NCBI RefSeq assembly: GCF_054482595.1
Contig: NZ_CM137008.1
Length of the DNA stretch: 64,000 nt
Reading direction: 5' to 3' (one strand)
A model generated the notes under the pieces. The model was given only the letters and a program-made list of their open reading frames with translations. It was not told the origin of the DNA and did no database searches. Shown piece after piece: positions 1 to 64,000 of the stretch. Numbering within the stretch: the first letter of the stretch is position 1; every line of letters starts with the position of its first letter. Both the position numbers and the translations under genes were made by a program.

Positions 1-1408
1 AATAGAGGGTTTGCCCCAGTTTTGCCAGACCATCCTTCAGATTGTTCATTGCTTTTTCGGCGTTATTGGCTTCGTCGAACTGCCCGTCCAGCGTATGCGT
101 GATGCTGACACCCTCTTCACTGGTGAGGGTCAGAATCAGTTGTTCCTGCCAGCCGCCCAGTTCAATGTCTACCGCCACCCGACGTTCGCTGGAGGTTTTT
201 GTCAGTGCCTGCTGCCAGTTATGATCAAGATTACGGTTTAGTGGGTGATGTGGACGAATTTTGTGCAAATCTGCTGGCATTTCATTGGGCCAGACGCGGT
301 ACTGATTTTCTCCGGTTTTCTCGACCGTATTGGCACGAAAACCGACGACTTCACGTTTAATCATCACGTTCAGGCCATCACCATTTGCCAGTGGCTCGGT
401 GACGGCAACATCGAGATGATCTTTCGCCACTTTCAATACTTCGCCTACCGGCAGGCCGATAAATTTCGGCGAATCGAACGCGCCAATATCGCCTTTACGG
501 GCATTCACAAAATAATCTGTGCTACCACGGTGGAAAGTCTTTTCCGTCGATGGAACAAAGAAATGTTCAGTACGACCTGATGAAGCGCGCGCCAGATCGC
601 CACGTTCTTCAATAATGGCATCAAGCATCTGGCGATAATGGGCGGTGATATTCTTCACGTAGCTCATATCTTTGTAACGCCCTTCAATCTTGAAGGAGCG
701 TACGCCAGCATCAATCAGCGCGCCGAGGTTGGCAGTCTGATCGTTATCTTTCATCGACAGCAGATGTTTTTCATAGGAAACCACCCGCCCCTGATCGTCT
801 TTCAATGTGTATGGCAAACGGCACGCCTGCGAGCAATCACCACGGTTGGCGCTACGCCCTGTTTGCGCATGAGAAATGTAGCACTGACCCGAATAGGCCA
901 CGCACAGTGCCCCATGAATAAAGAATTCAATGGTCGCGTCCGTGGCCTGGTGAATCGCGCGGATCTGCTCAAGATTCAGCTCTCGCGCCAGCACAATCTG
1001 CGTGAAGCCAACATCAGAGAGGAACTTCGCTTTTTCAACTGTACGAATGTCGCACTGCGTACTGGCGTGCAGTTCAATCGGCGGAATATCAAGTTCCAGA
1101 ATCCCCATATCCTGAACAATCAGCGCATCGACACCGGTCTGGTAGAGGTCAGTAATCAGCCGTTGCGCGGGTTCCAGCTCATCATCATGCAAAATGGTGT
1201 TAAGCGTGACGAAAATTTTTGCACCATAACGATGGGCAAACGGCACCAGCTCGGCAATATCTTTCAGGCTATTACTGGCATTATGACGGGCACCAAAACC
1301 AGGGCCGCCGATATAAACAGCATCGGCACCGTGCAAAATAGCTTCGCGGGCAATGGCGGCATCGCGTGCCGGGCTTAACAGTTCAAGTCGATGAGAAGAT
1401 ACGGTCAC
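1..1408 (-). CDS. ydcP: Peptidase U32-family protein YdcP (RlhA), 5' part only; GTG start, 3' end beyond window start
   Basis: Minus-strand translation from GTG at 1408 reads VTVSSHRLELLSPARDAAIAREAILHGADAVYIGGPGFGARHN... without stops to position 1; absent from ORF track because no in-window stop; plus-strand ORF 638..1378 is its antisense shadow. Confidence 0.8.
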   Translation of the reverse strand, partial: MTVSSHRLELLSPARDAAIAREAILHGADAVYIGGPGFGARHNASNSLKDIAELVPFAHRYGAKIFVTLNTILHDDELEPAQRLITDLYQTGVDALIVQDMGILELDIPPIELHASTQCDIRTVEKAKFLSDVGFTQIVLARELNLEQIRAIHQATDATIEFFIHGALCVAYSGQCYISHAQTGRSANRGDCSQACRLPYTLKDDQGRVVSYEKHLLSMKDNDQTANLGALIDAGVRSFKIEGRYKDMSYVKNITAHYRQMLDAIIEERGDLARASSGRTEHFFVPSTEKTFHRGSTDYFVNARKGDIGAFDSPKFIGLPVGEVLKVAKDHLDVAVTEPLANGDGLNVMIKREVVGFRANTVEKTGENQYRVWPNEMPADLHKIRPHHPLNRNLDHNWQQALTKTSSERRVAVDIELGGWQEQLILTLTSEEGVSITHTLDGQFDEANNAEKAMNNLKDGLAKLGQTLY

Positions 1409-1480
1409 ATTCTTATCCAGTAGCTGAAAAATGGCGGCTATTTTAGCCACAAGCGCGACGTTGCGAAATAGTTTTCCCGC

Positions 1481-2017
1481 TTAACTGCGCGGGTAATGGA
1501 TGAGGGAATGAAAATGTACGGTTTGCTCCCCACCATTACGATAGATATGCGTGACGTCTGCAGCAAATCGAACGCCTTCCCCACAATTAAGGGTCTGCCA
1601 TTCCCCATCAACGCACAGATCAAGTTGTCCATCAATGACGACGACATGTTCGATTACCCCCTTCTCATGGGGCGTCGATTCGCTTATTGCACCAGATGCC
1701 ATCTGAATCGAGAAGTGTTCGAAGCAGAGTTGTGGATCATAAGGAAACAGCGAAGTGATCACCATCGCCTGCTGTTGTGGATCATAAACTGAAGGCGTAG
1801 CGGACTGCGGCGGAGAAATAAATGTTGAAAATGGTACGTTCAACCCGGTGGCAATTTTCCATAATGTCGCGACCGTCGGACTGGACTCATTACGCTCAAT
1901 CTGCCCTAACATTGCTTTAGAAACGCCCGTCGCTTCTGCCAGTCGCGAAAGACTCCAGCCGCGCTGCTGGCGTAGTTGTTTAAGTGTGGTGGATAAAAAG
2001 CGAGCGAGATTTTCCAT
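1481..2017 (-). CDS. ydcN: XRE-family HTH plus cupin transcriptional regulator
   Basis: 178-aa ORF, N-terminal HTH (LSRLAEATGVSKAMLGQIERNESSP), C-terminal cupin-like region. Confidence 0.85.
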   Translation of the reverse strand: MENLARFLSTTLKQLRQQRGWSLSRLAEATGVSKAMLGQIERNESSPTVATLWKIATGLNVPFSTFISPPQSATPSVYDPQQQAMVITSLFPYDPQLCFEHFSIQMASGAISESTPHEKGVIEHVVVIDGQLDLCVDGEWQTLNCGEGVRFAADVTHIYRNGGEQTVHFHSLIHYPRS

Positions 2018-2108
2018 GCGACTCCTCCGGCAAAACGGAAGTTTATCACTTGTGCGTTATAACGGACAAATGCTACGGTGCCTGTACGCTATAACGCACG
2101 AGGTGACT

Positions 2109-3284
2109 ATGCGTCTGTTTTCTATTCCTCCACCCACGCTACTGGCGGGGTTTCTGGCGGTATTAATTGGCTACGCCAGTTCAGCGGCAATAATCTGGCA
2201 AGCAGCGATTGTCGCCGGAGCCACCACTGCACAAATCTCTGGCTGGATGACGGCGCTGGGGCTGGCAATGGGCGTCAGTACGCTGACTCTGACATTATGG
2301 TATCGCGTACCTGTTCTCACCGCATGGTCAACGCCTGGCGCGGCTTTGTTGGTCACCGGATTGCAGGGACTAACACTTAACGAAGCCATCGGCGTTTTTA
2401 TTGTCACCAACGCGTTAATAGTCCTCTGCGGCATAACGGGACTCTTTGCTCGTCTGATGCGCATTATTCCGCACTCGCTTGCGGCGGCAATGCTTGCCGG
2501 GATTTTATTACGCTTTGGTTTACAGGCGTTTGCCAGTCTGGACGGTCAATTTACGTTGTGTGGAAGTATGTTGCTGGTATGGCTGGCAACCAAGGCCGTT
2601 GCGCCGCGCTATGCGGTAATTGCCGCGATGATTATTGGGATCGTGATCGTCATCGCGCAAGGTGACGTTGTCACAACTGATGTTGTCTTTAAACCCGTTC
2701 TCCCCACTTATATTACCCCTGATTTTTCGTTTGCTCACAGCCTGAGCGTTGCACTCCCCCTTTTTCTGGTGACGATGGCATCGCAAAACGCACCGGGTAT
2801 CGCAGCAATGAAAGCAGCTGGATATTCGGCTCCTGTTTCGCCATTAATTGTATTTACTGGATTGCTGGCACTGGTTTTTTCCCCTTTCGGCGTTTATTCC
2901 GTCGGTATTGCGGCAATCACCGCGGCTATTTGCCAAAGCCCGGAAGCGCATCCGGATAAAGATCAACGTTGGCTGGCAGCTGCCGTTGCAGGCATTTTCT
3001 ATTTGCTCGCAGGTCTGTTTGGTAGTGCCATTACCGGGATGATGGCTGCCCTGCCCGTAAGTTGGATCCAGATGCTGGCAGGTCTGGCGCTGTTGAGTAC
3101 CATTGGCGGCAGTTTGTATCAGGCGCTGCATAATGAGCGTGAGCGCGACGCGGCGGTGGTGGCATTTCTGGTAACGGCAAGTGGATTGACGCTGGTCGGG
3201 ATTGGTTCTGCGTTCTGGGGATTAATTGCCGGAGGCGTTTGTTACGTGGTGTTGAATTTAATCGCTGACAGAAACCGATATTGA
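2109..3284 (+). CDS. ydcO: BenE-family membrane transporter
   Basis: Track ORF 1848..3284; start moved to internal ATG (MRLFSIPPPTLLAGFLAV...) giving 391 aa; polytopic hydrophobic protein. Confidence 0.8.
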   Translation: MRLFSIPPPTLLAGFLAVLIGYASSAAIIWQAAIVAGATTAQISGWMTALGLAMGVSTLTLTLWYRVPVLTAWSTPGAALLVTGLQGLTLNEAIGVFIVTNALIVLCGITGLFARLMRIIPHSLAAAMLAGILLRFGLQAFASLDGQFTLCGSMLLVWLATKAVAPRYAVIAAMIIGIVIVIAQGDVVTTDVVFKPVLPTYITPDFSFAHSLSVALPLFLVTMASQNAPGIAAMKAAGYSAPVSPLIVFTGLLALVFSPFGVYSVGIAAITAAICQSPEAHPDKDQRWLAAAVAGIFYLLAGLFGSAITGMMAALPVSWIQMLAGLALLSTIGGSLYQALHNERERDAAVVAFLVTASGLTLVGIGSAFWGLIAGGVCYVVLNLIADRNRY

Positions 3285-3323
3285 CATCCTCCACGCCCTG
3301 AAGGACGTGGATCCCTGCTACGT

Positions 3324-4532
3324 TCAGGCTGTCGCCTGAATCATTTCGGTGGGTTCCTGCTTCAACGGGCGGCCTGACTGCACCATCTCTCCACAGGCAA
3401 GAACGGCGTGCCCCGCCGCTAAAATGTTACGAGCGCCATTTACATCGGCGTTCGCTGTATATCCACATACCTGGCATCTGAATTTACTTTGTGACAGGCG
3501 GTTCTCTTTCGCTGTATGACCACAGTACGCGCAACGCTGGCTTGTATACGCTGGCGGAACAGCAAGCACCTGACCGCCACGCCAGAGCTGCTTGTACTCA
3601 AGCTGGCGGTGCATTTCATACCAGCCCTGATCCAGTATCGAACGGTTTAAACCTGATTTTGCCCGGACATTGCGCCCCGGCTGGCTGACCGTACCCGCTG
3701 CTGACTTTGACATGTTGCTGACCTTCAAATCCTCAATGACTATCATTGCGTGGTTTTTGCTGACGGCCGTTGTGACTTTGTGAAGGTAGTCCCTGCGGAT
3801 ATTTGCGATACAGGAATGCAGTCGCTGTATTTTGCGTTTCTGCTTCTGCCAGTTGTTGCTGAATTTGACCTTGCGGCTTAACTGTCGCTGAAGTCTCGCC
3901 AGCGTCTTCTGGTTTTTCTGAAAACTGTTTACAGGCTCAAAGACTGTGCCATCTGACAGCGTGGCGAGTTTAGCCACGCCAGCATCCAGCCCGACCATTG
4001 ATGCTGAAGGGTGAGCCGGAGTGGATACTTCACTTTCTGTCTGAATACTGATGTACCACTTACCGCAGGACTGGCTGACAGTGACATTTTTCACAACACC
4101 CGTGACCTGACGGCTGTTCCGGTAGCGCATCCAGCCCAGTTTCGGCAGAAAAATACGGCTGTTTTCCTGATCGAGCTTAACGCCCTGCGGGTAGCGGAAT
4201 GCATCATTCTGTCCCCGCTTTTTGAATCGGGGAAAAGCAGCCCGCTTCCGGAAGAAGTTTTTGTAAGCCCGCTCAAGGTCTTTCAGTGACTGTTGCAATG
4301 GCTGTGAGGGAGAATCTTTAAGCCATTGCGTTTCAGTGGCATTTTTCCACTCAACCAGCCAGGAAGCCATTTTCCCGTAAGGGATGTATTTATTACCGGC
4401 CTCATGATTCTCATTCTGACGTGCCAGAGCACGATTGAAAACGAAACGACATGCGCCTGCGAAGCGCCTCATTTCACACTCCTGTTGACCACCTGGTCTT
4501 AACTGGAATTTAAATGCCTGTAATCGTTTCAC
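3324..4532 (-). CDS. insQ: TnpB (OrfB) RNA-guided endonuclease of IS200/IS605 family
   Basis: 402-aa ORF with RuvC-like motifs [22 protein letters not shown] and zinc finger CAYCG...CQVCG. Confidence 0.9.
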
Positions 4533-4539
4533 AGGTCAA

Positions 4540-5046
4540 ATGATACTTTGGTCTGTGAAAAAAGAAACCGATATCCGGCGTGGAAGGCATTGTGTTTTCC
4601 TGATGCATGTTCACCTGGTCTTTGTCACCAGATACCGACGCCAGATTTTTGACCATGACGCGACAGAAAAACTACGCACTTACTTTTCAAATGTATGTGC
4701 TTATTTTGAAGCTGAACTGGTTGAAATGGATGGCGAACCAGATCACGTCCATTTGTTAATTAACTAACCTCCCAAACTGGCGATATCCAGTCTGGTAAAC
4801 AGCCTCAAAGGCGTATCGGGTAGGTTACTGCGACGAGATCGACCAGATATTGCAGTCAGGTATTACTACAAAGGCGTTTTGTGGAGTCCTGGCTATTTTG
4901 CCAGTAGCTGCGGAGGTGCGCCAATATCCGTCATCCGCCAATACATTGAACAACAGCAAACACCTGGTCAGGTGGAAAACCGCGCCTTATATCCCCGCCC
5001 TGAAGGATGGGGTTTTACGGCGCACCGGATAAAAAGCGCCATCTAA
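4540..5046 (+). pseudogene. IS200-type HuH/Y1 transposase TnpA interrupted by in-frame TAA at 4765-4767
   Basis: N-terminal part ...HVHLVFVTRYRRQIF...DGEPDHVHLLIN then TAA; same frame continues PPKLAISSLVNSLKGVSGRLL...YYKGVLWSPGYFASSCGGAPISVIRQYIEQQ to stop at 5044-5046. Confidence 0.7.
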
Positions 5047-5055
5047 CGATGGCGC
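5031..5055 (-). terminator. Intrinsic terminator downstream of ydcL
   Basis: Hairpin gcgccatc-taac-gatggcgc (5036-5055) followed on minus strand by U5 (5031-5035); 8 nt after ydcL stop. Confidence 0.5.
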
Positions 5056-5063
5056 GTCTGGAA

Positions 5064-5732
5064 CTACTTTTTGTTAACGTCAAACATGGTGGCATCGGTC
5101 GCCATGTCATCAATAACTTGTTTAATATTTTCGAAAGCCATTGGCGTACTTTCGTTATTCAGGTCTTTACCTTCGCCCTGACGAACGACTTTGATAACCG
5201 GTTTATTAGTCGCTGCATCAATCAGCTCACCTTCAAAATAGAGGCGAGTATCCATGGTACGGTGGCCTGTAGCCATTTGCGTCCCCGCAACCACTAATGC
5301 AACAGGAACCACTTCATAGAATTGCAGCCCTTCTTTGCTGGTATCTACACCGGTAATGGCCCCACGGAAAATCAGACTACGCGGCCCAGCGGTGGTAACC
5401 ACTGGTTTACGCTGCGCTATCGCTTCTTTCATTTCGGTGTTGGTATAGTTCAAAATTTTATCCAGAACTTTCTGCCCTACCTGGGTAGAAGGTTTTGGTA
5501 CCGGATAATAAGTGATTGGGTTCCAGACGATGCTGTCATATTTGCTTTGATCAAAACTCGGGTCTACCCAACGTAAAACAGGTTTACCTGTTGCTGAGGT
5601 TGTTTCTTTTAAATCAGAGTAATTGTTTAAAAAACCAGAATATTTATCTGGCTGGGTGATTTTAGAGGCACAACCAGACAGAGCCAACAAGCCGCATAAA
5701 GCTGCAACTTTCGCAAATGATGTGGTACGCAT
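5064..5732 (-). CDS. ydcL: Lipoprotein YdcL
   Basis: 222-aa ORF with lipobox LALSGCAS after signal peptide. Confidence 0.85.
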   Translation of the reverse strand: MRTTSFAKVAALCGLLALSGCASKITQPDKYSGFLNNYSDLKETTSATGKPVLRWVDPSFDQSKYDSIVWNPITYYPVPKPSTQVGQKVLDKILNYTNTEMKEAIAQRKPVVTTAGPRSLIFRGAITGVDTSKEGLQFYEVVPVALVVAGTQMATGHRTMDTRLYFEGELIDAATNKPVIKVVRQGEGKDLNNESTPMAFENIKQVIDDMATDATMFDVNKK

Positions 5733-6035
5733 GAATAGTTTCCTGAGATGATTATATTACTTTTTAAGTTATAGCAAAAAGCGCCGCTTCGTGTTGTGGC
5801 AAAAAAAGTGTTGGTGAAAATAAATTTTTTTAGCCCCTTTTCAGACGACATAGTCAATGCCGCAAAAGGGGCTAAGTCAATCATCAGTAGTTAAATTTCA
5901 GTAAGTTAAGCTGCTAAAAAACTTCGACTACTGTGATTAATTTCACATCCCTTCGATAAAAAATATGCTTACCGAAAAGAAGAACAGTAAATCATCTCAG
6001 CGTGGGGAATTTTCACGCGCCTTATTCTTAGCGGG

Positions 6036-6629
6036 TCATTTTTTACGTGCCAGCATCGTGGCGAAACGCAGTTTAATACGATTACCGTTGGCGTCGGTGC
6101 GGTGCAGCTCGCCGACGTCTTCATTGTATTTCACCCTCTCCCAGCCTTCGTAATATCGACGTAATTCTCCCTCTTTGAAGGCAAACGGGAAGCCGACGGT
6201 ACATGGATAATCAGCGGTATCCATCGCCGCCACAATCAGGTTGTAACCACCAGGTTTAGTGCAACGTTGCATATTGGCAATCAACCCGGGGATGGTTTTA
6301 GCCTCAAGGAACATCAGCACCACAGTCGAAAGAATAAAATCGTACTGTCCATCAAATGTGAGGTTATTCAGATCAACGACCCGGGTGTGTAAATTATCCA
6401 GATTTTCAATGGATTTAATGCGCTCGACGTTGGCGATACTCATGGCATTTTTATCCCATGCGTCAACATCATAACCATTGGCTGCCAGGTAAAGACTGTT
6501 ACGACCATTGCCACAGCCCAGATCCAGCGTTTTACCCGGTTTAACCACTTTCACCGCTTCCAGTACTTCAGAGTGTGTGCGGGTTAATTCATATTTATCA
6601 GTAAAATAGTTTTCGTCACGAATGATCAT
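6036..6629 (-). CDS. tehB: Tellurite resistance SAM-dependent methyltransferase TehB
   Basis: 197-aa [25 protein letters not shown]..., motif [15 protein letters not shown]. Confidence 0.9.
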
Positions 6630-7618
6630 TCTTTGTCCTCTGCTTTCATTAAAACGGCGCGCTCGGTTCTGACTAACAATTTTCCCTGCATCAGAAGCGC
6701 GAAAGTACGGATGAGCAGTATTGCAATAATAAAATTGGTAAAGATAAACAGCGGTACCGCCAGCGTATGGAAAAATCCATTTTCGCTGCCACTCCCCAGA
6801 TGCAAACCGGTGGTTGCCAGTGCAGATACGCCGAACGAGAAACTCCAGAATGAAGCATTAAATGGCTGGGAGAGATACCATGGCATCAGACGTAGCATAA
6901 ACAGCAGTTGCAGCAGTCCATAACCAAAAAGCATTTTCGCCAGCGTATCACCCTCGCCGCCGTTGACGCTCAACCAAGCACTACAGGCCACCAGCGCAGG
7001 AGCGAGCTGAATGCCGAGTGATGTCCGCAGTGCCGTGGGTAATTCTCCCGAACTGCGCAGACGCTGCAAGATCACAGGTTCAAGGCTTAGCCATGAGAAA
7101 ACGCCTGCGCCTAAAAACACCAGACCGGCGTCGGTGTAGCCCAACGCACCACAGGCCATTGCGCTGATAAAGTTGTTGGCAACTGTCGGCAGATACAGTC
7201 CAGGCGTGGTAGCTTCTTCAGGGTGAGATCCGCGCCATAATCCCGCAGTTTGCCAGGCGGCATAAGCCAACTGAACCACGACACCAAAACTGAACAGGCA
7301 CACCGCCAGTGGGCGAAACCACGGAACAAAACCAATCGCCACCAGCATCGTCGTTGCCGGAAACAAACTCACAAAACTGCTCATCACTGGATGGCGCACT
7401 TCTGCCAGCACGCTATGCGGAAAGCGTATGAGTCGGGTAATAAATGCGCTAGTTAACAATCCCCAGATGATCATCGCCAGAATCACCAGCCCATCCCCTA
7501 ACCAGTGGCTGACCTGCCAAACCTGGCTGGCATAGCGCCAGGCAAATCCCATCCCTATCGTCCCCAACACAATACCAAAGTAGCCTGCCGGCAAATTGAG
7601 CACTTTATCGCTCTGCAT
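6626..7618 (-). CDS. tehA: Tellurite resistance / dicarboxylate transporter-family membrane protein TehA
   Basis: Track ORF 6626..7726 trimmed to internal ATG ([19 protein letters not shown]...) giving 330 aa; 4-nt overlap with tehB start. Confidence 0.85.
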
Positions 7619-7741
7619 CTTCTTACTCATTTTGTTTAATTTATAAAGTATATTTGAAATGCATTTTATGGAATTTTCTCGAGCATAGCCAGAGCCGCAG
7701 AATTTGCTACGGTTATAGTAAGTCACCTGTGGGAAAACGCT

Positions 7742-8722
7742 ATGCGCAAATATCGTCTAAGTGAAGAACAGCGAGCCTTTAGTTATCAGGAAGATGGCAC
7801 TAAAAAAAATGTGTTATTACGGCAGATTATCGCCATTAGCGATTTTAACGATGTGATAGCAGGAACCGCTGGCGGCTGGATCGATCGCGAAACGGTGTTA
7901 GCACAGGAAGGAAATTGCTGGATTTACGACCAGAACGCTATTGCGTTCGGCGGAGCGGTGATTTCCGGTAATACGCGCATCACCGGCACCAGCGTGCTGT
8001 GGGGAGAGGTTTACGCAACGGATAATGTCTGGATCGATAATAGTGAAATCAGCCAGGGTGCATATATAAGTGACAGCGTCACCATTCATGACTCACTGGT
8101 TTGCGGGCAATGTAGAATATTTGGTCACGCCTTAATTAATCAACATTCTATGATCGTCGCAGCACAAGGCTTAACGCCTGACCATCAACTCCTGCTACAA
8201 ATTTATGATCGCGCAAGGGTTAGCGCCTCGCGTATTGTCCACCAGGCACAAATTTATGGCGATGCCGTCATCCGGTATGCTTTTATTGAACATCGTGCCG
8301 AAGTTTTTGATTTTGCCAGTATTGAAGGTAATGAAGAGAACAACGTCTGGCTATGCGATTGCGCTAAAGTCTACGGTCACGCGCAGGTGAAAGCTGGCAT
8401 AGAAGAAGATGCCATTCCAACGATTCATTACAGTTCGCAGGTGGCGGAATATGCCATTGTGGAAGGTAATTGTGTGTTAAAACATCATGTCTTGATTGGC
8501 GGAAATGCCGTGGTACGTGGTGGACCGATTCTGCTCGACGAGCACGTTGTAATACAAGGTGAGAGCCGTATTACAGGTGCGGTGATAATTGAAAACCATG
8601 TGGAGTTAACCGACCACGCCGTCGTTGAAGCCTTTGATGGCGACACGGTTCATGTCCGTGGTCCAAAAGTCATTAACGGCGAGGAGCGCATTACGCGAAC
8701 GCCGCTGGCAGGGTTATTATGA
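7742..8722 (+). CDS. ydcK: Uncharacterized protein YdcK (hexapeptide-repeat-like)
   Basis: 326-aa ORF; 3' end overlaps rimL 3' end by 6 nt (convergent). Confidence 0.8.
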
Positions 8723-9253
8723 ATCGATAATACGCGCGTATAAGTTCACATCATCATAGGCATCATTCAGGAACTCAGCCTGTTTCAGGCAACCTTCAAG
8801 GATAAAACCATTGCGCAAAGCGACCTGGTTGCTTTGCGGATTGTCCACCCGACATTTGATCACGAAGCGTCTAAGTTCACCAGACTGGGCGTAATGATGA
8901 ATCAATGCCTGCAGCGCCTGAGAAATGATCCCCTGCCCCTGATGAGATTCGTCCAGCCAGTAGCCTATTTCAGCGGTTTTATTCAGTGGTTCAATACGAT
9001 TAAACGAGATAACGCCGATAAGTTCATCTTCTTTGAAAATCATGAACATTTTGGCATAGCCGCGTTGATGCAACATCACATTACCCTGCACCGTTTTTCG
9101 CGTGTCCTCTTCACTCTGAACGAACTGCGGCCAGTTTAGCGACTGCTGTAACCAGGTTTTATTTTTACAGATTAACTGATAAAGAGGAGTGACGTGATTT
9201 TCTGCAACAGCATGTAATTCAAGTGATTCGCTTACTTTTATCGTTTCAGTCAT
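8717..9253 (-). CDS. rimL: Ribosomal-protein L7/L12 serine N-acetyltransferase
   Basis: Track ORF trimmed to [16 protein letters not shown]...; GNAT-fold sequence. Confidence 0.85.
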
Positions 9254-9315
9254 CTTATCTCCAGTCAATCCATGCTGTTGTTAAAAAAGCCGCCTGGCTG
9301 GCGGCTTAGGAAAGT

Positions 9316-9540
9316 TTACACCTCTTTGACGCTCTCCTGCTGCAGGATTTTGAGCATCTCATCTTTTAACTGTAGCTTTTGTTTTTTCATGCGGACCACT
9401 TCCGCATTGTACCCTCGACCGTCGGAACCTTCCTTTCTGGCAATTTCATGATCAAGTTTATTGTGTTTATCGAACAAGGACATAAAGCGAGGATTTTCGT
9501 TTTTCAGACGGGATATTAAATCTCGGTATTCTGGAAACAT
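9316..9540 (-). CDS. ydcH: Small conserved protein YdcH
   Basis: Track ORF trimmed to MFPEYRDLISRLKNENPRF... (74 aa). Confidence 0.8.
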   Translation of the reverse strand: MFPEYRDLISRLKNENPRFMSLFDKHNKLDHEIARKEGSDGRGYNAEVVRMKKQKLQLKDEMLKILQQESVKEV

Positions 9541-9679
9541 ACGCACTCCCTGTTAGTGGCTGACAAGGTGTATCTGAAATACACACCATCAGATTACTCA
9601 TTTAACTTAGGGAAAAATGCGAGCGGGATCGTGTTTAACCAGACGGCACCTCCCGAAGAAGGTGCCGAAGAAAAAACGA

Positions 9680-11335
9680 TTAACTCATCACGCGGTCGTC
9701 AACATACTGACGTTTATCCGGCGCTGGCGGGAAATACTGATACAGCCATGTTTCACTGATAGCGTCCCCCTGACAACGTAGATACATCCGCATATCGACC
9801 GGATCAGTGGAGTCCGAAGTCGGATACCAGTCAAACTGAATACGATAACCATCGATGGGTTCAATATAGAGAATTTCGATTTGCTTCGCTTCCCCACTGG
9901 AAAGCGTAATCACCGGCTCAATGCCTTTTGGCGCGGCAGCTTTCAGATCACCACCAACGAAATCAACGGCAAAACGACGCGCCCATTTTTCGGGATAGTG
10001 TTCACCTGGCGCCCAACCTTCCGGGAAACCGCCCATGCCGGTACGCGTCGCCATAACGCGCGCTAATGGGCAATGAACAGGCGGTTGCGCACTCCAGTAC
10101 AGACGATACTGGAATGCAAACTCATCACCTGCTTTTACAGCTTTTTCTGGCTGCCAGAAGCAGACAATGTTATCCAGCGTTTCGCCCGTTGTTGGGATTT
10201 CCATCAGGCCGATGGTGCCCTTACCCCACTTGTTACGCGGTTCCACCCACAGACTTGGGCGTTTGTTATACCAGCCCATAATGTCCTGATAATGGGAGAA
10301 GTCACGATCCAGTTGCAATAAACCAAACCCTTTCGGGTTGTTGTCGGTGTAAGCATTGAATTGCAATTTTTGCGGATTATTCAGCGGACGGCAAATCCAC
10401 TCGCCGTTGCCCCGCCACATGGACAGACGATCAGAGTCATGAATTTGCGGATGAATTGTATCGCACATCCGACGTTCATTAGTACCGCAGCTGAACATAC
10501 TGGTCATCGGCGCAATGCCCAGCTGTTTAATGTCTTTGCGCGCATACAGGTGATTTTCCACATCCATAATCACCTGACTTTTCTCACAATGGATAGTGAA
10601 CTTATAGGCACCAGTAATGCTGGCGCTATCGAGCAACGCATAAACGGTAAAGGTAGTTGCCCCCGGTTTTACCGTATCAAACCAGAAGGCGGTAAAGTCG
10701 GGGAACTCTTCTTTACTGTCGGTGTAAGTGTCGATCGCCAGGCCGCGGGCCGACAAACCGTATTGATATGTATCATCAACGGCGCGGAAATAACTCGCGC
10801 CGAGAAATGATACTACATCACGGCGCGCCAGTTCGGGGGCTTTAAACACGCGAAAACCGGCAAAGCCGAGATCGCTTTGCCCTTCTAATTGTTTTGTATC
10901 AACACCTGCATCGTTGTATTTGAACAACTCCGGGCGAAAGTGAATTTCACGCGCCAGATGTGTTGCTGGATCTACAGAAAACATACGAACGCGGCGACGG
11001 AATCCCATTCCCATATGGAAGAACTGAGCGTCCAGTTGACGGTTCTCAACGTTATGCCAGAGCGATTTTTCGGCGTCGTATTGAATACTGTTATAAGCCT
11101 GCGGCGTCATTGTCGCCAGCGTGTCAGGTAACGGACGAGGCGCACCACGCCACGCTGTTTGCGCTAAGTCGTGCGCCATTGACTGTAGAATGGAGAAGTC
11201 AAAACGCTGGGTTTGCCCGTCGGCAATATCAGAATCTGCCGCGAATGCCGCCTGAGAAAAAAGAGAAGCAATGCCGCTGGTACCGCACACGGCGGCCATA
11301 GCCATTGAACCTTTAATAAATCGTCTACGATCCAT
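9680..11335 (-). CDS. opgD: Periplasmic glucans biosynthesis protein OpgD (MdoD), Tat signal
   Basis: 551-aa ORF starting [21 protein letters not shown]... (twin-arginine motif). Confidence 0.9.
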
Positions 11336-11559
11336 ACCTGAAAGTGAGTCCTTCTGGTGTTGTGAATGGTCCCGCGCTGGTCGTTTTCAGCGGCAAGAAA
11401 GTGCTTATTTATGACCGCTCACTCTAGACAATATTTATTAATAATCCAATTGTTGAACTGAGAGAATATGCATAAATCGGCATTTTTTTTATGTCGATGG
11501 GATGAGCCTGATTCGTTTGTAAAATCAGGCAAATTTTTGCAAAGGCGGATGGTCAGAAT

Positions 11560-12903
11560 TTAAAGCAAACCACAGCGACGTTTACTGCGTTCTTCCGCTT
11601 CCTGGTAAAGCTGGAACTCATCCAAAACCGGACAACCCAACGCCTGCTCAAATGCTTCGCGACTGGCATTACCGTGACTGCGTGTCTGCGTTTCATTACC
11701 CAGATTTGACTGGAAGATCCCCGCCGCGCTAACGGGCAAGAAATCTTCATAGGTGATGGGTTGCGCCACTACCCAACCACGTTCAATTAAGGGCTGTGGA
11801 TCGTCTCCAGGATGAATCGCCTGACGATGCGCCTCACCCGAAGGCGTCAGACGGTACCGGAACCATGCCAACCCTTGCTGACGCATTAAAAACTCACTGT
11901 CAGGAAAAGTGCGGAAGGTTTCCTGTAAATGCATTTGGTGAGTGAGATTATCCTGCCCGGTTCCAGCGTTACGCAGAAGATCATCATACAGTTGTCGCCC
12001 TTTCGGCGTTAATGCCACACCACGCTGCTCTATTTCACCAAAGCGCGCAGTATGCGTGCCCTGTTTCTGCCCCGCAAACAACACCGTCTCTTCCAGTGCT
12101 TTAAAGCTGGTCTGGCGTAGTAAAATCGGTACCTCGCGGCGCGGCGGCCCTTCGATCAGAATTTTTGGTTCAATTCCGCATTCAGGCATCATCGACTGCA
12201 CCCGGTCAATATCCAGCGTACGTGGCGTCAGGTGGTTGATATGGCATCCAGGAAAACAGACCACATCAGCAATCAACCGATGTTCGTTGTGCAAGGCGCG
12301 ATAGGTTTCTTCATCTACCGTTGCTGACTGGTGCCAGCGAAACGTTTCCAGGGCTTCCTGCACAAACTCCTGTGCCTGTGTTTCGTTAAAACCGCCCTGC
12401 TGCTCATATTCCTCTAACAGTTGTCGACAACGTGGGGTGAAGATATCGCGCTGACGCAGAATCTCCGCCGCTTTCTGGCGCAAAATTTCGTTCTCGATAA
12501 GCTCAAGGCGGAGTAAGGAGGTAAAAACGCGGAAGGGATTACGCGCCAGAGAAGCATCATCAATGGGCCGAAATGCTGTCGAATGTACCGGCACCCCTGC
12601 CTGCGAGAGATCGTAATAGCTCACCGGGTACATCCCCATAATGGCAAACATCCGCCGAAGAGTAGCAAGCTCTTGTGCAGTCCCAACGCGAATCGCCCCA
12701 TGACGTTCAACATTCAGTCGCGCCAGCTCGTCTGCATTTACCATTTTTTCGTGCAGTTGAGGATTGTTTTCCAGCACAGCCAGATTCACATCAGCTACCA
12801 GTTCCAGCAGCGTGCCATATTGCGGAACTTCTTGCTGGTACATGGCTGACATTGCCTGCGAAAACTGTTCCCGAATCTCATCCGCCGTGATGCTGTTCGC
12901 CAT
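11560..12903 (-). CDS. ydcJ: DUF1338-family protein YdcJ
   Basis: 447-aa ORF recognised as YdcJ. Confidence 0.85.
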   Translation of the reverse strand: MANSITADEIREQFSQAMSAMYQQEVPQYGTLLELVADVNLAVLENNPQLHEKMVNADELARLNVERHGAIRVGTAQELATLRRMFAIMGMYPVSYYDLSQAGVPVHSTAFRPIDDASLARNPFRVFTSLLRLELIENEILRQKAAEILRQRDIFTPRCRQLLEEYEQQGGFNETQAQEFVQEALETFRWHQSATVDEETYRALHNEHRLIADVVCFPGCHINHLTPRTLDIDRVQSMMPECGIEPKILIEGPPRREVPILLRQTSFKALEETVLFAGQKQGTHTARFGEIEQRGVALTPKGRQLYDDLLRNAGTGQDNLTHQMHLQETFRTFPDSEFLMRQQGLAWFRYRLTPSGEAHRQAIHPGDDPQPLIERGWVVAQPITYEDFLPVSAAGIFQSNLGNETQTRSHGNASREAFEQALGCPVLDEFQLYQEAEERSKRRCGLL

Positions 12904-13119
12904 AGTGTCTGCCTCCAGTGGTCAGTAATCTGGAGTGTAGGTAACCGCATTCACTCTGGCGGGAAGAATTTACAAACTGTGATCTCGCCGCGAAAACATC
13001 AATATTATCCATTTTGCTGTAACACAATTGCTTTAATTGTTAATAATATTTTGCAATCAAGTTATCATAATCAAACAACTTCACTTGTCAGCGACACCGC
13101 TTCGTTTTTAACATCGCTT

Positions 13120-14043
13120 ATGGAAAAAAATAGTCTGTTTAGTCAGCGCATCCGTTTGCGCCACCTTCATACATTCGTAGCTGTCGCACAACAAGGAACT
13201 TTGGGGCGCGCGGCTGAAACCCTTAATTTGAGTCAACCTGCGCTCTCTAAGACATTGAATGAACTGGAGCAGCTGACTGGCGCTCGCTTGTTTGAGCGTG
13301 GTCGTCAGGGGGCGCAACTTACCTTACCCGGCGAACAATTTTTAACGCATGCAGTCAGAGTTCTTGACGCCATCAACACTGCCGGACAGTCGCTTCATCG
13401 TAAAGAAGGTCTTAATAATGATGTCGTCAGGGTTGGTGCACTACCTACTGCGGCACTGGGGATATTACCTTCGGTTATAGGTCAGTTTCATCAGCAACAA
13501 AAAGAGACGACCTTGCAAGTTGCGACAATGAGTAACCCTATGATTCTGGCGGGTTTAAAAACCGGGGAAATCGATATCGGCATTGGTCGGATGTCAGATC
13601 CTGAACTGATGACCGGGCTTAATTACGAACTGCTGTTTCTTGAATCGTTGAAGCTGGTTGTCCGCCCTAATCACCCGCTACTTCAGGAGAACGTAACGCT
13701 AAGCCGGGTGCTGGAATGGCCGGTCGTTGTATCACCAGAAGGCACTGCGCCACGCCAGCATTCAGATGCATTAGTGCAGAGCCAGGGCTGTAAAATTCCT
13801 TCGGGTTGTATCGAAACGCTGTCTGCTTCGCTATCTCGTCAACTTACGGTTGAATACGATTACGTGTGGTTTGTCCCTTCTGGCGCTGTAAAAGACGACC
13901 TGCGTCATGCCACGCTGGTGGCCCTGCCTGTTCCGGGACATGGTGCAGGCGAACCGATTGGAATACTGACCCGCGTAGATGCGACGTTCTCTTCTGGTTG
14001 CCAGTTGATGATTAACGCTATTCGAAAATCAATGCCGTTCTGA
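13120..14043 (+). CDS. ydcI: LysR-family transcriptional regulator YdcI
   Basis: Track ORF 12979..14043 trimmed to ATG at 13120 (MEKNSLFSQRIRLRHLHTFVAVAQQGTLGRAAETLNLSQPALSKTL) giving 307 aa. Confidence 0.85.
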   Translation: MEKNSLFSQRIRLRHLHTFVAVAQQGTLGRAAETLNLSQPALSKTLNELEQLTGARLFERGRQGAQLTLPGEQFLTHAVRVLDAINTAGQSLHRKEGLNNDVVRVGALPTAALGILPSVIGQFHQQQKETTLQVATMSNPMILAGLKTGEIDIGIGRMSDPELMTGLNYELLFLESLKLVVRPNHPLLQENVTLSRVLEWPVVVSPEGTAPRQHSDALVQSQGCKIPSGCIETLSASLSRQLTVEYDYVWFVPSGAVKDDLRHATLVALPVPGHGAGEPIGILTRVDATFSSGCQLMINAIRKSMPF

Positions 14044-14080
14044 AAGGTGAAGGGATCTGTCGATCCCTCCTTGAACATTT

Positions 14081-15721
14081 TCACACCGTAGCGAAACTAA
14101 CTGGTTCACCCGCTCCGCGAGGTTCTGCCGACACAGAATGTTTGTGCAGACGGAATACATCCACCGCCTCAGTTAATCGTGCCGCCTGTTCTTCAAGGGA
14201 CACCGCCGCCGCTGAGGCCTCTTCTACCAGAGAAGCATTCTGTTGCGTCACCTTATCCATTTCAGAAATCGCCTGGCTAACCTGCGTTATGCCCCTACTT
14301 TGCTCATCCGAGGCGGCGGCAATTTCCTGCATGATATGTGTGACACTCGCGACGGCATCAACAATAGTGCTCATGGTTTTCCCGGCCGTTGCCACCTCAT
14401 CCGATCCCAGGTCAATTAACCTGACTGATTCACTGATCAAGCCTTCAATTTCTTTTGCCGCCTGGGCGCTGCGGCTTGCGAGTGTCCGTACTTCGCTGGC
14501 GACAACGGCAAATCCACGCCCTTGCTCACCCGCTCGCGCAGCTTCAACGGCAGCATTCAGTGCCAGAATATTCGTCTGGAAAGCAATACTGTTGATGACG
14601 GCGGTGATCTCAGAAATTTTCTTCGAACTCGTGGAGATAGCGCCCATCGTTTTTACTACACCGGAAACCGTCTGCCCGCCATCGCTGGCTTTAATAGAAG
14701 CCTCTTGCGCCAGTTTACTGGCATAATGCGCATTATCCGCATTCTGTTTCACCGTCGCAGTGAGTTGCTCCATGCTGGCGGCAGTTTGTTCAATTGCCGC
14801 CGCTTGTTCTTCGGTGCGAGATGAAAGGTCCGCATTGCCAGCGGAAATTTCGCTGGTGCCACGATAAATCTCTTCCGCGCCCTGTCGAACAGTCCCTACT
14901 GTCATCCCCAGTGAATGCTGCATTTGCTGTAAATGACGACTTAAGCGACCGATTTCATTACGACCCGCCGGTTCATCATTCATCGTCAGATCGCCACTGG
15001 CGATTTTTTCAATCCGTTGTGCGGCATGTTGCAGTGGACGAATGACGATCCGACGTAGCACCATAAATGTTATCAGCGTCATGACCAGGGCAAGCACAAA
15101 CGCGCCAATCATAAACATCCCACCCAGGCTGGTGCGCTGATGGGCCAGTTCCGCCAGTTGGTTGGCTCTGGTGCTACGTATCTTAACGGCTTTGTTCAAA
15201 ATATCGGTATAAGCATTATCCAGCGTTCGGATCTGCTCACTTTCATGATTGATAATCGCTTCAAACATGCCATTTTTGGCATATTTCATCATAGGTTGCA
15301 TACCCGTGATATAAGCCTGGAAGCGTTGATTTAATTCAGTGTCTAGGGCTTCATCAGCAGGTGTTTTCACCGGCCGATTCTGATAAGCACGATAACCTTG
15401 CTGCGACTGTTTAATCTCCGATTCGGCTTGCGTAATATTTCGCTTCATTGCTTCCATTTCCGCAATACGACTCGCAGCCCCGGCCTGAATCATATTGATC
15501 CGGGCTGAACGCAAAAAATCTGAACTGTTCGCTAACCCGGTCCGAATCTCAATCTCCGCAGTAACATCACGCTGATCGCGATCGGCCTGCCAGAGGAAAT
15601 AGCCAGCCAGGGCTGAACTTAATGCGAATAGAACTAAGATACCGCCTAGAATGCAGGCAAATAACGGAACCAACCTGATGTGATGCAAAAAACCTAATCG
15701 CTGTGAGGGAGTTGTATTCAT
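14081..15721 (-). CDS. trg: Methyl-accepting chemotaxis protein III (ribose/galactose sensor)
   Basis: 546-aa ORF with HAMP and conserved MCP signalling domain. Confidence 0.9.
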
Positions 15722-15760
15722 TACCGTTGTCTCTCGTCCAGGTTTACTCCTGATAGAAAG

Positions 15761-15787
15761 TCATCGGCATTTGACGGTAATTACTTA
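15761..15787 (-). promoter_or_regulatory. Candidate sigma28 (FliA) promoter of trg
   Basis: Minus strand reads TAAGTAAT-N11-GCCGATGA about 40-65 nt upstream of trg start; close to sigma28 consensus TAAAGTTT-N11-GCCGATAA. Confidence 0.5.
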
Positions 15788-16016
15788 CGACTAAAAGCCT
15801 CTTTGCGTCACATTTTTACAACAATTATTGCAGAGAAGATTAATGCCATTGGAATGAAGAGAGTAACGAATGGTTAAACTGGCTAACCCGAATGACGAAA
15901 AATTCTGGAAAACAGCACGCAATTTCGTCAGGTGATTATTTTCGTCCCTAAGGAAACCACATAGGATGCTCACGGGTGCCTGAGACTTTCTGTTTTCAGG
16001 CTAACCGGGAATCAGA

Positions 16017-16061
16017 AAGACGAAGGCCCCGACCGATATTTCTATCAACCGAGGCCAACGA

Positions 16062-16072
<11 letters not shown>
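16017..16072 (-). ncRNA. sokB: sokB antisense RNA of the hokB/mokB locus; position inferred, boundaries approximate
   Basis: Placed antisense to the mokB translation-initiation region by analogy with hok/sok architecture; no independent sequence recognition. Confidence 0.35.
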
Positions 16073-16269
<197 letters not shown>

Positions 16270-16340
16270 GGGCAAGCGCGGGGATTTTCCCCGCGCATCT
16301 GACTAGCAGATTCATTTTCTCATGGCACCCCTTTTACACT

Positions 16341-16514
16341 TCAGTTAGTGCATGTTTTTTTCGATGCACTAATAGAACCATCATTACAGACAAATTTGCC
16401 GCCTGCCGTACAGTGTGAGATCCCCCCTTTCGAACCAGAACAGGGTTTGCGCCCGGCATCGGCATAAAAGGAAACAAGCGTTCCCATAAACAAAATAAGT
16501 GCCAGTTTTTTCAT
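16341..16514 (-). CDS. ydcA: Small secreted protein YdcA
   Basis: 57-aa ORF MKKLALILFMGTLVSFYADAGRKPCSGSKGGISHCTAGGKFVCNDGSISASKKTCTN; below track cutoff. Confidence 0.8.
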   Translation of the reverse strand: MKKLALILFMGTLVSFYADAGRKPCSGSKGGISHCTAGGKFVCNDGSISASKKTCTN

Positions 16515-16684
16515 ATAACCTCCATGGTTTATCGAATCTTATGTTCGATTTGAACGTTATACGCTGGTTTATTTTGATACCGTTGATGAGATCAAAGATC
16601 GGGTGAATTGATTAAAAATAAGGCAGATGGACGTATGGGCAAGGATTATGGTTTTATTTGTCATACAAATAAATATAATAGGCG

Positions 16685-16748
16685 CTTCCGATGTAGACCC
16701 GTATTCTTCGCCTGTACCACGGGTCGGTTTTAGTACAGGCGTTTTCTT
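16685..16748 (+). ncRNA. rydC: RydC small RNA (Hfq-dependent, pseudoknot-forming)
   Basis: 64 nt CTTCCGATGTAGACCCGTATTCTTCGCCTGTACCACGGGTCGGTTTTAGTACAGGCGTTTTCTT matches the RydC sequence as I remember it; ends in hairpin plus U-tract. Confidence 0.8.
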
Positions 16749-16758
16749 TAAATATCCT

Positions 16759-17289
16759 TCAGGAACGTTTACGCGGCATCATGCGTAGAAGTGTGTTGTC
16801 CTTCCAGAAATAGTGGTGTGCCAGTGCAGCCGCAGCGTGCAACCCGATGAGAAAATATCCCAGATTCGCCAGCGTCTCATGCCACGACTTTAAGCTATCA
16901 ACCCGTTCGAAATTGGCCTCTGAAGCGTAAGGCATCGTCAAACCAAACACAAACCACGGGTTGCCCCGGTTATACATCATCACCAAACCAATCACTGGCA
17001 GCGCAATAAACAGGAGATAAATCACCAAATGTCCCAAATGCGCCAGTCCCGTCATCATCGGTTTCGGCTTAGGTATAATCGGCGGGGTTGGGTATTTCAG
17101 TCTTAACAAAAGACGAACCACCATCAGCACGAGAATTGAGATGCCACAGGAAACATGAATCATGTTGATGAGCGGCCGATCGCTACGTGGGAAGAAACCC
17201 CGAAACTCCATTGCGCAATACGCTGCGATAACCAGCAAAAAGACCAGCCAGTGAATGCTGATTTGTAACCTTGAGTATTTATTTTCCAT
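16759..17289 (-). CDS. cybB: Cytochrome b561
   Basis: Track ORF trimmed to MENKYSRLQISIHWLVFLLVIAAY... (176 aa). Confidence 0.9.
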   Translation of the reverse strand: MENKYSRLQISIHWLVFLLVIAAYCAMEFRGFFPRSDRPLINMIHVSCGISILVLMVVRLLLRLKYPTPPIIPKPKPMMTGLAHLGHLVIYLLFIALPVIGLVMMYNRGNPWFVFGLTMPYASEANFERVDSLKSWHETLANLGYFLIGLHAAAALAHHYFWKDNTLLRMMPRKRS

Positions 17290-17477
17290 AACATTTCCTG
17301 CTTTAACATAATTTTCCGTTAACATAACGGGCTTTTCTCAAAATTTCATTAAATATTGTTCACCCGTTTTCAGTACGTTACGTTTCACTGTAAGAATGGA
17401 GATTGCCCATCCCACAATCCTGGGCTAAGCCTGGAAAGGATCAATTTTCATCCGAACGTTCCTGACAGGAGAAAACC

Positions 17478-18479
17478 ATGAGTAAAGTTGGTATTAACGG
17501 TTTTGGTCGTATCGGTCGACTGGTGTTGCGTCGATTACTTGAAGTCAAAAGCAACATAGACGTTGTCGCTATTAATGATCTTACTTCCCCAAAAATTCTC
17601 GCCTATCTGCTGAAACATGATTCAAACTATGGTCCGTTCCCCTGGAGCGTTGATTTTACGGAAGATTCACTTATCGTTGATGGGAAAAGTATCTCGGTTT
17701 ACGCCGAAAAAGAGGCTAAAAATATTCCGTGGAAAGCGAAAGGTGCAGAAATCATTGTCGAATGTACTGGCTTTTATACCTCCGCCGATAAATCGCAGGC
17801 GCATCTTGATGCTGGTGCGAAGAAGGTGTTGATTTCCGCTCCTGCCGGTGAAATGAAAACCATCGTTTATAACGTTAATGACGACACTCTGGATGGCAAC
17901 GATACCATTGTTTCCGTGGCGTCATGCACCACTAACTGCCTTGCGCCGATGGCCAAAGCCTTGCATGACAGTTTCGGGATAGAAGTCGGCACGATGACGA
18001 CCATTCATGCCTATACTGGCACCCAGTCACTGGTGGATGGCCCGCATGGTAAAGATTTACGTGCTTCACGCGCCGCGGCAGAAAATATCATTCCCCACAC
18101 TACGGGCGCGGCAAAAGCCATTGGTCTGGTGATCCCGGAACTGAGCGGCAAACTGAAAGGTCATGCGCAACGCGTGCCGGTGAAAACAGGTTCGGTCACT
18201 GAACTGGTATCGATTCTCGGAAAAAAAGTGACTGCCGAAGAGGTGAATAACGCACTTAAACAAGCAACCACCAATAACGAGTCATTTGGTTATACCGATG
18301 AAGAAATAGTCTCTTCCGATATCATTGGCAGCCATTTCGGTTCGGTGTTTGATGCCACGCAAACGGAAATTACCGCCGTGGGCGATTTACAACTGGTGAA
18401 AACGGTCGCCTGGTACGATAACGAATATGGCTTCGTCACGCAGCTTATTCGCACCCTCGAAAAATTCGCTAAACTCTGA
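17478..18479 (+). CDS. gapC: Glyceraldehyde-3-phosphate dehydrogenase GapC, intact 333-aa frame
   Basis: [19 protein letters not shown]..., catalytic SCTTNCLAP motif; continuous ORF. Confidence 0.9.
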
Positions 18480-18486
18480 CGCGCAC

Positions 18487-18518
18487 AGGCGGAGGAAAAA
18501 ACCTCCGCCTCTTTCACT
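18487..18518 (+). terminator. Intrinsic terminator after gapC (hairpin shared with convergent aldA)
   Basis: Perfect 9-bp stem aggcggagg/cctccgcct with A6 loop, followed by tctttcac. Confidence 0.5.
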
Positions 18519-18520
18519 CA

Positions 18521-19960
18521 TCAAGACTGTAAATAAACCACCTGGGTCTGCAGATATTCATGCAGGCCATGTTTACCATCTGCGCCGCCAATACCGGATT
18601 TACGCCATCCGGCGTGGAAGCCTTGCATAGCTTCGAAGTTTTCACGGTTGATGTAAGTTTCACCAAACTTCAGCCCTTTAATGGCTTTCATCGCGACGTT
18701 CAGATTTTGGGTATAGATTGATGAGGTCAGGCCGTAATCACTGTCATTAGCCATTGAGATAGCATCTTCCAGCGTGTCAAATGCGACTACCGGCAGAACC
18801 GGGCCAAAGGTTTCCTCATGCATAATCGACATTTCCTGGCGAACATCCAGCAGCAATGTCGGCGGATAATAATATCCTTTCCCCTCTACCGCTTTGCCAC
18901 CCAACGCCACTCTCGCCCCTTCTTCTACTGCGCGCGCCACTTTTTGCTCGACCCTTTCCAGCGCCGCGGCGTTAATCAACGGCCCCATCGCAATGTCGTT
19001 GCGTTCAGCGGGGTTACCAAATTGAACCGCCTGCATCGCTTCACCCAGCCGATTGACGAACTGATCATAAATGCCTTTCTGTACATAAACACGTTCTGCA
19101 CAGTTACACACTTGCCCACTATTAATGACACGTGAATCAACGATGGCTTTGACTGCCAGTTCAAGATCGGCATCGTCCATTACGATAGCTGGTGCTTTAC
19201 CCCCCAGTTCCAGGCACACTTTGGTGATGTTTTTCGCCGCAGTCGCCATGATCTTCTCACCTGCAGAGACGCTGCCTGTCATACTGACCATTGCGACCTT
19301 TGGGTTACCCGCCAGTTCTTGCCCAACGGTTTCACCACGCCCCAGAACAAGGTTAAACACGCCGCGCGGAAGGCCTATTTCATCGACGATTTTGGCGAAT
19401 GCAATCGCATTGTTTGGCGTAAATTCACTGGGTTTAATGACAATGGTATTACCAGTCAAAAGAGCGGGAGCCATTTTGCGGGCAATGAGGAAGAACGGGA
19501 AGTTCCACGGCAGAATGCCGGTAGTCACACCAAGCGCACGTTTAAACAGAAGAATATTTTCTCCTGGACGATCGCTTTGAATAATCTCGCCCTCGTAACG
19601 CCGTGCCCACTCCGCCATGTAATCGATATAGTCGGCAGTAAAAGCCACTTCGACTTCAGCCAGCTGCTGGATCTTGCCCCCTTCTTCAACAATCAGCGCA
19701 CTGATTTCACTGGCGCGTTCGCGGATCCCGGCGGAGATTTTGCGCAACCAACTGGCGCGTTCAATTGCAGGCAACGCTTCCCATTCTGGTTGTGCACGTT
19801 CTGCTGCATCGATTGCCTTACGGGCATCCTCGGCCTGACCATCGGGAATGCGGGAAATGACAGCCTCTGTAGCAGGGTTTACCACATCAATCCATGCGTC
19901 TCCACGCCAGGTAACAAACTGTCCATCAATATACATAGGATGTTGAACGGGTACTGACAT
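18521..19960 (-). CDS. aldA: Lactaldehyde dehydrogenase (NAD-dependent aldehyde dehydrogenase)
   Basis: 479-aa ORF MSVPVQHPMYIDGQFVTWRG... with ALDH catalytic region VCLELGGKAP and VCNCAERVYV. Confidence 0.9.
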   Translation of the reverse strand: MSVPVQHPMYIDGQFVTWRGDAWIDVVNPATEAVISRIPDGQAEDARKAIDAAERAQPEWEALPAIERASWLRKISAGIRERASEISALIVEEGGKIQQLAEVEVAFTADYIDYMAEWARRYEGEIIQSDRPGENILLFKRALGVTTGILPWNFPFFLIARKMAPALLTGNTIVIKPSEFTPNNAIAFAKIVDEIGLPRGVFNLVLGRGETVGQELAGNPKVAMVSMTGSVSAGEKIMATAAKNITKVCLELGGKAPAIVMDDADLELAVKAIVDSRVINSGQVCNCAERVYVQKGIYDQFVNRLGEAMQAVQFGNPAERNDIAMGPLINAAALERVEQKVARAVEEGARVALGGKAVEGKGYYYPPTLLLDVRQEMSIMHEETFGPVLPVVAFDTLEDAISMANDSDYGLTSSIYTQNLNVAMKAIKGLKFGETYINRENFEAMQGFHAGWRKSGIGGADGKHGLHEYLQTQVVYLQS

Positions 19961-20156
19961 GGGCGACTCCTGTGATTTATATGTTTGTTTTTGGTGAATA
20001 CATTGTTAATTAACATCAATCATCAGAGAGACGGCATCGCGAAAGGACAATTCTGTGAAGGGCTTCATAAAAACAAGTGTAAAAGGAATAAAAGGCAGAA
20101 ATAAAAGTCAGGAGTCATGCCCGTTTGCAAACAAGTGGTTCACAAACGGGCAATTT

Positions 20157-20957
20157 TTAACGTAACGAGCGACTTTCCATCGCCTCGATGAGCACCGCAT
20201 CGTGTTTCAGCGTTTGCCATGCATGGATGACTTCTGCCGGAAAATCAACGTGAACGATAAAATCTCGCCCGCGGGGACCGTAGCCATCGCTATCATCGCG
20301 TAAACGCGGCAGCTCGCCAGTGAGTAGTGAGAGATAACGCTCAACCGGCCATAATCCTTGTAACTGATTAATAAAGATTACACTGTCTGCGTTATTTCCT
20401 AACTGAGGAACGAATCCGGGATAACTCAACCAGCGGGGTGCATCGGGATTGTCCCCGGTCATACGGCGGAACGTTGCCATCGTGCGCCGCTGCATGGTGG
20501 GGTCCTGTACAACGATAGCCGTATGAACTCGTTCTACGGCCTGATTCAATAGCGCGATGCTAAAGCGTGCGTTTTCACCGCAGTTTGTTGACTGGTCTTC
20601 AATCCAGATTTTTTCATGCGGAATATGCCAGAACTGATGAGCGATATCCGCCAGGATGGTCGCTTCTGCTCTGCCAGTGGTGCGGATAGTGTTGTAGTGC
20701 GGATGCTGTGCGATGGCGCTATACAAAAAAGTGGTCGAGTGACCGATACCACCACTAATCAGTAAAGGAATTTGCTGATCGCGAGCAATCTTACATGCCG
20801 CATCGATAGTCGGCATAACCGCATTTCCTGCAAGTATGACGCAATCAGCCTGATACGGCACCTCACCGGAGAAATCATCCTGCGCCAGCCACTGTCCGAT
20901 AACATTTATGGCATCTATAGTTGCCGTCGAAAGCGTCGGAAACGGGGTAATGTTCAT
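20157..20957 (-). CDS. ydcF: DUF218-family protein YdcF
   Basis: 266-aa ORF recognised as YdcF. Confidence 0.85.
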
Positions 20958-21171
20958 GGTTCCTCCTTATCGTTCCCTTAAGAATACTGCGTGAGATAAT
21001 AGTGAGAAGCGGAGCACTCTGAAAGGAGGATGTCGTATTTCCTTAACCGCCACTCCGCAAGCCTGACATATCTTTTAAGGAAATGCTGTAGATAAACATT
21101 ATTCATCTTGCAGCAGAGAATTGTATTTTTCTGAATTCCTGAATTTTTGCCCTTACCGTTTTAGAATTAAT

Positions 21172-21201
21172 AAAAAACCCGGCGCTAAATGCTTACCGGG
21201 T
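21172..21201 (-). terminator. Intrinsic terminator downstream of hrpA
   Basis: Hairpin acccgg-cgctaaatgctta-ccgggt (21177-21201) followed on minus strand by U6 (21172-21177). Confidence 0.5.
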
Positions 21202-21228
21202 TTTATATTTATCAGGCAAATAGCCGCG

Positions 21229-24200
21229 TTAACCGCTAATCTGCTCCATCGCCTGCAAAATACGCTTATCTGAAATCGGATAAGGTGTACCGAGTTGTTG
21301 GGCAAAATAGCTGACGCGCAGCTCTTCTATCATCCAACGGATCTCTTTCACGTCTTCATCCTCACGACGTGCAGGCGGCAGTTTGTTGATCCATTGCTGC
21401 CACGCCTGCTGGACGTTTTCGACTTTCAGCATCTGAGCACGGTCGCGATGTGGGTCAACCCCCAGTTTTTCCAGTCGTTTTTCAATCGCCTGCAAATAAC
21501 GCAGCGTGTCGCCCAGCCGTTTGAAGCCGTTACCAGTCACAAAACCGCGATACACCAACCCGCCCATCTGCGCTTTAATGTCAGAAAGCCCCAGCGCCAT
21601 GGTCATATCCACCCGCCCTTTCAGGCGTTTGTTGATATTGAACACTGCCGTAAGGATTTGCTCGACCTGCTTCGCAATATCCACCACCGTGTCGTTCAGT
21701 TCAGCGCGAACTTTTTCATGCAGCGCAGCAAAGCCTTCTTCCGTCCAGACCGGGCCACCATTGGCGTCGATCAGTTGATCCACACCGCAGGAGATACAGT
21801 CGTCGATCAGCTCCAGCACTTTGCCATACGGGTTAAAGTACAGCCCCAGCTTGGCTTTGTTTGGTAACTTCTCATGTAAATACTTGATTGGTGAGGGAAT
21901 ATTCAGCAGCAGTAGACGGCGAAGACCGTTCCACATTGCCTGTTTTTGCTCCAGCGGGTTATCAAACAGTTTGATCGCCACACTGTCGCGCTCATCCACC
22001 AGCGCCGGCCACGCCTTCACTTTGTAGTTACCACGCTTCTGTTCGTAGCTTTCCGGCAACTGACCAAAACTCCAGATATGTAAGCCGCTCTGCTCGATAC
22101 CGTCATCCGCCACCGCAGATAGCGTTTCCTGCACTTTGCCTTTCAGCGCATCTTTCAGATCTTGTAGCGAGCGCCCTTCTTTTAGCTTCTTGTTTTTGTC
22201 ATCCACCACGCGGAAGGTGATTTTCAGGTGATCGGGCACCTGATCCCAGTGCCAGTCTTCGCGGTCAACGGTAACGCCGGTCATCCGCCGTAACTCGCGC
22301 TCAAGGCTGTCGAGCAACGGTAACTCCAGCGGTGTGACGCGGCCTAAAAACGCTTCGGCATAGTTTGGCGCAGGTACAAAATTACGGCGTACCGGTTTCG
22401 GCAACGATTTAATCAGAGCAATCACCAGTTCGCGGCGCAGACCAGGGATCTGCCATTCAAACCCGCTTTCCTCAACCTGGTTAAGTAACGGCAGCGGAAT
22501 ATGTACGGTCACACCGTCAGCATCCGCGCCGGGCTCAAACTGATAGCTCAAACGCAGCTTGAGATTGCCCTGATGCCAGAAGTTCGGGTAATCCAGCTTG
22601 CTGATCTTTTCCGCCCCTTCTTTGATCAACATGCTCTTTTCAAAGTTGAGCAAATCAGGCGTTTCGCGGCTGACTTTTTTCCACCAGCTGTCGAAGTGAC
22701 GAGCGGAGATTACATCGTGGCTGATGCGCTGGTCGTAGAACTCAAACAGCGTTTCGTCATCAACCAGAATATCGCGGCGACGTGATTTGTGTTCAAGCTC
22801 TTCCACTTCGGCCCGCAGTTTCAGGTTTTCACGGAAGAATGCGTGACGCGTCTGCCAGTCACCTTCCACCAGCGCGTGGCGAATAAAGAGTTCACGACAT
22901 AACGCCGGATCGATCTGGCTGTAGTTGACCTTGCGCGCGGCAACAATCGGCAAACCATAAACAGTGACTTTTTCCGTTGCCATCACCGCGCCCTGCGCCC
23001 GTTCCCAGTGCGGTTCGCTGTAGGTACGTTTAATCAAATGCTGAGCGACAGGCTCCACCCATTCCGGGTCGATACGCGCAGCAATGCGCCCCCACAGGCG
23101 GCTGGTTTCTACCAGTTCCGCCACCATTACCCATTTCGGCGGTTTTTTGAATAAACCAGAACCGGGGAAGATGGAGAAACGCGCGTTACGTGCGCCGGTA
23201 TATTCTTGTTTATCGGCATCTTTCATGCCGATATGGGAAAGCAAACCCGTCAGCAACGCAATGTGAATTTCGCGATATTCCGCCGGTTCGCTGTTCACCG
23301 GAATGCCGAGTTCTTTCACCACCTGGCGCAACTGGGTGTAGATATCCTGCCATTCGCGCACGCGCAGATAGTTGAGATAATCGGTACGACACAGGCGACG
23401 GAAGGCGTTGGAAGAAAGCGCCTTTTGCTGCTCGCCAAGATAATTCCACAGATTCACAAACGCGAGGAAGTCAGACTCTTTGTCGTGGAAGCGACGATGT
23501 TTTTCGTCCGATGCCTGCTGTTTGTCCATCGGACGTTCGCGCGGATCCTGAATGGAGAGCGCGGACGTGATAATCATCGCCTCACGCACGCAGCCATGTT
23601 TTTGCGCTTCCAGCACCATACGCGCCAGACGTGGGTCGACAGGCAACTGCGAGAGCTGGCGACCGAGCGGCGTCAATTTATAGGCGCTGGCCTGTTCATC
23701 AGTGGTGATCGCGCCCAGCTCTTCGAGCAGACGCACGCCATCCTGGATATTGCGTTTATCCGGTGCTTCGACAAACGGGAACGCAGCGATATCGCCCAGC
23801 CCCAGCGCGGTCATCTGCAAAATAACCGAGGCCAGGTTGGTACGCAGAATTTCCGGGTCGGTAAACTCCGGGCGCGAGAGGAAATCGTCTTCGGAATAGA
23901 GACGAATACAGATCCCTTCGGACACACGACCACAGCGGCCTTTACGCTGATTGGCAGACGCCTGCGAAATGGGCTCAATCGGCAAACGCTGCACTTTGGT
24001 GCGATAGCTGTAGCGGCTGATACGCGCCGTACCGGGGTCGATAACGTATTTAATCCCCGGTACAGTCAGCGAGGTTTCCGCGACGTTGGTCGCCAGCACA
24101 ATGCGTCGCCCGCTGTGCGACTGGAACACGCGGTTCTGTTCGCTATTCGAAAGCCGCGCATAAAGCGGCAAGATTTCGGTATGGCGTAAGTTCAGCTTGT

Positions 24201-25131
24201 TCAGCGCATCGGCGGTATCGCGAATTTCCCGCTCGCCGCTCATAAAGATCAGAATGTCGCCGGGGCTTTCCTGGCTTAGTTCGTCTACGGCGTCAAAAAT
24301 CGCCTGCAACTGATCGCGCTCGGTGTCATCGGCTTCTTCAACAATCGGGCGATAGCGCACTTCCACCGGATAGGTCCGACCGGAGACTTCAATAATCGGC
24401 GCATTATTAAAGTGGCGCGAAAAGCGTTCCGGGTCGATAGTCGCGGAAGTGATAATGATTTTTAGGTCAGGACGCCGCGGCAGCAACTCTTTCAAATAGC
24501 CGAGCAGAAAATCGATATTCAGGCTGCGTTCGTGCGCTTCGTCAATAATGATGGTGTCGTACTGCATCAGCAGGCGGTCTTGCTGGATCTCCGCCAGCAG
24601 GATACCGTCGGTCATCAGCTTGACCATCGTGTTATCACTTACGTGATCGCTGAAACGCACTTTGTAACCGATGCAACCGCCCGGCTCCGTTTTCAGCTCT
24701 TCCGCAATACGGTTCGCCACCGTTCTTGCCGCCAGGCGACGCGGCTGGGTATGGCCGATCAGCCCTTTAATCCCGCGCCCCAGCTCCATACAGATTTTCG
24801 GTAACTGAGTCGTTTTACCAGAACCCGTTTCCCCGGCGACGATCACCACCTGGTGATCACGAATCGCTTCGAGAATGTCCTGCTTTTTCTGACTAACCGG
24901 TAAATTGTCAGGATAAGTAATTTCCGGTCGTGCCGCTTCACGCAGCAGGACTTTCCCTGCCGCCTGGTCAATCTCTTTCGCCATCTCCTGGAAAATGGCC
25001 TGTTGTGCATCAGGATTTTTAACCTTCTTCACGCCGTGCAGACGGCGAGAAAAACGCAGTCTGTCACGCAGCATCAGCGAATCCAGCCGCTGCTGCAAGG
25101 CCGTAAAGGTCAATTTTTGTTGTTCTGTCAT
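21229..25131 (-). CDS. hrpA: ATP-dependent RNA helicase HrpA (DEAH-box)
   Basis: 1300-aa ORF with Walker A GETGSGKTTQ and DEAH motif IIIDEAHERS. Confidence 0.95.
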   Translation of the reverse strand: MTEQQKLTFTALQQRLDSLMLRDRLRFSRRLHGVKKVKNPDAQQAIFQEMAKEIDQAAGKVLLREAARPEITYPDNLPVSQKKQDILEAIRDHQVVIVAGETGSGKTTQLPKICMELGRGIKGLIGHTQPRRLAARTVANRIAEELKTEPGGCIGYKVRFSDHVSDNTMVKLMTDGILLAEIQQDRLLMQYDTIIIDEAHERSLNIDFLLGYLKELLPRRPDLKIIITSATIDPERFSRHFNNAPIIEVSGRTYPVEVRYRPIVEEADDTERDQLQAIFDAVDELSQESPGDILIFMSGEREIRDTADALNKLNLRHTEILPLYARLSNSEQNRVFQSHSGRRIVLATNVAETSLTVPGIKYVIDPGTARISRYSYRTKVQRLPIEPISQASANQRKGRCGRVSEGICIRLYSEDDFLSRPEFTDPEILRTNLASVILQMTALGLGDIAAFPFVEAPDKRNIQDGVRLLEELGAITTDEQASAYKLTPLGRQLSQLPVDPRLARMVLEAQKHGCVREAMIITSALSIQDPRERPMDKQQASDEKHRRFHDKESDFLAFVNLWNYLGEQQKALSSNAFRRLCRTDYLNYLRVREWQDIYTQLRQVVKELGIPVNSEPAEYREIHIALLTGLLSHIGMKDADKQEYTGARNARFSIFPGSGLFKKPPKWVMVAELVETSRLWGRIAARIDPEWVEPVAQHLIKRTYSEPHWERAQGAVMATEKVTVYGLPIVAARKVNYSQIDPALCRELFIRHALVEGDWQTRHAFFRENLKLRAEVEELEHKSRRRDILVDDETLFEFYDQRISHDVISARHFDSWWKKVSRETPDLLNFEKSMLIKEGAEKISKLDYPNFWHQGNLKLRLSYQFEPGADADGVTVHIPLPLLNQVEESGFEWQIPGLRRELVIALIKSLPKPVRRNFVPAPNYAEAFLGRVTPLELPLLDSLERELRRMTGVTVDREDWHWDQVPDHLKITFRVVDDKNKKLKEGRSLQDLKDALKGKVQETLSAVADDGIEQSGLHIWSFGQLPESYEQKRGNYKVKAWPALVDERDSVAIKLFDNPLEQKQAMWNGLRRLLLLNIPSPIKYLHEKLPNKAKLGLYFNPYGKVLELIDDCISCGVDQLIDANGGPVWTEEGFAALHEKVRAELNDTVVDIAKQVEQILTAVFNINKRLKGRVDMTMALGLSDIKAQMGGLVYRGFVTGNGFKRLGDTLRYLQAIEKRLEKLGVDPHRDRAQMLKVENVQQAWQQWINKLPPARREDEDVKEIRWMIEELRVSYFAQQLGTPYPISDKRILQAMEQISG

Positions 25132-25322
25132 AACGTTAGTGGGCAGTAGTCTGCCTGATTAATTTTCTTTGAAATGATAGATATAGAGTACCACATCGCG
25201 GCTTTCTATGCGTTGTTCAATAAATTCGAACATAGGCTTCGATTTATTGCGCTATCTCTGTGGCAGGATTGTGAATAAAGTGTCAACAAGCAACGGGGCA
25301 TCGCCCATTCAAATATCCATAA

Positions 25323-25937
<615 letters not shown>

Positions 25938-25990
25938 CCGGACACGGTCTTGATGTGGACTGTAGATATTCAGTCCACATCTCAATCCAC

Positions 25991-29054
<3,064 letters not shown>

Positions 29055-29069
29055 TTTCTCTATTTTCCT

Positions 29070-29966
29070 TCAGTAACAGCAGTAGCGAATAAAATAAAAA
29101 AATACCGGAGCGGTGAAAATTAATGAGTCAATCCTGTCAAGGAGTCCGCCATGTCCTGGTAATAGTTTTCCGCTATCTTTAACACTAATATCTCGTTTGA
29201 TGGCTGACATCACTACATCGCCGCAAAAACCACTAATACCAATTAACAAACCCGCTAATAATGCCTGTAATGTATTTAGCGGTGTCAGCAACGGTCCAAT
29301 AATAAGTGACGCAATCATGGTGGTGATTACGCCCCCCACCAGACCTTCCAGCGTTTTTCCCGGGCTGACTTTGGGGACCACTTTTCTTCTGCCGCAGGAT
29401 TTCCCCCATAAATACTGTGCAATATCGTTTGACTCTGTTGTCGCCAAAAGAAATAACACCAGTAACGCCCCGCCCTGGGTATTTGTGGTTGGCAACATTA
29501 ATAACCAGGCGGCATGACTCAAGGCGAAAACGGTCATTATCCAGCCCCAAAAAATGGCGCTCACGGTATGCAGAAAACCGGAGGTATCACCTACTAAAAC
29601 TCGCCAGGTGGTTAATATCAGAAACCCAGCCAAAGGTATAAATAACAGAAACAGCTCAAAGCAATTAAAACCGATAAGCAAATAGTTAAGAGGAATAACC
29701 CAATATAACCAACGCGGAAAATGTACGGATATAAGCGTACAATATTCTTTCAATGCCAGAAAACTTATCAGCGCAAAAAACGTCAACGTCATCCAGCGTG
29801 GACCTGAAATCACCAGTGAAAAACAAATGACGATACCCCACCAGGTACGAATACGTAATGTAACTTCATCCTCTTTTCTCTCCGGTAACCGCCATACCCG
29901 AAAACGGTTTATCAGCGTTGCTAAAATTAACAACGCGAAAAGTGTTGCCAGAGATTTTTCCAGCAT
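29070..29966 (-). CDS. ynbB: YnbB, CdsA-like phosphatidate cytidylyltransferase family
   Basis: 298-aa membrane ORF with CDS signature SAIKRDISVKDSGKLLPGHGGLLDRIDSL. Confidence 0.85.
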   Translation of the reverse strand: MLEKSLATLFALLILATLINRFRVWRLPERKEDEVTLRIRTWWGIVICFSLVISGPRWMTLTFFALISFLALKEYCTLISVHFPRWLYWVIPLNYLLIGFNCFELFLLFIPLAGFLILTTWRVLVGDTSGFLHTVSAIFWGWIMTVFALSHAAWLLMLPTTNTQGGALLVLFLLATTESNDIAQYLWGKSCGRRKVVPKVSPGKTLEGLVGGVITTMIASLIIGPLLTPLNTLQALLAGLLIGISGFCGDVVMSAIKRDISVKDSGKLLPGHGGLLDRIDSLIFTAPVFFYFIRYCCY

Positions 29967-30571
29967 TATCTTTCAGCACTCATCAGGAGCACACTCCGAC
30001 AACGATTAATCGCAGTCCAGATAAGCAGAATTGAAGCAATGCCCCATAAAAGATTATTCCATTGCATCCACTGTGGATAAATGGCAACGGCCAGCCCCCA
30101 CAACCCAAATATTAACGCACGATCGCTTTTGCCGAATGGACCGGCATAACTGCGAATACCGTTAATCGTCTGCGCGAGTAAACCGCAAAACTCAGTCAAT
30201 ATGGTGAAAAATAACATGAGTATTACGAGTGATGCGTTACTTTCTGGTAAAAATAAAAACGGTAAATAGAGCGCAATATCGGAAATAACATCGCCAGTTT
30301 CATTCAAAATCGCCCCCAGACGTGTTTGCAGATTGCACTCACGCGCCAACATGCCATCCAGCGCATTGAGTGCCATACGGATAAAAAGCACGATGGGCAA
30401 TAGCAAAAAGAGGATGGGTTGTGCGACCAACATCAACAGCAATCCGGTAATAAGAGAAAGCGCCAGTGCAGCAAGAGTGATGTGATTCGCTGTAACATGG
30501 TGCTTATAAAGCCAAAACATCGTCGGCCTTAACAGCGACTGAAAGAGCGGTTTTATCTGGTAGAGCGTCAT
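29966..30571 (-). CDS. ynbA: YnbA, CDP-alcohol phosphatidyltransferase family
   Basis: Trimmed to MTLYQIKPLFQSLL... (201 aa); motif DGMLARECNLQTRLGAILNETGDVISD; ATGA overlap with ynbB start. Confidence 0.85.
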   Translation of the reverse strand: MTLYQIKPLFQSLLRPTMFWLYKHHVTANHITLAALALSLITGLLLMLVAQPILFLLLPIVLFIRMALNALDGMLARECNLQTRLGAILNETGDVISDIALYLPFLFLPESNASLVILMLFFTILTEFCGLLAQTINGIRSYAGPFGKSDRALIFGLWGLAVAIYPQWMQWNNLLWGIASILLIWTAINRCRSVLLMSAER

Positions 30572-30740
30572 TATCAATCCTTGATAATTCGGTTTGCGCT
30601 ATGGTGCATCAATTCCCCTGACGGAGATATCGCAACACGACGCTTCATTAAAAATTCAGAATATATCAAGGTATTGGGGACTCACTGTCAGGAATGATTA
30701 TCCCAATAAATCAAGTGGTTAAAAATTATTACGCTGTTAT

Positions 30741-33047
30741 TCAATACAACTCATCAAGTTTTCTCATCGCTTGTTCCCGTATTGCGCGCGTCTTACCGTT
30801 AAGCGCCAGCTGGCGAACTAAATCCAGTTCAGGGTTAACAAGCTCTAACGCCAGCAAAGGATCACGTTTCAGCCTCGCCTTTAATACATCAACTGGAAAA
30901 CGGGGATTATTCATCGCCACAATCCACCACTCGGGATCAATTTCTGCCGCCAGTACTGCAGGCGGTGTGTGGCGGTTGTTAAGTGCGCCGAACTTGAAAA
31001 ATGTGAGATTGCTTTTCGCCAGTGTACTCCACCATATACGATCCGGTTGTTTTGCCAGTACATCCAGTTGTGCTAACGCATCGGGGTCTAGTGCATAATA
31101 AACACGTAACGCTTCGTTAACCTGCGCACGGGAACTGTTTTCCTGCCTCAGAAAAAACTTCGCCCAAATATCATTGCGTGGCGTGTTTTGCTGTAATTCC
31201 TTGAGAACAACAGCGGGTAAATTATCCCAACTAATTAATGCTCTCTCTAAAAAGTCCCAGTCGTCCGAACGTATCAGAGAGGTGGCATTTAATAGCATCT
31301 GGTCATCAACTTCACCGTAGCTGATAAGCTCAGACAAAATCATATCAGCGCTGGTTTCATATGCATCTGAATCTGCTTTGGGATTATTTTTCCGATGCGA
31401 TAAAGCACGTTGCCAAATTTTTTGTTTCATCGACGTGCTCAGATACTGATTTTTCGCCAGATTACTCCACCCCTCAGGATCGTTGAAACGTGTCAATAAC
31501 CGTTGTAAAGCAGCGTCAGAGTGAATTATCTGCATATCCCGACAGCAAAAGTAGGCAGGGGATTTTTTCTCCATCCTTTTAACAAAATTAAACTGTAAGT
31601 TATCTGGCAACGCTAAAAATAACGCACCTATTAGATCATCGTCATTCTCGAATTTTTGGTATAAATATACTGCTATTTTGTCACTCTCTTGTGGCGTCAT
31701 CCGCAACAATTGACCATGGTGTTTCATCTCTGCCAGCTTTAACGCTAAGCTTGTGACAACATCGTTTGATGAATCGTTCGCCAACTGCATTGCCTGATTG
31801 TAGGTGAGTTGTCCTCCAGCACCGACCTGACGAATAGAGGAATCATCACTGCGGATATAGCCATCAATAATGGATTCGGGCAATAACCACGCATCTTTAT
31901 AAAGCTCCTGAATGATCATATCCCAATCTCTTTTCGCCAGAGTCATGACGATATCCAGAGGGAGATTTTCACGTAGCGCAAGATTCAACGGACCGACACC
32001 ATCAGGTAGATGACTCATTCGCGTCATTATTTCGACAGAGAGCGGTTCACGGTCGAGCAACCCCAGAACAACAGGCTGGTAACCCAATTGCTGATCGGTC
32101 AACTCCAGAATCTCATTGTCAGGCATATATCTCGCCATACTTGCAATCGTTTGTCCATCATTGCTATTAATAAGTTGTTTGCGTAGGTTAGCTGAAATTC
32201 CTTTAAGCCTTGGGAGAGTTCGCATTATGGCAAGATCAAATGTCGCAATATCTCGTCCTTCAAATGCAGCAACGTTGCCTTCATCCAGCATTTGCAATTC
32301 CTGCACTAACTCAGGAGAAGGCTTAGGGCGAAACAGCGCTTCTTTTTTCATCTGATTACAGACATTCCCTGCCATGCGAATATTGCTTCGCTTAAAAATT
32401 TCTTTCAGAGCATCTTCATCATTTATTAGACCCCAATAATATGCATCAGGATTTATTATCTTCAACGCTTTTTTGACATTTTCAGTGTCATTTTTATCAC
32501 TCGCACGGACCATGAATTCACTATTTGTCGAAGACGCAACAACAGGTGCAATTATGTCATTGATAAATATCCCACGCGCATTAATACTCCCCTTAATCGT
32601 AGACGGATTATCGTAATATGAGTCGATAAATACCAGTCCACTTGCATTTATCGAACCGGTAATTAACAGTGGTGAATCCGTAACTATATTCGTTGCCGTC
32701 ACGTTACCGAGAATAACCCATGGATTAGAAAGAGAGAAAGTGGAAATATTACCTTTGACTGTCAAATTGCCAAGAACAATCAATTTTTGATTACTCTCTA
32801 TATTACCTTCTACCACTAAATCGCCACGATGCACTTTCCAGTCCGATGCAGATAAACCGAAGGGGACAAGATTCACGCTACTGTTGATAGCTTGTTCAAC
32901 TTGTTGTTTATCTTCAGCGGTAGCCGCAGAAAAAAATGGTTCAATATCAACTGCATTTGCAACACATCGAAGTTCCGCCTGTACTGGAAGACTCAGCATA
33001 AACAGGGGGAGTAAACCTATCCAGCTGCAAATCCTGGGCTTAAACAT
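30741..33047 (-). CDS. ydbD: YdbD, large secreted protein of unknown function (signal peptide); start ATG 33047 or GTG 33053
   Basis: About 768-aa ORF MFKPRICSWIGLLPLFMLSLPVQA... Confidence 0.8.
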   Translation of the reverse strand: MFKPRICSWIGLLPLFMLSLPVQAELRCVANAVDIEPFFSAATAEDKQQVEQAINSSVNLVPFGLSASDWKVHRGDLVVEGNIESNQKLIVLGNLTVKGNISTFSLSNPWVILGNVTATNIVTDSPLLITGSINASGLVFIDSYYDNPSTIKGSINARGIFINDIIAPVVASSTNSEFMVRASDKNDTENVKKALKIINPDAYYWGLINDEDALKEIFKRSNIRMAGNVCNQMKKEALFRPKPSPELVQELQMLDEGNVAAFEGRDIATFDLAIMRTLPRLKGISANLRKQLINSNDGQTIASMARYMPDNEILELTDQQLGYQPVVLGLLDREPLSVEIMTRMSHLPDGVGPLNLALRENLPLDIVMTLAKRDWDMIIQELYKDAWLLPESIIDGYIRSDDSSIRQVGAGGQLTYNQAMQLANDSSNDVVTSLALKLAEMKHHGQLLRMTPQESDKIAVYLYQKFENDDDLIGALFLALPDNLQFNFVKRMEKKSPAYFCCRDMQIIHSDAALQRLLTRFNDPEGWSNLAKNQYLSTSMKQKIWQRALSHRKNNPKADSDAYETSADMILSELISYGEVDDQMLLNATSLIRSDDWDFLERALISWDNLPAVVLKELQQNTPRNDIWAKFFLRQENSSRAQVNEALRVYYALDPDALAQLDVLAKQPDRIWWSTLAKSNLTFFKFGALNNRHTPPAVLAAEIDPEWWIVAMNNPRFPVDVLKARLKRDPLLALELVNPELDLVRQLALNGKTRAIREQAMRKLDELY

Positions 33048-33110
33048 ATGCACTCCATGCCATTAAAAAAGAAACAAAAGGGAAATGCATCTTTCCCTTT
33101 TGTATATTCG

Positions 33111-33971
33111 TTATTCTCGCGAAATACCATCCAACGTAGACAACACTTCCTCAGAAAGATGCAATTTTTCAGCAGCCATATTCTCCCGTAAATGCGCAAC
33201 AGAAGACGTCCCTGGGATCAGCAAAATATTCGGTGAACGTTGTAACAGCCACGCCAGCGCCACCTGCATTGGTGTTGCACCCAGGCTCGCAGCAACATCG
33301 GAAAGCGTGGAAGATTGCAGCGGCGTAAAGCCCCCGAGCGGAAAGAACGGCACGTAGGCAATGCCGTCACGAGCCAAAGCTTCAATCATTGCGTCATCAG
33401 CACGATGAGCAATGTTGTATTCGTTCTGCACACAGACGATTTCGGCAATCTTGCGCGCCTCTGCAACCTGCGTCGGTGTGACGTTGCTCAGGCCAATATG
33501 TTTTACCAGGCCTTGTTGTTGCATCTCTGCCAGCACGGTCAGGCTGGCTTCAATCGATCCTTCCGCCGGGCCATGACCATCCCCCATCATCACGCGCAGG
33601 TTAACCACATCCAGTATGTCCAGGCCGAGATTACGTAGATTATCGTGTACCGCTTTTTGCAGCTCTGCCGGAGAAAATGCGGGCAACCAGGATGCGTCCT
33701 CTCCACGCCGCGCACCAATTTTAGTGACAATTGTCAGATCGTCAGAGTAAGGATAAAGCGCTTCGCGGATAATCTGATTGGTGACGTGCGGACCATAAAA
33801 GTCGCTGGTATCAATGTGATTGACGCCCAATGCCAGCGCCTCACGCAGCACGGTTATAGCGACGTGGCGATCTCTTGGGGGGCCAAAAACCCCAGGACCT
33901 GCCAGTTGCATCGCGCCATAACCAAGACGGTTAACGGATTTTGTACCGAGAGTAAATGTATTGCTGCTCAT
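33111..33971 (-). CDS. ydbC: Aldo-keto reductase (pyridoxine 4-dehydrogenase PdxI / YdbC)
   Basis: 286-aa ORF with AKR-family sequence. Confidence 0.85.
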   Translation of the reverse strand: MSSNTFTLGTKSVNRLGYGAMQLAGPGVFGPPRDRHVAITVLREALALGVNHIDTSDFYGPHVTNQIIREALYPYSDDLTIVTKIGARRGEDASWLPAFSPAELQKAVHDNLRNLGLDILDVVNLRVMMGDGHGPAEGSIEASLTVLAEMQQQGLVKHIGLSNVTPTQVAEARKIAEIVCVQNEYNIAHRADDAMIEALARDGIAYVPFFPLGGFTPLQSSTLSDVAASLGATPMQVALAWLLQRSPNILLIPGTSSVAHLRENMAAEKLHLSEEVLSTLDGISRE

Positions 33972-34133
33972 CGCACCCTGCCCTGTAATAAAACGGATTA
34001 AGAAAAATCAGTATAGAAACGAAAAGAGATAAATAATGCGAAGGCGTAAACAAGATTTCTGGATGAGTAGCACTATTGTCCTGAAAGACACCAAAACATT
34101 AGACAGCAAAAGATAAGTCAAGCGTCGCATCCG

Positions 34134-34170
34134 GCAATAAAAAACCGCAACCTGTATCAGCGTTGCGGTT
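34134..34170 (-). terminator. Intrinsic terminator downstream of ydbA
   Basis: 9-bp stem aaccgcaac/gttgcggtt with 10-nt loop, followed on minus strand by UUUUAUU; about 20 nt after ydbA stop. Confidence 0.5.
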
Positions 34171-34190
34171 TGTGTATCACATGCTAAAAA

Positions 34191-37100
34191 TTAGAACGTT
34201 TTCTTAAAGTTCAGCATCACGCCTTTGTCGCTGATGCCGTCCTCTTTCCAGTGATACGCATCCAGATTCAGCGAACTTTCTTTGCTACTGTACTTCACGC
34301 CGACGCTCGCCAGGCTGTTGATACCGCCGCCCTTCTGACCGTCATCGACGTTAAAGTGCTGGCTGCCTGCCCCTGCAAGGCTTGCCGTGCGCTGGCTCTT
34401 GCTGTAGCTCAGGTTCGGCCCGCCTTCCAGCGTCGCATTCGCGCTCCAGCCGCCTTTCCCTGCGTAGTCCAGTTTCAGCCCGACGATGCTGTCCACCGCC
34501 GTTTCGCTGCCACTGTTCATATTCAGGTTAAAGTCTCCGGCATTGCGCTCCTGATAGCCACCTTCCAGTGTGTGACGCAGTTTTACACCCGCATATGGCG
34601 TAACCTTCAGTCCTTCGCTCGGTTCGAAAGTCTTCGCCACTTCGCTGCGGAACTCCAGGTACTGCTGCTTCACGTCGGTATCAGCCGTTTTGTTTGTGTT
34701 GCTAAATGCAATCGAACGGCTACTGTCAAGGTTGTGAACGTCATAACGCAATGCGTTATTCCAGTTCATGCCGTTGTCGAAGGACATCTGGTGCTTCAGG
34801 CCAAAGAACTGGCTATAACCACCTGTGACGCCATTATCACCCGCTTTCTGCGCACCATCACCATCGAGACGAGCGATACCGTACTCCAGACTCATCGTCT
34901 GGCTTTCGCTCAGGTCGATGGTTTTACGCAATGCCAGCATGTCGTATTCGGTATTATTACCTAACTCGGCACGTGGATCGCCTTTCGCAACAACGTTGAA
35001 CGCCAGACCGTTACCCACCTTCGGCGCGGCATCCGCCAGCATGCTGAAGCGGTTGCTTAACACACGCGCTTCACGGAATACCGTGGTCGCCTGGCTACCG
35101 CTCACCTGCTTCAGGGCGCTATTCAGTTCAGCAGTGGTGCCCACGTTCAGGCTGGTATACAGCTCGTTATTGGTGTAACCCGCATCCAGTGCCTTCGCCA
35201 CATCGTTCACCGAAGCATCGGTCGCCACATCGGTGTAGGCGTTTTTGCTCATGATGACGTCAACGTTGCCGCTGGCATCGGTGCTGCCTTTGGCGGTCCA
35301 TACCACGGACGTTGAGGTGATGGCATCGGCGTCGGTCAGGTTGATGCCTTCCACCACGTTGTCGAAACTGACCGTGGTGTCTGCCGTACCGGCGGCGAAA
35401 CCGGTGTTGATCCCGACACCATTCATGCTGGCGTTGTTAACCTTCAGTTTACCGGCGCTGCCGTCAACGTTGGTACCGACGATATAGCCGTTGAGGTTGT
35501 TACTGCTGCCATCGCTACTACCGCTATCAGTCGTTTCACTGAAAGGTGAAGTGGTGTAAGTGTTTGGCATGTCCGGCAACGTGTAGTCGGTGTAATGCAC
35601 TTCGGTATTGTTACCGCTGTTGCCGTTCACCCCTTCCACATTCACGCTGTCGCCCTGCTTAATCAACCCCGAACCAGTCACGCCGTCGGCAATCACCACC
35701 GTACCGTTGTTAACGATATGACCTTCTGTGCCCAGTACGCTGAACGCAAACGAGTCGTTAGCAAAAATATTGATCGTGCCGTTGTTCTCAATTACCGCAT
35801 CGGCGGTGGCATTGGCATCCAGTTGCATACCAGTCAATCCGGTATCGGTGGTGCCTTCGGTGCCGAGATTGATAACGCCGTTGTTAACCAGTTGTGCGTT
35901 TTTATCACCTTCCATCGCCACGGCATTGTTGCCGCTGATGTTCATCACGCCATCGTTGAGGGCAACATAGTTGTTGTGGGTGAATTTAACTGCGCTGGCG
36001 TTGTCTTTATCGAAGTTAATCACCCCGCCATCCTGGTTCCACAGGAAGGCATCGCTTTCTGTCGCACCAGCGGTACTTACCGCCACAGTGACTTTCGCAT
36101 CCACCACGCCCTTGTTAATAAACTGGCTGGCGCCGTCGTCATAGTGAATAGCGCCCGCGCCAAGTGCGGCATCCAGCGTCATTTCACCGGTGTTATATAA
36201 CGTGGCGTTAGCATTGCTTCCCTGGAAGCGAATGGCGTTTTTACTGTTATCAAGGATGAGCTTGCCGCTGTTGTTGAACGTTGATTGGTCGTCAATATCC
36301 AGCGTCCCGGCATTGTTATTTTCATCCTGATAACCCATTTTCCAGGTCCCCGCGTTATTCACCACCGCAGAGTTATAGAGAATGGCACCTTTACGCGCCT
36401 CGCCGCCTGCAAGGTTATTGAATACAGCATCGCCCTGGGCGTTAACGCGCGCCGACGCGATACCGCTGTTATTCACCGTGCCATCGTTAAGCTGTAAGGT
36501 TGACAGTGAACCGGTATTATTAATTACCGCGTTGCTGTTTTTCTCAATTTTTACGACGTCATTAAGCGTTCCGTTGTTATTGAAGGTTCCTCCTTCCAGA
36601 GTCACCGTGTTCAATACACCTTCATTGGTTAACGCACCGCCTTCATTCACGACGATGGCTGAGCTAATGGTTCCGCTCGACTCGTTAACCAGCGCACCAT
36701 TTTCGAGTATCCTGATCGTTCCATTTTTAACAGCACCCGCACTGGTGACATCCCCGTTGATAATCGCACCTGACGATAATAATACGGTCTCACCCGCAGA
36801 ACTTAATACATCGCCATCATCATATAAATCGGCAATATAATTATCCGTTGGATTATATTCATCGGCCCCCTGGCAAACGCCAAAGGTACAAATTGTGCCA
36901 TAGTTGATAATAAGCCCAGTGCCATCGTTATAGAATGCCTGACCATTTTCCGCGTTAATGTTGATTACGCCTGTCTGGTCATTAATGGCGGTGCCTTCGT
37001 GATAAACCGCCATGCCGACGAGTTTATTCACACCGAGAGAATCGTTGTAATTTTCATTTTTCTCCAGGTTGATGGTTCCCTGGTTAATGACCGTATTAGT

Positions 37101-40085
37101 ATTCCCATACGCCGCCATCCCCGCACCGGCGTTGTAGACAGTAATCACACCATTCTCGTGGTTGGTTGCCGTGGCTTTAGTTAATGCCCCATTATAGGCA
37201 TCGGTACCTGAAGCCATTCCCACACCGAAATCTTTCGCCGTGCTATTTGCAACATTATTACGCAGCGATGTTTCATCATTTTCATCGACCCACAGCGTAT
37301 CCAGGGTGATTTGCCCTTCGTTATCCGCGGTTGATTTATCGATAGCCAACATCCCCACGCTGCCACGACCATACATCTCAATAATACCCGTTTCGCCGTT
37401 CAGAATGGATGACGAGTAGCTGGCAAGCATACCTGTCAGCCCTAATGCCTTGTTATTGAAAGAGGTACCATCAGACAAGTTCCACTCTGCCGGATAATTC
37501 AGCACACTGTGCTGATTCATCATTTTGGTGGTCATGGTACCATTGTTAACGCCAATCCCACCGTATTCAACGTCAAAGACTTTTGGTGCCGGGTCGGTAC
37601 CAAAATCGTACATCGCCAGGCCAATGGATCCGTTATTGATTACCGTTGAATCTTTATTCCAGGCAGCCGCAAAACCGATATTTTTCAGTTCCACTTCACC
37701 GTTGTTTGTCGCCTTCGCACCAGAATCAATACTAATGGTGGATAACGCTACACGATAATAATAAGTGAAAGAATCCACATCACTCATATCAAACGTTGCG
37801 TCAGCGCCAATCTCCAGCTCCGCGCCATGGCTCAACTGAATGAGATTTTCGAACCCCAGCGGGAACTCGCCGCTGATGGTTGACTCACCATTCAGGTAGA
37901 CCGAGGAATGCCCATCAACGTTAATAAGCGGTGTGTCTCCGATACCACGACGAGATGCGGCAGGTTTTGAGCCATCATCCATGACATTTTTTTCACCGAC
38001 AAAATGAACACCGCCATTAAGCGTAAAGGTATTGTCATCGCCAGCAATAACAATACCCGCAATGTGTTCCTGAGCACCGTCGTAACTCGCATAGGAACGC
38101 GACGTGGTTTCACTATCAGCAACAACGGTTAACTGACCATCCAGCGTGACGTCGTTGTTGTCACCGCTGATATTTACCCCGGTTGAGGGATTAAAGAAGT
38201 AAGGCTGCGCATTATCAGCTTTCTGATCTTTATCAACCAGAATACTGCCCGCTATTTCGATAGTATTACCATCACCCGAAACATTAACACCTGTCGCTTC
38301 TTGCCCTGTCACATTCAGCCCATAAGTCGACAGCGTCATGTTGTTATTATCACCAGAGACATCAAGACCGGTGGAGAAATCCCCAACGTCTAACCCGCCC
38401 GCAAGTGAAATATTGGCTTTATCGCCTGCAACGCTGATACCGGTTCCGGCGTTGGTCGCGGTAATATCACCAACGTTAACAAATGTCGCATTATTACCGT
38501 CGATCTGAATGCCGATTGCATTTTCACCTGTAGCGGCCTGACCAACATTGAGGTCACCCATGTTGATCACGCTGACACCATCACCATCAAGCAGCATGCC
38601 GATAGAGTTTTCCTCGACGACCGTAATATTACCTTTGTTGCTGACGAACGTGTTGTTGCCGACAACGTCAATACCGTGCGCACCGCCGCTAACGTATAAG
38701 TCGCCTTCCTGTTTGATGATGGCATCGTCACCGACAACTTTCGAGCCAGTGGAATTCGCACCGTCAACGGTCATAGTACCTTTATTATCAACCCGCGCAT
38801 TATCGCCATTGATAAGGCTACCCGTACCGCCATTGGTGATGGTCGAGTCGCCCGCAGTGTTTAGCTTGGTATTATCGCCATTGATGATTACCGCGGTACC
38901 GCCATCAACTTCCGTCTCGCCATTATTGTTAATGGTGATATTGTCGCCGGTGAGTATACCGACAACCGAGCCTTCTCCGATGGCCGTCGTTTTGCCGTCG
39001 TTGTTGAGGGTGATGTTGTCACCATCAACCGTCATGACAGTACCGCCATTCAGCGCCGTGTTGCCGCCCTGATCGGTGATGATCGCGTTACCAAACTCAA
39101 TCGCATTCCCGGTTGTGCCGTCAACAACGACGCCGGCCTCTTTAGTGATGTGGATGAGTCCATCATCGTCGTAACTCCAGGTGATGCCACCTGAGGTATT
39201 TACGCCATCAAAGACAACGGTGTTGCTGTCGTCATGGACTGTCCAGGACTTAACTATCGTCTCCTTGCCCTCAGGCGCCGTTAAGGTGTAGCTCCCATCG
39301 GCATTTTGGCTGTAGGTAAAGGTGGTTTCGCGAATTTTGACGGTTTTCGCGTCCTGATCCCAGGTTACGTCATTTTTATAGACGACAGGATCGTGTTTAA
39401 CCGGGGTATCGCCACCATCGTCTGGCGGAACAGGCGTATCACCGCCGTCGTCTGGAACTGGCGTATCACCGCCATCATCTGGTGGAACCGGCGTATCACC
39501 GCCGTCATCTGGTGGAACCGGCATATCACCGCCGTCATCTGGCGGAACTGGCGTATCACCGCCGTCATCTGGCGGAACTGGCGTATCACCGCCGTCATCT
39601 GGCGGAACCGGCGTATCATCGCCGTCATCTGGCGGAACTGGCGTATCACCGCCGTCATCTGGCGGAACTGGCGTATCACCGCCGTCATCTGGCGGAACCG
39701 GCGTATCACCGCCGTCATCTGGCGGAACCGGCGTATCACCGCCGTCGTCTGGCGGAACAGGCGTATCACCGCCATCATCCGGAACTGGGGAGTTATTATG
39801 GTGGTGATTGTCATCGTCACTTAAGGTATATATAGCAATTCCCGTAGCTACTGCAGCAAGACCTGCAGCTGCCCATGGTAAAACTGCACTATCTTTATTT
39901 TCTCTGCACTCCGCGGATAAATTTTCTAGCTGCTCTTTGCTCAGGGAATGAATATTTGCCGGACATGTTATCTTACTGGACTTACGTGTTTTTTCGGTTG
40001 AGTCGGGTATTGAAGTATCCGCAGCCCATGTCTGGCTACTTAACGCCATGGCAACACAAACAGACAATAATTTTTTCCTTTGCAT
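34191..40085 (-). CDS. ydbA: Giant autotransporter (type Va) YdbA, uninterrupted: signal peptide, Pro/Asp/Gly-rich decapeptide repeat stalk, beta-helical passenger, C-terminal beta-barrel ending in Phe
   Basis: Track ORF 34191..40124 trimmed to MQRKKLLSVCVAMALSSQTWA (SD AAGGA 8 nt upstream); passenger full of GxNxT/GDNxxV beta-helix repeats; terminal ...VMLNFKKTF. Confidence 0.85.
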   Translation of the reverse strand: MQRKKLLSVCVAMALSSQTWAADTSIPDSTEKTRKSSKITCPANIHSLSKEQLENLSAECRENKDSAVLPWAAAGLAAVATGIAIYTLSDDDNHHHNNSPVPDDGGDTPVPPDDGGDTPVPPDDGGDTPVPPDDGGDTPVPPDDGGDTPVPPDDGDDTPVPPDDGGDTPVPPDDGGDTPVPPDDGGDMPVPPDDGGDTPVPPDDGGDTPVPDDGGDTPVPPDDGGDTPVKHDPVVYKNDVTWDQDAKTVKIRETTFTYSQNADGSYTLTAPEGKETIVKSWTVHDDSNTVVFDGVNTSGGITWSYDDDGLIHITKEAGVVVDGTTGNAIEFGNAIITDQGGNTALNGGTVMTVDGDNITLNNDGKTTAIGEGSVVGILTGDNITINNNGETEVDGGTAVIINGDNTKLNTAGDSTITNGGTGSLINGDNARVDNKGTMTVDGANSTGSKVVGDDAIIKQEGDLYVSGGAHGIDVVGNNTFVSNKGNITVVEENSIGMLLDGDGVSVINMGDLNVGQAATGENAIGIQIDGNNATFVNVGDITATNAGTGISVAGDKANISLAGGLDVGDFSTGLDVSGDNNNMTLSTYGLNVTGQEATGVNVSGDGNTIEIAGSILVDKDQKADNAQPYFFNPSTGVNISGDNNDVTLDGQLTVVADSETTSRSYASYDGAQEHIAGIVIAGDDNTFTLNGGVHFVGEKNVMDDGSKPAASRRGIGDTPLINVDGHSSVYLNGESTISGEFPLGFENLIQLSHGAELEIGADATFDMSDVDSFTYYYRVALSTISIDSGAKATNNGEVELKNIGFAAAWNKDSTVINNGSIGLAMYDFGTDPAPKVFDVEYGGIGVNNGTMTTKMMNQHSVLNYPAEWNLSDGTSFNNKALGLTGMLASYSSSILNGETGIIEMYGRGSVGMLAIDKSTADNEGQITLDTLWVDENDETSLRNNVANSTAKDFGVGMASGTDAYNGALTKATATNHENGVITVYNAGAGMAAYGNTNTVINQGTINLEKNENYNDSLGVNKLVGMAVYHEGTAINDQTGVININAENGQAFYNDGTGLIINYGTICTFGVCQGADEYNPTDNYIADLYDDGDVLSSAGETVLLSSGAIINGDVTSAGAVKNGTIRILENGALVNESSGTISSAIVVNEGGALTNEGVLNTVTLEGGTFNNNGTLNDVVKIEKNSNAVINNTGSLSTLQLNDGTVNNSGIASARVNAQGDAVFNNLAGGEARKGAILYNSAVVNNAGTWKMGYQDENNNAGTLDIDDQSTFNNSGKLILDNSKNAIRFQGSNANATLYNTGEMTLDAALGAGAIHYDDGASQFINKGVVDAKVTVAVSTAGATESDAFLWNQDGGVINFDKDNASAVKFTHNNYVALNDGVMNISGNNAVAMEGDKNAQLVNNGVINLGTEGTTDTGLTGMQLDANATADAVIENNGTINIFANDSFAFSVLGTEGHIVNNGTVVIADGVTGSGLIKQGDSVNVEGVNGNSGNNTEVHYTDYTLPDMPNTYTTSPFSETTDSGSSDGSSNNLNGYIVGTNVDGSAGKLKVNNASMNGVGINTGFAAGTADTTVSFDNVVEGINLTDADAITSTSVVWTAKGSTDASGNVDVIMSKNAYTDVATDASVNDVAKALDAGYTNNELYTSLNVGTTAELNSALKQVSGSQATTVFREARVLSNRFSMLADAAPKVGNGLAFNVVAKGDPRAELGNNTEYDMLALRKTIDLSESQTMSLEYGIARLDGDGAQKAGDNGVTGGYSQFFGLKHQMSFDNGMNWNNALRYDVHNLDSSRSIAFSNTNKTADTDVKQQYLEFRSEVAKTFEPSEGLKVTPYAGVKLRHTLEGGYQERNAGDFNLNMNSGSETAVDSIVGLKLDYAGKGGWSANATLEGGPNLSYSKSQRTASLAGAGSQHFNVDDGQKGGGINSLASVGVKYSSKESSLNLDAYHWKEDGISDKGVMLNFKKTF
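39401..39790. repeat. Tandem array of about 13 units of a 30-bp repeat (one 27-bp unit) inside ydbA, encoding PPDDGGDTPV
   Basis: ggcggaacYggcgtatcaccgccgtcatct repeated head-to-tail in exact 30-nt register from 39481 to 39780 with degenerate flanking units. Confidence 0.9.
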
Positions 40086-40492
40086 ATAAAATTCCTTAGA
40101 TCTAGACCGTGCGTAACAAGCCATGCAGAATTTGAAGATAAATCGTAGTAAATATTCATAGTGAAATAAGCAATAAAGAAATGCTTATATAATTCACAAA
40201 ATCAATATTAAAATCAGGCAAGTAAAAGCATACAAAAAAACAGTTGATGGAATTATATTCCACAAAAAACTCACTTCAATCTAAAAATTAACGACAAAAA
40301 ACAAAAACACACTAATAATTCATTGACGCTGCATATATATTTTGTGATTACATATATATTGGTAATGATTTGTTATTTAAGGGAAGGATATATAAGGTTT
40401 TTGTAGAAATACCCACGGTAATTAAGCATGCTAACGTCAGTTTAAATACTGTAAAAGATCATTAATAGATACATTTTGTAGCCAACTATAAT

Positions 40493-40819
40493 TTATTTGC
40501 GCAACCATTTACCATTAACTCCCTGAACATATTGCCCCGACTTCGCGCGAGCAACAAGCTTTTGTCCAGCCAGTTTGGCTATCTCTTTAGTGGATACATT
40601 ATTTTGCTTTGCCAGTTGTTGGTAACTATGGTTACGAGCTTCATTAATATCTTTTACTAATGCCTGTGTTTCGGCATCCGTTTGTAGCGCCACCAGGTAA
40701 CCGTTAAGCGTTTCACCTACCCGCCCCTGACTTCTGGCTTCGTTCAGGGTTAAAGCCATTGCACTGTCGCTCATCAGGCCAATGGCCCATACAGCTATGA
40801 GTAATGTTCTTTTCATCAT
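40493..40819 (-). CDS. ydbL: DUF1318-family periplasmic protein YdbL
   Basis: Track ORF trimmed to MMKRTLLIAVWAIGLMSDSAMA... (108 aa). Confidence 0.8.
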   Translation of the reverse strand: MMKRTLLIAVWAIGLMSDSAMALTLNEARSQGRVGETLNGYLVALQTDAETQALVKDINEARNHSYQQLAKQNNVSTKEIAKLAGQKLVARAKSGQYVQGVNGKWLRK

Positions 40820-40823
40820 CACC

Positions 40824-41009
40824 TCAAAATAGATCGCTACGGGTTTTGAGCAGGTCTTCAACGTCCTTATCCGCTTTAATGATGATTTCATGCTCAATTT
40901 TAACGTTCATATTAATGGTGATTGGCTCTTTCGGCGCAGCTACTTCAATGCGAGGCGTGCAACCAACCAACATAAAAGAGGACGCAAACGCGGCTATCAC
41001 TATTTTCAT
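40824..41009 (-). CDS. ynbE: Lipoprotein YnbE
   Basis: 61-aa ORF MKIVIAAFASSFMLVGCTP... with lipobox; 4-nt overlap with ydbH stop. Confidence 0.8.
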   Translation of the reverse strand: MKIVIAAFASSFMLVGCTPRIEVAAPKEPITINMNVKIEHEIIIKADKDVEDLLKTRSDLF

Positions 41010-43645
41010 TGTTTTTCCTCACACTCTTTTCCTGATGGGCAGCCAGTTTCCGGTAGCTGGGCATTCTGCTCCAGCCATAACTGGAGATTATCGCCAAAGC
41101 GTAAACTGCGCCATAACGTAAAAATATTCTCTTCATGGTGATAATTAAGGTTTACCGTACCGCTTTTACCATCGACGCGACTGGTGCCCGAAATGTTGGC
41201 CTGCATGGTTAACACACCGAGATTATCTAAATTAATCCTTGTTGATGAGCGACTGATTTCCATATAACGCAACCAGTTGATGGCAGTTCCAGCGGTCATA
41301 TTGTCTTTGGCCACCGCATCTGCAGTGTCTTTATCCAGCCGCAAGGTCATTGGCCCGCTATTTGCCAGCCAACCATCTTTCACTATCCATTTTTCATTGT
41401 TCAGCCATAGTGGCAAGGCCCCACTGAATGCCCCGGACATGGCAAATTGTTTCGGATTGACGGCGCTAACCAGTTCGCTGGATGAGAGATTATTCAGCCG
41501 CAACAGCGCCGGGTCATGTTGCGGCATACGTAATTGTTTCATCAGCACGTTACCGCCTAACACATCGACGCTAACATCAGTCAACAGCAATGGTTCTTCT
41601 TCAGTCCACGGATAACGCCCTTGCAAATCAGCCGTAATATTTTTCGCTGTCACCAGATTAATCACTTCGGCAATTCGCAACGTAACGGGGCCGCGAGTCC
41701 CAAGATGCCAGGCTCCATCGGCAAAACGGAAAGGCAGGACAAAATCGACACCGTTAACCTGATTATCTGGCATCCAGGCACTACCGCCTTTCAACACGCC
41801 GTGCCCTCCCGCGCGGAATCCTTGTTCAGGCGCAGCAGAAAATGCAACCTGAGCATACAGTTCACCATCGCGTAAGTTCATCTTCCAGTCGGGTGGCACC
41901 AGCGGCTGGAATACAGTCAGTGATTGTTTAGGCCACCAGGCGTTACCGCGCAGACGAATACCGTCCCAGCGACCATTTACCCGAACCGGGCCAATCTCAC
42001 CAGCATGTAAATCGCCTTTAAAGAGGAAATACGTCGGATCGCGCCCATCGACGCTAAACTTTAAGGTTGATGGCGGTAACACACTGCCGCCAGTGAACAG
42101 CGTTTGCCCGGCGTCCAGTGACAGCGCGCCGCTGAAGGAGAGATGCTGTGCGTCACGTACCCAGACGACGGGCTTGTCGAGAATTAGTCGCGGCTTTTCT
42201 ACCGTCATCGTACCGTATTGTAACTGGTCGAAACCGGTGGAGAGGTCGGTCAGCGTAATCGTGCTGTCATGCCACTCACCTTTTCCTGCGACATCCCAGG
42301 TGGCATTCATCGGTGTAAAACTGCCTTTTCCCCAGTAGCGCCACTGCCAGCGGCCAGCGTCAGGGAGAAAATCATTCGCCAGCCCATCCATATGCAGCAC
42401 GAAATCGCCCAGTTCATTTTCATGCGCCTGCAAAATGGCCTGCAAACGTCCGTCAACACCACGTTGGGTGACTTTTACACCCGCTAAAGGCCAGCGGATT
42501 TCATCGATGTCCAGCGAATCGATGACTCTTCCCTTTGAACGAAGTAACGCGCCTGGCTCAAAGGTCAGCGTTGGGTCAGACAGACTTCCACTTACCTGCG
42601 CAGGTAAACGGGCATATAAAATGAGGTCCGCCTGTTTCGCTTCACCGGTCAGTTGCATAGGCAGCTGGCTGTTATCCATGCTTAATTTTCCTGGGCCAAA
42701 ATTTAGCACCGCGTTGCCCTTACCCGCTTGCCCCTGGGTCAGCACACTCAGTCGTCCGCTGACCAGAGCGTTCTCAAGCCCTGCCTGCCAGTTGTCGACT
42801 TTGACACCCAGTCGGCCACTCAAAGGAAAACCTGCATACGGCCAGCTCCAGCGACCATCGCTTACGGTCAATTGTTGACGCGTAATTTGCCACGGCAAAT
42901 CGAGCAACGGATCGCCGTTATCCCGTGCCAGCACAATCAATTGCCCGCTATTCTCCTGCCAGTCCAGCTCGGCATCTACCAGTGACGGTTCCTGCGGCAA
43001 GTTTAACGTCGCAGTAGCATGACCACTTACAGGAAGTCCATCCGGCACGAGCGGCATAGTAAATTCCCCCACCAGTTTAACCGGCGGCTGATTTTCAAAC
43101 GCGACGACATCCAGTTCGCTGACTGTAAGTTGTTGCCCTTTCAGCTGGCCTTGAAATTTAACTTTTTCGCCCTGATAACGCAGTTGCTGGATATCGGAGG
43201 TTAATGCGAGAGAGAGTTTTCCCTGCCATTCCTGCCAGGGAGAAAAAATCAGTTTATCGATATTGATCCAGGTGTTAGGCAGCATGGACTGCCATTGCGC
43301 GAGGGTTTTTGGAGCAGCTGGCGATTGCTCCGTCTGCGGCAATTTCGCCAGACAAGCAGAATCAAGTTCTACCGTGCCGACGTTCAATAACCAGCGGCTG
43401 GGATGTGAAAGGCTGGCGTTGGTGATATGCGCAAGCTGACAATCTCCCACCAGATAACGGAGATCGGGAATGATTAAACCTTTACGCGTAATGCGTGGGC
43501 TTTCATCTAATGCAATACGTGTCCCGAGCGGTAGCCAGATGCCCGCCAGCGTGGGAACCCACAGCCCGAGCGTCATCAGCAGCGTCAACGGCACAAGAAT
43601 AATCAGTAATAACAGCGCGAGAACGGCTTTATATTTACCCAGCAT
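41006..43645 (-). CDS. ydbH: AsmA-like large envelope protein YdbH
   Basis: 879-aa ORF with N-terminal membrane anchor MLGKYKAVLALLLLIILVPLTLLM... Confidence 0.9.
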   Translation of the reverse strand: MLGKYKAVLALLLLIILVPLTLLMTLGLWVPTLAGIWLPLGTRIALDESPRITRKGLIIPDLRYLVGDCQLAHITNASLSHPSRWLLNVGTVELDSACLAKLPQTEQSPAAPKTLAQWQSMLPNTWINIDKLIFSPWQEWQGKLSLALTSDIQQLRYQGEKVKFQGQLKGQQLTVSELDVVAFENQPPVKLVGEFTMPLVPDGLPVSGHATATLNLPQEPSLVDAELDWQENSGQLIVLARDNGDPLLDLPWQITRQQLTVSDGRWSWPYAGFPLSGRLGVKVDNWQAGLENALVSGRLSVLTQGQAGKGNAVLNFGPGKLSMDNSQLPMQLTGEAKQADLILYARLPAQVSGSLSDPTLTFEPGALLRSKGRVIDSLDIDEIRWPLAGVKVTQRGVDGRLQAILQAHENELGDFVLHMDGLANDFLPDAGRWQWRYWGKGSFTPMNATWDVAGKGEWHDSTITLTDLSTGFDQLQYGTMTVEKPRLILDKPVVWVRDAQHLSFSGALSLDAGQTLFTGGSVLPPSTLKFSVDGRDPTYFLFKGDLHAGEIGPVRVNGRWDGIRLRGNAWWPKQSLTVFQPLVPPDWKMNLRDGELYAQVAFSAAPEQGFRAGGHGVLKGGSAWMPDNQVNGVDFVLPFRFADGAWHLGTRGPVTLRIAEVINLVTAKNITADLQGRYPWTEEEPLLLTDVSVDVLGGNVLMKQLRMPQHDPALLRLNNLSSSELVSAVNPKQFAMSGAFSGALPLWLNNEKWIVKDGWLANSGPMTLRLDKDTADAVAKDNMTAGTAINWLRYMEISRSSTRINLDNLGVLTMQANISGTSRVDGKSGTVNLNYHHEENIFTLWRSLRFGDNLQLWLEQNAQLPETGCPSGKECEEKQ

Positions 43646-43852
43646 GGGTAGTTAATATCCTGATTTAGCGAAAAATTAAGCATTCAATACGGGTATTGTG
43701 GCATGTTTAACCGTTCAGTTGAAGGTTGCGCCTACACTAAGCATAGTTGTTGATGAATTTTTCAATATCGCCATAGCTTTCAATTATATTTGAAATTTTG
43801 TAAAATATTTTTAGTAGCTTAAATGTGATTCAACATCACTGGAGAAAGTCTT

Positions 43853-44842
43853 ATGAAACTCGCCGTTTATAGCACAAAACAGTACGACAAGAAGTACCTG
43901 CAACAGGTGAACGAGTCCTTTGGCTTTGAGCTGGAATTTTTTGACTTTCTGCTGACGGAAAAAACCGCTAAAACCGCCAATGGATGCGAAGCGGTATGTA
44001 TTTTCGTAAACGATGACGGAAGCCGCCCGGTGCTGGAAGAGCTGAAAAAGCACGGCGTTAAATATATCGCCCTGCGCTGTGCCGGTTTCAATAACGTCGA
44101 CCTTGACGCGGCAAAAGAACTGGGGCTGAAAGTAGTTCGTGTTCCAGCCTATGATCCAGAAGCCGTTGCTGAACACGCCATCGGTATGATGATGACGCTG
44201 AACCGCCGTATTCACCGCGCGTATCAGCGTACCCGTGACGCTAACTTCTCTCTGGAAGGTCTGACCGGCTTTACTATGTATGGCAAAACGGCAGGCGTTA
44301 TCGGTACCGGTAAAATCGGTGTGGCGATGCTGCGCATTCTGAAAGGTTTTGGTATGCGTCTGCTGGCGTTCGATCCGTATCCAAGTGCAGCGGCGCTGGA
44401 ACTCGGTGTGGAGTATGTCGATCTGCCAACCCTGTTCTCTGAATCAGACGTTATCTCTCTGCACTGCCCGCTGACACCGGAAAACTACCATCTGTTGAAC
44501 GAAGCCGCCTTTGATCAGATGAAAAATGGCGTGATGATCGTCAATACCAGTCGCGGTGCATTGATTGATTCTCAGGCGGCAATTGAAGCGCTGAAAAATC
44601 AGAAAATTGGTTCGTTGGGTATGGACGTCTATGAGAACGAACGCGATCTGTTCTTTGAAGATAAATCCAACGACGTGATCCAGGATGACGTATTCCGTCG
44701 CCTGTCTGCATGCCACAACGTGCTGTTTACCGGGCACCAGGCATTCCTGACAGCAGAAGCTCTGACCAGTATTTCTCAGACTACGCTGCAAAACTTAAGC
44801 AATCTGGAAAAAGGCGAAACCTGCCCGAACGAACTGGTTTAA
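43853..44842 (+). CDS. ldhA: Fermentative D-lactate dehydrogenase (NAD-dependent)
   Basis: 329-aa ORF MKLAVYSTKQYDKKYLQQVNE..., NAD-binding GVIGTGKIG. Confidence 0.95.
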   Translation: MKLAVYSTKQYDKKYLQQVNESFGFELEFFDFLLTEKTAKTANGCEAVCIFVNDDGSRPVLEELKKHGVKYIALRCAGFNNVDLDAAKELGLKVVRVPAYDPEAVAEHAIGMMMTLNRRIHRAYQRTRDANFSLEGLTGFTMYGKTAGVIGTGKIGVAMLRILKGFGMRLLAFDPYPSAAALELGVEYVDLPTLFSESDVISLHCPLTPENYHLLNEAAFDQMKNGVMIVNTSRGALIDSQAAIEALKNQKIGSLGMDVYENERDLFFEDKSNDVIQDDVFRRLSACHNVLFTGHQAFLTAEALTSISQTTLQNLSNLEKGETCPNELV

Positions 44843-44952
44843 TCTTGCCGCTCCCCTGCAATCCAGGGGAGCTGATTCAGATAATCCCCAATGACCTTTC
44901 ATCCTCTATTCTTAAAATAGTCCTGAGTCAGAAACTGTAATTGAGAACCACA

Positions 44953-45375
44953 ATGAAGAAAGTAGCCGCGTTTGTTGCGCTAAGCCTGCTGATGGCGGGA
45001 TGTGTAAGTAATGACAAAATTGCTGTAACGCCAGAACAGCTACAGCATCATCGCTTTGTGCTGGAAAGCGTAAACGGTAAGCCCGTGACCAGCGATAAAA
45101 ATCCGCCAGAAATCAGCTTTGGTGAAAAAATGATGATTTCCGGCAGCATGTGTAACCGCTTTAGCGGTGAAGGCAAACTGTCTAATGGTGAACTGACAGC
45201 CAAAGGGCTGGCAATGACCCGTATGATGTGCGCTAACCCGCAGCTTAATGAACTCGATAACACCATTAGCGAAATGCTGAAAGAAGGTGCACAAGTGGAT
45301 CTGACCGCGAACCAGTTAACGCTGGCGACCGCGAAACAGACATTAACTTATAAGCTGGCGGATTTAATGAATTAA
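44953..45375 (+). CDS. hslJ: Heat-shock lipoprotein HslJ
   Basis: Track ORF (TTG 44941) trimmed to ATG 44953 MKKVAAFVALSLLMAGCVSN... (140 aa). Confidence 0.85.
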   Translation: MKKVAAFVALSLLMAGCVSNDKIAVTPEQLQHHRFVLESVNGKPVTSDKNPPEISFGEKMMISGSMCNRFSGEGKLSNGELTAKGLAMTRMMCANPQLNELDNTISEMLKEGAQVDLTANQLTLATAKQTLTYKLADLMN

Positions 45376-45638
45376 TAGCTGCCACAGCTCCCGGCGGCAA
45401 GTGACTGTTCACTACAGCGTTTGCCGTTGGGTAATGCACACATCCCAATCGCCGTACCATCCAGTTGACGGGCAACAGAAAGCGAACCGCCGATCATTGC
45501 ACAATTTGCTTCTCCACTACTGGACATCGACGCTTTTAAACCTGGCGCTACGTGCGCCGCAGTCGCCTGCTGAACAGGCTCACTACTACACGCCGACAAC
45601 AATAAAGCGGCACCCCCTACCCAAAACGCTGCTCGCAT
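45372..45638 (-). CDS. ydbJ: DUF333-family lipoprotein YdbJ
   Basis: 88-aa ORF MRAAFWVGGAALLLSACSSEP...; 3' end overlaps hslJ 3' end by 4 nt. Confidence 0.8.
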   Translation of the reverse strand: MRAAFWVGGAALLLSACSSEPVQQATAAHVAPGLKASMSSSGEANCAMIGGSLSVARQLDGTAIGMCALPNGKRCSEQSLAAGSCGSY

Positions 45639-45911
45639 CTCTTCTTCCTCTAATCTTCAAGCCAAACGACACCGCCATAAATAATAGGCAGCACAGAGGG
45701 CGGCGTCGAGAGCTGTCCTGCGCGTTGCCCCGCATTTTTACTTTTTTTTGGCTATTTTTTTGCCCTCTGTTTGATCAAAACATTCATTACTCTGATGTGG
45801 GGGACACAAAAGCGAAAATGCAGAAGAAAGCCATTTGCTAAAATTGAAGGATTACTACTGGGCGCGCAGCAATTTCGTGCGCCCCTCATTTGCGCAATGT
45901 AAGGGTGTCAT

Positions 45912-48900
45912 ATGATTACTATTGACGGTAATGGCGCGGTTGCTTCGGTGGCGTTTCGCACCAGTGAAGTTATCGCCATCTACCCTATTACCCCCAGTTC
46001 CACGATGGCAGAACAGGCTGATGCCTGGGCCGGAAACGGCTTGAAGAACGTTTGGGGAGACACACCACGCGTGGTTGAAATGCAGTCGGAGGCGGGTGCT
46101 ATCGCTACCGTGCATGGCGCTTTGCAGACGGGTGCCCTTTCAACATCGTTTACGTCATCGCAGGGTTTGCTGCTGATGATCCCGACGCTGTACAAACTGG
46201 CAGGCGAACTCACACCGTTTGTCCTGCATGTAGCGGCACGTACCGTTGCCACACATGCACTTTCTATTTTTGGCGATCATTCCGACGTCATGGCGGTGCG
46301 CCAGACGGGTTGCGCGATGTTGTGTGCGGCAAACGTCCAGGAAGCGCAAGACTTTGCTCTCATTTCGCACATCGCGACGCTGAAAAGCCGCGTGCCATTT
46401 ATTCATTTCTTTGATGGTTTCCGTACGTCCCACGAAATCAACAAAATTGTCCCGCTGGCCGATGACACTATTCTTGATCTCATGCCGCAGGCCGAAATTG
46501 ATGCTCATCGCGCCCGGGCGCTCAACCCGGAACATCCGGTGATCCGCGGTACGTCAGCCAATCCTGACACTTATTTCCAGTCTCGCGAAGCCACCAACCC
46601 ATGGTACAACGCGGTCTATGACCATGTTGAACAGGCGATGAATGATTTCTCTGCCGCGACAGGTCGTCAGTATCAGCCGTTTGAATATTACGGGCATCCG
46701 CAAGCGGAACGGGTGATTATCCTGATGGGCTCTGCCATTGGCACCTGTGAAGAAGTGGTTGATGAATTGCTAACCCGTGGCGAAAAAGTTGGCGTGCTGA
46801 AAGTTCGCCTGTACCGTCCCTTCTCCGCCAAACACTTGCTGCAAGCTCTGCCGGGATCCGTACGCAGCGTGGCGGTACTGGACAGAACCAAAGAACCCGG
46901 TGCCCAGGCAGAACCGCTCTATCTGGATGTAATGACCGCACTGGCAGAAGCCTTTAATAATGGCGAGCGCGAAACTCTGCCCCGTGTCATTGGTGGGCGC
47001 TATGGTCTTTCATCCAAAGAATTTGGCCCGGACTGTGTACTGGCGGTATTTGCCGAGCTCAACGCGGCTAAACCGAAAGCGCGCTTTACGGTTGGTATTT
47101 ACGATGATGTGACCAATCTGTCACTGCCGTTGCCGGAAAACACCCTGCCAAACTCGGCGAAACTGGAAGCCTTGTTTTATGGCCTTGGTAGTGATGGCAG
47201 CGTTTCCGCGACCAAAAACAATATCAAGATTATCGGTAATTCCACGCCGTGGTACGCACAGGGTTATTTTGTTTACGACTCCAAAAAGGCGGGCGGCCTG
47301 ACGGTTTCTCACCTTCGCGTGAGCGAACAGCCGATTCGTTCCGCTTATCTCATTTCCCAGGCTGATTTTGTTGGCTGCCACCAGTTGCAGTTTATCGATA
47401 AATATCAGATGGCTGAGCGTTTAAAACCTGGCGGCATTTTCCTGCTTAATACGCCGTACAGCGCAGATGAAGTGTGGTCGCGCTTGCCGCAAGAAGTTCA
47501 GGCCGTGTTAAACCAGAAAAAAGCGCGCTTCTATGTAATTAACGCAGCGAAAATCGCCCGCGAATGTGGCCTGGCGGCCCGTATTAATACCGTCATGCAG
47601 ATGGCTTTTTTCCATCTGACGCAAATTCTGCCTGGCGATAGCGCCCTCGCAGAATTGCAGGGTGCGATTGCCAAAAGTTACAGTAGCAAAGGCCAGGATC
47701 TGGTGGAACGCAACTGGCAGGCTCTGGCGCTGGCGCGTGAATCCGTAGAAGAAGTTCCGTTGCAACCGGTAAATCCGCACAGCGCCAATCGACCGCCAGT
47801 GGTTTCCGATGCCGCCCCTGATTTCGTGAAAACCGTAACCGCGGCGATGCTCGCCGGGCTTGGTGATGCCCTCCCCGTTTCGGCGCTGCCGCCAGACGGC
47901 ACCTGGCCGATGGGCACCACTCGCTGGGAAAAACGCAATATCGCCGAAGAGATCCCCATCTGGAAAGAGGAACTCTGTACCCAATGTAACCACTGCGTCG
48001 CCGCTTGCCCACACTCAGCTATTCGCGCAAAAGTGGTACCGCCTGAAGCGATGGAAAACGCCCCTGCCAGCCTGCATTCGCTGGATGTGAAATCGCGTGA
48101 TATGCGCGGGCAGAAATATGTCTTGCAGGTGGCTCCAGAAGATTGCACCGGTTGTAACCTGTGCGTCGAAGTTTGCCCGGCGAAAGACCGTCAGAATCCA
48201 GAGATTAAAGCCATCAATATGATGTCGCGCCTGGAACATGTCGAAGAAGAGAAAATCAATTACGATTTCTTCCTCAACCTGCCAGAAATCGACCGTAGCA
48301 AACTGGAACGTATTGATATTCGTACATCGCAGCTGATTACACCACTGTTTGAATATTCCGGTGCTTGCTCCGGTTGTGGCGAGACGCCGTATATTAAATT
48401 GCTGACTCAGCTCTATGGCGACCGGATGTTGATCGCTAACGCCACCGGCTGTTCTTCAATTTATGGCGGTAACCTGCCCTCTACACCGTATACCACCGAT
48501 GCCAACGGTCGTGGGCCGGCATGGGCGAACTCTCTATTTGAAGATAATGCCGAATTTGGCCTTGGTTTCCGCCTGACGGTCGATCAACACCGTGTCCGCG
48601 TGCTGCGTCTGCTGGATCAATTTGCCGATAAAATCCCGGCGGAATTACTGACGGCGTTGAAATCAGACGCCACGCCAGAGGTTCGTCGTGAACAGGTTGC
48701 AGCTTTACGCCAGCAACTCAATGATGTTGCCGAAGCACATGAACTGCTGCGTGACGCAGATGCACTGGTGGAAAAATCAATCTGGCTGATTGGTGGCGAC
48801 GGCTGGGCTTACGATATCGGCTTTGGCGGTCTGGATCATGTATTGAGTTTGACGGAAAACGTCAACATTCTGGTGCTGGATACGCAATGCTATTCCAACA

Positions 48901-49436
48901 CCGGTGGTCAGGCGTCGAAAGCGACACCGCTGGGTGCAGTAACTAAATTTGGCGAGCACGGCAAACGTAAAGCGCGTAAAGATCTTGGCGTCAGTATGAT
49001 GATGTACGGTCATGTTTATGTGGCGCAGATTTCTCTCGGCGCGCAACTGAACCAGACGGTGAAAGCGATTCAGGAAGCGGAAGCGTATCCGGGACCATCG
49101 CTGATCATTGCTTATAGCCCGTGTGAAGAGCATGGTTACGATCTGGCACTCAGCCATGACCAGATGCGCCAACTCACAGCTACCGGCTTCTGGCCGCTAT
49201 ATCGCTTCGATCCGCGTCGTGCCGATGAAGGCAAACTGCCGCTGGCGCTGGATTCACGCCCGCCGTCAGAAGCACTGGAAGAAACGTTACTTCACGAGCA
49301 ACGTTTCCGTCGTCTGAATTCGCAGCAGCCAGAAGTGGCAGAACAGTTATGGAAAGATGCTGCAGCTGATTTGCAAAAACGCTATGACTTCCTGGCACAA
49401 ATGGCCGGAAAAGCGGAAAAAAGCAACACCGATTAA
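45912..49436 (+). CDS. ydbK: Pyruvate:flavodoxin/ferredoxin oxidoreductase (PFOR)
   Basis: 1174-aa ORF with two 4Fe-4S ferredoxin motifs (CTQCNHCVAACP, CTGCNLCVEVCP) and TPP-binding region. Confidence 0.95.
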   Translation: MITIDGNGAVASVAFRTSEVIAIYPITPSSTMAEQADAWAGNGLKNVWGDTPRVVEMQSEAGAIATVHGALQTGALSTSFTSSQGLLLMIPTLYKLAGELTPFVLHVAARTVATHALSIFGDHSDVMAVRQTGCAMLCAANVQEAQDFALISHIATLKSRVPFIHFFDGFRTSHEINKIVPLADDTILDLMPQAEIDAHRARALNPEHPVIRGTSANPDTYFQSREATNPWYNAVYDHVEQAMNDFSAATGRQYQPFEYYGHPQAERVIILMGSAIGTCEEVVDELLTRGEKVGVLKVRLYRPFSAKHLLQALPGSVRSVAVLDRTKEPGAQAEPLYLDVMTALAEAFNNGERETLPRVIGGRYGLSSKEFGPDCVLAVFAELNAAKPKARFTVGIYDDVTNLSLPLPENTLPNSAKLEALFYGLGSDGSVSATKNNIKIIGNSTPWYAQGYFVYDSKKAGGLTVSHLRVSEQPIRSAYLISQADFVGCHQLQFIDKYQMAERLKPGGIFLLNTPYSADEVWSRLPQEVQAVLNQKKARFYVINAAKIARECGLAARINTVMQMAFFHLTQILPGDSALAELQGAIAKSYSSKGQDLVERNWQALALARESVEEVPLQPVNPHSANRPPVVSDAAPDFVKTVTAAMLAGLGDALPVSALPPDGTWPMGTTRWEKRNIAEEIPIWKEELCTQCNHCVAACPHSAIRAKVVPPEAMENAPASLHSLDVKSRDMRGQKYVLQVAPEDCTGCNLCVEVCPAKDRQNPEIKAINMMSRLEHVEEEKINYDFFLNLPEIDRSKLERIDIRTSQLITPLFEYSGACSGCGETPYIKLLTQLYGDRMLIANATGCSSIYGGNLPSTPYTTDANGRGPAWANSLFEDNAEFGLGFRLTVDQHRVRVLRLLDQFADKIPAELLTALKSDATPEVRREQVAALRQQLNDVAEAHELLRDADALVEKSIWLIGGDGWAYDIGFGGLDHVLSLTENVNILVLDTQCYSNTGGQASKATPLGAVTKFGEHGKRKARKDLGVSMMMYGHVYVAQISLGAQLNQTVKAIQEAEAYPGPSLIIAYSPCEEHGYDLALSHDQMRQLTATGFWPLYRFDPRRADEGKLPLALDSRPPSEALEETLLHEQRFRRLNSQQPEVAEQLWKDAAADLQKRYDFLAQMAGKAEKSNTD

Positions 49437-49464
49437 ATGCTCTGGATAAGGATTATCCAATTCT

Positions 49465-49500
49465 AAAAAAAAGCCCGGACGACTGTTCGGGCTTGTCTTT
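49465..49500. terminator. Bidirectional intrinsic terminator shared by ydbK (+) and micC (-)
   Basis: Hairpin gcccggacgactgttcgggc flanked by A8 upstream and ttgtcttttt downstream. Confidence 0.6.
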
Positions 49501-49574
49501 TTATATGTTGGAAAATCAGTGGCAATGCAATGGCCCAACAGAAAATAAAATCTGTGACAATAAAGGCATATAAC
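49466..49574 (-). ncRNA. micC: MicC small RNA (porin-mRNA repressor)
   Basis: Minus strand reads GTTATATGCCTTTATTGTCACAGATTTTATTTTCTGTTGGGCCATTGCATTGCC...GCCCGAACAGTCGTCCGGGCTTTTTTT, matching MicC as I remember it; lies between ydbK and ompN. Confidence 0.8.
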
Positions 49575-49801
49575 CCGCGCAGAATAACGTATAGAAAATT
49601 AAAAGTATAATTTTTATTTTGTATGTATTATCTTCGATACATTCACCAGACTTATTATCATTTCAGAGGAATTATTTGATTAAGGTTTTACTTAAGGCGT
49701 AACAAATGATATTTATCAGCTAACTGAACTTCTCCTTTAGGATGTTTTCACTCCCCGAAATGGGGATAAAAGGCAAATAAAATAACTAAAGGATTTATTC
49801 A

Positions 49802-50935
49802 ATGAAAAGCAAAGTACTGGCACTTTTAATTCCTGCCCTGCTCGCCGCAGGTGCTGCACATGCAGCCGAAGTTTATAATAAAGACGGCAACAAATTAGAT
49901 CTGTATGGCAAAGTTGATGGCCTGCATTATTTTTCTGATAATTCAGCGAAAGATGGCGACCAGAGCTATGCGCGTCTGGGTTTTAAAGGCGAAACCCAAA
50001 TTAACGATCAACTTACTGGCTACGGTCAATGGGAATACAATATTCAGGCAAACAACACTGAATCTTCAAAAAACCAGTCATGGACCCGTCTGGCATTTGC
50101 CGGACTGAAATTTGCAGATTACGGTTCTTTCGATTACGGACGTAATTATGGCGTAATGTACGACATCGAAGGCTGGACCGATATGCTGCCTGAATTTGGC
50201 GGTGACTCTTATACCAATGCAGACAACTTTATGACTGGTCGAGCCAATGGCGTCGCGACTTATCGTAATACTGATTTCTTCGGTCTGGTAAATGGTCTGA
50301 ACTTCGCGGTGCAGTATCAAGGTAACAACGAAGGAGCCAGTAATGGTCAGGAAGGCACCAACAACGGACGTGATGTTCGCCATGAAAACGGTGACGGCTG
50401 GGGTCTTTCCACAACATATGATTTAGGCATGGGCTTTAGCGCTGGTGCGGCATACACATCTTCTGACCGCACCAATGACCAGGTTAACCATACTGCGGCG
50501 GGTGGTGATAAAGCAGACGCGTGGACTGCTGGGCTAAAATACGATGCTAACAATATTTACCTGGCAACCATGTATTCAGAAACGCGTAATATGACCCCGT
50601 TTGGCGACAGCGATTATGCTGTTGCAAACAAAACCCAGAACTTTGAAGTCACTGCACAGTACCAGTTTGATTTTGGTCTGCGTCCGGCAGTCTCTTTCCT
50701 GATGTCTAAAGGCCGTGACCTGCACGCTGCCGGTGGTGCAGACAACCCGGCAGGTGTTGATGATAAAGATCTGGTTAAATACGCCGATGTTGGCGCGACT
50801 TACTATTTCAATAAAAACATGTCCACCTATGTTGACTATAAAATCAACCTGTTGGATGAAGATGACAGTTTCTACGCTGCCAACGGCATCTCTACCGATG
50901 ATATTGTCGCTTTAGGTCTGGTTTATCAGTTCTAA
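49802..50935 (+). CDS. ompN: Outer membrane porin OmpN (OmpC/F family)
   Basis: 377-aa ORF with signal peptide [21 protein letters not shown] and C-terminal ...GLVYQF. Confidence 0.9.
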
Positions 50936-50943
50936 ATCCTCCT

Positions 50944-50967
50944 GCCCGCTGTTATGGCGGGCTTTTT
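50944..50967 (+). terminator. Intrinsic terminator of ompN
   Basis: gcccgc-tgttatg-gcgggc followed by T5, 9 nt after stop. Confidence 0.6.
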
Positions 50968-50994
50968 CTGCTTATTCTTCCTCCTTTGATCTAA

Positions 50995-51510
<516 letters not shown>

Positions 51511-51517
51511 CACTAAC

Positions 51518-51542
51518 GCCCGCACATTGCTGCGGGCTTTTT
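51518..51542 (+). terminator. Intrinsic terminator of uspF
   Basis: gcccgca-cattgc-tgcgggc followed by T5. Confidence 0.6.
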
Positions 51543-51685
51543 GATTCATTTCGCAAATGTGCTGACATTTTCCCCTCTAATCCGTACCATACACGCCACA
51601 GTTTTTATATCAGATTTCTTATGCTGGGCGTTCCGGCATGACGCATACTCTTCTGATGCCATATAACGAATTGAGTCGCTTTTAA

Positions 51686-52621
51686 ATGTCGCAAAATCAA
51701 GAAATTAGCAAGAAAGAACAATACAACCTGAACAAATTACAAAAACGCCTGCGTCGTAACGTGGGCGAAGCCATTGCTGACTTCAATATGATTGAAGAAG
51801 GCGATCGCATCATGGTTTGCCTCTCCGGGGGTAAAGACAGCTATACCATGCTGGAGATTCTGCGCAATTTGCAGCAAAGCGCGCCAATCAATTTTTCGCT
51901 GGTGGCTGTTAACCTCGATCAAAAGCAACCGGGCTTCCCGGAACACGTTCTGCCCGAGTATCTTGAAAAGCTGGGCGTTGAGTACAAGATTGTTGAAGAG
52001 AACACTTACGGTATCGTGAAAGAGAAGATTCCAGAGGGCAAAACCACTTGCTCACTGTGTTCTCGGCTACGTCGCGGTATCCTTTATCGCACCGCAACGG
52101 AACTGGGGGCGACGAAGATCGCGTTGGGCCACCATCGTGACGATATCCTGCAAACGTTGTTCTTAAATATGTTCTACGGCGGCAAGATGAAAGGTATGCC
52201 TCCGAAACTGATGAGCGATGATGGCAAACATATTGTTATTCGTCCGCTGGCCTACTGCCGCGAGAAAGATATTCAGCGATTTGCCGATGCAAAAGCGTTC
52301 CCGATTATTCCGTGCAACCTGTGCGGTTCACAGCCTAACCTGCAACGTCAGGTGATTGCTGACATGTTGCGTGACTGGGATAAACGTTATCCAGGGCGTA
52401 TCGAGACGATGTTCAGCGCGATGCAGAATGTGGTGCCGTCACATCTGTGCGATACCAACCTGTTCGATTTCAAAGGCATCACCCACGGTTCTGAAGTGGT
52501 TAACGGGGGTGATCTGGCGTTTGATCGCGAAGAGATCCCACTACAACCGGCGGGCTGGCAGCCAGAAGAAGATGAAAATCAGTTGGATGAGTTACGGCTG
52601 AATGTGGTTGAAGTGAAATAA
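51686..52621 (+). CDS. ttcA: tRNA 2-thiocytidine(32) synthetase TtcA, full length
   Basis: 311-aa ORF with PP-loop SGGKDS and CxxC pairs. Confidence 0.95.
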
Positions 52622-52631
52622 CCAGGATAGC

Positions 52632-52701
52632 GCCCGATGCGCAAGCGTATCGGGCTACTCTTATGGAGGCCGGATAAGACGCGGCCAGCGTCGCATCCGG
52701 C
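52632..52701. repeat. REP/BIME-like element (two palindromic units) between ttcA and dbpA
   Basis: gcccgatgcgcaagcgtatcgggc and gccggataagacgcggccagcgtcgcatccggc, typical REP palindromic units. Confidence 0.6.
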
Positions 52702-52749
52702 AATCCCGAATAAGATGTTTACTCTTGCACCCGGCAATTCAACATTTCA

Positions 52750-54123
52750 TTATTTTAATAACCGCACCCGGCACGTTTTTCCTTTAATCTTCCCGCCCTG
52801 TAACTGTTTCCATGCTTTATGAGCAACAGCCTGACGGACCGCGACATAGACATGCGCCGGATGCACGGCGATTTTGCCTATATCTGCGCCATCAAGCCCG
52901 ATATCTCCTGTCAGTGCACCTAATACATCACCCGGGCGCATTTTGGCTTTTTTCCCGCCATCGATACACAACGTTGCCATTTCTGCTTCCAGCGTCACAA
53001 TGGAACTATTAGCTGGCGGCGTTTGCCAGTTAAGTTTTATCTGCAACATGTCAGAAATGATATTGGCCCGCTGTGCTTCTTCCGGAGCACAGAAACTGAT
53101 CGCCAGACCGCTATTTCCTGCACGAGCTGTACGACCGATGCGATGTACATGAACTTCAGGGTCCCACGCCAGCTCAAAGTTCACCACCAGCTCAAGCGAT
53201 TTAATATCCAGACCACGCGCAGCAACATCAGTCGCGACCAGTACACGGGCGCTACCGTTAGCAAAACGTACCAGGGTCTGATCGCGATCGCGTTGCTCCA
53301 AATCGCCGTGTAATGACAATGCACTTTGCCCTACTTCATTCAGCGCGTCGCAGACAGCCTGGCAATCTTTTTTGGTATTGCAAAACACCACGCAAGAGGA
53401 TGGCTGATGCAAGCTTAATAACCGTTGCAACAGAGGAATTTTGCCTTTACTGGATGTCTCATAAAATTGTTGTTCAATGGGTGGCAAAGCATCTGTTGAG
53501 TCAATTTCAATCGCCAAAGGATCGCGTTGCACTCGTCCGCTGATTGCGGCGATGGCTTCCGGCCAGGTTGCCGAAAACAGAAGCGTCTGTCGAGATGCAG
53601 GCGCAAAACGGATGACATCATCAATGGCATCGCTAAATCCCATATCCAGCATGCGGTCGGCCTCATCCATCACCAAAGTATTCAGCGCATCCAGTGATAC
53701 CGTGCCTTTTTGCAGGTGATCCAGCAAACGGCCCGGCGTTGCCACGATAATATGCGGCGCATGTTGCAACGAATCACGCTGCATACCGAACGGTTGACCA
53801 CCGCACAACGTCAAAATTTTGGTATTTGGCAGAAAACGCGCCAGCCGACGCAATTCACCTGCCACCTGATCCGCCAGTTCACGCGTAGGACACAGCACTA
53901 AAGCCTGGGTTTGAAATAGCGACGCATCAATTTGCTGTAACAAGCCGAGGCCAAAAGCCGCCGTTTTGCCGCTGCCAGTTTTCGCCTGCACGCGAACATC
54001 TTTTCCGGCAAGGATCGCCGGAAGCGCGGCGGCCTGCACCGGCGTCATGGTTAAATAACCCAACTCATTAAGGTTCGTGAGTTGGGCGGGAGGCAAAACA
54101 TTCAGGGTAGAAAAAGCGGTCAC
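52750..54123 (-). CDS. dbpA: ATP-dependent 23S rRNA-specific DEAD-box RNA helicase DbpA (GTG start)
   Basis: 457-aa ORF with Walker A AKTGSGKTAAF and DEAD motif VMDEADRMLD. Confidence 0.95.
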   Translation of the reverse strand: MTAFSTLNVLPPAQLTNLNELGYLTMTPVQAAALPAILAGKDVRVQAKTGSGKTAAFGLGLLQQIDASLFQTQALVLCPTRELADQVAGELRRLARFLPNTKILTLCGGQPFGMQRDSLQHAPHIIVATPGRLLDHLQKGTVSLDALNTLVMDEADRMLDMGFSDAIDDVIRFAPASRQTLLFSATWPEAIAAISGRVQRDPLAIEIDSTDALPPIEQQFYETSSKGKIPLLQRLLSLHQPSSCVVFCNTKKDCQAVCDALNEVGQSALSLHGDLEQRDRDQTLVRFANGSARVLVATDVAARGLDIKSLELVVNFELAWDPEVHVHRIGRTARAGNSGLAISFCAPEEAQRANIISDMLQIKLNWQTPPANSSIVTLEAEMATLCIDGGKKAKMRPGDVLGALTGDIGLDGADIGKIAVHPAHVYVAVRQAVAHKAWKQLQGGKIKGKTCRVRLLK

Positions 54124-54155
54124 AATCTATTCTCGTGGTCATCGACGCAAAGTCA

Positions 54156-54326
54156 TCAGGCGCGTATCCTCGCAGATCTACGCTCACGATGCGACAATTT
54201 AATCGGTTCTTCATCGGGTGGTGGGTCAGGCATGGGTTGCGGGCGAGGGATCGGATCGGGCACTGGAACAGGATCGCCAGGAATCGGTTCAGGGACAGGA
54301 ATTTGCAAATAAATAAGTATCGTCAT
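54156..54326 (-). CDS. Hypothetical proline-rich small protein (56 aa) immediately upstream of dbpA; not in ORF track
   Basis: ATG at 54326 preceded by GGAGGG 5 nt upstream; MTILIYLQIPVPEPIPGDPVPVPDPIPRPQPMPDPPPDEEPIKLSHRERRSARIRA; stop 32 nt before dbpA start. Confidence 0.3.
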   Translation of the reverse strand: MTILIYLQIPVPEPIPGDPVPVPDPIPRPQPMPDPPPDEEPIKLSHRERRSARIRA

Positions 54327-54382
54327 ATTTCCCTCCGGTCATTGGGTGGACTCTTAAAGGGTAGACGCTGATAAATAACAGG

Positions 54383-54505
54383 CAAAAAAAAGCCGACTCA
54401 TCAAAGTCGGCGTCGTACGAATCAATTGTGCTATGCAGTAATTCAAAAAAGGAAGTAAGACAATATGGAGCGCAACGCCCATCGCTTGACGTTGCATTCA
54501 CCTGC
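54383..54505 (-). ncRNA. fnrS: FnrS small RNA (FNR-activated)
   Basis: Minus strand reads GCAGGTGAATGCAACGTCAAGCGATGGGCGTTGCGCTCC...GCCGACTTTGATGAGTCGGCTTTTTTTT, matching FnrS as I remember it; terminator hairpin 54392-54411 plus U8. Confidence 0.8.
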
Positions 54506-54540
54506 AAGAGAGATATTGCCCTGAATGGGTAGAGAGTTTA

Positions 54541-54554
54541 TTGACTTCGCTCAA
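54541..54554 (-). promoter_or_regulatory. Candidate FNR binding site centred about -41.5 of fnrS
   Basis: Minus strand TTGAGCGAAGTCAA (consensus TTGAT-N4-ATCAA, 2 mismatches) 35 nt upstream of candidate -10 CAATAT. Confidence 0.55.
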
Positions 54555-54600
54555 ACTTTGCGGCGTTTTTGTATACAGACAGCCGGAAAAATTGCTTTTG

Positions 54601-55605
<1,005 letters not shown>

Positions 55606-55838
55606 TTATTTTGTAGTCTAGCCTTCTGGCCCTGTTACGCAACATCTCATCACCCCATTACCCTGAAATGATTAATAAAATTCTGTCTAAATTGAATACA
55701 AAAAGCAAAATGCTTTTCCGTATACAAACCGTGTGAAGTGTTAAATAGCGTCTATCATTATCAGAATTATCTGATCATATGACGTGGCTTTTTTGCGATC
55801 GGATAGCAACAAAAATTGATAAAAATAATGGGATCTCA

Positions 55839-57071
55839 ATGATTACGCACAACTTCAATACCCTGGACTTACTCACCAGTCCTGTCTGGATCGTTTCGCC
55901 CTTTGAGGAACAGTTAATTTATGCCAATAGCGCGGCGCGACTGTTGATGCAAGACCTCACGTTTAGTCAGCTACGAACCGGTCCCTATTCCGTCTCCTCA
56001 CAAAAAGAACTGCCGAAATACCTCTCCGATCTGCAAAACCAACACGATATTATCGAAATCCTCACTGTTCAGCGTAAAGAAGAGGAAACAGCATTAAGCT
56101 GTCGGCTTGTTTTGCGAGAGCTGACAGAAACAGAACCGGTGATTATTTTCGAAGGTATCGAAGCGCCGGCAACGCTGGGTTTAAAAGCCAGTCGCTCAGC
56201 AAATTATCAGCGCAAAAAACAAGGTTTTTATGCGCGCTTTTTTCTGACTAACTCTGCACCAATGTTGTTGATTGACCCGTCACGAGATGGCCAAATCGTC
56301 GATGCTAACCTCGCCGCGCTCAATTTCTATGGTTATAACCATGAAACGATGTGCCAGAAACATACCTGGGAAATAAATATGCTCGGGCGTCGCGTCATGC
56401 CTATCATGCATGAAATTTCGCATTTACCCGGCGGTCATAAACCTTTGAATTTTGTTCATAAACTGGCGGATGGATCTACTCGTCATGTGCAGACCTATGC
56501 CGGACCGATTGAAATTTATGGCGACAAGCTCATGTTATGTATTGTGCATGATATTACTGAGCAAAAACGGCTGGAGGAGCAGCTGGAACATGCTGCTCAC
56601 CATGACGCGATGACCGGATTACTGAATCGGCGACAGTTTTATCACATTACGGAACCAGGCCAAATGCAGCATCTCGCCATCGCTCAGGATTACAGCTTGT
56701 TGCTCATCGACACCGATCGTTTTAAACACATTAACGATCTCTATGGGCATTCTAAAGGTGATGAGGTGTTATGCGCCCTCGCCCGCACCCTCGAAAGTTG
56801 CGCTCGCAAAGGCGATTTGGTGTTTCGTTGGGGAGGCGAAGAGTTTGTCTTATTGCTACCAAGAACCCCACTGGATACCGCGCTTTCGCTGGCTGAAACT
56901 ATCCGCGTAAGCGTGGCAAAAGTGAGTATTTCGGGCTTACCACGCTTTACCGTCAGCATTGGTGTGGCGCATCACGAAGGAAATGAAAGCATCGATGAAC
57001 TGTTTAAACGCGTTGATGATGCTTTGTATCGGGCGAAAAATGATGGACGCAACCGCGTGCTGGCGGCATAA
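55839..57071 (+). CDS. dgcM: Diguanylate cyclase DgcM (PAS-PAS-GGDEF)
   Basis: Track ORF trimmed to MITHNFNTLDLLTSPVW... (410 aa); GGEEF active-site motif (RWGGEEFVLLL). Confidence 0.85.
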   Translation: MITHNFNTLDLLTSPVWIVSPFEEQLIYANSAARLLMQDLTFSQLRTGPYSVSSQKELPKYLSDLQNQHDIIEILTVQRKEEETALSCRLVLRELTETEPVIIFEGIEAPATLGLKASRSANYQRKKQGFYARFFLTNSAPMLLIDPSRDGQIVDANLAALNFYGYNHETMCQKHTWEINMLGRRVMPIMHEISHLPGGHKPLNFVHKLADGSTRHVQTYAGPIEIYGDKLMLCIVHDITEQKRLEEQLEHAAHHDAMTGLLNRRQFYHITEPGQMQHLAIAQDYSLLLIDTDRFKHINDLYGHSKGDEVLCALARTLESCARKGDLVFRWGGEEFVLLLPRTPLDTALSLAETIRVSVAKVSISGLPRFTVSIGVAHHEGNESIDELFKRVDDALYRAKNDGRNRVLAA

Positions 57072-57091
57072 GCCGCGGATGCGTCTCGAGA

Positions 57092-57655
57092 TCAACGACT
57101 GCGCTTAGCGTGGCGCTCCCAGTTTTCTTGCTTCGCCTGCGCCGTTTTACGTAGTGCGACGTAACACGCCCCGCTGCCGCCATGATGCGGTAGCGCGGTG
57201 CAATATGCCTGAACATCATCAAATTCGGTCAGCCAGCGCGCCACATAGCTGCGGACAATATTGGCATGCGATTTATCATCCCGCCCTTTACCATGAATAA
57301 TCAGCACGTTACGCAAACCATCCGCCAGGGCTTGTTGAATAAAACTGAACACCATTTTGCGGCACTCTTCCACCGGCTGGCGCAAAAGATTCAGGCTCGC
57401 CTGTTGCGGATATTTACCACTGCGCAGCTTATCCAGCACCCCATGTTGCAACCCTTCCCGCCGAAACTCCAGCGGCTGACTTAGTGGGATAATGTCGAGA
57501 AATCCGGTAGTGAGGAAATTATCAAGCTGCAGCGTGTCGATACGCTGTGGCGCACGTTGGTTACGCGTGGGATGCCAGTGGACATCGGTAGCACGTTTCA
57601 GCGGCTGGACATCTTCCATGGCGTCAAGAAACAGCGATTTGTCGTCAAGGTTCAT
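57092..57655 (-). CDS. smrA: Smr-domain DNA endonuclease SmrA
   Basis: 187-aa ORF with C-terminal Smr domain. Confidence 0.85.
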   Translation of the reverse strand: MNLDDKSLFLDAMEDVQPLKRATDVHWHPTRNQRAPQRIDTLQLDNFLTTGFLDIIPLSQPLEFRREGLQHGVLDKLRSGKYPQQASLNLLRQPVEECRKMVFSFIQQALADGLRNVLIIHGKGRDDKSHANIVRSYVARWLTEFDDVQAYCTALPHHGGSGACYVALRKTAQAKQENWERHAKRSR

Positions 57656-57881
57656 GTTACATCCTCCCGCAATTAAGAGCGCGATATGATAACCAGACCG
57701 GGTCGGTCCAACAACGTATTACCCAAAATTCCAGTAATAAGTTCCAAATGTTGCCGATATTTTAAGCAAAATGCTTATGCATGATTATTCATTCACGATA
57801 TTAATAATGTAACTTATATTTTCGTGAAATCTGTCACTGAAGAAAATTGGCAACTAAAGGTTAAAACCGTTATAACACAGT

Positions 57882-57976
57882 CACCGGCGCAGAGGAGACA
57901 ATGCCGGATTTAAGACGCGGATGCACTGCTGTGTGTACTATAGAGTCTGGCGGATGTCGACAGACTCTATTTTTTT
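57882..57976 (+). ncRNA. mcaS: McaS (IsrA) small RNA
   Basis: sigma70-like promoter TTGGCA-N18-TATAAC (57846-57875), transcript ACCGGCGCAGAGGAGACAATGCCGG...TAGAGTCTGGCGGATGTCGACAGACTCTA plus T7; matches McaS as I remember it. Confidence 0.75.
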
Positions 57977-57984
57977 ATGCAGTT

Positions 57985-58893
57985 TTAACTTTGCAGATAG
58001 CCGCATTCTCGCCGGAATTGCGTGATTAATGACGCGGTCAGTGGTGTCTGGCGACTATCACGCCGCTGAATCAAATAATAGGCCGCTTTCGGTAAAATTT
58101 CGCTAACCGGCAACATCACCAGCCCCTGTCCGTGCAAGGGATCGCAGCCCATTTCTTCAGGCAGTATGCTGAGAAAATCGCTTTTTGCCACCAGACTGAT
58201 ACAGGCTGAGAACGTCTCGCAGACTACACCGACCTGTGGCGTTTGCGCCTGATCGTCAAGCAATTCACTCAACTGTTTGTAGTAGCTGCCGTGTGGCGTC
58301 GGCATTGTCCAGCTGTAATCCAGTAACTGTTTGATCGAACGGGCACCAATGGCGGGGTGTCCCGGGCGGCAAAAGATCGCGAATTGCTTTTCCAGTAATT
58401 TCTCAAAAGTAAATTCGTGGTCGTACGATCCCTGATAATAGGTATTGATGGTGAAATCCAATTCTCCCTGACGCAATTCATTAATCATCGACACCAGTTG
58501 CCCTTCCATAATGCGTACTTTTACCTGCGGATGCTGCTGATGAAAACGAGATATGACAGCTGGCATCAGACTGCGGGAAATACTGGCCCCCATGCCGATA
58601 TTAATCTGCCCTGCCAGTTGCCCTTGTCGTTGGCGAATATCCTCTTGGGCTGCGCGCAGCTCTTCAAGAATAAGACTGGCGTGCTGATAAAAACTTTCAC
58701 CGGCATCAGTTAACGTCACGCCTTTACTACGGCGAAAAAAGAGTTGCGCCGCTAACCCTTCTTCCAGCTCCTGAATAGATTTACTCAGTGCCGGTTGCGA
58801 CATATTCAACATTCGGCTCGCTCCGCGAATGCTGCCCTGACGAGCCACTTCAACAAAAGCCCGAATTTGATGAATTTTTACCTGAAAAGCCAT
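57985..58893 (-). CDS. abgR: LysR-family regulator AbgR
   Basis: 302-aa ORF with N-terminal HTH (GSIRGASRMLNMSQPALSKSIQELE). Confidence 0.9.
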   Translation of the reverse strand: MAFQVKIHQIRAFVEVARQGSIRGASRMLNMSQPALSKSIQELEEGLAAQLFFRRSKGVTLTDAGESFYQHASLILEELRAAQEDIRQRQGQLAGQINIGMGASISRSLMPAVISRFHQQHPQVKVRIMEGQLVSMINELRQGELDFTINTYYQGSYDHEFTFEKLLEKQFAIFCRPGHPAIGARSIKQLLDYSWTMPTPHGSYYKQLSELLDDQAQTPQVGVVCETFSACISLVAKSDFLSILPEEMGCDPLHGQGLVMLPVSEILPKAAYYLIQRRDSRQTPLTASLITQFRRECGYLQS

Positions 58894-59068
58894 GACGCCA
58901 CCGATAACCGTTATTTATCAGACCAAAGAAACTGGCATCTACTTTAATGCAGATGATTGTGTCAGGGTAATTTATGAACGGTTAAAACTGTGAAAAATCA
59001 GTTAGTGATAAGTAAAAACTATCGCTACGTGAACCGGGTCACACTTTTTACTGATGACGGGAAAGGTT

Positions 59069-60379
59069 ATGGAGTATTTGAATCAATTTGTTAATTCGCT
59101 TGCCCCAAAATTATCGCACTGGCGACGTGATTTTCATCACTATGCAGAGTCTGGCTGGGTGGAATTCCGCACTGCCACCCTTGTTGCGGAAGAATTGCAG
59201 CAGCTCGGCTATTCACTGGCGCTGGGCCGCGAAGTAGTTAATGAAAGTAGCCGGATGGGACTACCTGATGAACTCACTCTACAACGCGAATTCGAGCGCG
59301 CTCGTCAACAGGGTGCGCTAGCACAATGGATTGCGGCTTTTGAAGGTGGTTTCACTGGTATCGTCGCCACCCTGGATACCGGTCGCCCCGGTCCGGTGAT
59401 GGCTTTCCGTGTCGATATGGACGCGCTGGATCTCAGTGAAGAGCAGGATGTCAGCCATCGCCCCTACCGCGACGGTTTTGTGTCATGTAACGCCGGAATG
59501 ATGCATGCCTGTGGTCATGATGGGCATACCGCCATTGGGCTTGGGCTGGCGCATACCCTTAAACAGTTCGAGTCCGGACTACATGGCATCATCAAACTGA
59601 TTTTTCAACCTGCAGAAGAAGGTACGCGTGGCGCGCGGGCGATGGTCGATGCAGGTGTAGTGGATGATGTTGATTATTTTACTGCCGTGCACATTGGCAC
59701 TGGCGTACCTGCGGGCACCGTGGTGTGCGGCAGTGATAATTTTATGGCAACCACCAAATTTGACGCGCACTTCACCGGGACCGCCGCTCACGCAGGCGCA
59801 AAACCAGAAGACGGTCACAATGCCTTGTTGGCGGCAGCACAAGCAACTCTTGCACTGCATGCAATCGCCCCGCACAGCGAAGGCGCTTCCAGAGTAAACG
59901 TGGGCGTTATGCAGGCAGGAAGCGGTCGTAATGTTGTTCCTGCCTCGGCGTTGCTGAAAGTGGAAACACGCGGGGCCAGCGACGTCATTAATCAATATGT
60001 TTTTGACCGTGCACAACAAGCGATTCAGGGCGCAGCAACCATGTATGGTGTCGGCGTTGAAATTCGTCTGATGGGTGCAGCTACCGCCAGTTCTCCTTCG
60101 CCGCAATGGGTCGCATGGTTGCAAAGTCAGGCGGCTCAGGTCGCGAGGGTCAATCAGGCCATTGAACGTGTCGAAGCGCCTGCGGGTTCCGAAGATGCCA
60201 CATTAATGATGGCCCGCGTGCAGCAACATCAAGGGCAAGCCTCCTACATGGTGTTTGGCACACAGCTGGCGGCAGGTCATCACAACGAAAAATTCGATTT
60301 TGACGAGCAGGTTCTCGCTATTGCCGTCGAAACGCTGGCGCGCACCGCGCTCAATTTTCCCTGGACGCGAGGTATCTGA
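59069..60379 (+). CDS. abgA: p-Aminobenzoyl-glutamate hydrolase subunit A (M20 peptidase family)
   Basis: Track ORF trimmed to MEYLNQFVNSLAPKLSHWRRDFHH... (436 aa). Confidence 0.85.
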   Translation: MEYLNQFVNSLAPKLSHWRRDFHHYAESGWVEFRTATLVAEELQQLGYSLALGREVVNESSRMGLPDELTLQREFERARQQGALAQWIAAFEGGFTGIVATLDTGRPGPVMAFRVDMDALDLSEEQDVSHRPYRDGFVSCNAGMMHACGHDGHTAIGLGLAHTLKQFESGLHGIIKLIFQPAEEGTRGARAMVDAGVVDDVDYFTAVHIGTGVPAGTVVCGSDNFMATTKFDAHFTGTAAHAGAKPEDGHNALLAAAQATLALHAIAPHSEGASRVNVGVMQAGSGRNVVPASALLKVETRGASDVINQYVFDRAQQAIQGAATMYGVGVEIRLMGAATASSPSPQWVAWLQSQAAQVARVNQAIERVEAPAGSEDATLMMARVQQHQGQASYMVFGTQLAAGHHNEKFDFDEQVLAIAVETLARTALNFPWTRGI

Positions 60380-61824
60380 TGCAGGAAATCTATCGTTTTA
60401 TCGACGATGCGATTGAAGCCGATCGCCAACGTTATACCGATATTGCCGATCAAATCTTGGATCATCCAGAAACACGTTTTGAAGAGTTCTGGTCAGCGGA
60501 GCATCTGGCTTCGGCGCTGGAATCTGCAGGCTTCACCGTTACCCGCAACGTAGGCAATATCCCAAATGCCTTTATTGCTTCGTTTGGTCAAGGCAAACCG
60601 GTTATCGCCCTGCTGGGAGAATATGACGCCCTGGCAGGTTTAAGTCAGCAAGCAGGTTGCGCGCAACCTACATCCGCGACGCCCGGTGAAAATGGTCACG
60701 GTTGCGGACACAATTTGCTGGGAACCGCCGCCTTTGCCGCTGCAATAACCGTCAAGAAATGGCTGGAACAATATGGGCAAGGCGGCACGGTGCGCTTTTA
60801 TGGTTGTCCTGGCGAAGAAGGCGGCTCGGGTAAAACGTTCATGGTTCGCGAGGGGGTATTTGATGATGTGGATGCGGCACTCACCTGGCACCCGGAAGCC
60901 TTTGCCGGTATGTTCAATACCCGCACGCTGGCAAACATTCAGGCATCATGGCGCTTTAAAGGGATCGCAGCACATGCCGCGAATTCCCCTCATTTGGGAC
61001 GCAGCGCCCTTGATGCCGTAACGTTGATGACCACTGGCACCAACTTCCTCAACGAACATATTATTGAAAAAGCGCGCGTACACTATGCCATCACAAATAG
61101 CGGCGGGATCTCGCCCAACGTGGTCCAGGCGCAGGCAGAAGTGCTTTATCTTATCCGCGCCCCCGAAATGACCGACGTGCAGCATATTTATGATCGGGTC
61201 GCCAAAATCGCCGAAGGTGCGGCATTGATGACCGAAACCACGGTTGAATGCCGCTTCGACAAAGCCTGTTCCAGTTATCTCCCGAATCGCACCTTAGAAA
61301 ATGCCATGTACCAGGCCCTATCCCATTTTGGTACCCCGGAATGGAACTCCGAAGAACTGGCTTTTGCGAGACAAATTCAGGCTACGCTCACCTCCAACGA
61401 TCGGCAAAACAGTCTGAATAATATCGCCGCAACCGGTGGCGAAAACGGCAAGGTTTTTGCACTACGTCATCGTGAAACGGTACTGGCGAATGAGGTCGCT
61501 CCATATGCCGCCACCGATAACGTGCTTGCGGCATCGACTGATGTCGGCGACGTCAGTTGGAAACTGCCTGTTGCCCAGTGTTTCAGCCCCTGTTTTGCCG
61601 TCGGTACACCGCTACATACGTGGCAACTGGTTAGCCAGGGGCGAACATCTATTGCTCATAAAGGAATGCTGCTGGCGGCGAAAACTATGGCAGCAACCAC
61701 AGTCAATCTCTTCATTGATTCAGGGCTATTGCAAGAATGCCAACAAGAGCATCAGCAAGTTACGGACACGCAACCGTATCACTGCCCTATCCCGAAAAAC
61801 GTGACACCGTCACCTTTAAAATAA
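60379..61824 (+). CDS. abgB: p-Aminobenzoyl-glutamate hydrolase subunit B (M20 peptidase family)
   Basis: 481-aa ORF; start overlaps abgA stop. Confidence 0.9.
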   Translation: MQEIYRFIDDAIEADRQRYTDIADQILDHPETRFEEFWSAEHLASALESAGFTVTRNVGNIPNAFIASFGQGKPVIALLGEYDALAGLSQQAGCAQPTSATPGENGHGCGHNLLGTAAFAAAITVKKWLEQYGQGGTVRFYGCPGEEGGSGKTFMVREGVFDDVDAALTWHPEAFAGMFNTRTLANIQASWRFKGIAAHAANSPHLGRSALDAVTLMTTGTNFLNEHIIEKARVHYAITNSGGISPNVVQAQAEVLYLIRAPEMTDVQHIYDRVAKIAEGAALMTETTVECRFDKACSSYLPNRTLENAMYQALSHFGTPEWNSEELAFARQIQATLTSNDRQNSLNNIAATGGENGKVFALRHRETVLANEVAPYAATDNVLAASTDVGDVSWKLPVAQCFSPCFAVGTPLHTWQLVSQGRTSIAHKGMLLAAKTMAATTVNLFIDSGLLQECQQEHQQVTDTQPYHCPIPKNVTPSPLK

Positions 61825-61857
61825 CAACAACGCAAACACAACAACCGAGGAATGCCC

Positions 61858-63384
61858 ATGAGTATGTCATCCATACCGTCGTCCTCCCAATCCGGGAAGC
61901 TCTATGGCTGGGTCGAAAGAATTGGTAACAAGGTTCCCCATCCTTTTTTGCTCTTTATCTATTTGATAATCGTACTCATGGTGACGACGGCAATTTTGTC
62001 AGCCTTTGGCGTCAGTGCGAAAAACCCGACCGATGGTACGCCGGTGGTGGTGAAAAACCTGCTCAGTGTGGAAGGATTACACTGGTTTTTACCCAATGTG
62101 ATTAAAAACTTTAGCGGTTTTGCTCCACTTGGAGCGATCCTGGCGCTGGTTTTAGGTGCCGGCCTAGCGGAGCGCGTCGGCTTACTGCCAGCGCTAATGG
62201 TTAAAATGGCATCGCATGTTAATGCCCGCTACGCCAGTTATATGGTGCTGTTTATTGCTTTTTTCAGCCACATTTCTTCCGATGCGGCGTTAGTGATCAT
62301 GCCACCGATGGGTGCGCTGATTTTTCTGGCGGTGGGCAGGCATCCAGTTGCAGGTTTACTGGCCGCCATTGCAGGCGTAGGTTGCGGCTTCACGGCTAAT
62401 TTACTGATTGTCACAACCGACGTGTTGCTGTCGGGGATCAGCACGGAAGCGGCGGCTGCGTTCAATCCGCAAATGCACGTCAGTGTAATTGATAACTGGT
62501 ATTTTATGGCCAGCTCCGTAGTCGTACTGACGATTGTTGGCGGCCTGATAACCGACAAAATCATCGAGCCACGGTTAGGTCAATGGCAGGGAAACAGCGA
62601 TGAGAAACTGCAGACATTGACCGAAAGTCAGCGTTTTGGTTTACGCATAGCAGGTGTCGTATCGCTACTTTTTATTGCTGCGATCGCGCTGATGGTGATC
62701 CCGGAAAACGGGATATTGCGCGATCCGATTAATCACACCGTGATGCCATCACCCTTTATTAAAGGTATCGTGCCACTGATCATTCTTTTTTTCTTTGTTG
62801 TCTCGCTGGCTTATGGCATCGCTACCCGCACAATTCGACGTCAGGCGGATTTACCGCATTTAATGATTGAACCGATGAAAGAGATGGCGGGATTTATCGT
62901 GATGGTTTTTCCCCTAGCCCAGTTTGTCGCCATGTTTAACTGGAGCAACATGGGGAAATTCATCGCCGTGGGGCTGACCGATATACTTGAAAGTTCAGGG
63001 CTTAGCGGCATCCCGGCGTTTGTCGGTCTGGCGTTGCTTTCCTCTTTCTTATGCATGTTTATTGCCAGCGGTTCCGCAATCTGGTCGATTCTGGCCCCCA
63101 TTTTCGTACCAATGTTTATGCTACTTGGCTTTCACCCGGCATTTGCGCAAATCCTCTTTCGTATTGCCGACTCATCCGTATTGCCTTTAGCGCCGGTATC
63201 TCCTTTTGTTCCACTGTTTCTTGGATTCCTGCAACGCTACAAACCAGACGCGAAACTGGGTACTTACTATTCGTTAGTCTTGCCCTATCCGCTTATCTTT
63301 TTGGTGGTATGGCTGCTGATGTTGCTGGCGTGGTATCTTGTCGGTCTGCCGATAGGTCCGGGTATTTACCCACGTTTGTCTTAA
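61858..63384 (+). CDS. abgT: p-Aminobenzoyl-glutamate transporter AbgT
   Basis: Track ORF trimmed to [30 protein letters not shown]... (508 aa), polytopic. Confidence 0.85.
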
Positions 63385-63394
63385 GAGAGAACGG

Positions 63395-63910
63395 ATGCTG
63401 AGATTACTTGAAGAAAAAATTGCCACGCCACTGGGTCCACTGTGGGTGATTTGCGATGAGCAATTTCGCCTGCGGGCGGTTGAATGGGAAGAGTACAGCG
63501 AACGCATGGTGCAGCTGCTGGACATCCATTATCGCAAAGAAGGCTATGAGCGCATTTCTGCCACCAACCCAGGTGGTTTAAGCGACAAGCTTCGTGAATA
63601 TTTTGCCGGTAATCTTAGCATTATTGATACGCTTCCCACTGCCACGGGGGGGACGCCATTTCAGCGCGAAGTCTGGAAAACACTGCGCACTATCCCCTGC
63701 GGGCAGGTAATGCATTATGGCCAACTGGCTGAACAATTAGGCCGCCCTGGCGCGGCGCGTGCCGTTGGTGCGGCAAACGGATCGAATCCCATCAGCATCG
63801 TCGTACCTTGCCATCGGGTTATTGGCCGAAACGGCACCATGACCGGATATGCAGGCGGAGTTCAGCGAAAAGAGTGGTTATTGCGCCACGAAGGTTATCT
63901 TTTGCTGTAA
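63395..63910 (+). CDS. ogt: O6-methylguanine-DNA methyltransferase
   Basis: 171-aa ORF with active-site PCHRV motif ([10 protein letters not shown]). Confidence 0.9.
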
Positions 63911-64000
63911 ACATTAAACAATTTGTGCCAGCTTGTTCACACTTTTATGTAAAGTTACCCTTAACAACTTAAGGGTTTTCAAATAGATAGACATATATTT

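Follow-up and report, generated by a model that had tools for sequence, protein, structure and literature searches.

FnrS is a textbook Hfq-dependent small RNA (sRNA) through which the FNR regulon comes to include genes that are repressed under anaerobiosis, and its discovery is reportedly owed to Durand and Storz and to Boysen and colleagues, both in 2010. At class II FNR-activated promoters, the FNR site overlaps the -35 position and is typically centered near -41.5. Among described systems, RyhB and OxyS, two Hfq-dependent stress sRNAs of E. coli, act in the same way as FnrS: a regulator controls the promoter, the transcript ends at an intrinsic terminator with a U tail, and the RNA pairs with its targets at ribosome-binding sites. 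FnrS differs from both in that its signal is anaerobiosis through FNR and in that its sequence is unrelated to theirs. Oxygen limitation induces FnrS, whose targets sodA, sodB, and marA are common to RyhB, as is the isc operon (PMC8595263). The OxyS target iscR is likewise a target of FnrS, which is under FNR control, is produced when cells switch to anaerobic growth, and pairs with the 5′ region of iscR in a manner improved by Hfq (PMC11572966). Through FnrS, FNR also regulates 11 operons indirectly, among them gpmA, cydDC, chaA, and adhP (PMC3688515).

The DNA analyzed here is a stretch of 64,000 nucleotides (the window). It is nearly certain that the segment downstream of zntB is the known, well-characterized E. 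coli FnrS gene with an FNR-dependent promoter and a terminator of its own.

Identity and anatomy of the gene

The first-pass annotation had recognized FnrS in this stretch and called for an alignment to the K-12 gene. When aligned base by base, the minus strand from 54505 to 54384 (122 nt) is identical to fnrS of K-12 MG1655 (b4699) at 122/122 positions, a match far beyond the chance level, and the proposed identity is thereby upheld. An Rfam 15 scan of positions 50000-60000 places RF01796 (FnrS; spelled ‘frnS’ in Rfam) at 54388-54505(-), covering model positions 1-119 of 119 with E = 6.9e-25. The score of 134.8 bits is more than twice the gathering score of 60, which assigns the RNA to the family. 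The identity to K-12 MG1655 holds at every base from the 3′ end of zntB to 40 nt past the terminator, promoter included. The K-12 record carries the ncRNA fnrS at 1409129..1409250, between zntB and ynaL/dbpA, and this feature projects onto 54505..54384 of the window. The gene is orthologous to the experimentally defined K-12 fnrS, and a feature identical to that of K-12 is already known.

Numbering of the RNA from +1 = 54505, where the sequence begins GCAGGTGAATGC..., was checked against published mutant alleles. These are fnrS-III (G4C, G5U), fnrS-II (C47A, U48A, U49G), and fnrS-I (U57A, U58G, U59A) (PMC8595263). All of the altered residues, those of the pairing mutants among them, are present in the FnrS of the window at their stated positions, and moving the +1 by one base either way breaks the agreement at G4 and G5. 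The features of the locus, all on the minus strand, are as follows, with the basis of each assignment.

54601..55584, minus strand: zntB (context), on the same strand and upstream of fnrS; its stop TAA (54603..54601) lies 95 nt before the fnrS +1
54541..54554, minus strand: FNR binding site TTGAGCGAAGTCAA, -49 to -36, center -42.5; match to TTGAT-N4-ATCAA, conserved offset, and a published FNR ChIP-seq peak
54513..54518, minus strand: -10 hexamer CAATAT, -13 to -8; position, with the second-position A and the last T at least 95% conserved in 119 orthologues
54384..54505, minus strand: fnrS gene for the 122-nt FnrS sRNA, +1 at G54505 and 3′ end at the last U of U8 (54384); RF01796, K-12 b4699 identity, and mutant-allele numbering
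54471..54496, minus strand: stem-loop 1 (nt 10-35), a 9-bp stem with loop AAGCGAUG; Rfam alignment and folds
54445..54459, minus strand: C/U-rich single-stranded CUUACUUCCUUUUUU (nt 47-61), an anti-Shine-Dalgarno-like pairing region; unpaired in the minimum-free-energy (MFE) and alignment folds
54419..54444, minus strand: stem-loop 2 (nt 62-87), whose sequence varies among genera; Rfam alignment, folds, and conservation
54384..54411, minus strand: intrinsic terminator, an 8-bp G+C-rich hairpin (54411..54392) followed by U8 (54391..54384); terminator scan and compensatory changes

The first-pass span of 54383-54554 holds these promoter and gene elements, though its start at 54383 is one base beyond the U-run.

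The single-sequence fold, the Rfam alignment, and the alignment fold show three hairpins, one of them the intrinsic terminator, and an unpaired C/U-rich stretch. In the alignment fold of the orthologues, stem-loop 1 and the terminator appear together with the tip of stem-loop 2. Since the stability of the whole-RNA fold is little above that of shuffles (z = -1.67), structural support is taken from the Rfam covariance model and from covariation in the terminator. The unpaired stretch at nt 47-61 is complementary to purine-rich ribosome-binding sites, is at least 80% conserved in the orthologues, and contains the residues altered in the pairing mutants fnrS-I and fnrS-II (PMC8595263).

The gene order zntB - fnrS - ynaL - dbpA is the same in the window, in O157:H7, and in K-12, so that fnrS keeps its position between zntB (ydaN) and dbpA. 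ynaL (54156-54326, minus strand) encodes a 56-amino-acid proline-rich small protein and starts 57 nt past the FnrS U-run. The only nearby differences from K-12 are two bases downstream of the terminator, a G for A in the Shine-Dalgarno region of ynaL and a change of its codon 3 from Thr to Ile. The sRNA McaS/IsrA is found at 57883-57978 on the plus strand (RF00115, 117.4 bits against a gathering score of 42), adjoining abgR and 3.4 kb from fnrS, as in K-12. In the RefSeq records inspected (NZ_CP033605.1 among them), no feature is annotated under the fnrS sequence, and the ncRNA appears only in the K-12 record.

Within the species the locus is widespread. Of 5426 complete E. coli genomes, 5393 contain a 401-bp stretch, and many carry it at 100% identity. 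A match to the 171-bp promoter-plus-gene segment occurs in 5392 of the 5426, and in 5015 the identity reaches at least 99%. The remaining 34 genomes give no match to the 171-bp feature, and six matches lie on records labeled as plasmid. In E. coli 2012C-4227 (NZ_CP013029.1; L123, 151-328), the 3′ arm of stem-loop 1 carries a 7-bp tandem duplication, GCGTTGC, and there is also a CT-to-TC change at -5/-4.

Promoter geometry and conservation of the FNR box

A pair of FNR half-sites upstream of fnrS had been noted in the first pass, and the site is indeed there. The inverted repeat TTGAGCGAAGTCAA at 54554..54541(-) agrees with the consensus at 8 of 10 positions and lies under a published FNR ChIP-seq peak (PMC3688515). 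The center of the box had been put at about -41.5; it measures -42.5 from the annotated +1, which is the value listed for fnrS by Myers et al. 2013 in their Table 1, where the ydhY site is also given as -42.5 (PMC3688515).

The fnrS promoter is like class II FNR promoters in its 8/10 match to TTGAT-N4-ATCAA, in the overlap of the site with the -35 position, and in its usual class II spacing, with 29.5 bp separating the center of the box from the first base of the -10 hexamer. It differs in that transcription starts 7 nt, not 6 nt, after the -10 hexamer. Because the same 29.5 bp separate box and hexamer in a canonical -41.5 promoter (hexamer at -12..-7), the difference between -42.5 and -41.5 resides only in the start position after the -10 element. 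A -35 consensus is absent because the FNR box overlaps that position, in keeping with the class II layout. A simple consensus scan found no complete sigma-70 promoter at fnrS, as is expected for an activator-dependent promoter that has no -35 element.

The number of such boxes in the window was rejected as evidence, since TTGA-N6-TCAA occurs three times against 1.49 expected, and 17 of 100 shuffles reach three. The weight of the box derives from its position and conservation, not from its sequence alone. To follow it across Enterobacterales, orthologues were collected from species-representative genomes by one exact-pattern scan with 20 fixed bases of stem-loop 1, which yielded 120 loci. The genera include Escherichia, Citrobacter, Enterobacter, Pantoea, Erwinia, Serratia, Yersinia, Pectobacterium, Dickeya, Edwardsiella, Photorhabdus, Arsenophonus, and others. 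In each of the 119 distinct sequences that had full flanks, the 110 nt upstream were searched for the best match to an FNR box. This match falls at exactly the offset seen in the window in 114 of the 119 loci, with 8 or 9 of the 10 consensus positions matched, and the background for a match of at least 8/10 is 7.6e-4 per position.

The TTGA and TCAA cores and nt 1-58 of FnrS are conserved in the 119 orthologues, while stem-loop 2 and the terminator are variable in sequence, and the 3′ half has insertions and deletions among genera. Stem-loop 1 is nearly invariant, partly by construction of the search pattern. This invariance was discounted as evidence, the pattern having fixed 20 of its bases.

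The terminator, zntB, and alternative readings

The terminator hairpin reads GCCGACTT-TGAT-GAGTCGGC and is followed by exactly eight T. Its base pairs show compensatory changes among the orthologues: pair 99-110 is A-U, G-C, or G-U; pair 100-109 is C-G or U-A; and pair 101-108 occurs as six pair types. In the K-12 annotation, the final U of the U8 is the 3′ end of fnrS, and the hairpin is therefore the FnrS terminator.

The same hairpin could be read simply as the terminator of zntB, the sequence before it as the zntB 3′ UTR, and any sRNA as a product of zntB mRNA processing that has no promoter of its own. The surroundings of the gene lend this reading some plausibility. In the 189 nt (minus strand) between the zntB stop at 54601 and the hairpin, no other terminator was found, bar a weak hit inside stem-loop 1, and the zntB-fnrS spacer holds no stable structure, folding less well than 192 of 200 shuffles (z = +1.61). 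Furthermore, of the 120 loci from other genera, nearly all have zntB as the immediate upstream neighbor in the same orientation, and the distance from the end of the zntB coding match to the fnrS +1 is usually fixed at ~98 nt. However, the 95-nt spacer of the window contains TTGAGCGAAGTCAA and CAATAT on the minus strand, a position-conserved FNR box and a -10 element directly upstream of a conserved +1, and it is at this site that the FNR ChIP-seq peak is reported (PMC3688515). Six loci, Rahnella and Rouxiella among them (L044, L063, L069, L100, L107, and L116), also speak against it. In these, a local rearrangement leaves zntB convergent with fnrS and ~150 nt downstream of its +1, yet fnrS keeps the FNR box, the -10 element, and the hairpin with U8-U9. 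Because the terminator stays with fnrS where there is no upstream zntB, it belongs to fnrS in its own right, and we judge an origin exclusively from zntB to be very improbable.

A coding function for the region fares even worse. The mechanical list of open reading frames contains a frame of 47 codons at 54354..54497(-), and its ATG at 54497 (FnrS nt 9) directly follows AGGTGA (AGGUGA in the RNA), a Shine-Dalgarno-like element, as a small-protein gene might. There is essentially no spacer between this element and the ATG, the start codon itself falls within stem-loop 1, and the frame runs through the terminator, such that the 122-nt RNA contains no stop codon for it. The region is conserved in the manner of an RNA, with covariation in stems, a conserved unpaired stretch, and a 3′ half in which genera differ by insertions and deletions. 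The frame was rejected as a gene because it passes through the terminator, and it is almost certainly meaningless; that the region encodes a small protein has a next to negligible probability.

An FnrS gene with its own promoter and terminator is compatible with a terminator that zntB shares, and only the version in which the hairpin serves zntB exclusively is a rival to it. The first-pass annotation had held that the hairpin and U8 look like a zntB terminator and are instead that of FnrS. The part concerning FnrS agrees with the K-12 3′ end, whereas the exclusion of zntB is probably a false choice. With no second terminator between the zntB stop and the hairpin, the hairpin is most likely where zntB transcripts end too, and with its U8 it probably serves as a terminator for both genes. 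Full-text literature searches on fnrS with zntB or ydaN turned up a Yersinia sRNA catalogue and a codon-usage paper, neither with direct evidence for or against, and no paper that addresses read-through or a shared zntB-fnrS terminator. In Yersinia pestis, a ~120-nt transcript has been mapped downstream of zntB (PMC3672283).

Predicted function and the linkage to zntB

FNR occupancy, anaerobic induction, Hfq dependence, and targets are known from the literature on the identical K-12 sequence and by that identity probably extend to the present strain. In the absence of oxygen, dimeric [4Fe-4S] FNR would bind TTGAG-N4-GTCAA over the -35 position in the class II manner, centered at -42.5, and would recruit sigma-70 RNA polymerase to the weak -10 element CAATAT. 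Transcription from G54505 to the hairpin-U8 terminator would then yield the 122-nt RNA. Its 3′ hairpin with a U tail and its U-rich internal stretch are the usual features of Hfq binding and may serve as such here. The 5′ end of FnrS and nt 47-61 are predicted to pair with the ribosome-binding regions of mRNAs that are unneeded anaerobically, such as sodB, sodA, gpmA, cydDC, marA, and iscR, and thereby to block their translation. Among the genes of the window, none was identified as a known FnrS target.

For annotation, the apparently empty 274-bp gap between zntB and ynaL actually contains a characterized regulator, and the survey across genera documents how rigidly the offset of the FNR box is kept. 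Termination of zntB transcripts at the FnrS hairpin raises a further, tentative possibility, which we consider rather unlikely. In that case the 3′ UTR of the zntB mRNA would comprise all of FnrS up to and including its terminator. Processing of this mRNA might then supply FnrS independently of FNR, as a second route, or the mRNA might act as an Hfq-bound carrier or sponge. If this were true, the near-universal linkage of zntB and fnrS at a fixed spacing across Enterobacterales would represent a functional coupling of the two genes and not mere synteny.

Follow-up and report, generated by a model that had tools for sequence, protein, structure and literature searches.

The spacer between smrA and abgR raises the question of what kind of gene it holds. 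Read as plain letters, it offers a promoter, a hairpin followed by a T-run, and a short reading frame that starts within the putative transcript and runs on through the hairpin. These elements could belong to a small regulatory RNA, to a small protein or to an RNA that serves in both capacities. The analysis was carried out on a stretch of 64,000 nucleotides, referred to here as the window, and all coordinates are given on its numbering (Table 1). With a probability of about 0.95, the feature is the mcaS (isrA) gene, producing an RNA of about 94–95 nt, and the reading frame that opens at 57901 is not a gene.

Table 1. Coordinates, strand and basis of the features discussed at the mcaS locus
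Feature	Coordinates	Strand	Basis
smrA (ydaL), left neighbour, divergent from mcaS	57092..57655	-	
Candidate cAMP-CRP site, CGTGA-N6-TCACT, centre -52.5	57823..57838	+	sequence; putative
-35 hexamer, TTGGCA	57847..57852	+	re-read from sequence
-10 hexamer, TATAAC; 18-nt spacer; 6 nt to A at 57883	57871..57876	+	re-read from sequence
mcaS (isrA, IS061) small RNA, 94 nt	57883..57976	+	RF00115; equals K-12 b4426
Stem-loop 1, CCGGCG/UGCCGG, 12-nt loop with GGA at 57894-57896	57884..57907	+	Rfam structure, MFE fold
42-codon ORF, judged spurious	57901..58029	+	ATG 57901, TAA 58027-58029
Stem-loop 2, invariant GGA at 57919-57921	57915..57934	+	Rfam structure, MFE fold
csgD-pairing segment, UGCACUGCUGUGUGUA, McaS nt 40-55	57922..57937	+	complementarity to csgD leader
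Stem-loop 3, intrinsic terminator: 10-bp stem, inner 2-bp helix, loop GGA 57952-57954, U7 tail	57940..57976	+	Rfam structure, MFE fold; recovered by RNAalifold
abgR, right neighbour, convergent with mcaS	57985..58893	-	

The McaS/IsrA identity follows from a covariance-model match, a coordinate-exact counterpart among the K-12 ncRNAs and the smrA/abgR synteny. McaS/IsrA is the single strong RNA-family match within the 329-bp smrA–abgR spacer: positions 57883-57978 of the plus strand match the Rfam family RF00115 (McaS/IsrA) at 117.4 bits, the gathering score being 42, with model positions 1-96 of 96 aligned and E = 3.3e-21. When the comparison with K-12 is anchored at the smrA start codon (window 57655 = K-12 1405979), the 94 nt from 57883 to 57976 map exactly onto mcaS, b4426, at 1405658-1405751 in the curated K-12 ncRNA record. 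The gene occupies the smrA–abgR intergenic position, convergent with abgR, and the gene order in K-12 is the same. All three lines agree with the earlier note, which had named McaS (IsrA) between smrA and abgR from the letters alone and had suggested an alignment to K-12 mcaS. That alignment, now run, places the two RNAs one nucleotide apart (95 of 96 nt identical), with A at 57940 where K-12 has G. At the base of the terminator stem, the substitution replaces a G.U pair by A-U, and no functional difference from K-12 is expected of it.

The mcaS locus is present in 5385 of 5426 complete E. coli genomes, and it is left unannotated in the PGAP-annotated genomes inspected. Gene, position and mechanism are all already known; the finding is correct but ordinary, and the locus matters little beyond its right annotation. 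Six matches to the smrA–mcaS–abgR spacer fall on E. coli records labelled as plasmids. The same window also contains other RNAs above their Rfam gathering thresholds, namely FnrS (54388-54505, minus strand, 134.8 bits), MicC (49457-49577, minus strand, 125.3 bits), RydC (16685-16748, plus strand, 92.5 bits) and the sok antitoxin RNA of a hok/sok-type locus (15974-16125, plus strand, 109.7 bits).

Species-representative genomes were searched for homologs by means of a pattern built around the stem-3 loop. The scan found 13 loci, which belong to Escherichia spp., Pseudescherichia, Citrobacter, Trabulsiella and two unclassified Enterobacteriaceae genomes. The 12 loci with an intact region, as well as the locus of E. 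coli strain 2900, all score above the Rfam gathering score (69.6–114.5 bits); one locus that runs off its contig end (L011) was left out of this scoring. An invariant core block stands out in the alignment of 16 mcaS sequences, the invariance of the stem-3 loop and of GTACT being there by construction, as both were fixed in the retrieval pattern. The most divergent McaS homolog found is that of Trabulsiella odontotermitis (L017, 2274-2368), at 69.6 bits.

Some E. coli strains carry a rearranged locus. In strain MSI001 (L022, around 200-360), an IS5 lies inside mcaS and about the 5' third of the gene is removed, which is a natural knockout of the sRNA. In strain A10 (L003), homology to the mcaS/abgR-start region is lost beyond about window position 57812, and a gene for a SEFIR-domain protein and an IS3 transposase stand in place of abgR.

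The start of the transcript is marked by a sigma70-like promoter, TTGGCA-N18-TATAAC, which is present where it had been claimed, the start given for the whole feature (57846) being 1 nt before the -35 hexamer. The TTGGCA hexamer is invariant across the Escherichia alleles and is replaced by CTGGCA, CTGGTA or CTGGAA in other genera, with no -35 aligning in Trabulsiella in the homolog alignment; the -10 hexamer of the homologs reads TATAAC, TATAAG, TATAAA or TATACT. A generic promoter/terminator scan flagged neither the promoter nor the terminator of mcaS, because its rules need a T at position 6 of the -10 hexamer and accept loops of up to 8 nt only. The -10 hexamer of mcaS has a C in that place, its outer terminator loop is 11 nt long, and the miss is no evidence against either element.

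McaS has been reported to belong to the cAMP-CRP regulon (PMC3634460). The candidate CRP site upstream of the -35 hexamer is kept in the Escherichia and Citrobacter homologs, as TGTGA-N6-TCACT in one Citrobacter, and its centre is atypically placed. Matches to the CRP consensus with up to two mismatches occur at chance frequency (28 in the window, 28.1 expected), and sequence by itself is no sufficient ground for claiming the site; we infer that 57823-57838 is the CRP site of mcaS. Elsewhere in the window, a CRP-consensus-like site with one mismatch, CGTGAACCGGGTCACA, is found at 59028-59043, just ahead of the start codon of abgA.

Three stem-loops are given both by the Rfam structure line and by the MFE fold, the last of them being the terminator with its U-tail. 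The transcript of about 95 nt, the perfect 9-bp hairpin and the T7 described in the earlier note are all at their claimed positions, and the 3' end that it had proposed, 57976, is the exact end of b4426. The hairpin core pairs TAGAGTCTG (57941-57949) with CAGACTCTA (57961-57969), and T7 follows on the 3' side at 57970-57976. In the window allele, an A57940-T57970 pair extends the stem to 10 bp, enclosing a 2-bp helix with a GGAUG loop. On paper, the 10-bp stem and U7 of this allele would make a strong terminator.

The folding z-score of the whole RNA is only -2.5, so the case for mcaS rests on homology and covariation rather than on folding energy. RNAalifold recovers stem 3 from the alignment, with three pairs changed on both sides, all of them in Trabulsiella, which means that these compensatory pairs stem from a single lineage. 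Stem 1 is rebuilt from other sequences in the homologs, as CCCG/CGGG in Citrobacter and as ACCC.CGC/GCG.GGGU in Trabulsiella. From the MAFFT alignment, RNAalifold recovers stem 3 alone, as the variable stem 1 is put out of register by MAFFT. Folded one sequence at a time, stem 1 appears in the MFE structures of the Escherichia alleles, of Trabulsiella and of two of the four Citrobacter, and it is absent from those of the Pseudescherichia group, the Citrobacter MAG and S646. [quoted passage not shown]

The hairpin also stands next to the end of a gene on the opposite strand, with the abgR stop codon 9 nt past where the T-run ends, 16 nt away from the stem of the hairpin. It could accordingly be proposed that the hairpin serves mainly as the terminator of the convergent abgR and that the "sRNA" is a promoter-like accident. 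However, the minus strand carries AUAGUACACAC after the hairpin instead of a U-run, and the 96-nt unit is kept with its promoter across genera, also in genomes that differ downstream of it. The K-12 record lists a separate ncRNA at the locus. The proposal has practically no chance of being right, and it is effectively refuted by the Rfam match, the K-12 ncRNA annotation and the cross-genus conservation.

With mcaS as the preferred reading, the question narrows to its embedded reading frame and to the Shine-Dalgarno-like sequence in front of it. Four GGA motifs are found in McaS, at 57894, 57906, 57919 and 57952. Three of them do not vary among the 16 aligned sequences, the last of the three (57952) being fixed by the search pattern. 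The loop-1 GGA (57894-57896) is among the invariant ones, in a loop that is otherwise hypervariable, and it is predicted to be exposed, with a mean P(unpaired) of 0.77, and of 0.76 for GGAG. The Shine-Dalgarno-like look of this motif is explained by the resemblance to ribosome-binding sites that is typical of CsrA sites.

In published accounts, McaS has four GGA motifs, of which two are functional, and two CsrA are bound (PMC10729762, PMC4098024, PMC10339803). Disruption of the 5'-most GGA impairs CsrA binding most, and this motif overlaps a flhD-pairing site, according to a later paper that cites Jorgensen 2013 for it (PMC10729762). The Shine-Dalgarno sequence that the earlier note had assigned to the ATG at 57901 is therefore real as a sequence but not in its supposed role: it is the conserved loop-1 GGA, the principal CsrA site according to that source (PMC10729762), and not a ribosome-binding site. 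Genome scans call for the same caution, since the apparent "Shine-Dalgarno" of an ATG within an sRNA can be a GGA motif to which CsrA binds.

The reading frame itself depends on which allele of loop 1 a genome carries. Complete E. coli genomes fall into two mcaS allele classes, K-12-type and strain-2900-type, whose loop 1 reads GCAGAGGAGACAATG and CACCAGGACCCCAGG, respectively, with 10 of 14 positions different. In the strain-2900-type allele, the ATG is replaced by AGG and the loop-1 GGA is kept, so there is no ORF. This ATG-less allele is found in approximately 1461 of 5275 E. coli genomes (~28%, from identity bands) and the ATG is retained in ~72%. The remaining E. coli genomes are K-12-type, some of them with single SNPs that keep the ATG, among which 57909 T>C (L020/L021) and 57899 A>C (L019) are common. 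A 43-nt megablast search for ATG-bearing genomes returned 2386, an under-count because single SNPs break the 28-mer seed, and for this reason the allele estimate is taken from the identity bands.

Since loop 1 holds both the main CsrA site and a published flhD-pairing site, the two alleles could differ in their targets, through flhD activation or CsrA affinity, and the AUG close to the GGA in the K-12-type allele might let the 30S subunit compete with CsrA. This idea is tentative and rather unlikely to be correct. In ~94% of genomes, the flhD leader has an identity of 95% or more to that of K-12, and this survey of overall identity showed no obvious flhD change matching the alleles.

Across the wider alignment, the ATG is found solely in the K-12-type allele. 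The aligned codon is AGG in the six non-K-12-type Escherichia sequences, ATA in three Citrobacter and AGT in the fourth, and the aligned triplet is TGC in the remaining four sequences (Pseudescherichia group, Trabulsiella), where the alignment is offset. Judging from these sequences, the ATG of the ORF is a lineage-specific substitution on the 3' side of the loop, at the top of stem 1. Premature in-frame stops interrupt the frame in six homologs, at codon 4 in E. albertii, at codon 6 in ESNIH1 and Trabulsiella, and at codon 8 in three Citrobacter. Trabulsiella has an ATG of its own at nt 18, which opens a 42-aa frame running in another frame through the invariant block; with a different frame and no peptide similarity, it is ruled out as a case of conservation.

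In the window, the ORF is present as had been stated, with its ATG at 57901 and 42 codons, and the argument that it cannot fit a transcript of about 95 nt is borne out. The frame does not stop until 53 nt after the U-run, and an RNA of 94–96 nt provides 25–26 sense codons from the ATG without an in-frame stop. The last 45 nt of the ORF are antisense to the 3' end of abgR. The optimum spacing between a Shine-Dalgarno sequence and a start codon is ~5–9 nt. Here, the GGAG–AUG spacer is only 3 nt, and the predicted fold leaves the U and G of the AUG with a P(unpaired) of ~0.27 and the next four nucleotides with ~0.06, mostly paired in stem 1. In this model, the initiation context is poor.

That McaS also encodes a functional 42-aa or truncated peptide, as coding dual-function RNAs of the SgrS/SgrT type do, is extremely unlikely. 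The ATG does follow a GGAG that lies in an open loop, and it is kept in the K-12-type alleles, including the SNP variants inspected, but more than a quarter of E. coli genomes and all other species lack this start codon, the spacer is short and the start codon partly paired. The part of the peptide that is conserved mirrors the nucleotide invariance of the csgD-pairing and terminator segments. As the stop codon is outside the transcript, translation of the 94-nt RNA would be non-stop. Non-stop products are tagged by tmRNA and then degraded. Among the proteins that co-purify with IsrA are S1 and some others of the ribosome (PMC4824073), a point in favour of coding; against it, the 42-aa peptide has no Pfam or NCBIfam match, no CDS is annotated at the ORF in any record inspected, and no report of a McaS peptide was found in the literature searched, where "dual function" stands for base pairing plus CsrA titration.

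The comparison with the established coding sRNAs points in the same direction. SgrS/SgrT, Spot 42/SpfP and RyhB/RyhP are, like McaS, short Hfq-binding RNAs with an ATG-initiated frame. However, their ORFs are wholly inside the transcript, whereas the stop of the McaS frame is outside and its start is not conserved. Coding dual-function sRNAs are recognized by an ORF within the transcript and by a conserved start and frame, and McaS shows neither. Peptides have been reported for sRNAs of this class, RyhP being one example (PMC5331693).

Translation on a longer RNA is a separate proposal. In K-12-type strains only, occasional readthrough of the terminator could produce an RNA that allows low-level translation of the ORF, as a young lineage-specific micropeptide or as noise of no conserved function, and this RNA may act in antisense on the abgR 3' end. 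Some degree of leakage is known from the terminators of Hfq-binding sRNAs, and this general leakiness speaks for the proposal, as do the intact ORF of the K-12-type alleles and its antisense overlap with abgR. Nevertheless, it is very unlikely, given a terminator that looks strong on paper and a start codon that is poorly placed and partly structured. Moreover, loop 1 is reported to be occupied by CsrA (PMC10729762), and the sole within-allele substitution seen in the hairpin, A versus G at 57940, keeps the pairing yet would be non-synonymous in the ORF (V14I).

The 42-codon ORF is thus a chance by-product of one allele and not a gene, because its stop is off the transcript, its ATG is limited to one allele, its frame is broken by stops in homologs, the U and G of its AUG are mostly paired and its product matches no protein family. 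The earlier note had called it most likely spurious, and the absence of the start from the alternative allele and from other species, together with the stops in six homologs, supports that judgement. As far as sequence can tell, the comparison of alleles settles the coding question without an experiment. Conservation taken alone leaves room for a young lineage-restricted peptide, as ~72% of E. coli genomes retain the ATG.

The mcaS segment 57922-57937 is a perfect 16-nt Watson-Crick complement of the K-12 csgD leader, from -96 to -81; none of 500 shuffles reaches 16 nt, with a shuffle maximum of 11. It coincides with the invariant alignment block, its last nucleotide and the adjoining GTACT being fixed by the search pattern. 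The stem-3 loop GAUGUCG (57953-57959) is a 7-nt complement of the flhD leader that is not significant alone, and the segment-restricted duplex energies for flhD are within the shuffle range in these crude tests. Unrestricted RNAduplex predictions of McaS with the csgD and flhD leaders were rejected as over-extended and biologically meaningless; the longest perfect complement against shuffles and segment-restricted duplexes were used instead.

It has been described that McaS pairs with csgD and flhD (PMC3634460), and flhDC is reported to be activated through two pairing sites. Pairing with csgD leads to Hfq- and RNase E-dependent cleavage of the csgD mRNA (PMC6061853), and McaS is a class II Hfq-binding sRNA (PMC9765468). 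Stem 2 has been reported to mediate csgD pairing and to be needed for RNA polymerase binding, and the stem-3 loop to mediate flhDC activation, with extended flhD pairing models poorly supported by phylogenetic analysis; the RNA also forms particles with S1, ProQ, PNPase and the RNA polymerase core (PMC4824073).

A mode of action can be proposed from these elements. The sigma70-type promoter, reportedly cAMP-CRP-dependent, would start transcription at 57883, and the intrinsic terminator would end it at about 57976, giving a 94–95-nt RNA with three stem-loops. With Hfq, the segment 57922-57937 would pair with the csgD 5' leader far upstream of the ribosome-binding site, leading to RNase E cleavage and lower curli production. 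Loop 1 and the stem-3 loop would activate flagellar synthesis by pairing with the flhD leader, and the exposed GGA motifs, chiefly that of loop 1, would bind CsrA as a decoy and relieve the repression of targets such as pgaA. The identity, the architecture, the conservation pattern, the csgD complementarity and the non-conservation of the ORF come from the present analysis; the dependence on Hfq, CsrA, CRP and RNase E, as well as the biofilm and motility phenotypes, come from the literature. McaS is a known dual-action riboregulator that combines Hfq-dependent base pairing with CsrA titration. It is the textbook sRNA linking the Hfq and CsrA regulons, switching E. coli between motility, curli and PGA biofilm.

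Among known systems, McaS resembles in its decoy function the CsrB/CsrC-type sponges (Rfam clan CL00106, which includes McaS), where GGA motifs in loops likewise titrate CsrA (PMC10729762). The scale is different: McaS has four GGA motifs and two CsrA bound, against 22 motifs in CsrB (PMC10339803, PMC10729762). McaS is also an Hfq binder that pairs with mRNAs; neither property is known for CsrB or CsrC (PMC10339803, PMC10729762). Within the genus, the strain-2900-type E. coli allele and the orthologs of non-coli Escherichia have the promoter, the 3' two-thirds, stem 1 and the loop-1 GGA in common with the window. In strain 2900 (L002, mcaS at 2607-2702), smrA is replaced on the left by an AraC-family regulator and an HlyD/MFS efflux operon, with the break in homology to the window at about 57777, ~105 nt upstream of the transcription start. 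McaS/IsrA/IS061 of K-12 is the same gene, which shares with the window its flanking genes, promoter hexamers, 5' and 3' ends and three stem-loops, together with all four GGA motifs and the csgD-complementary segment.
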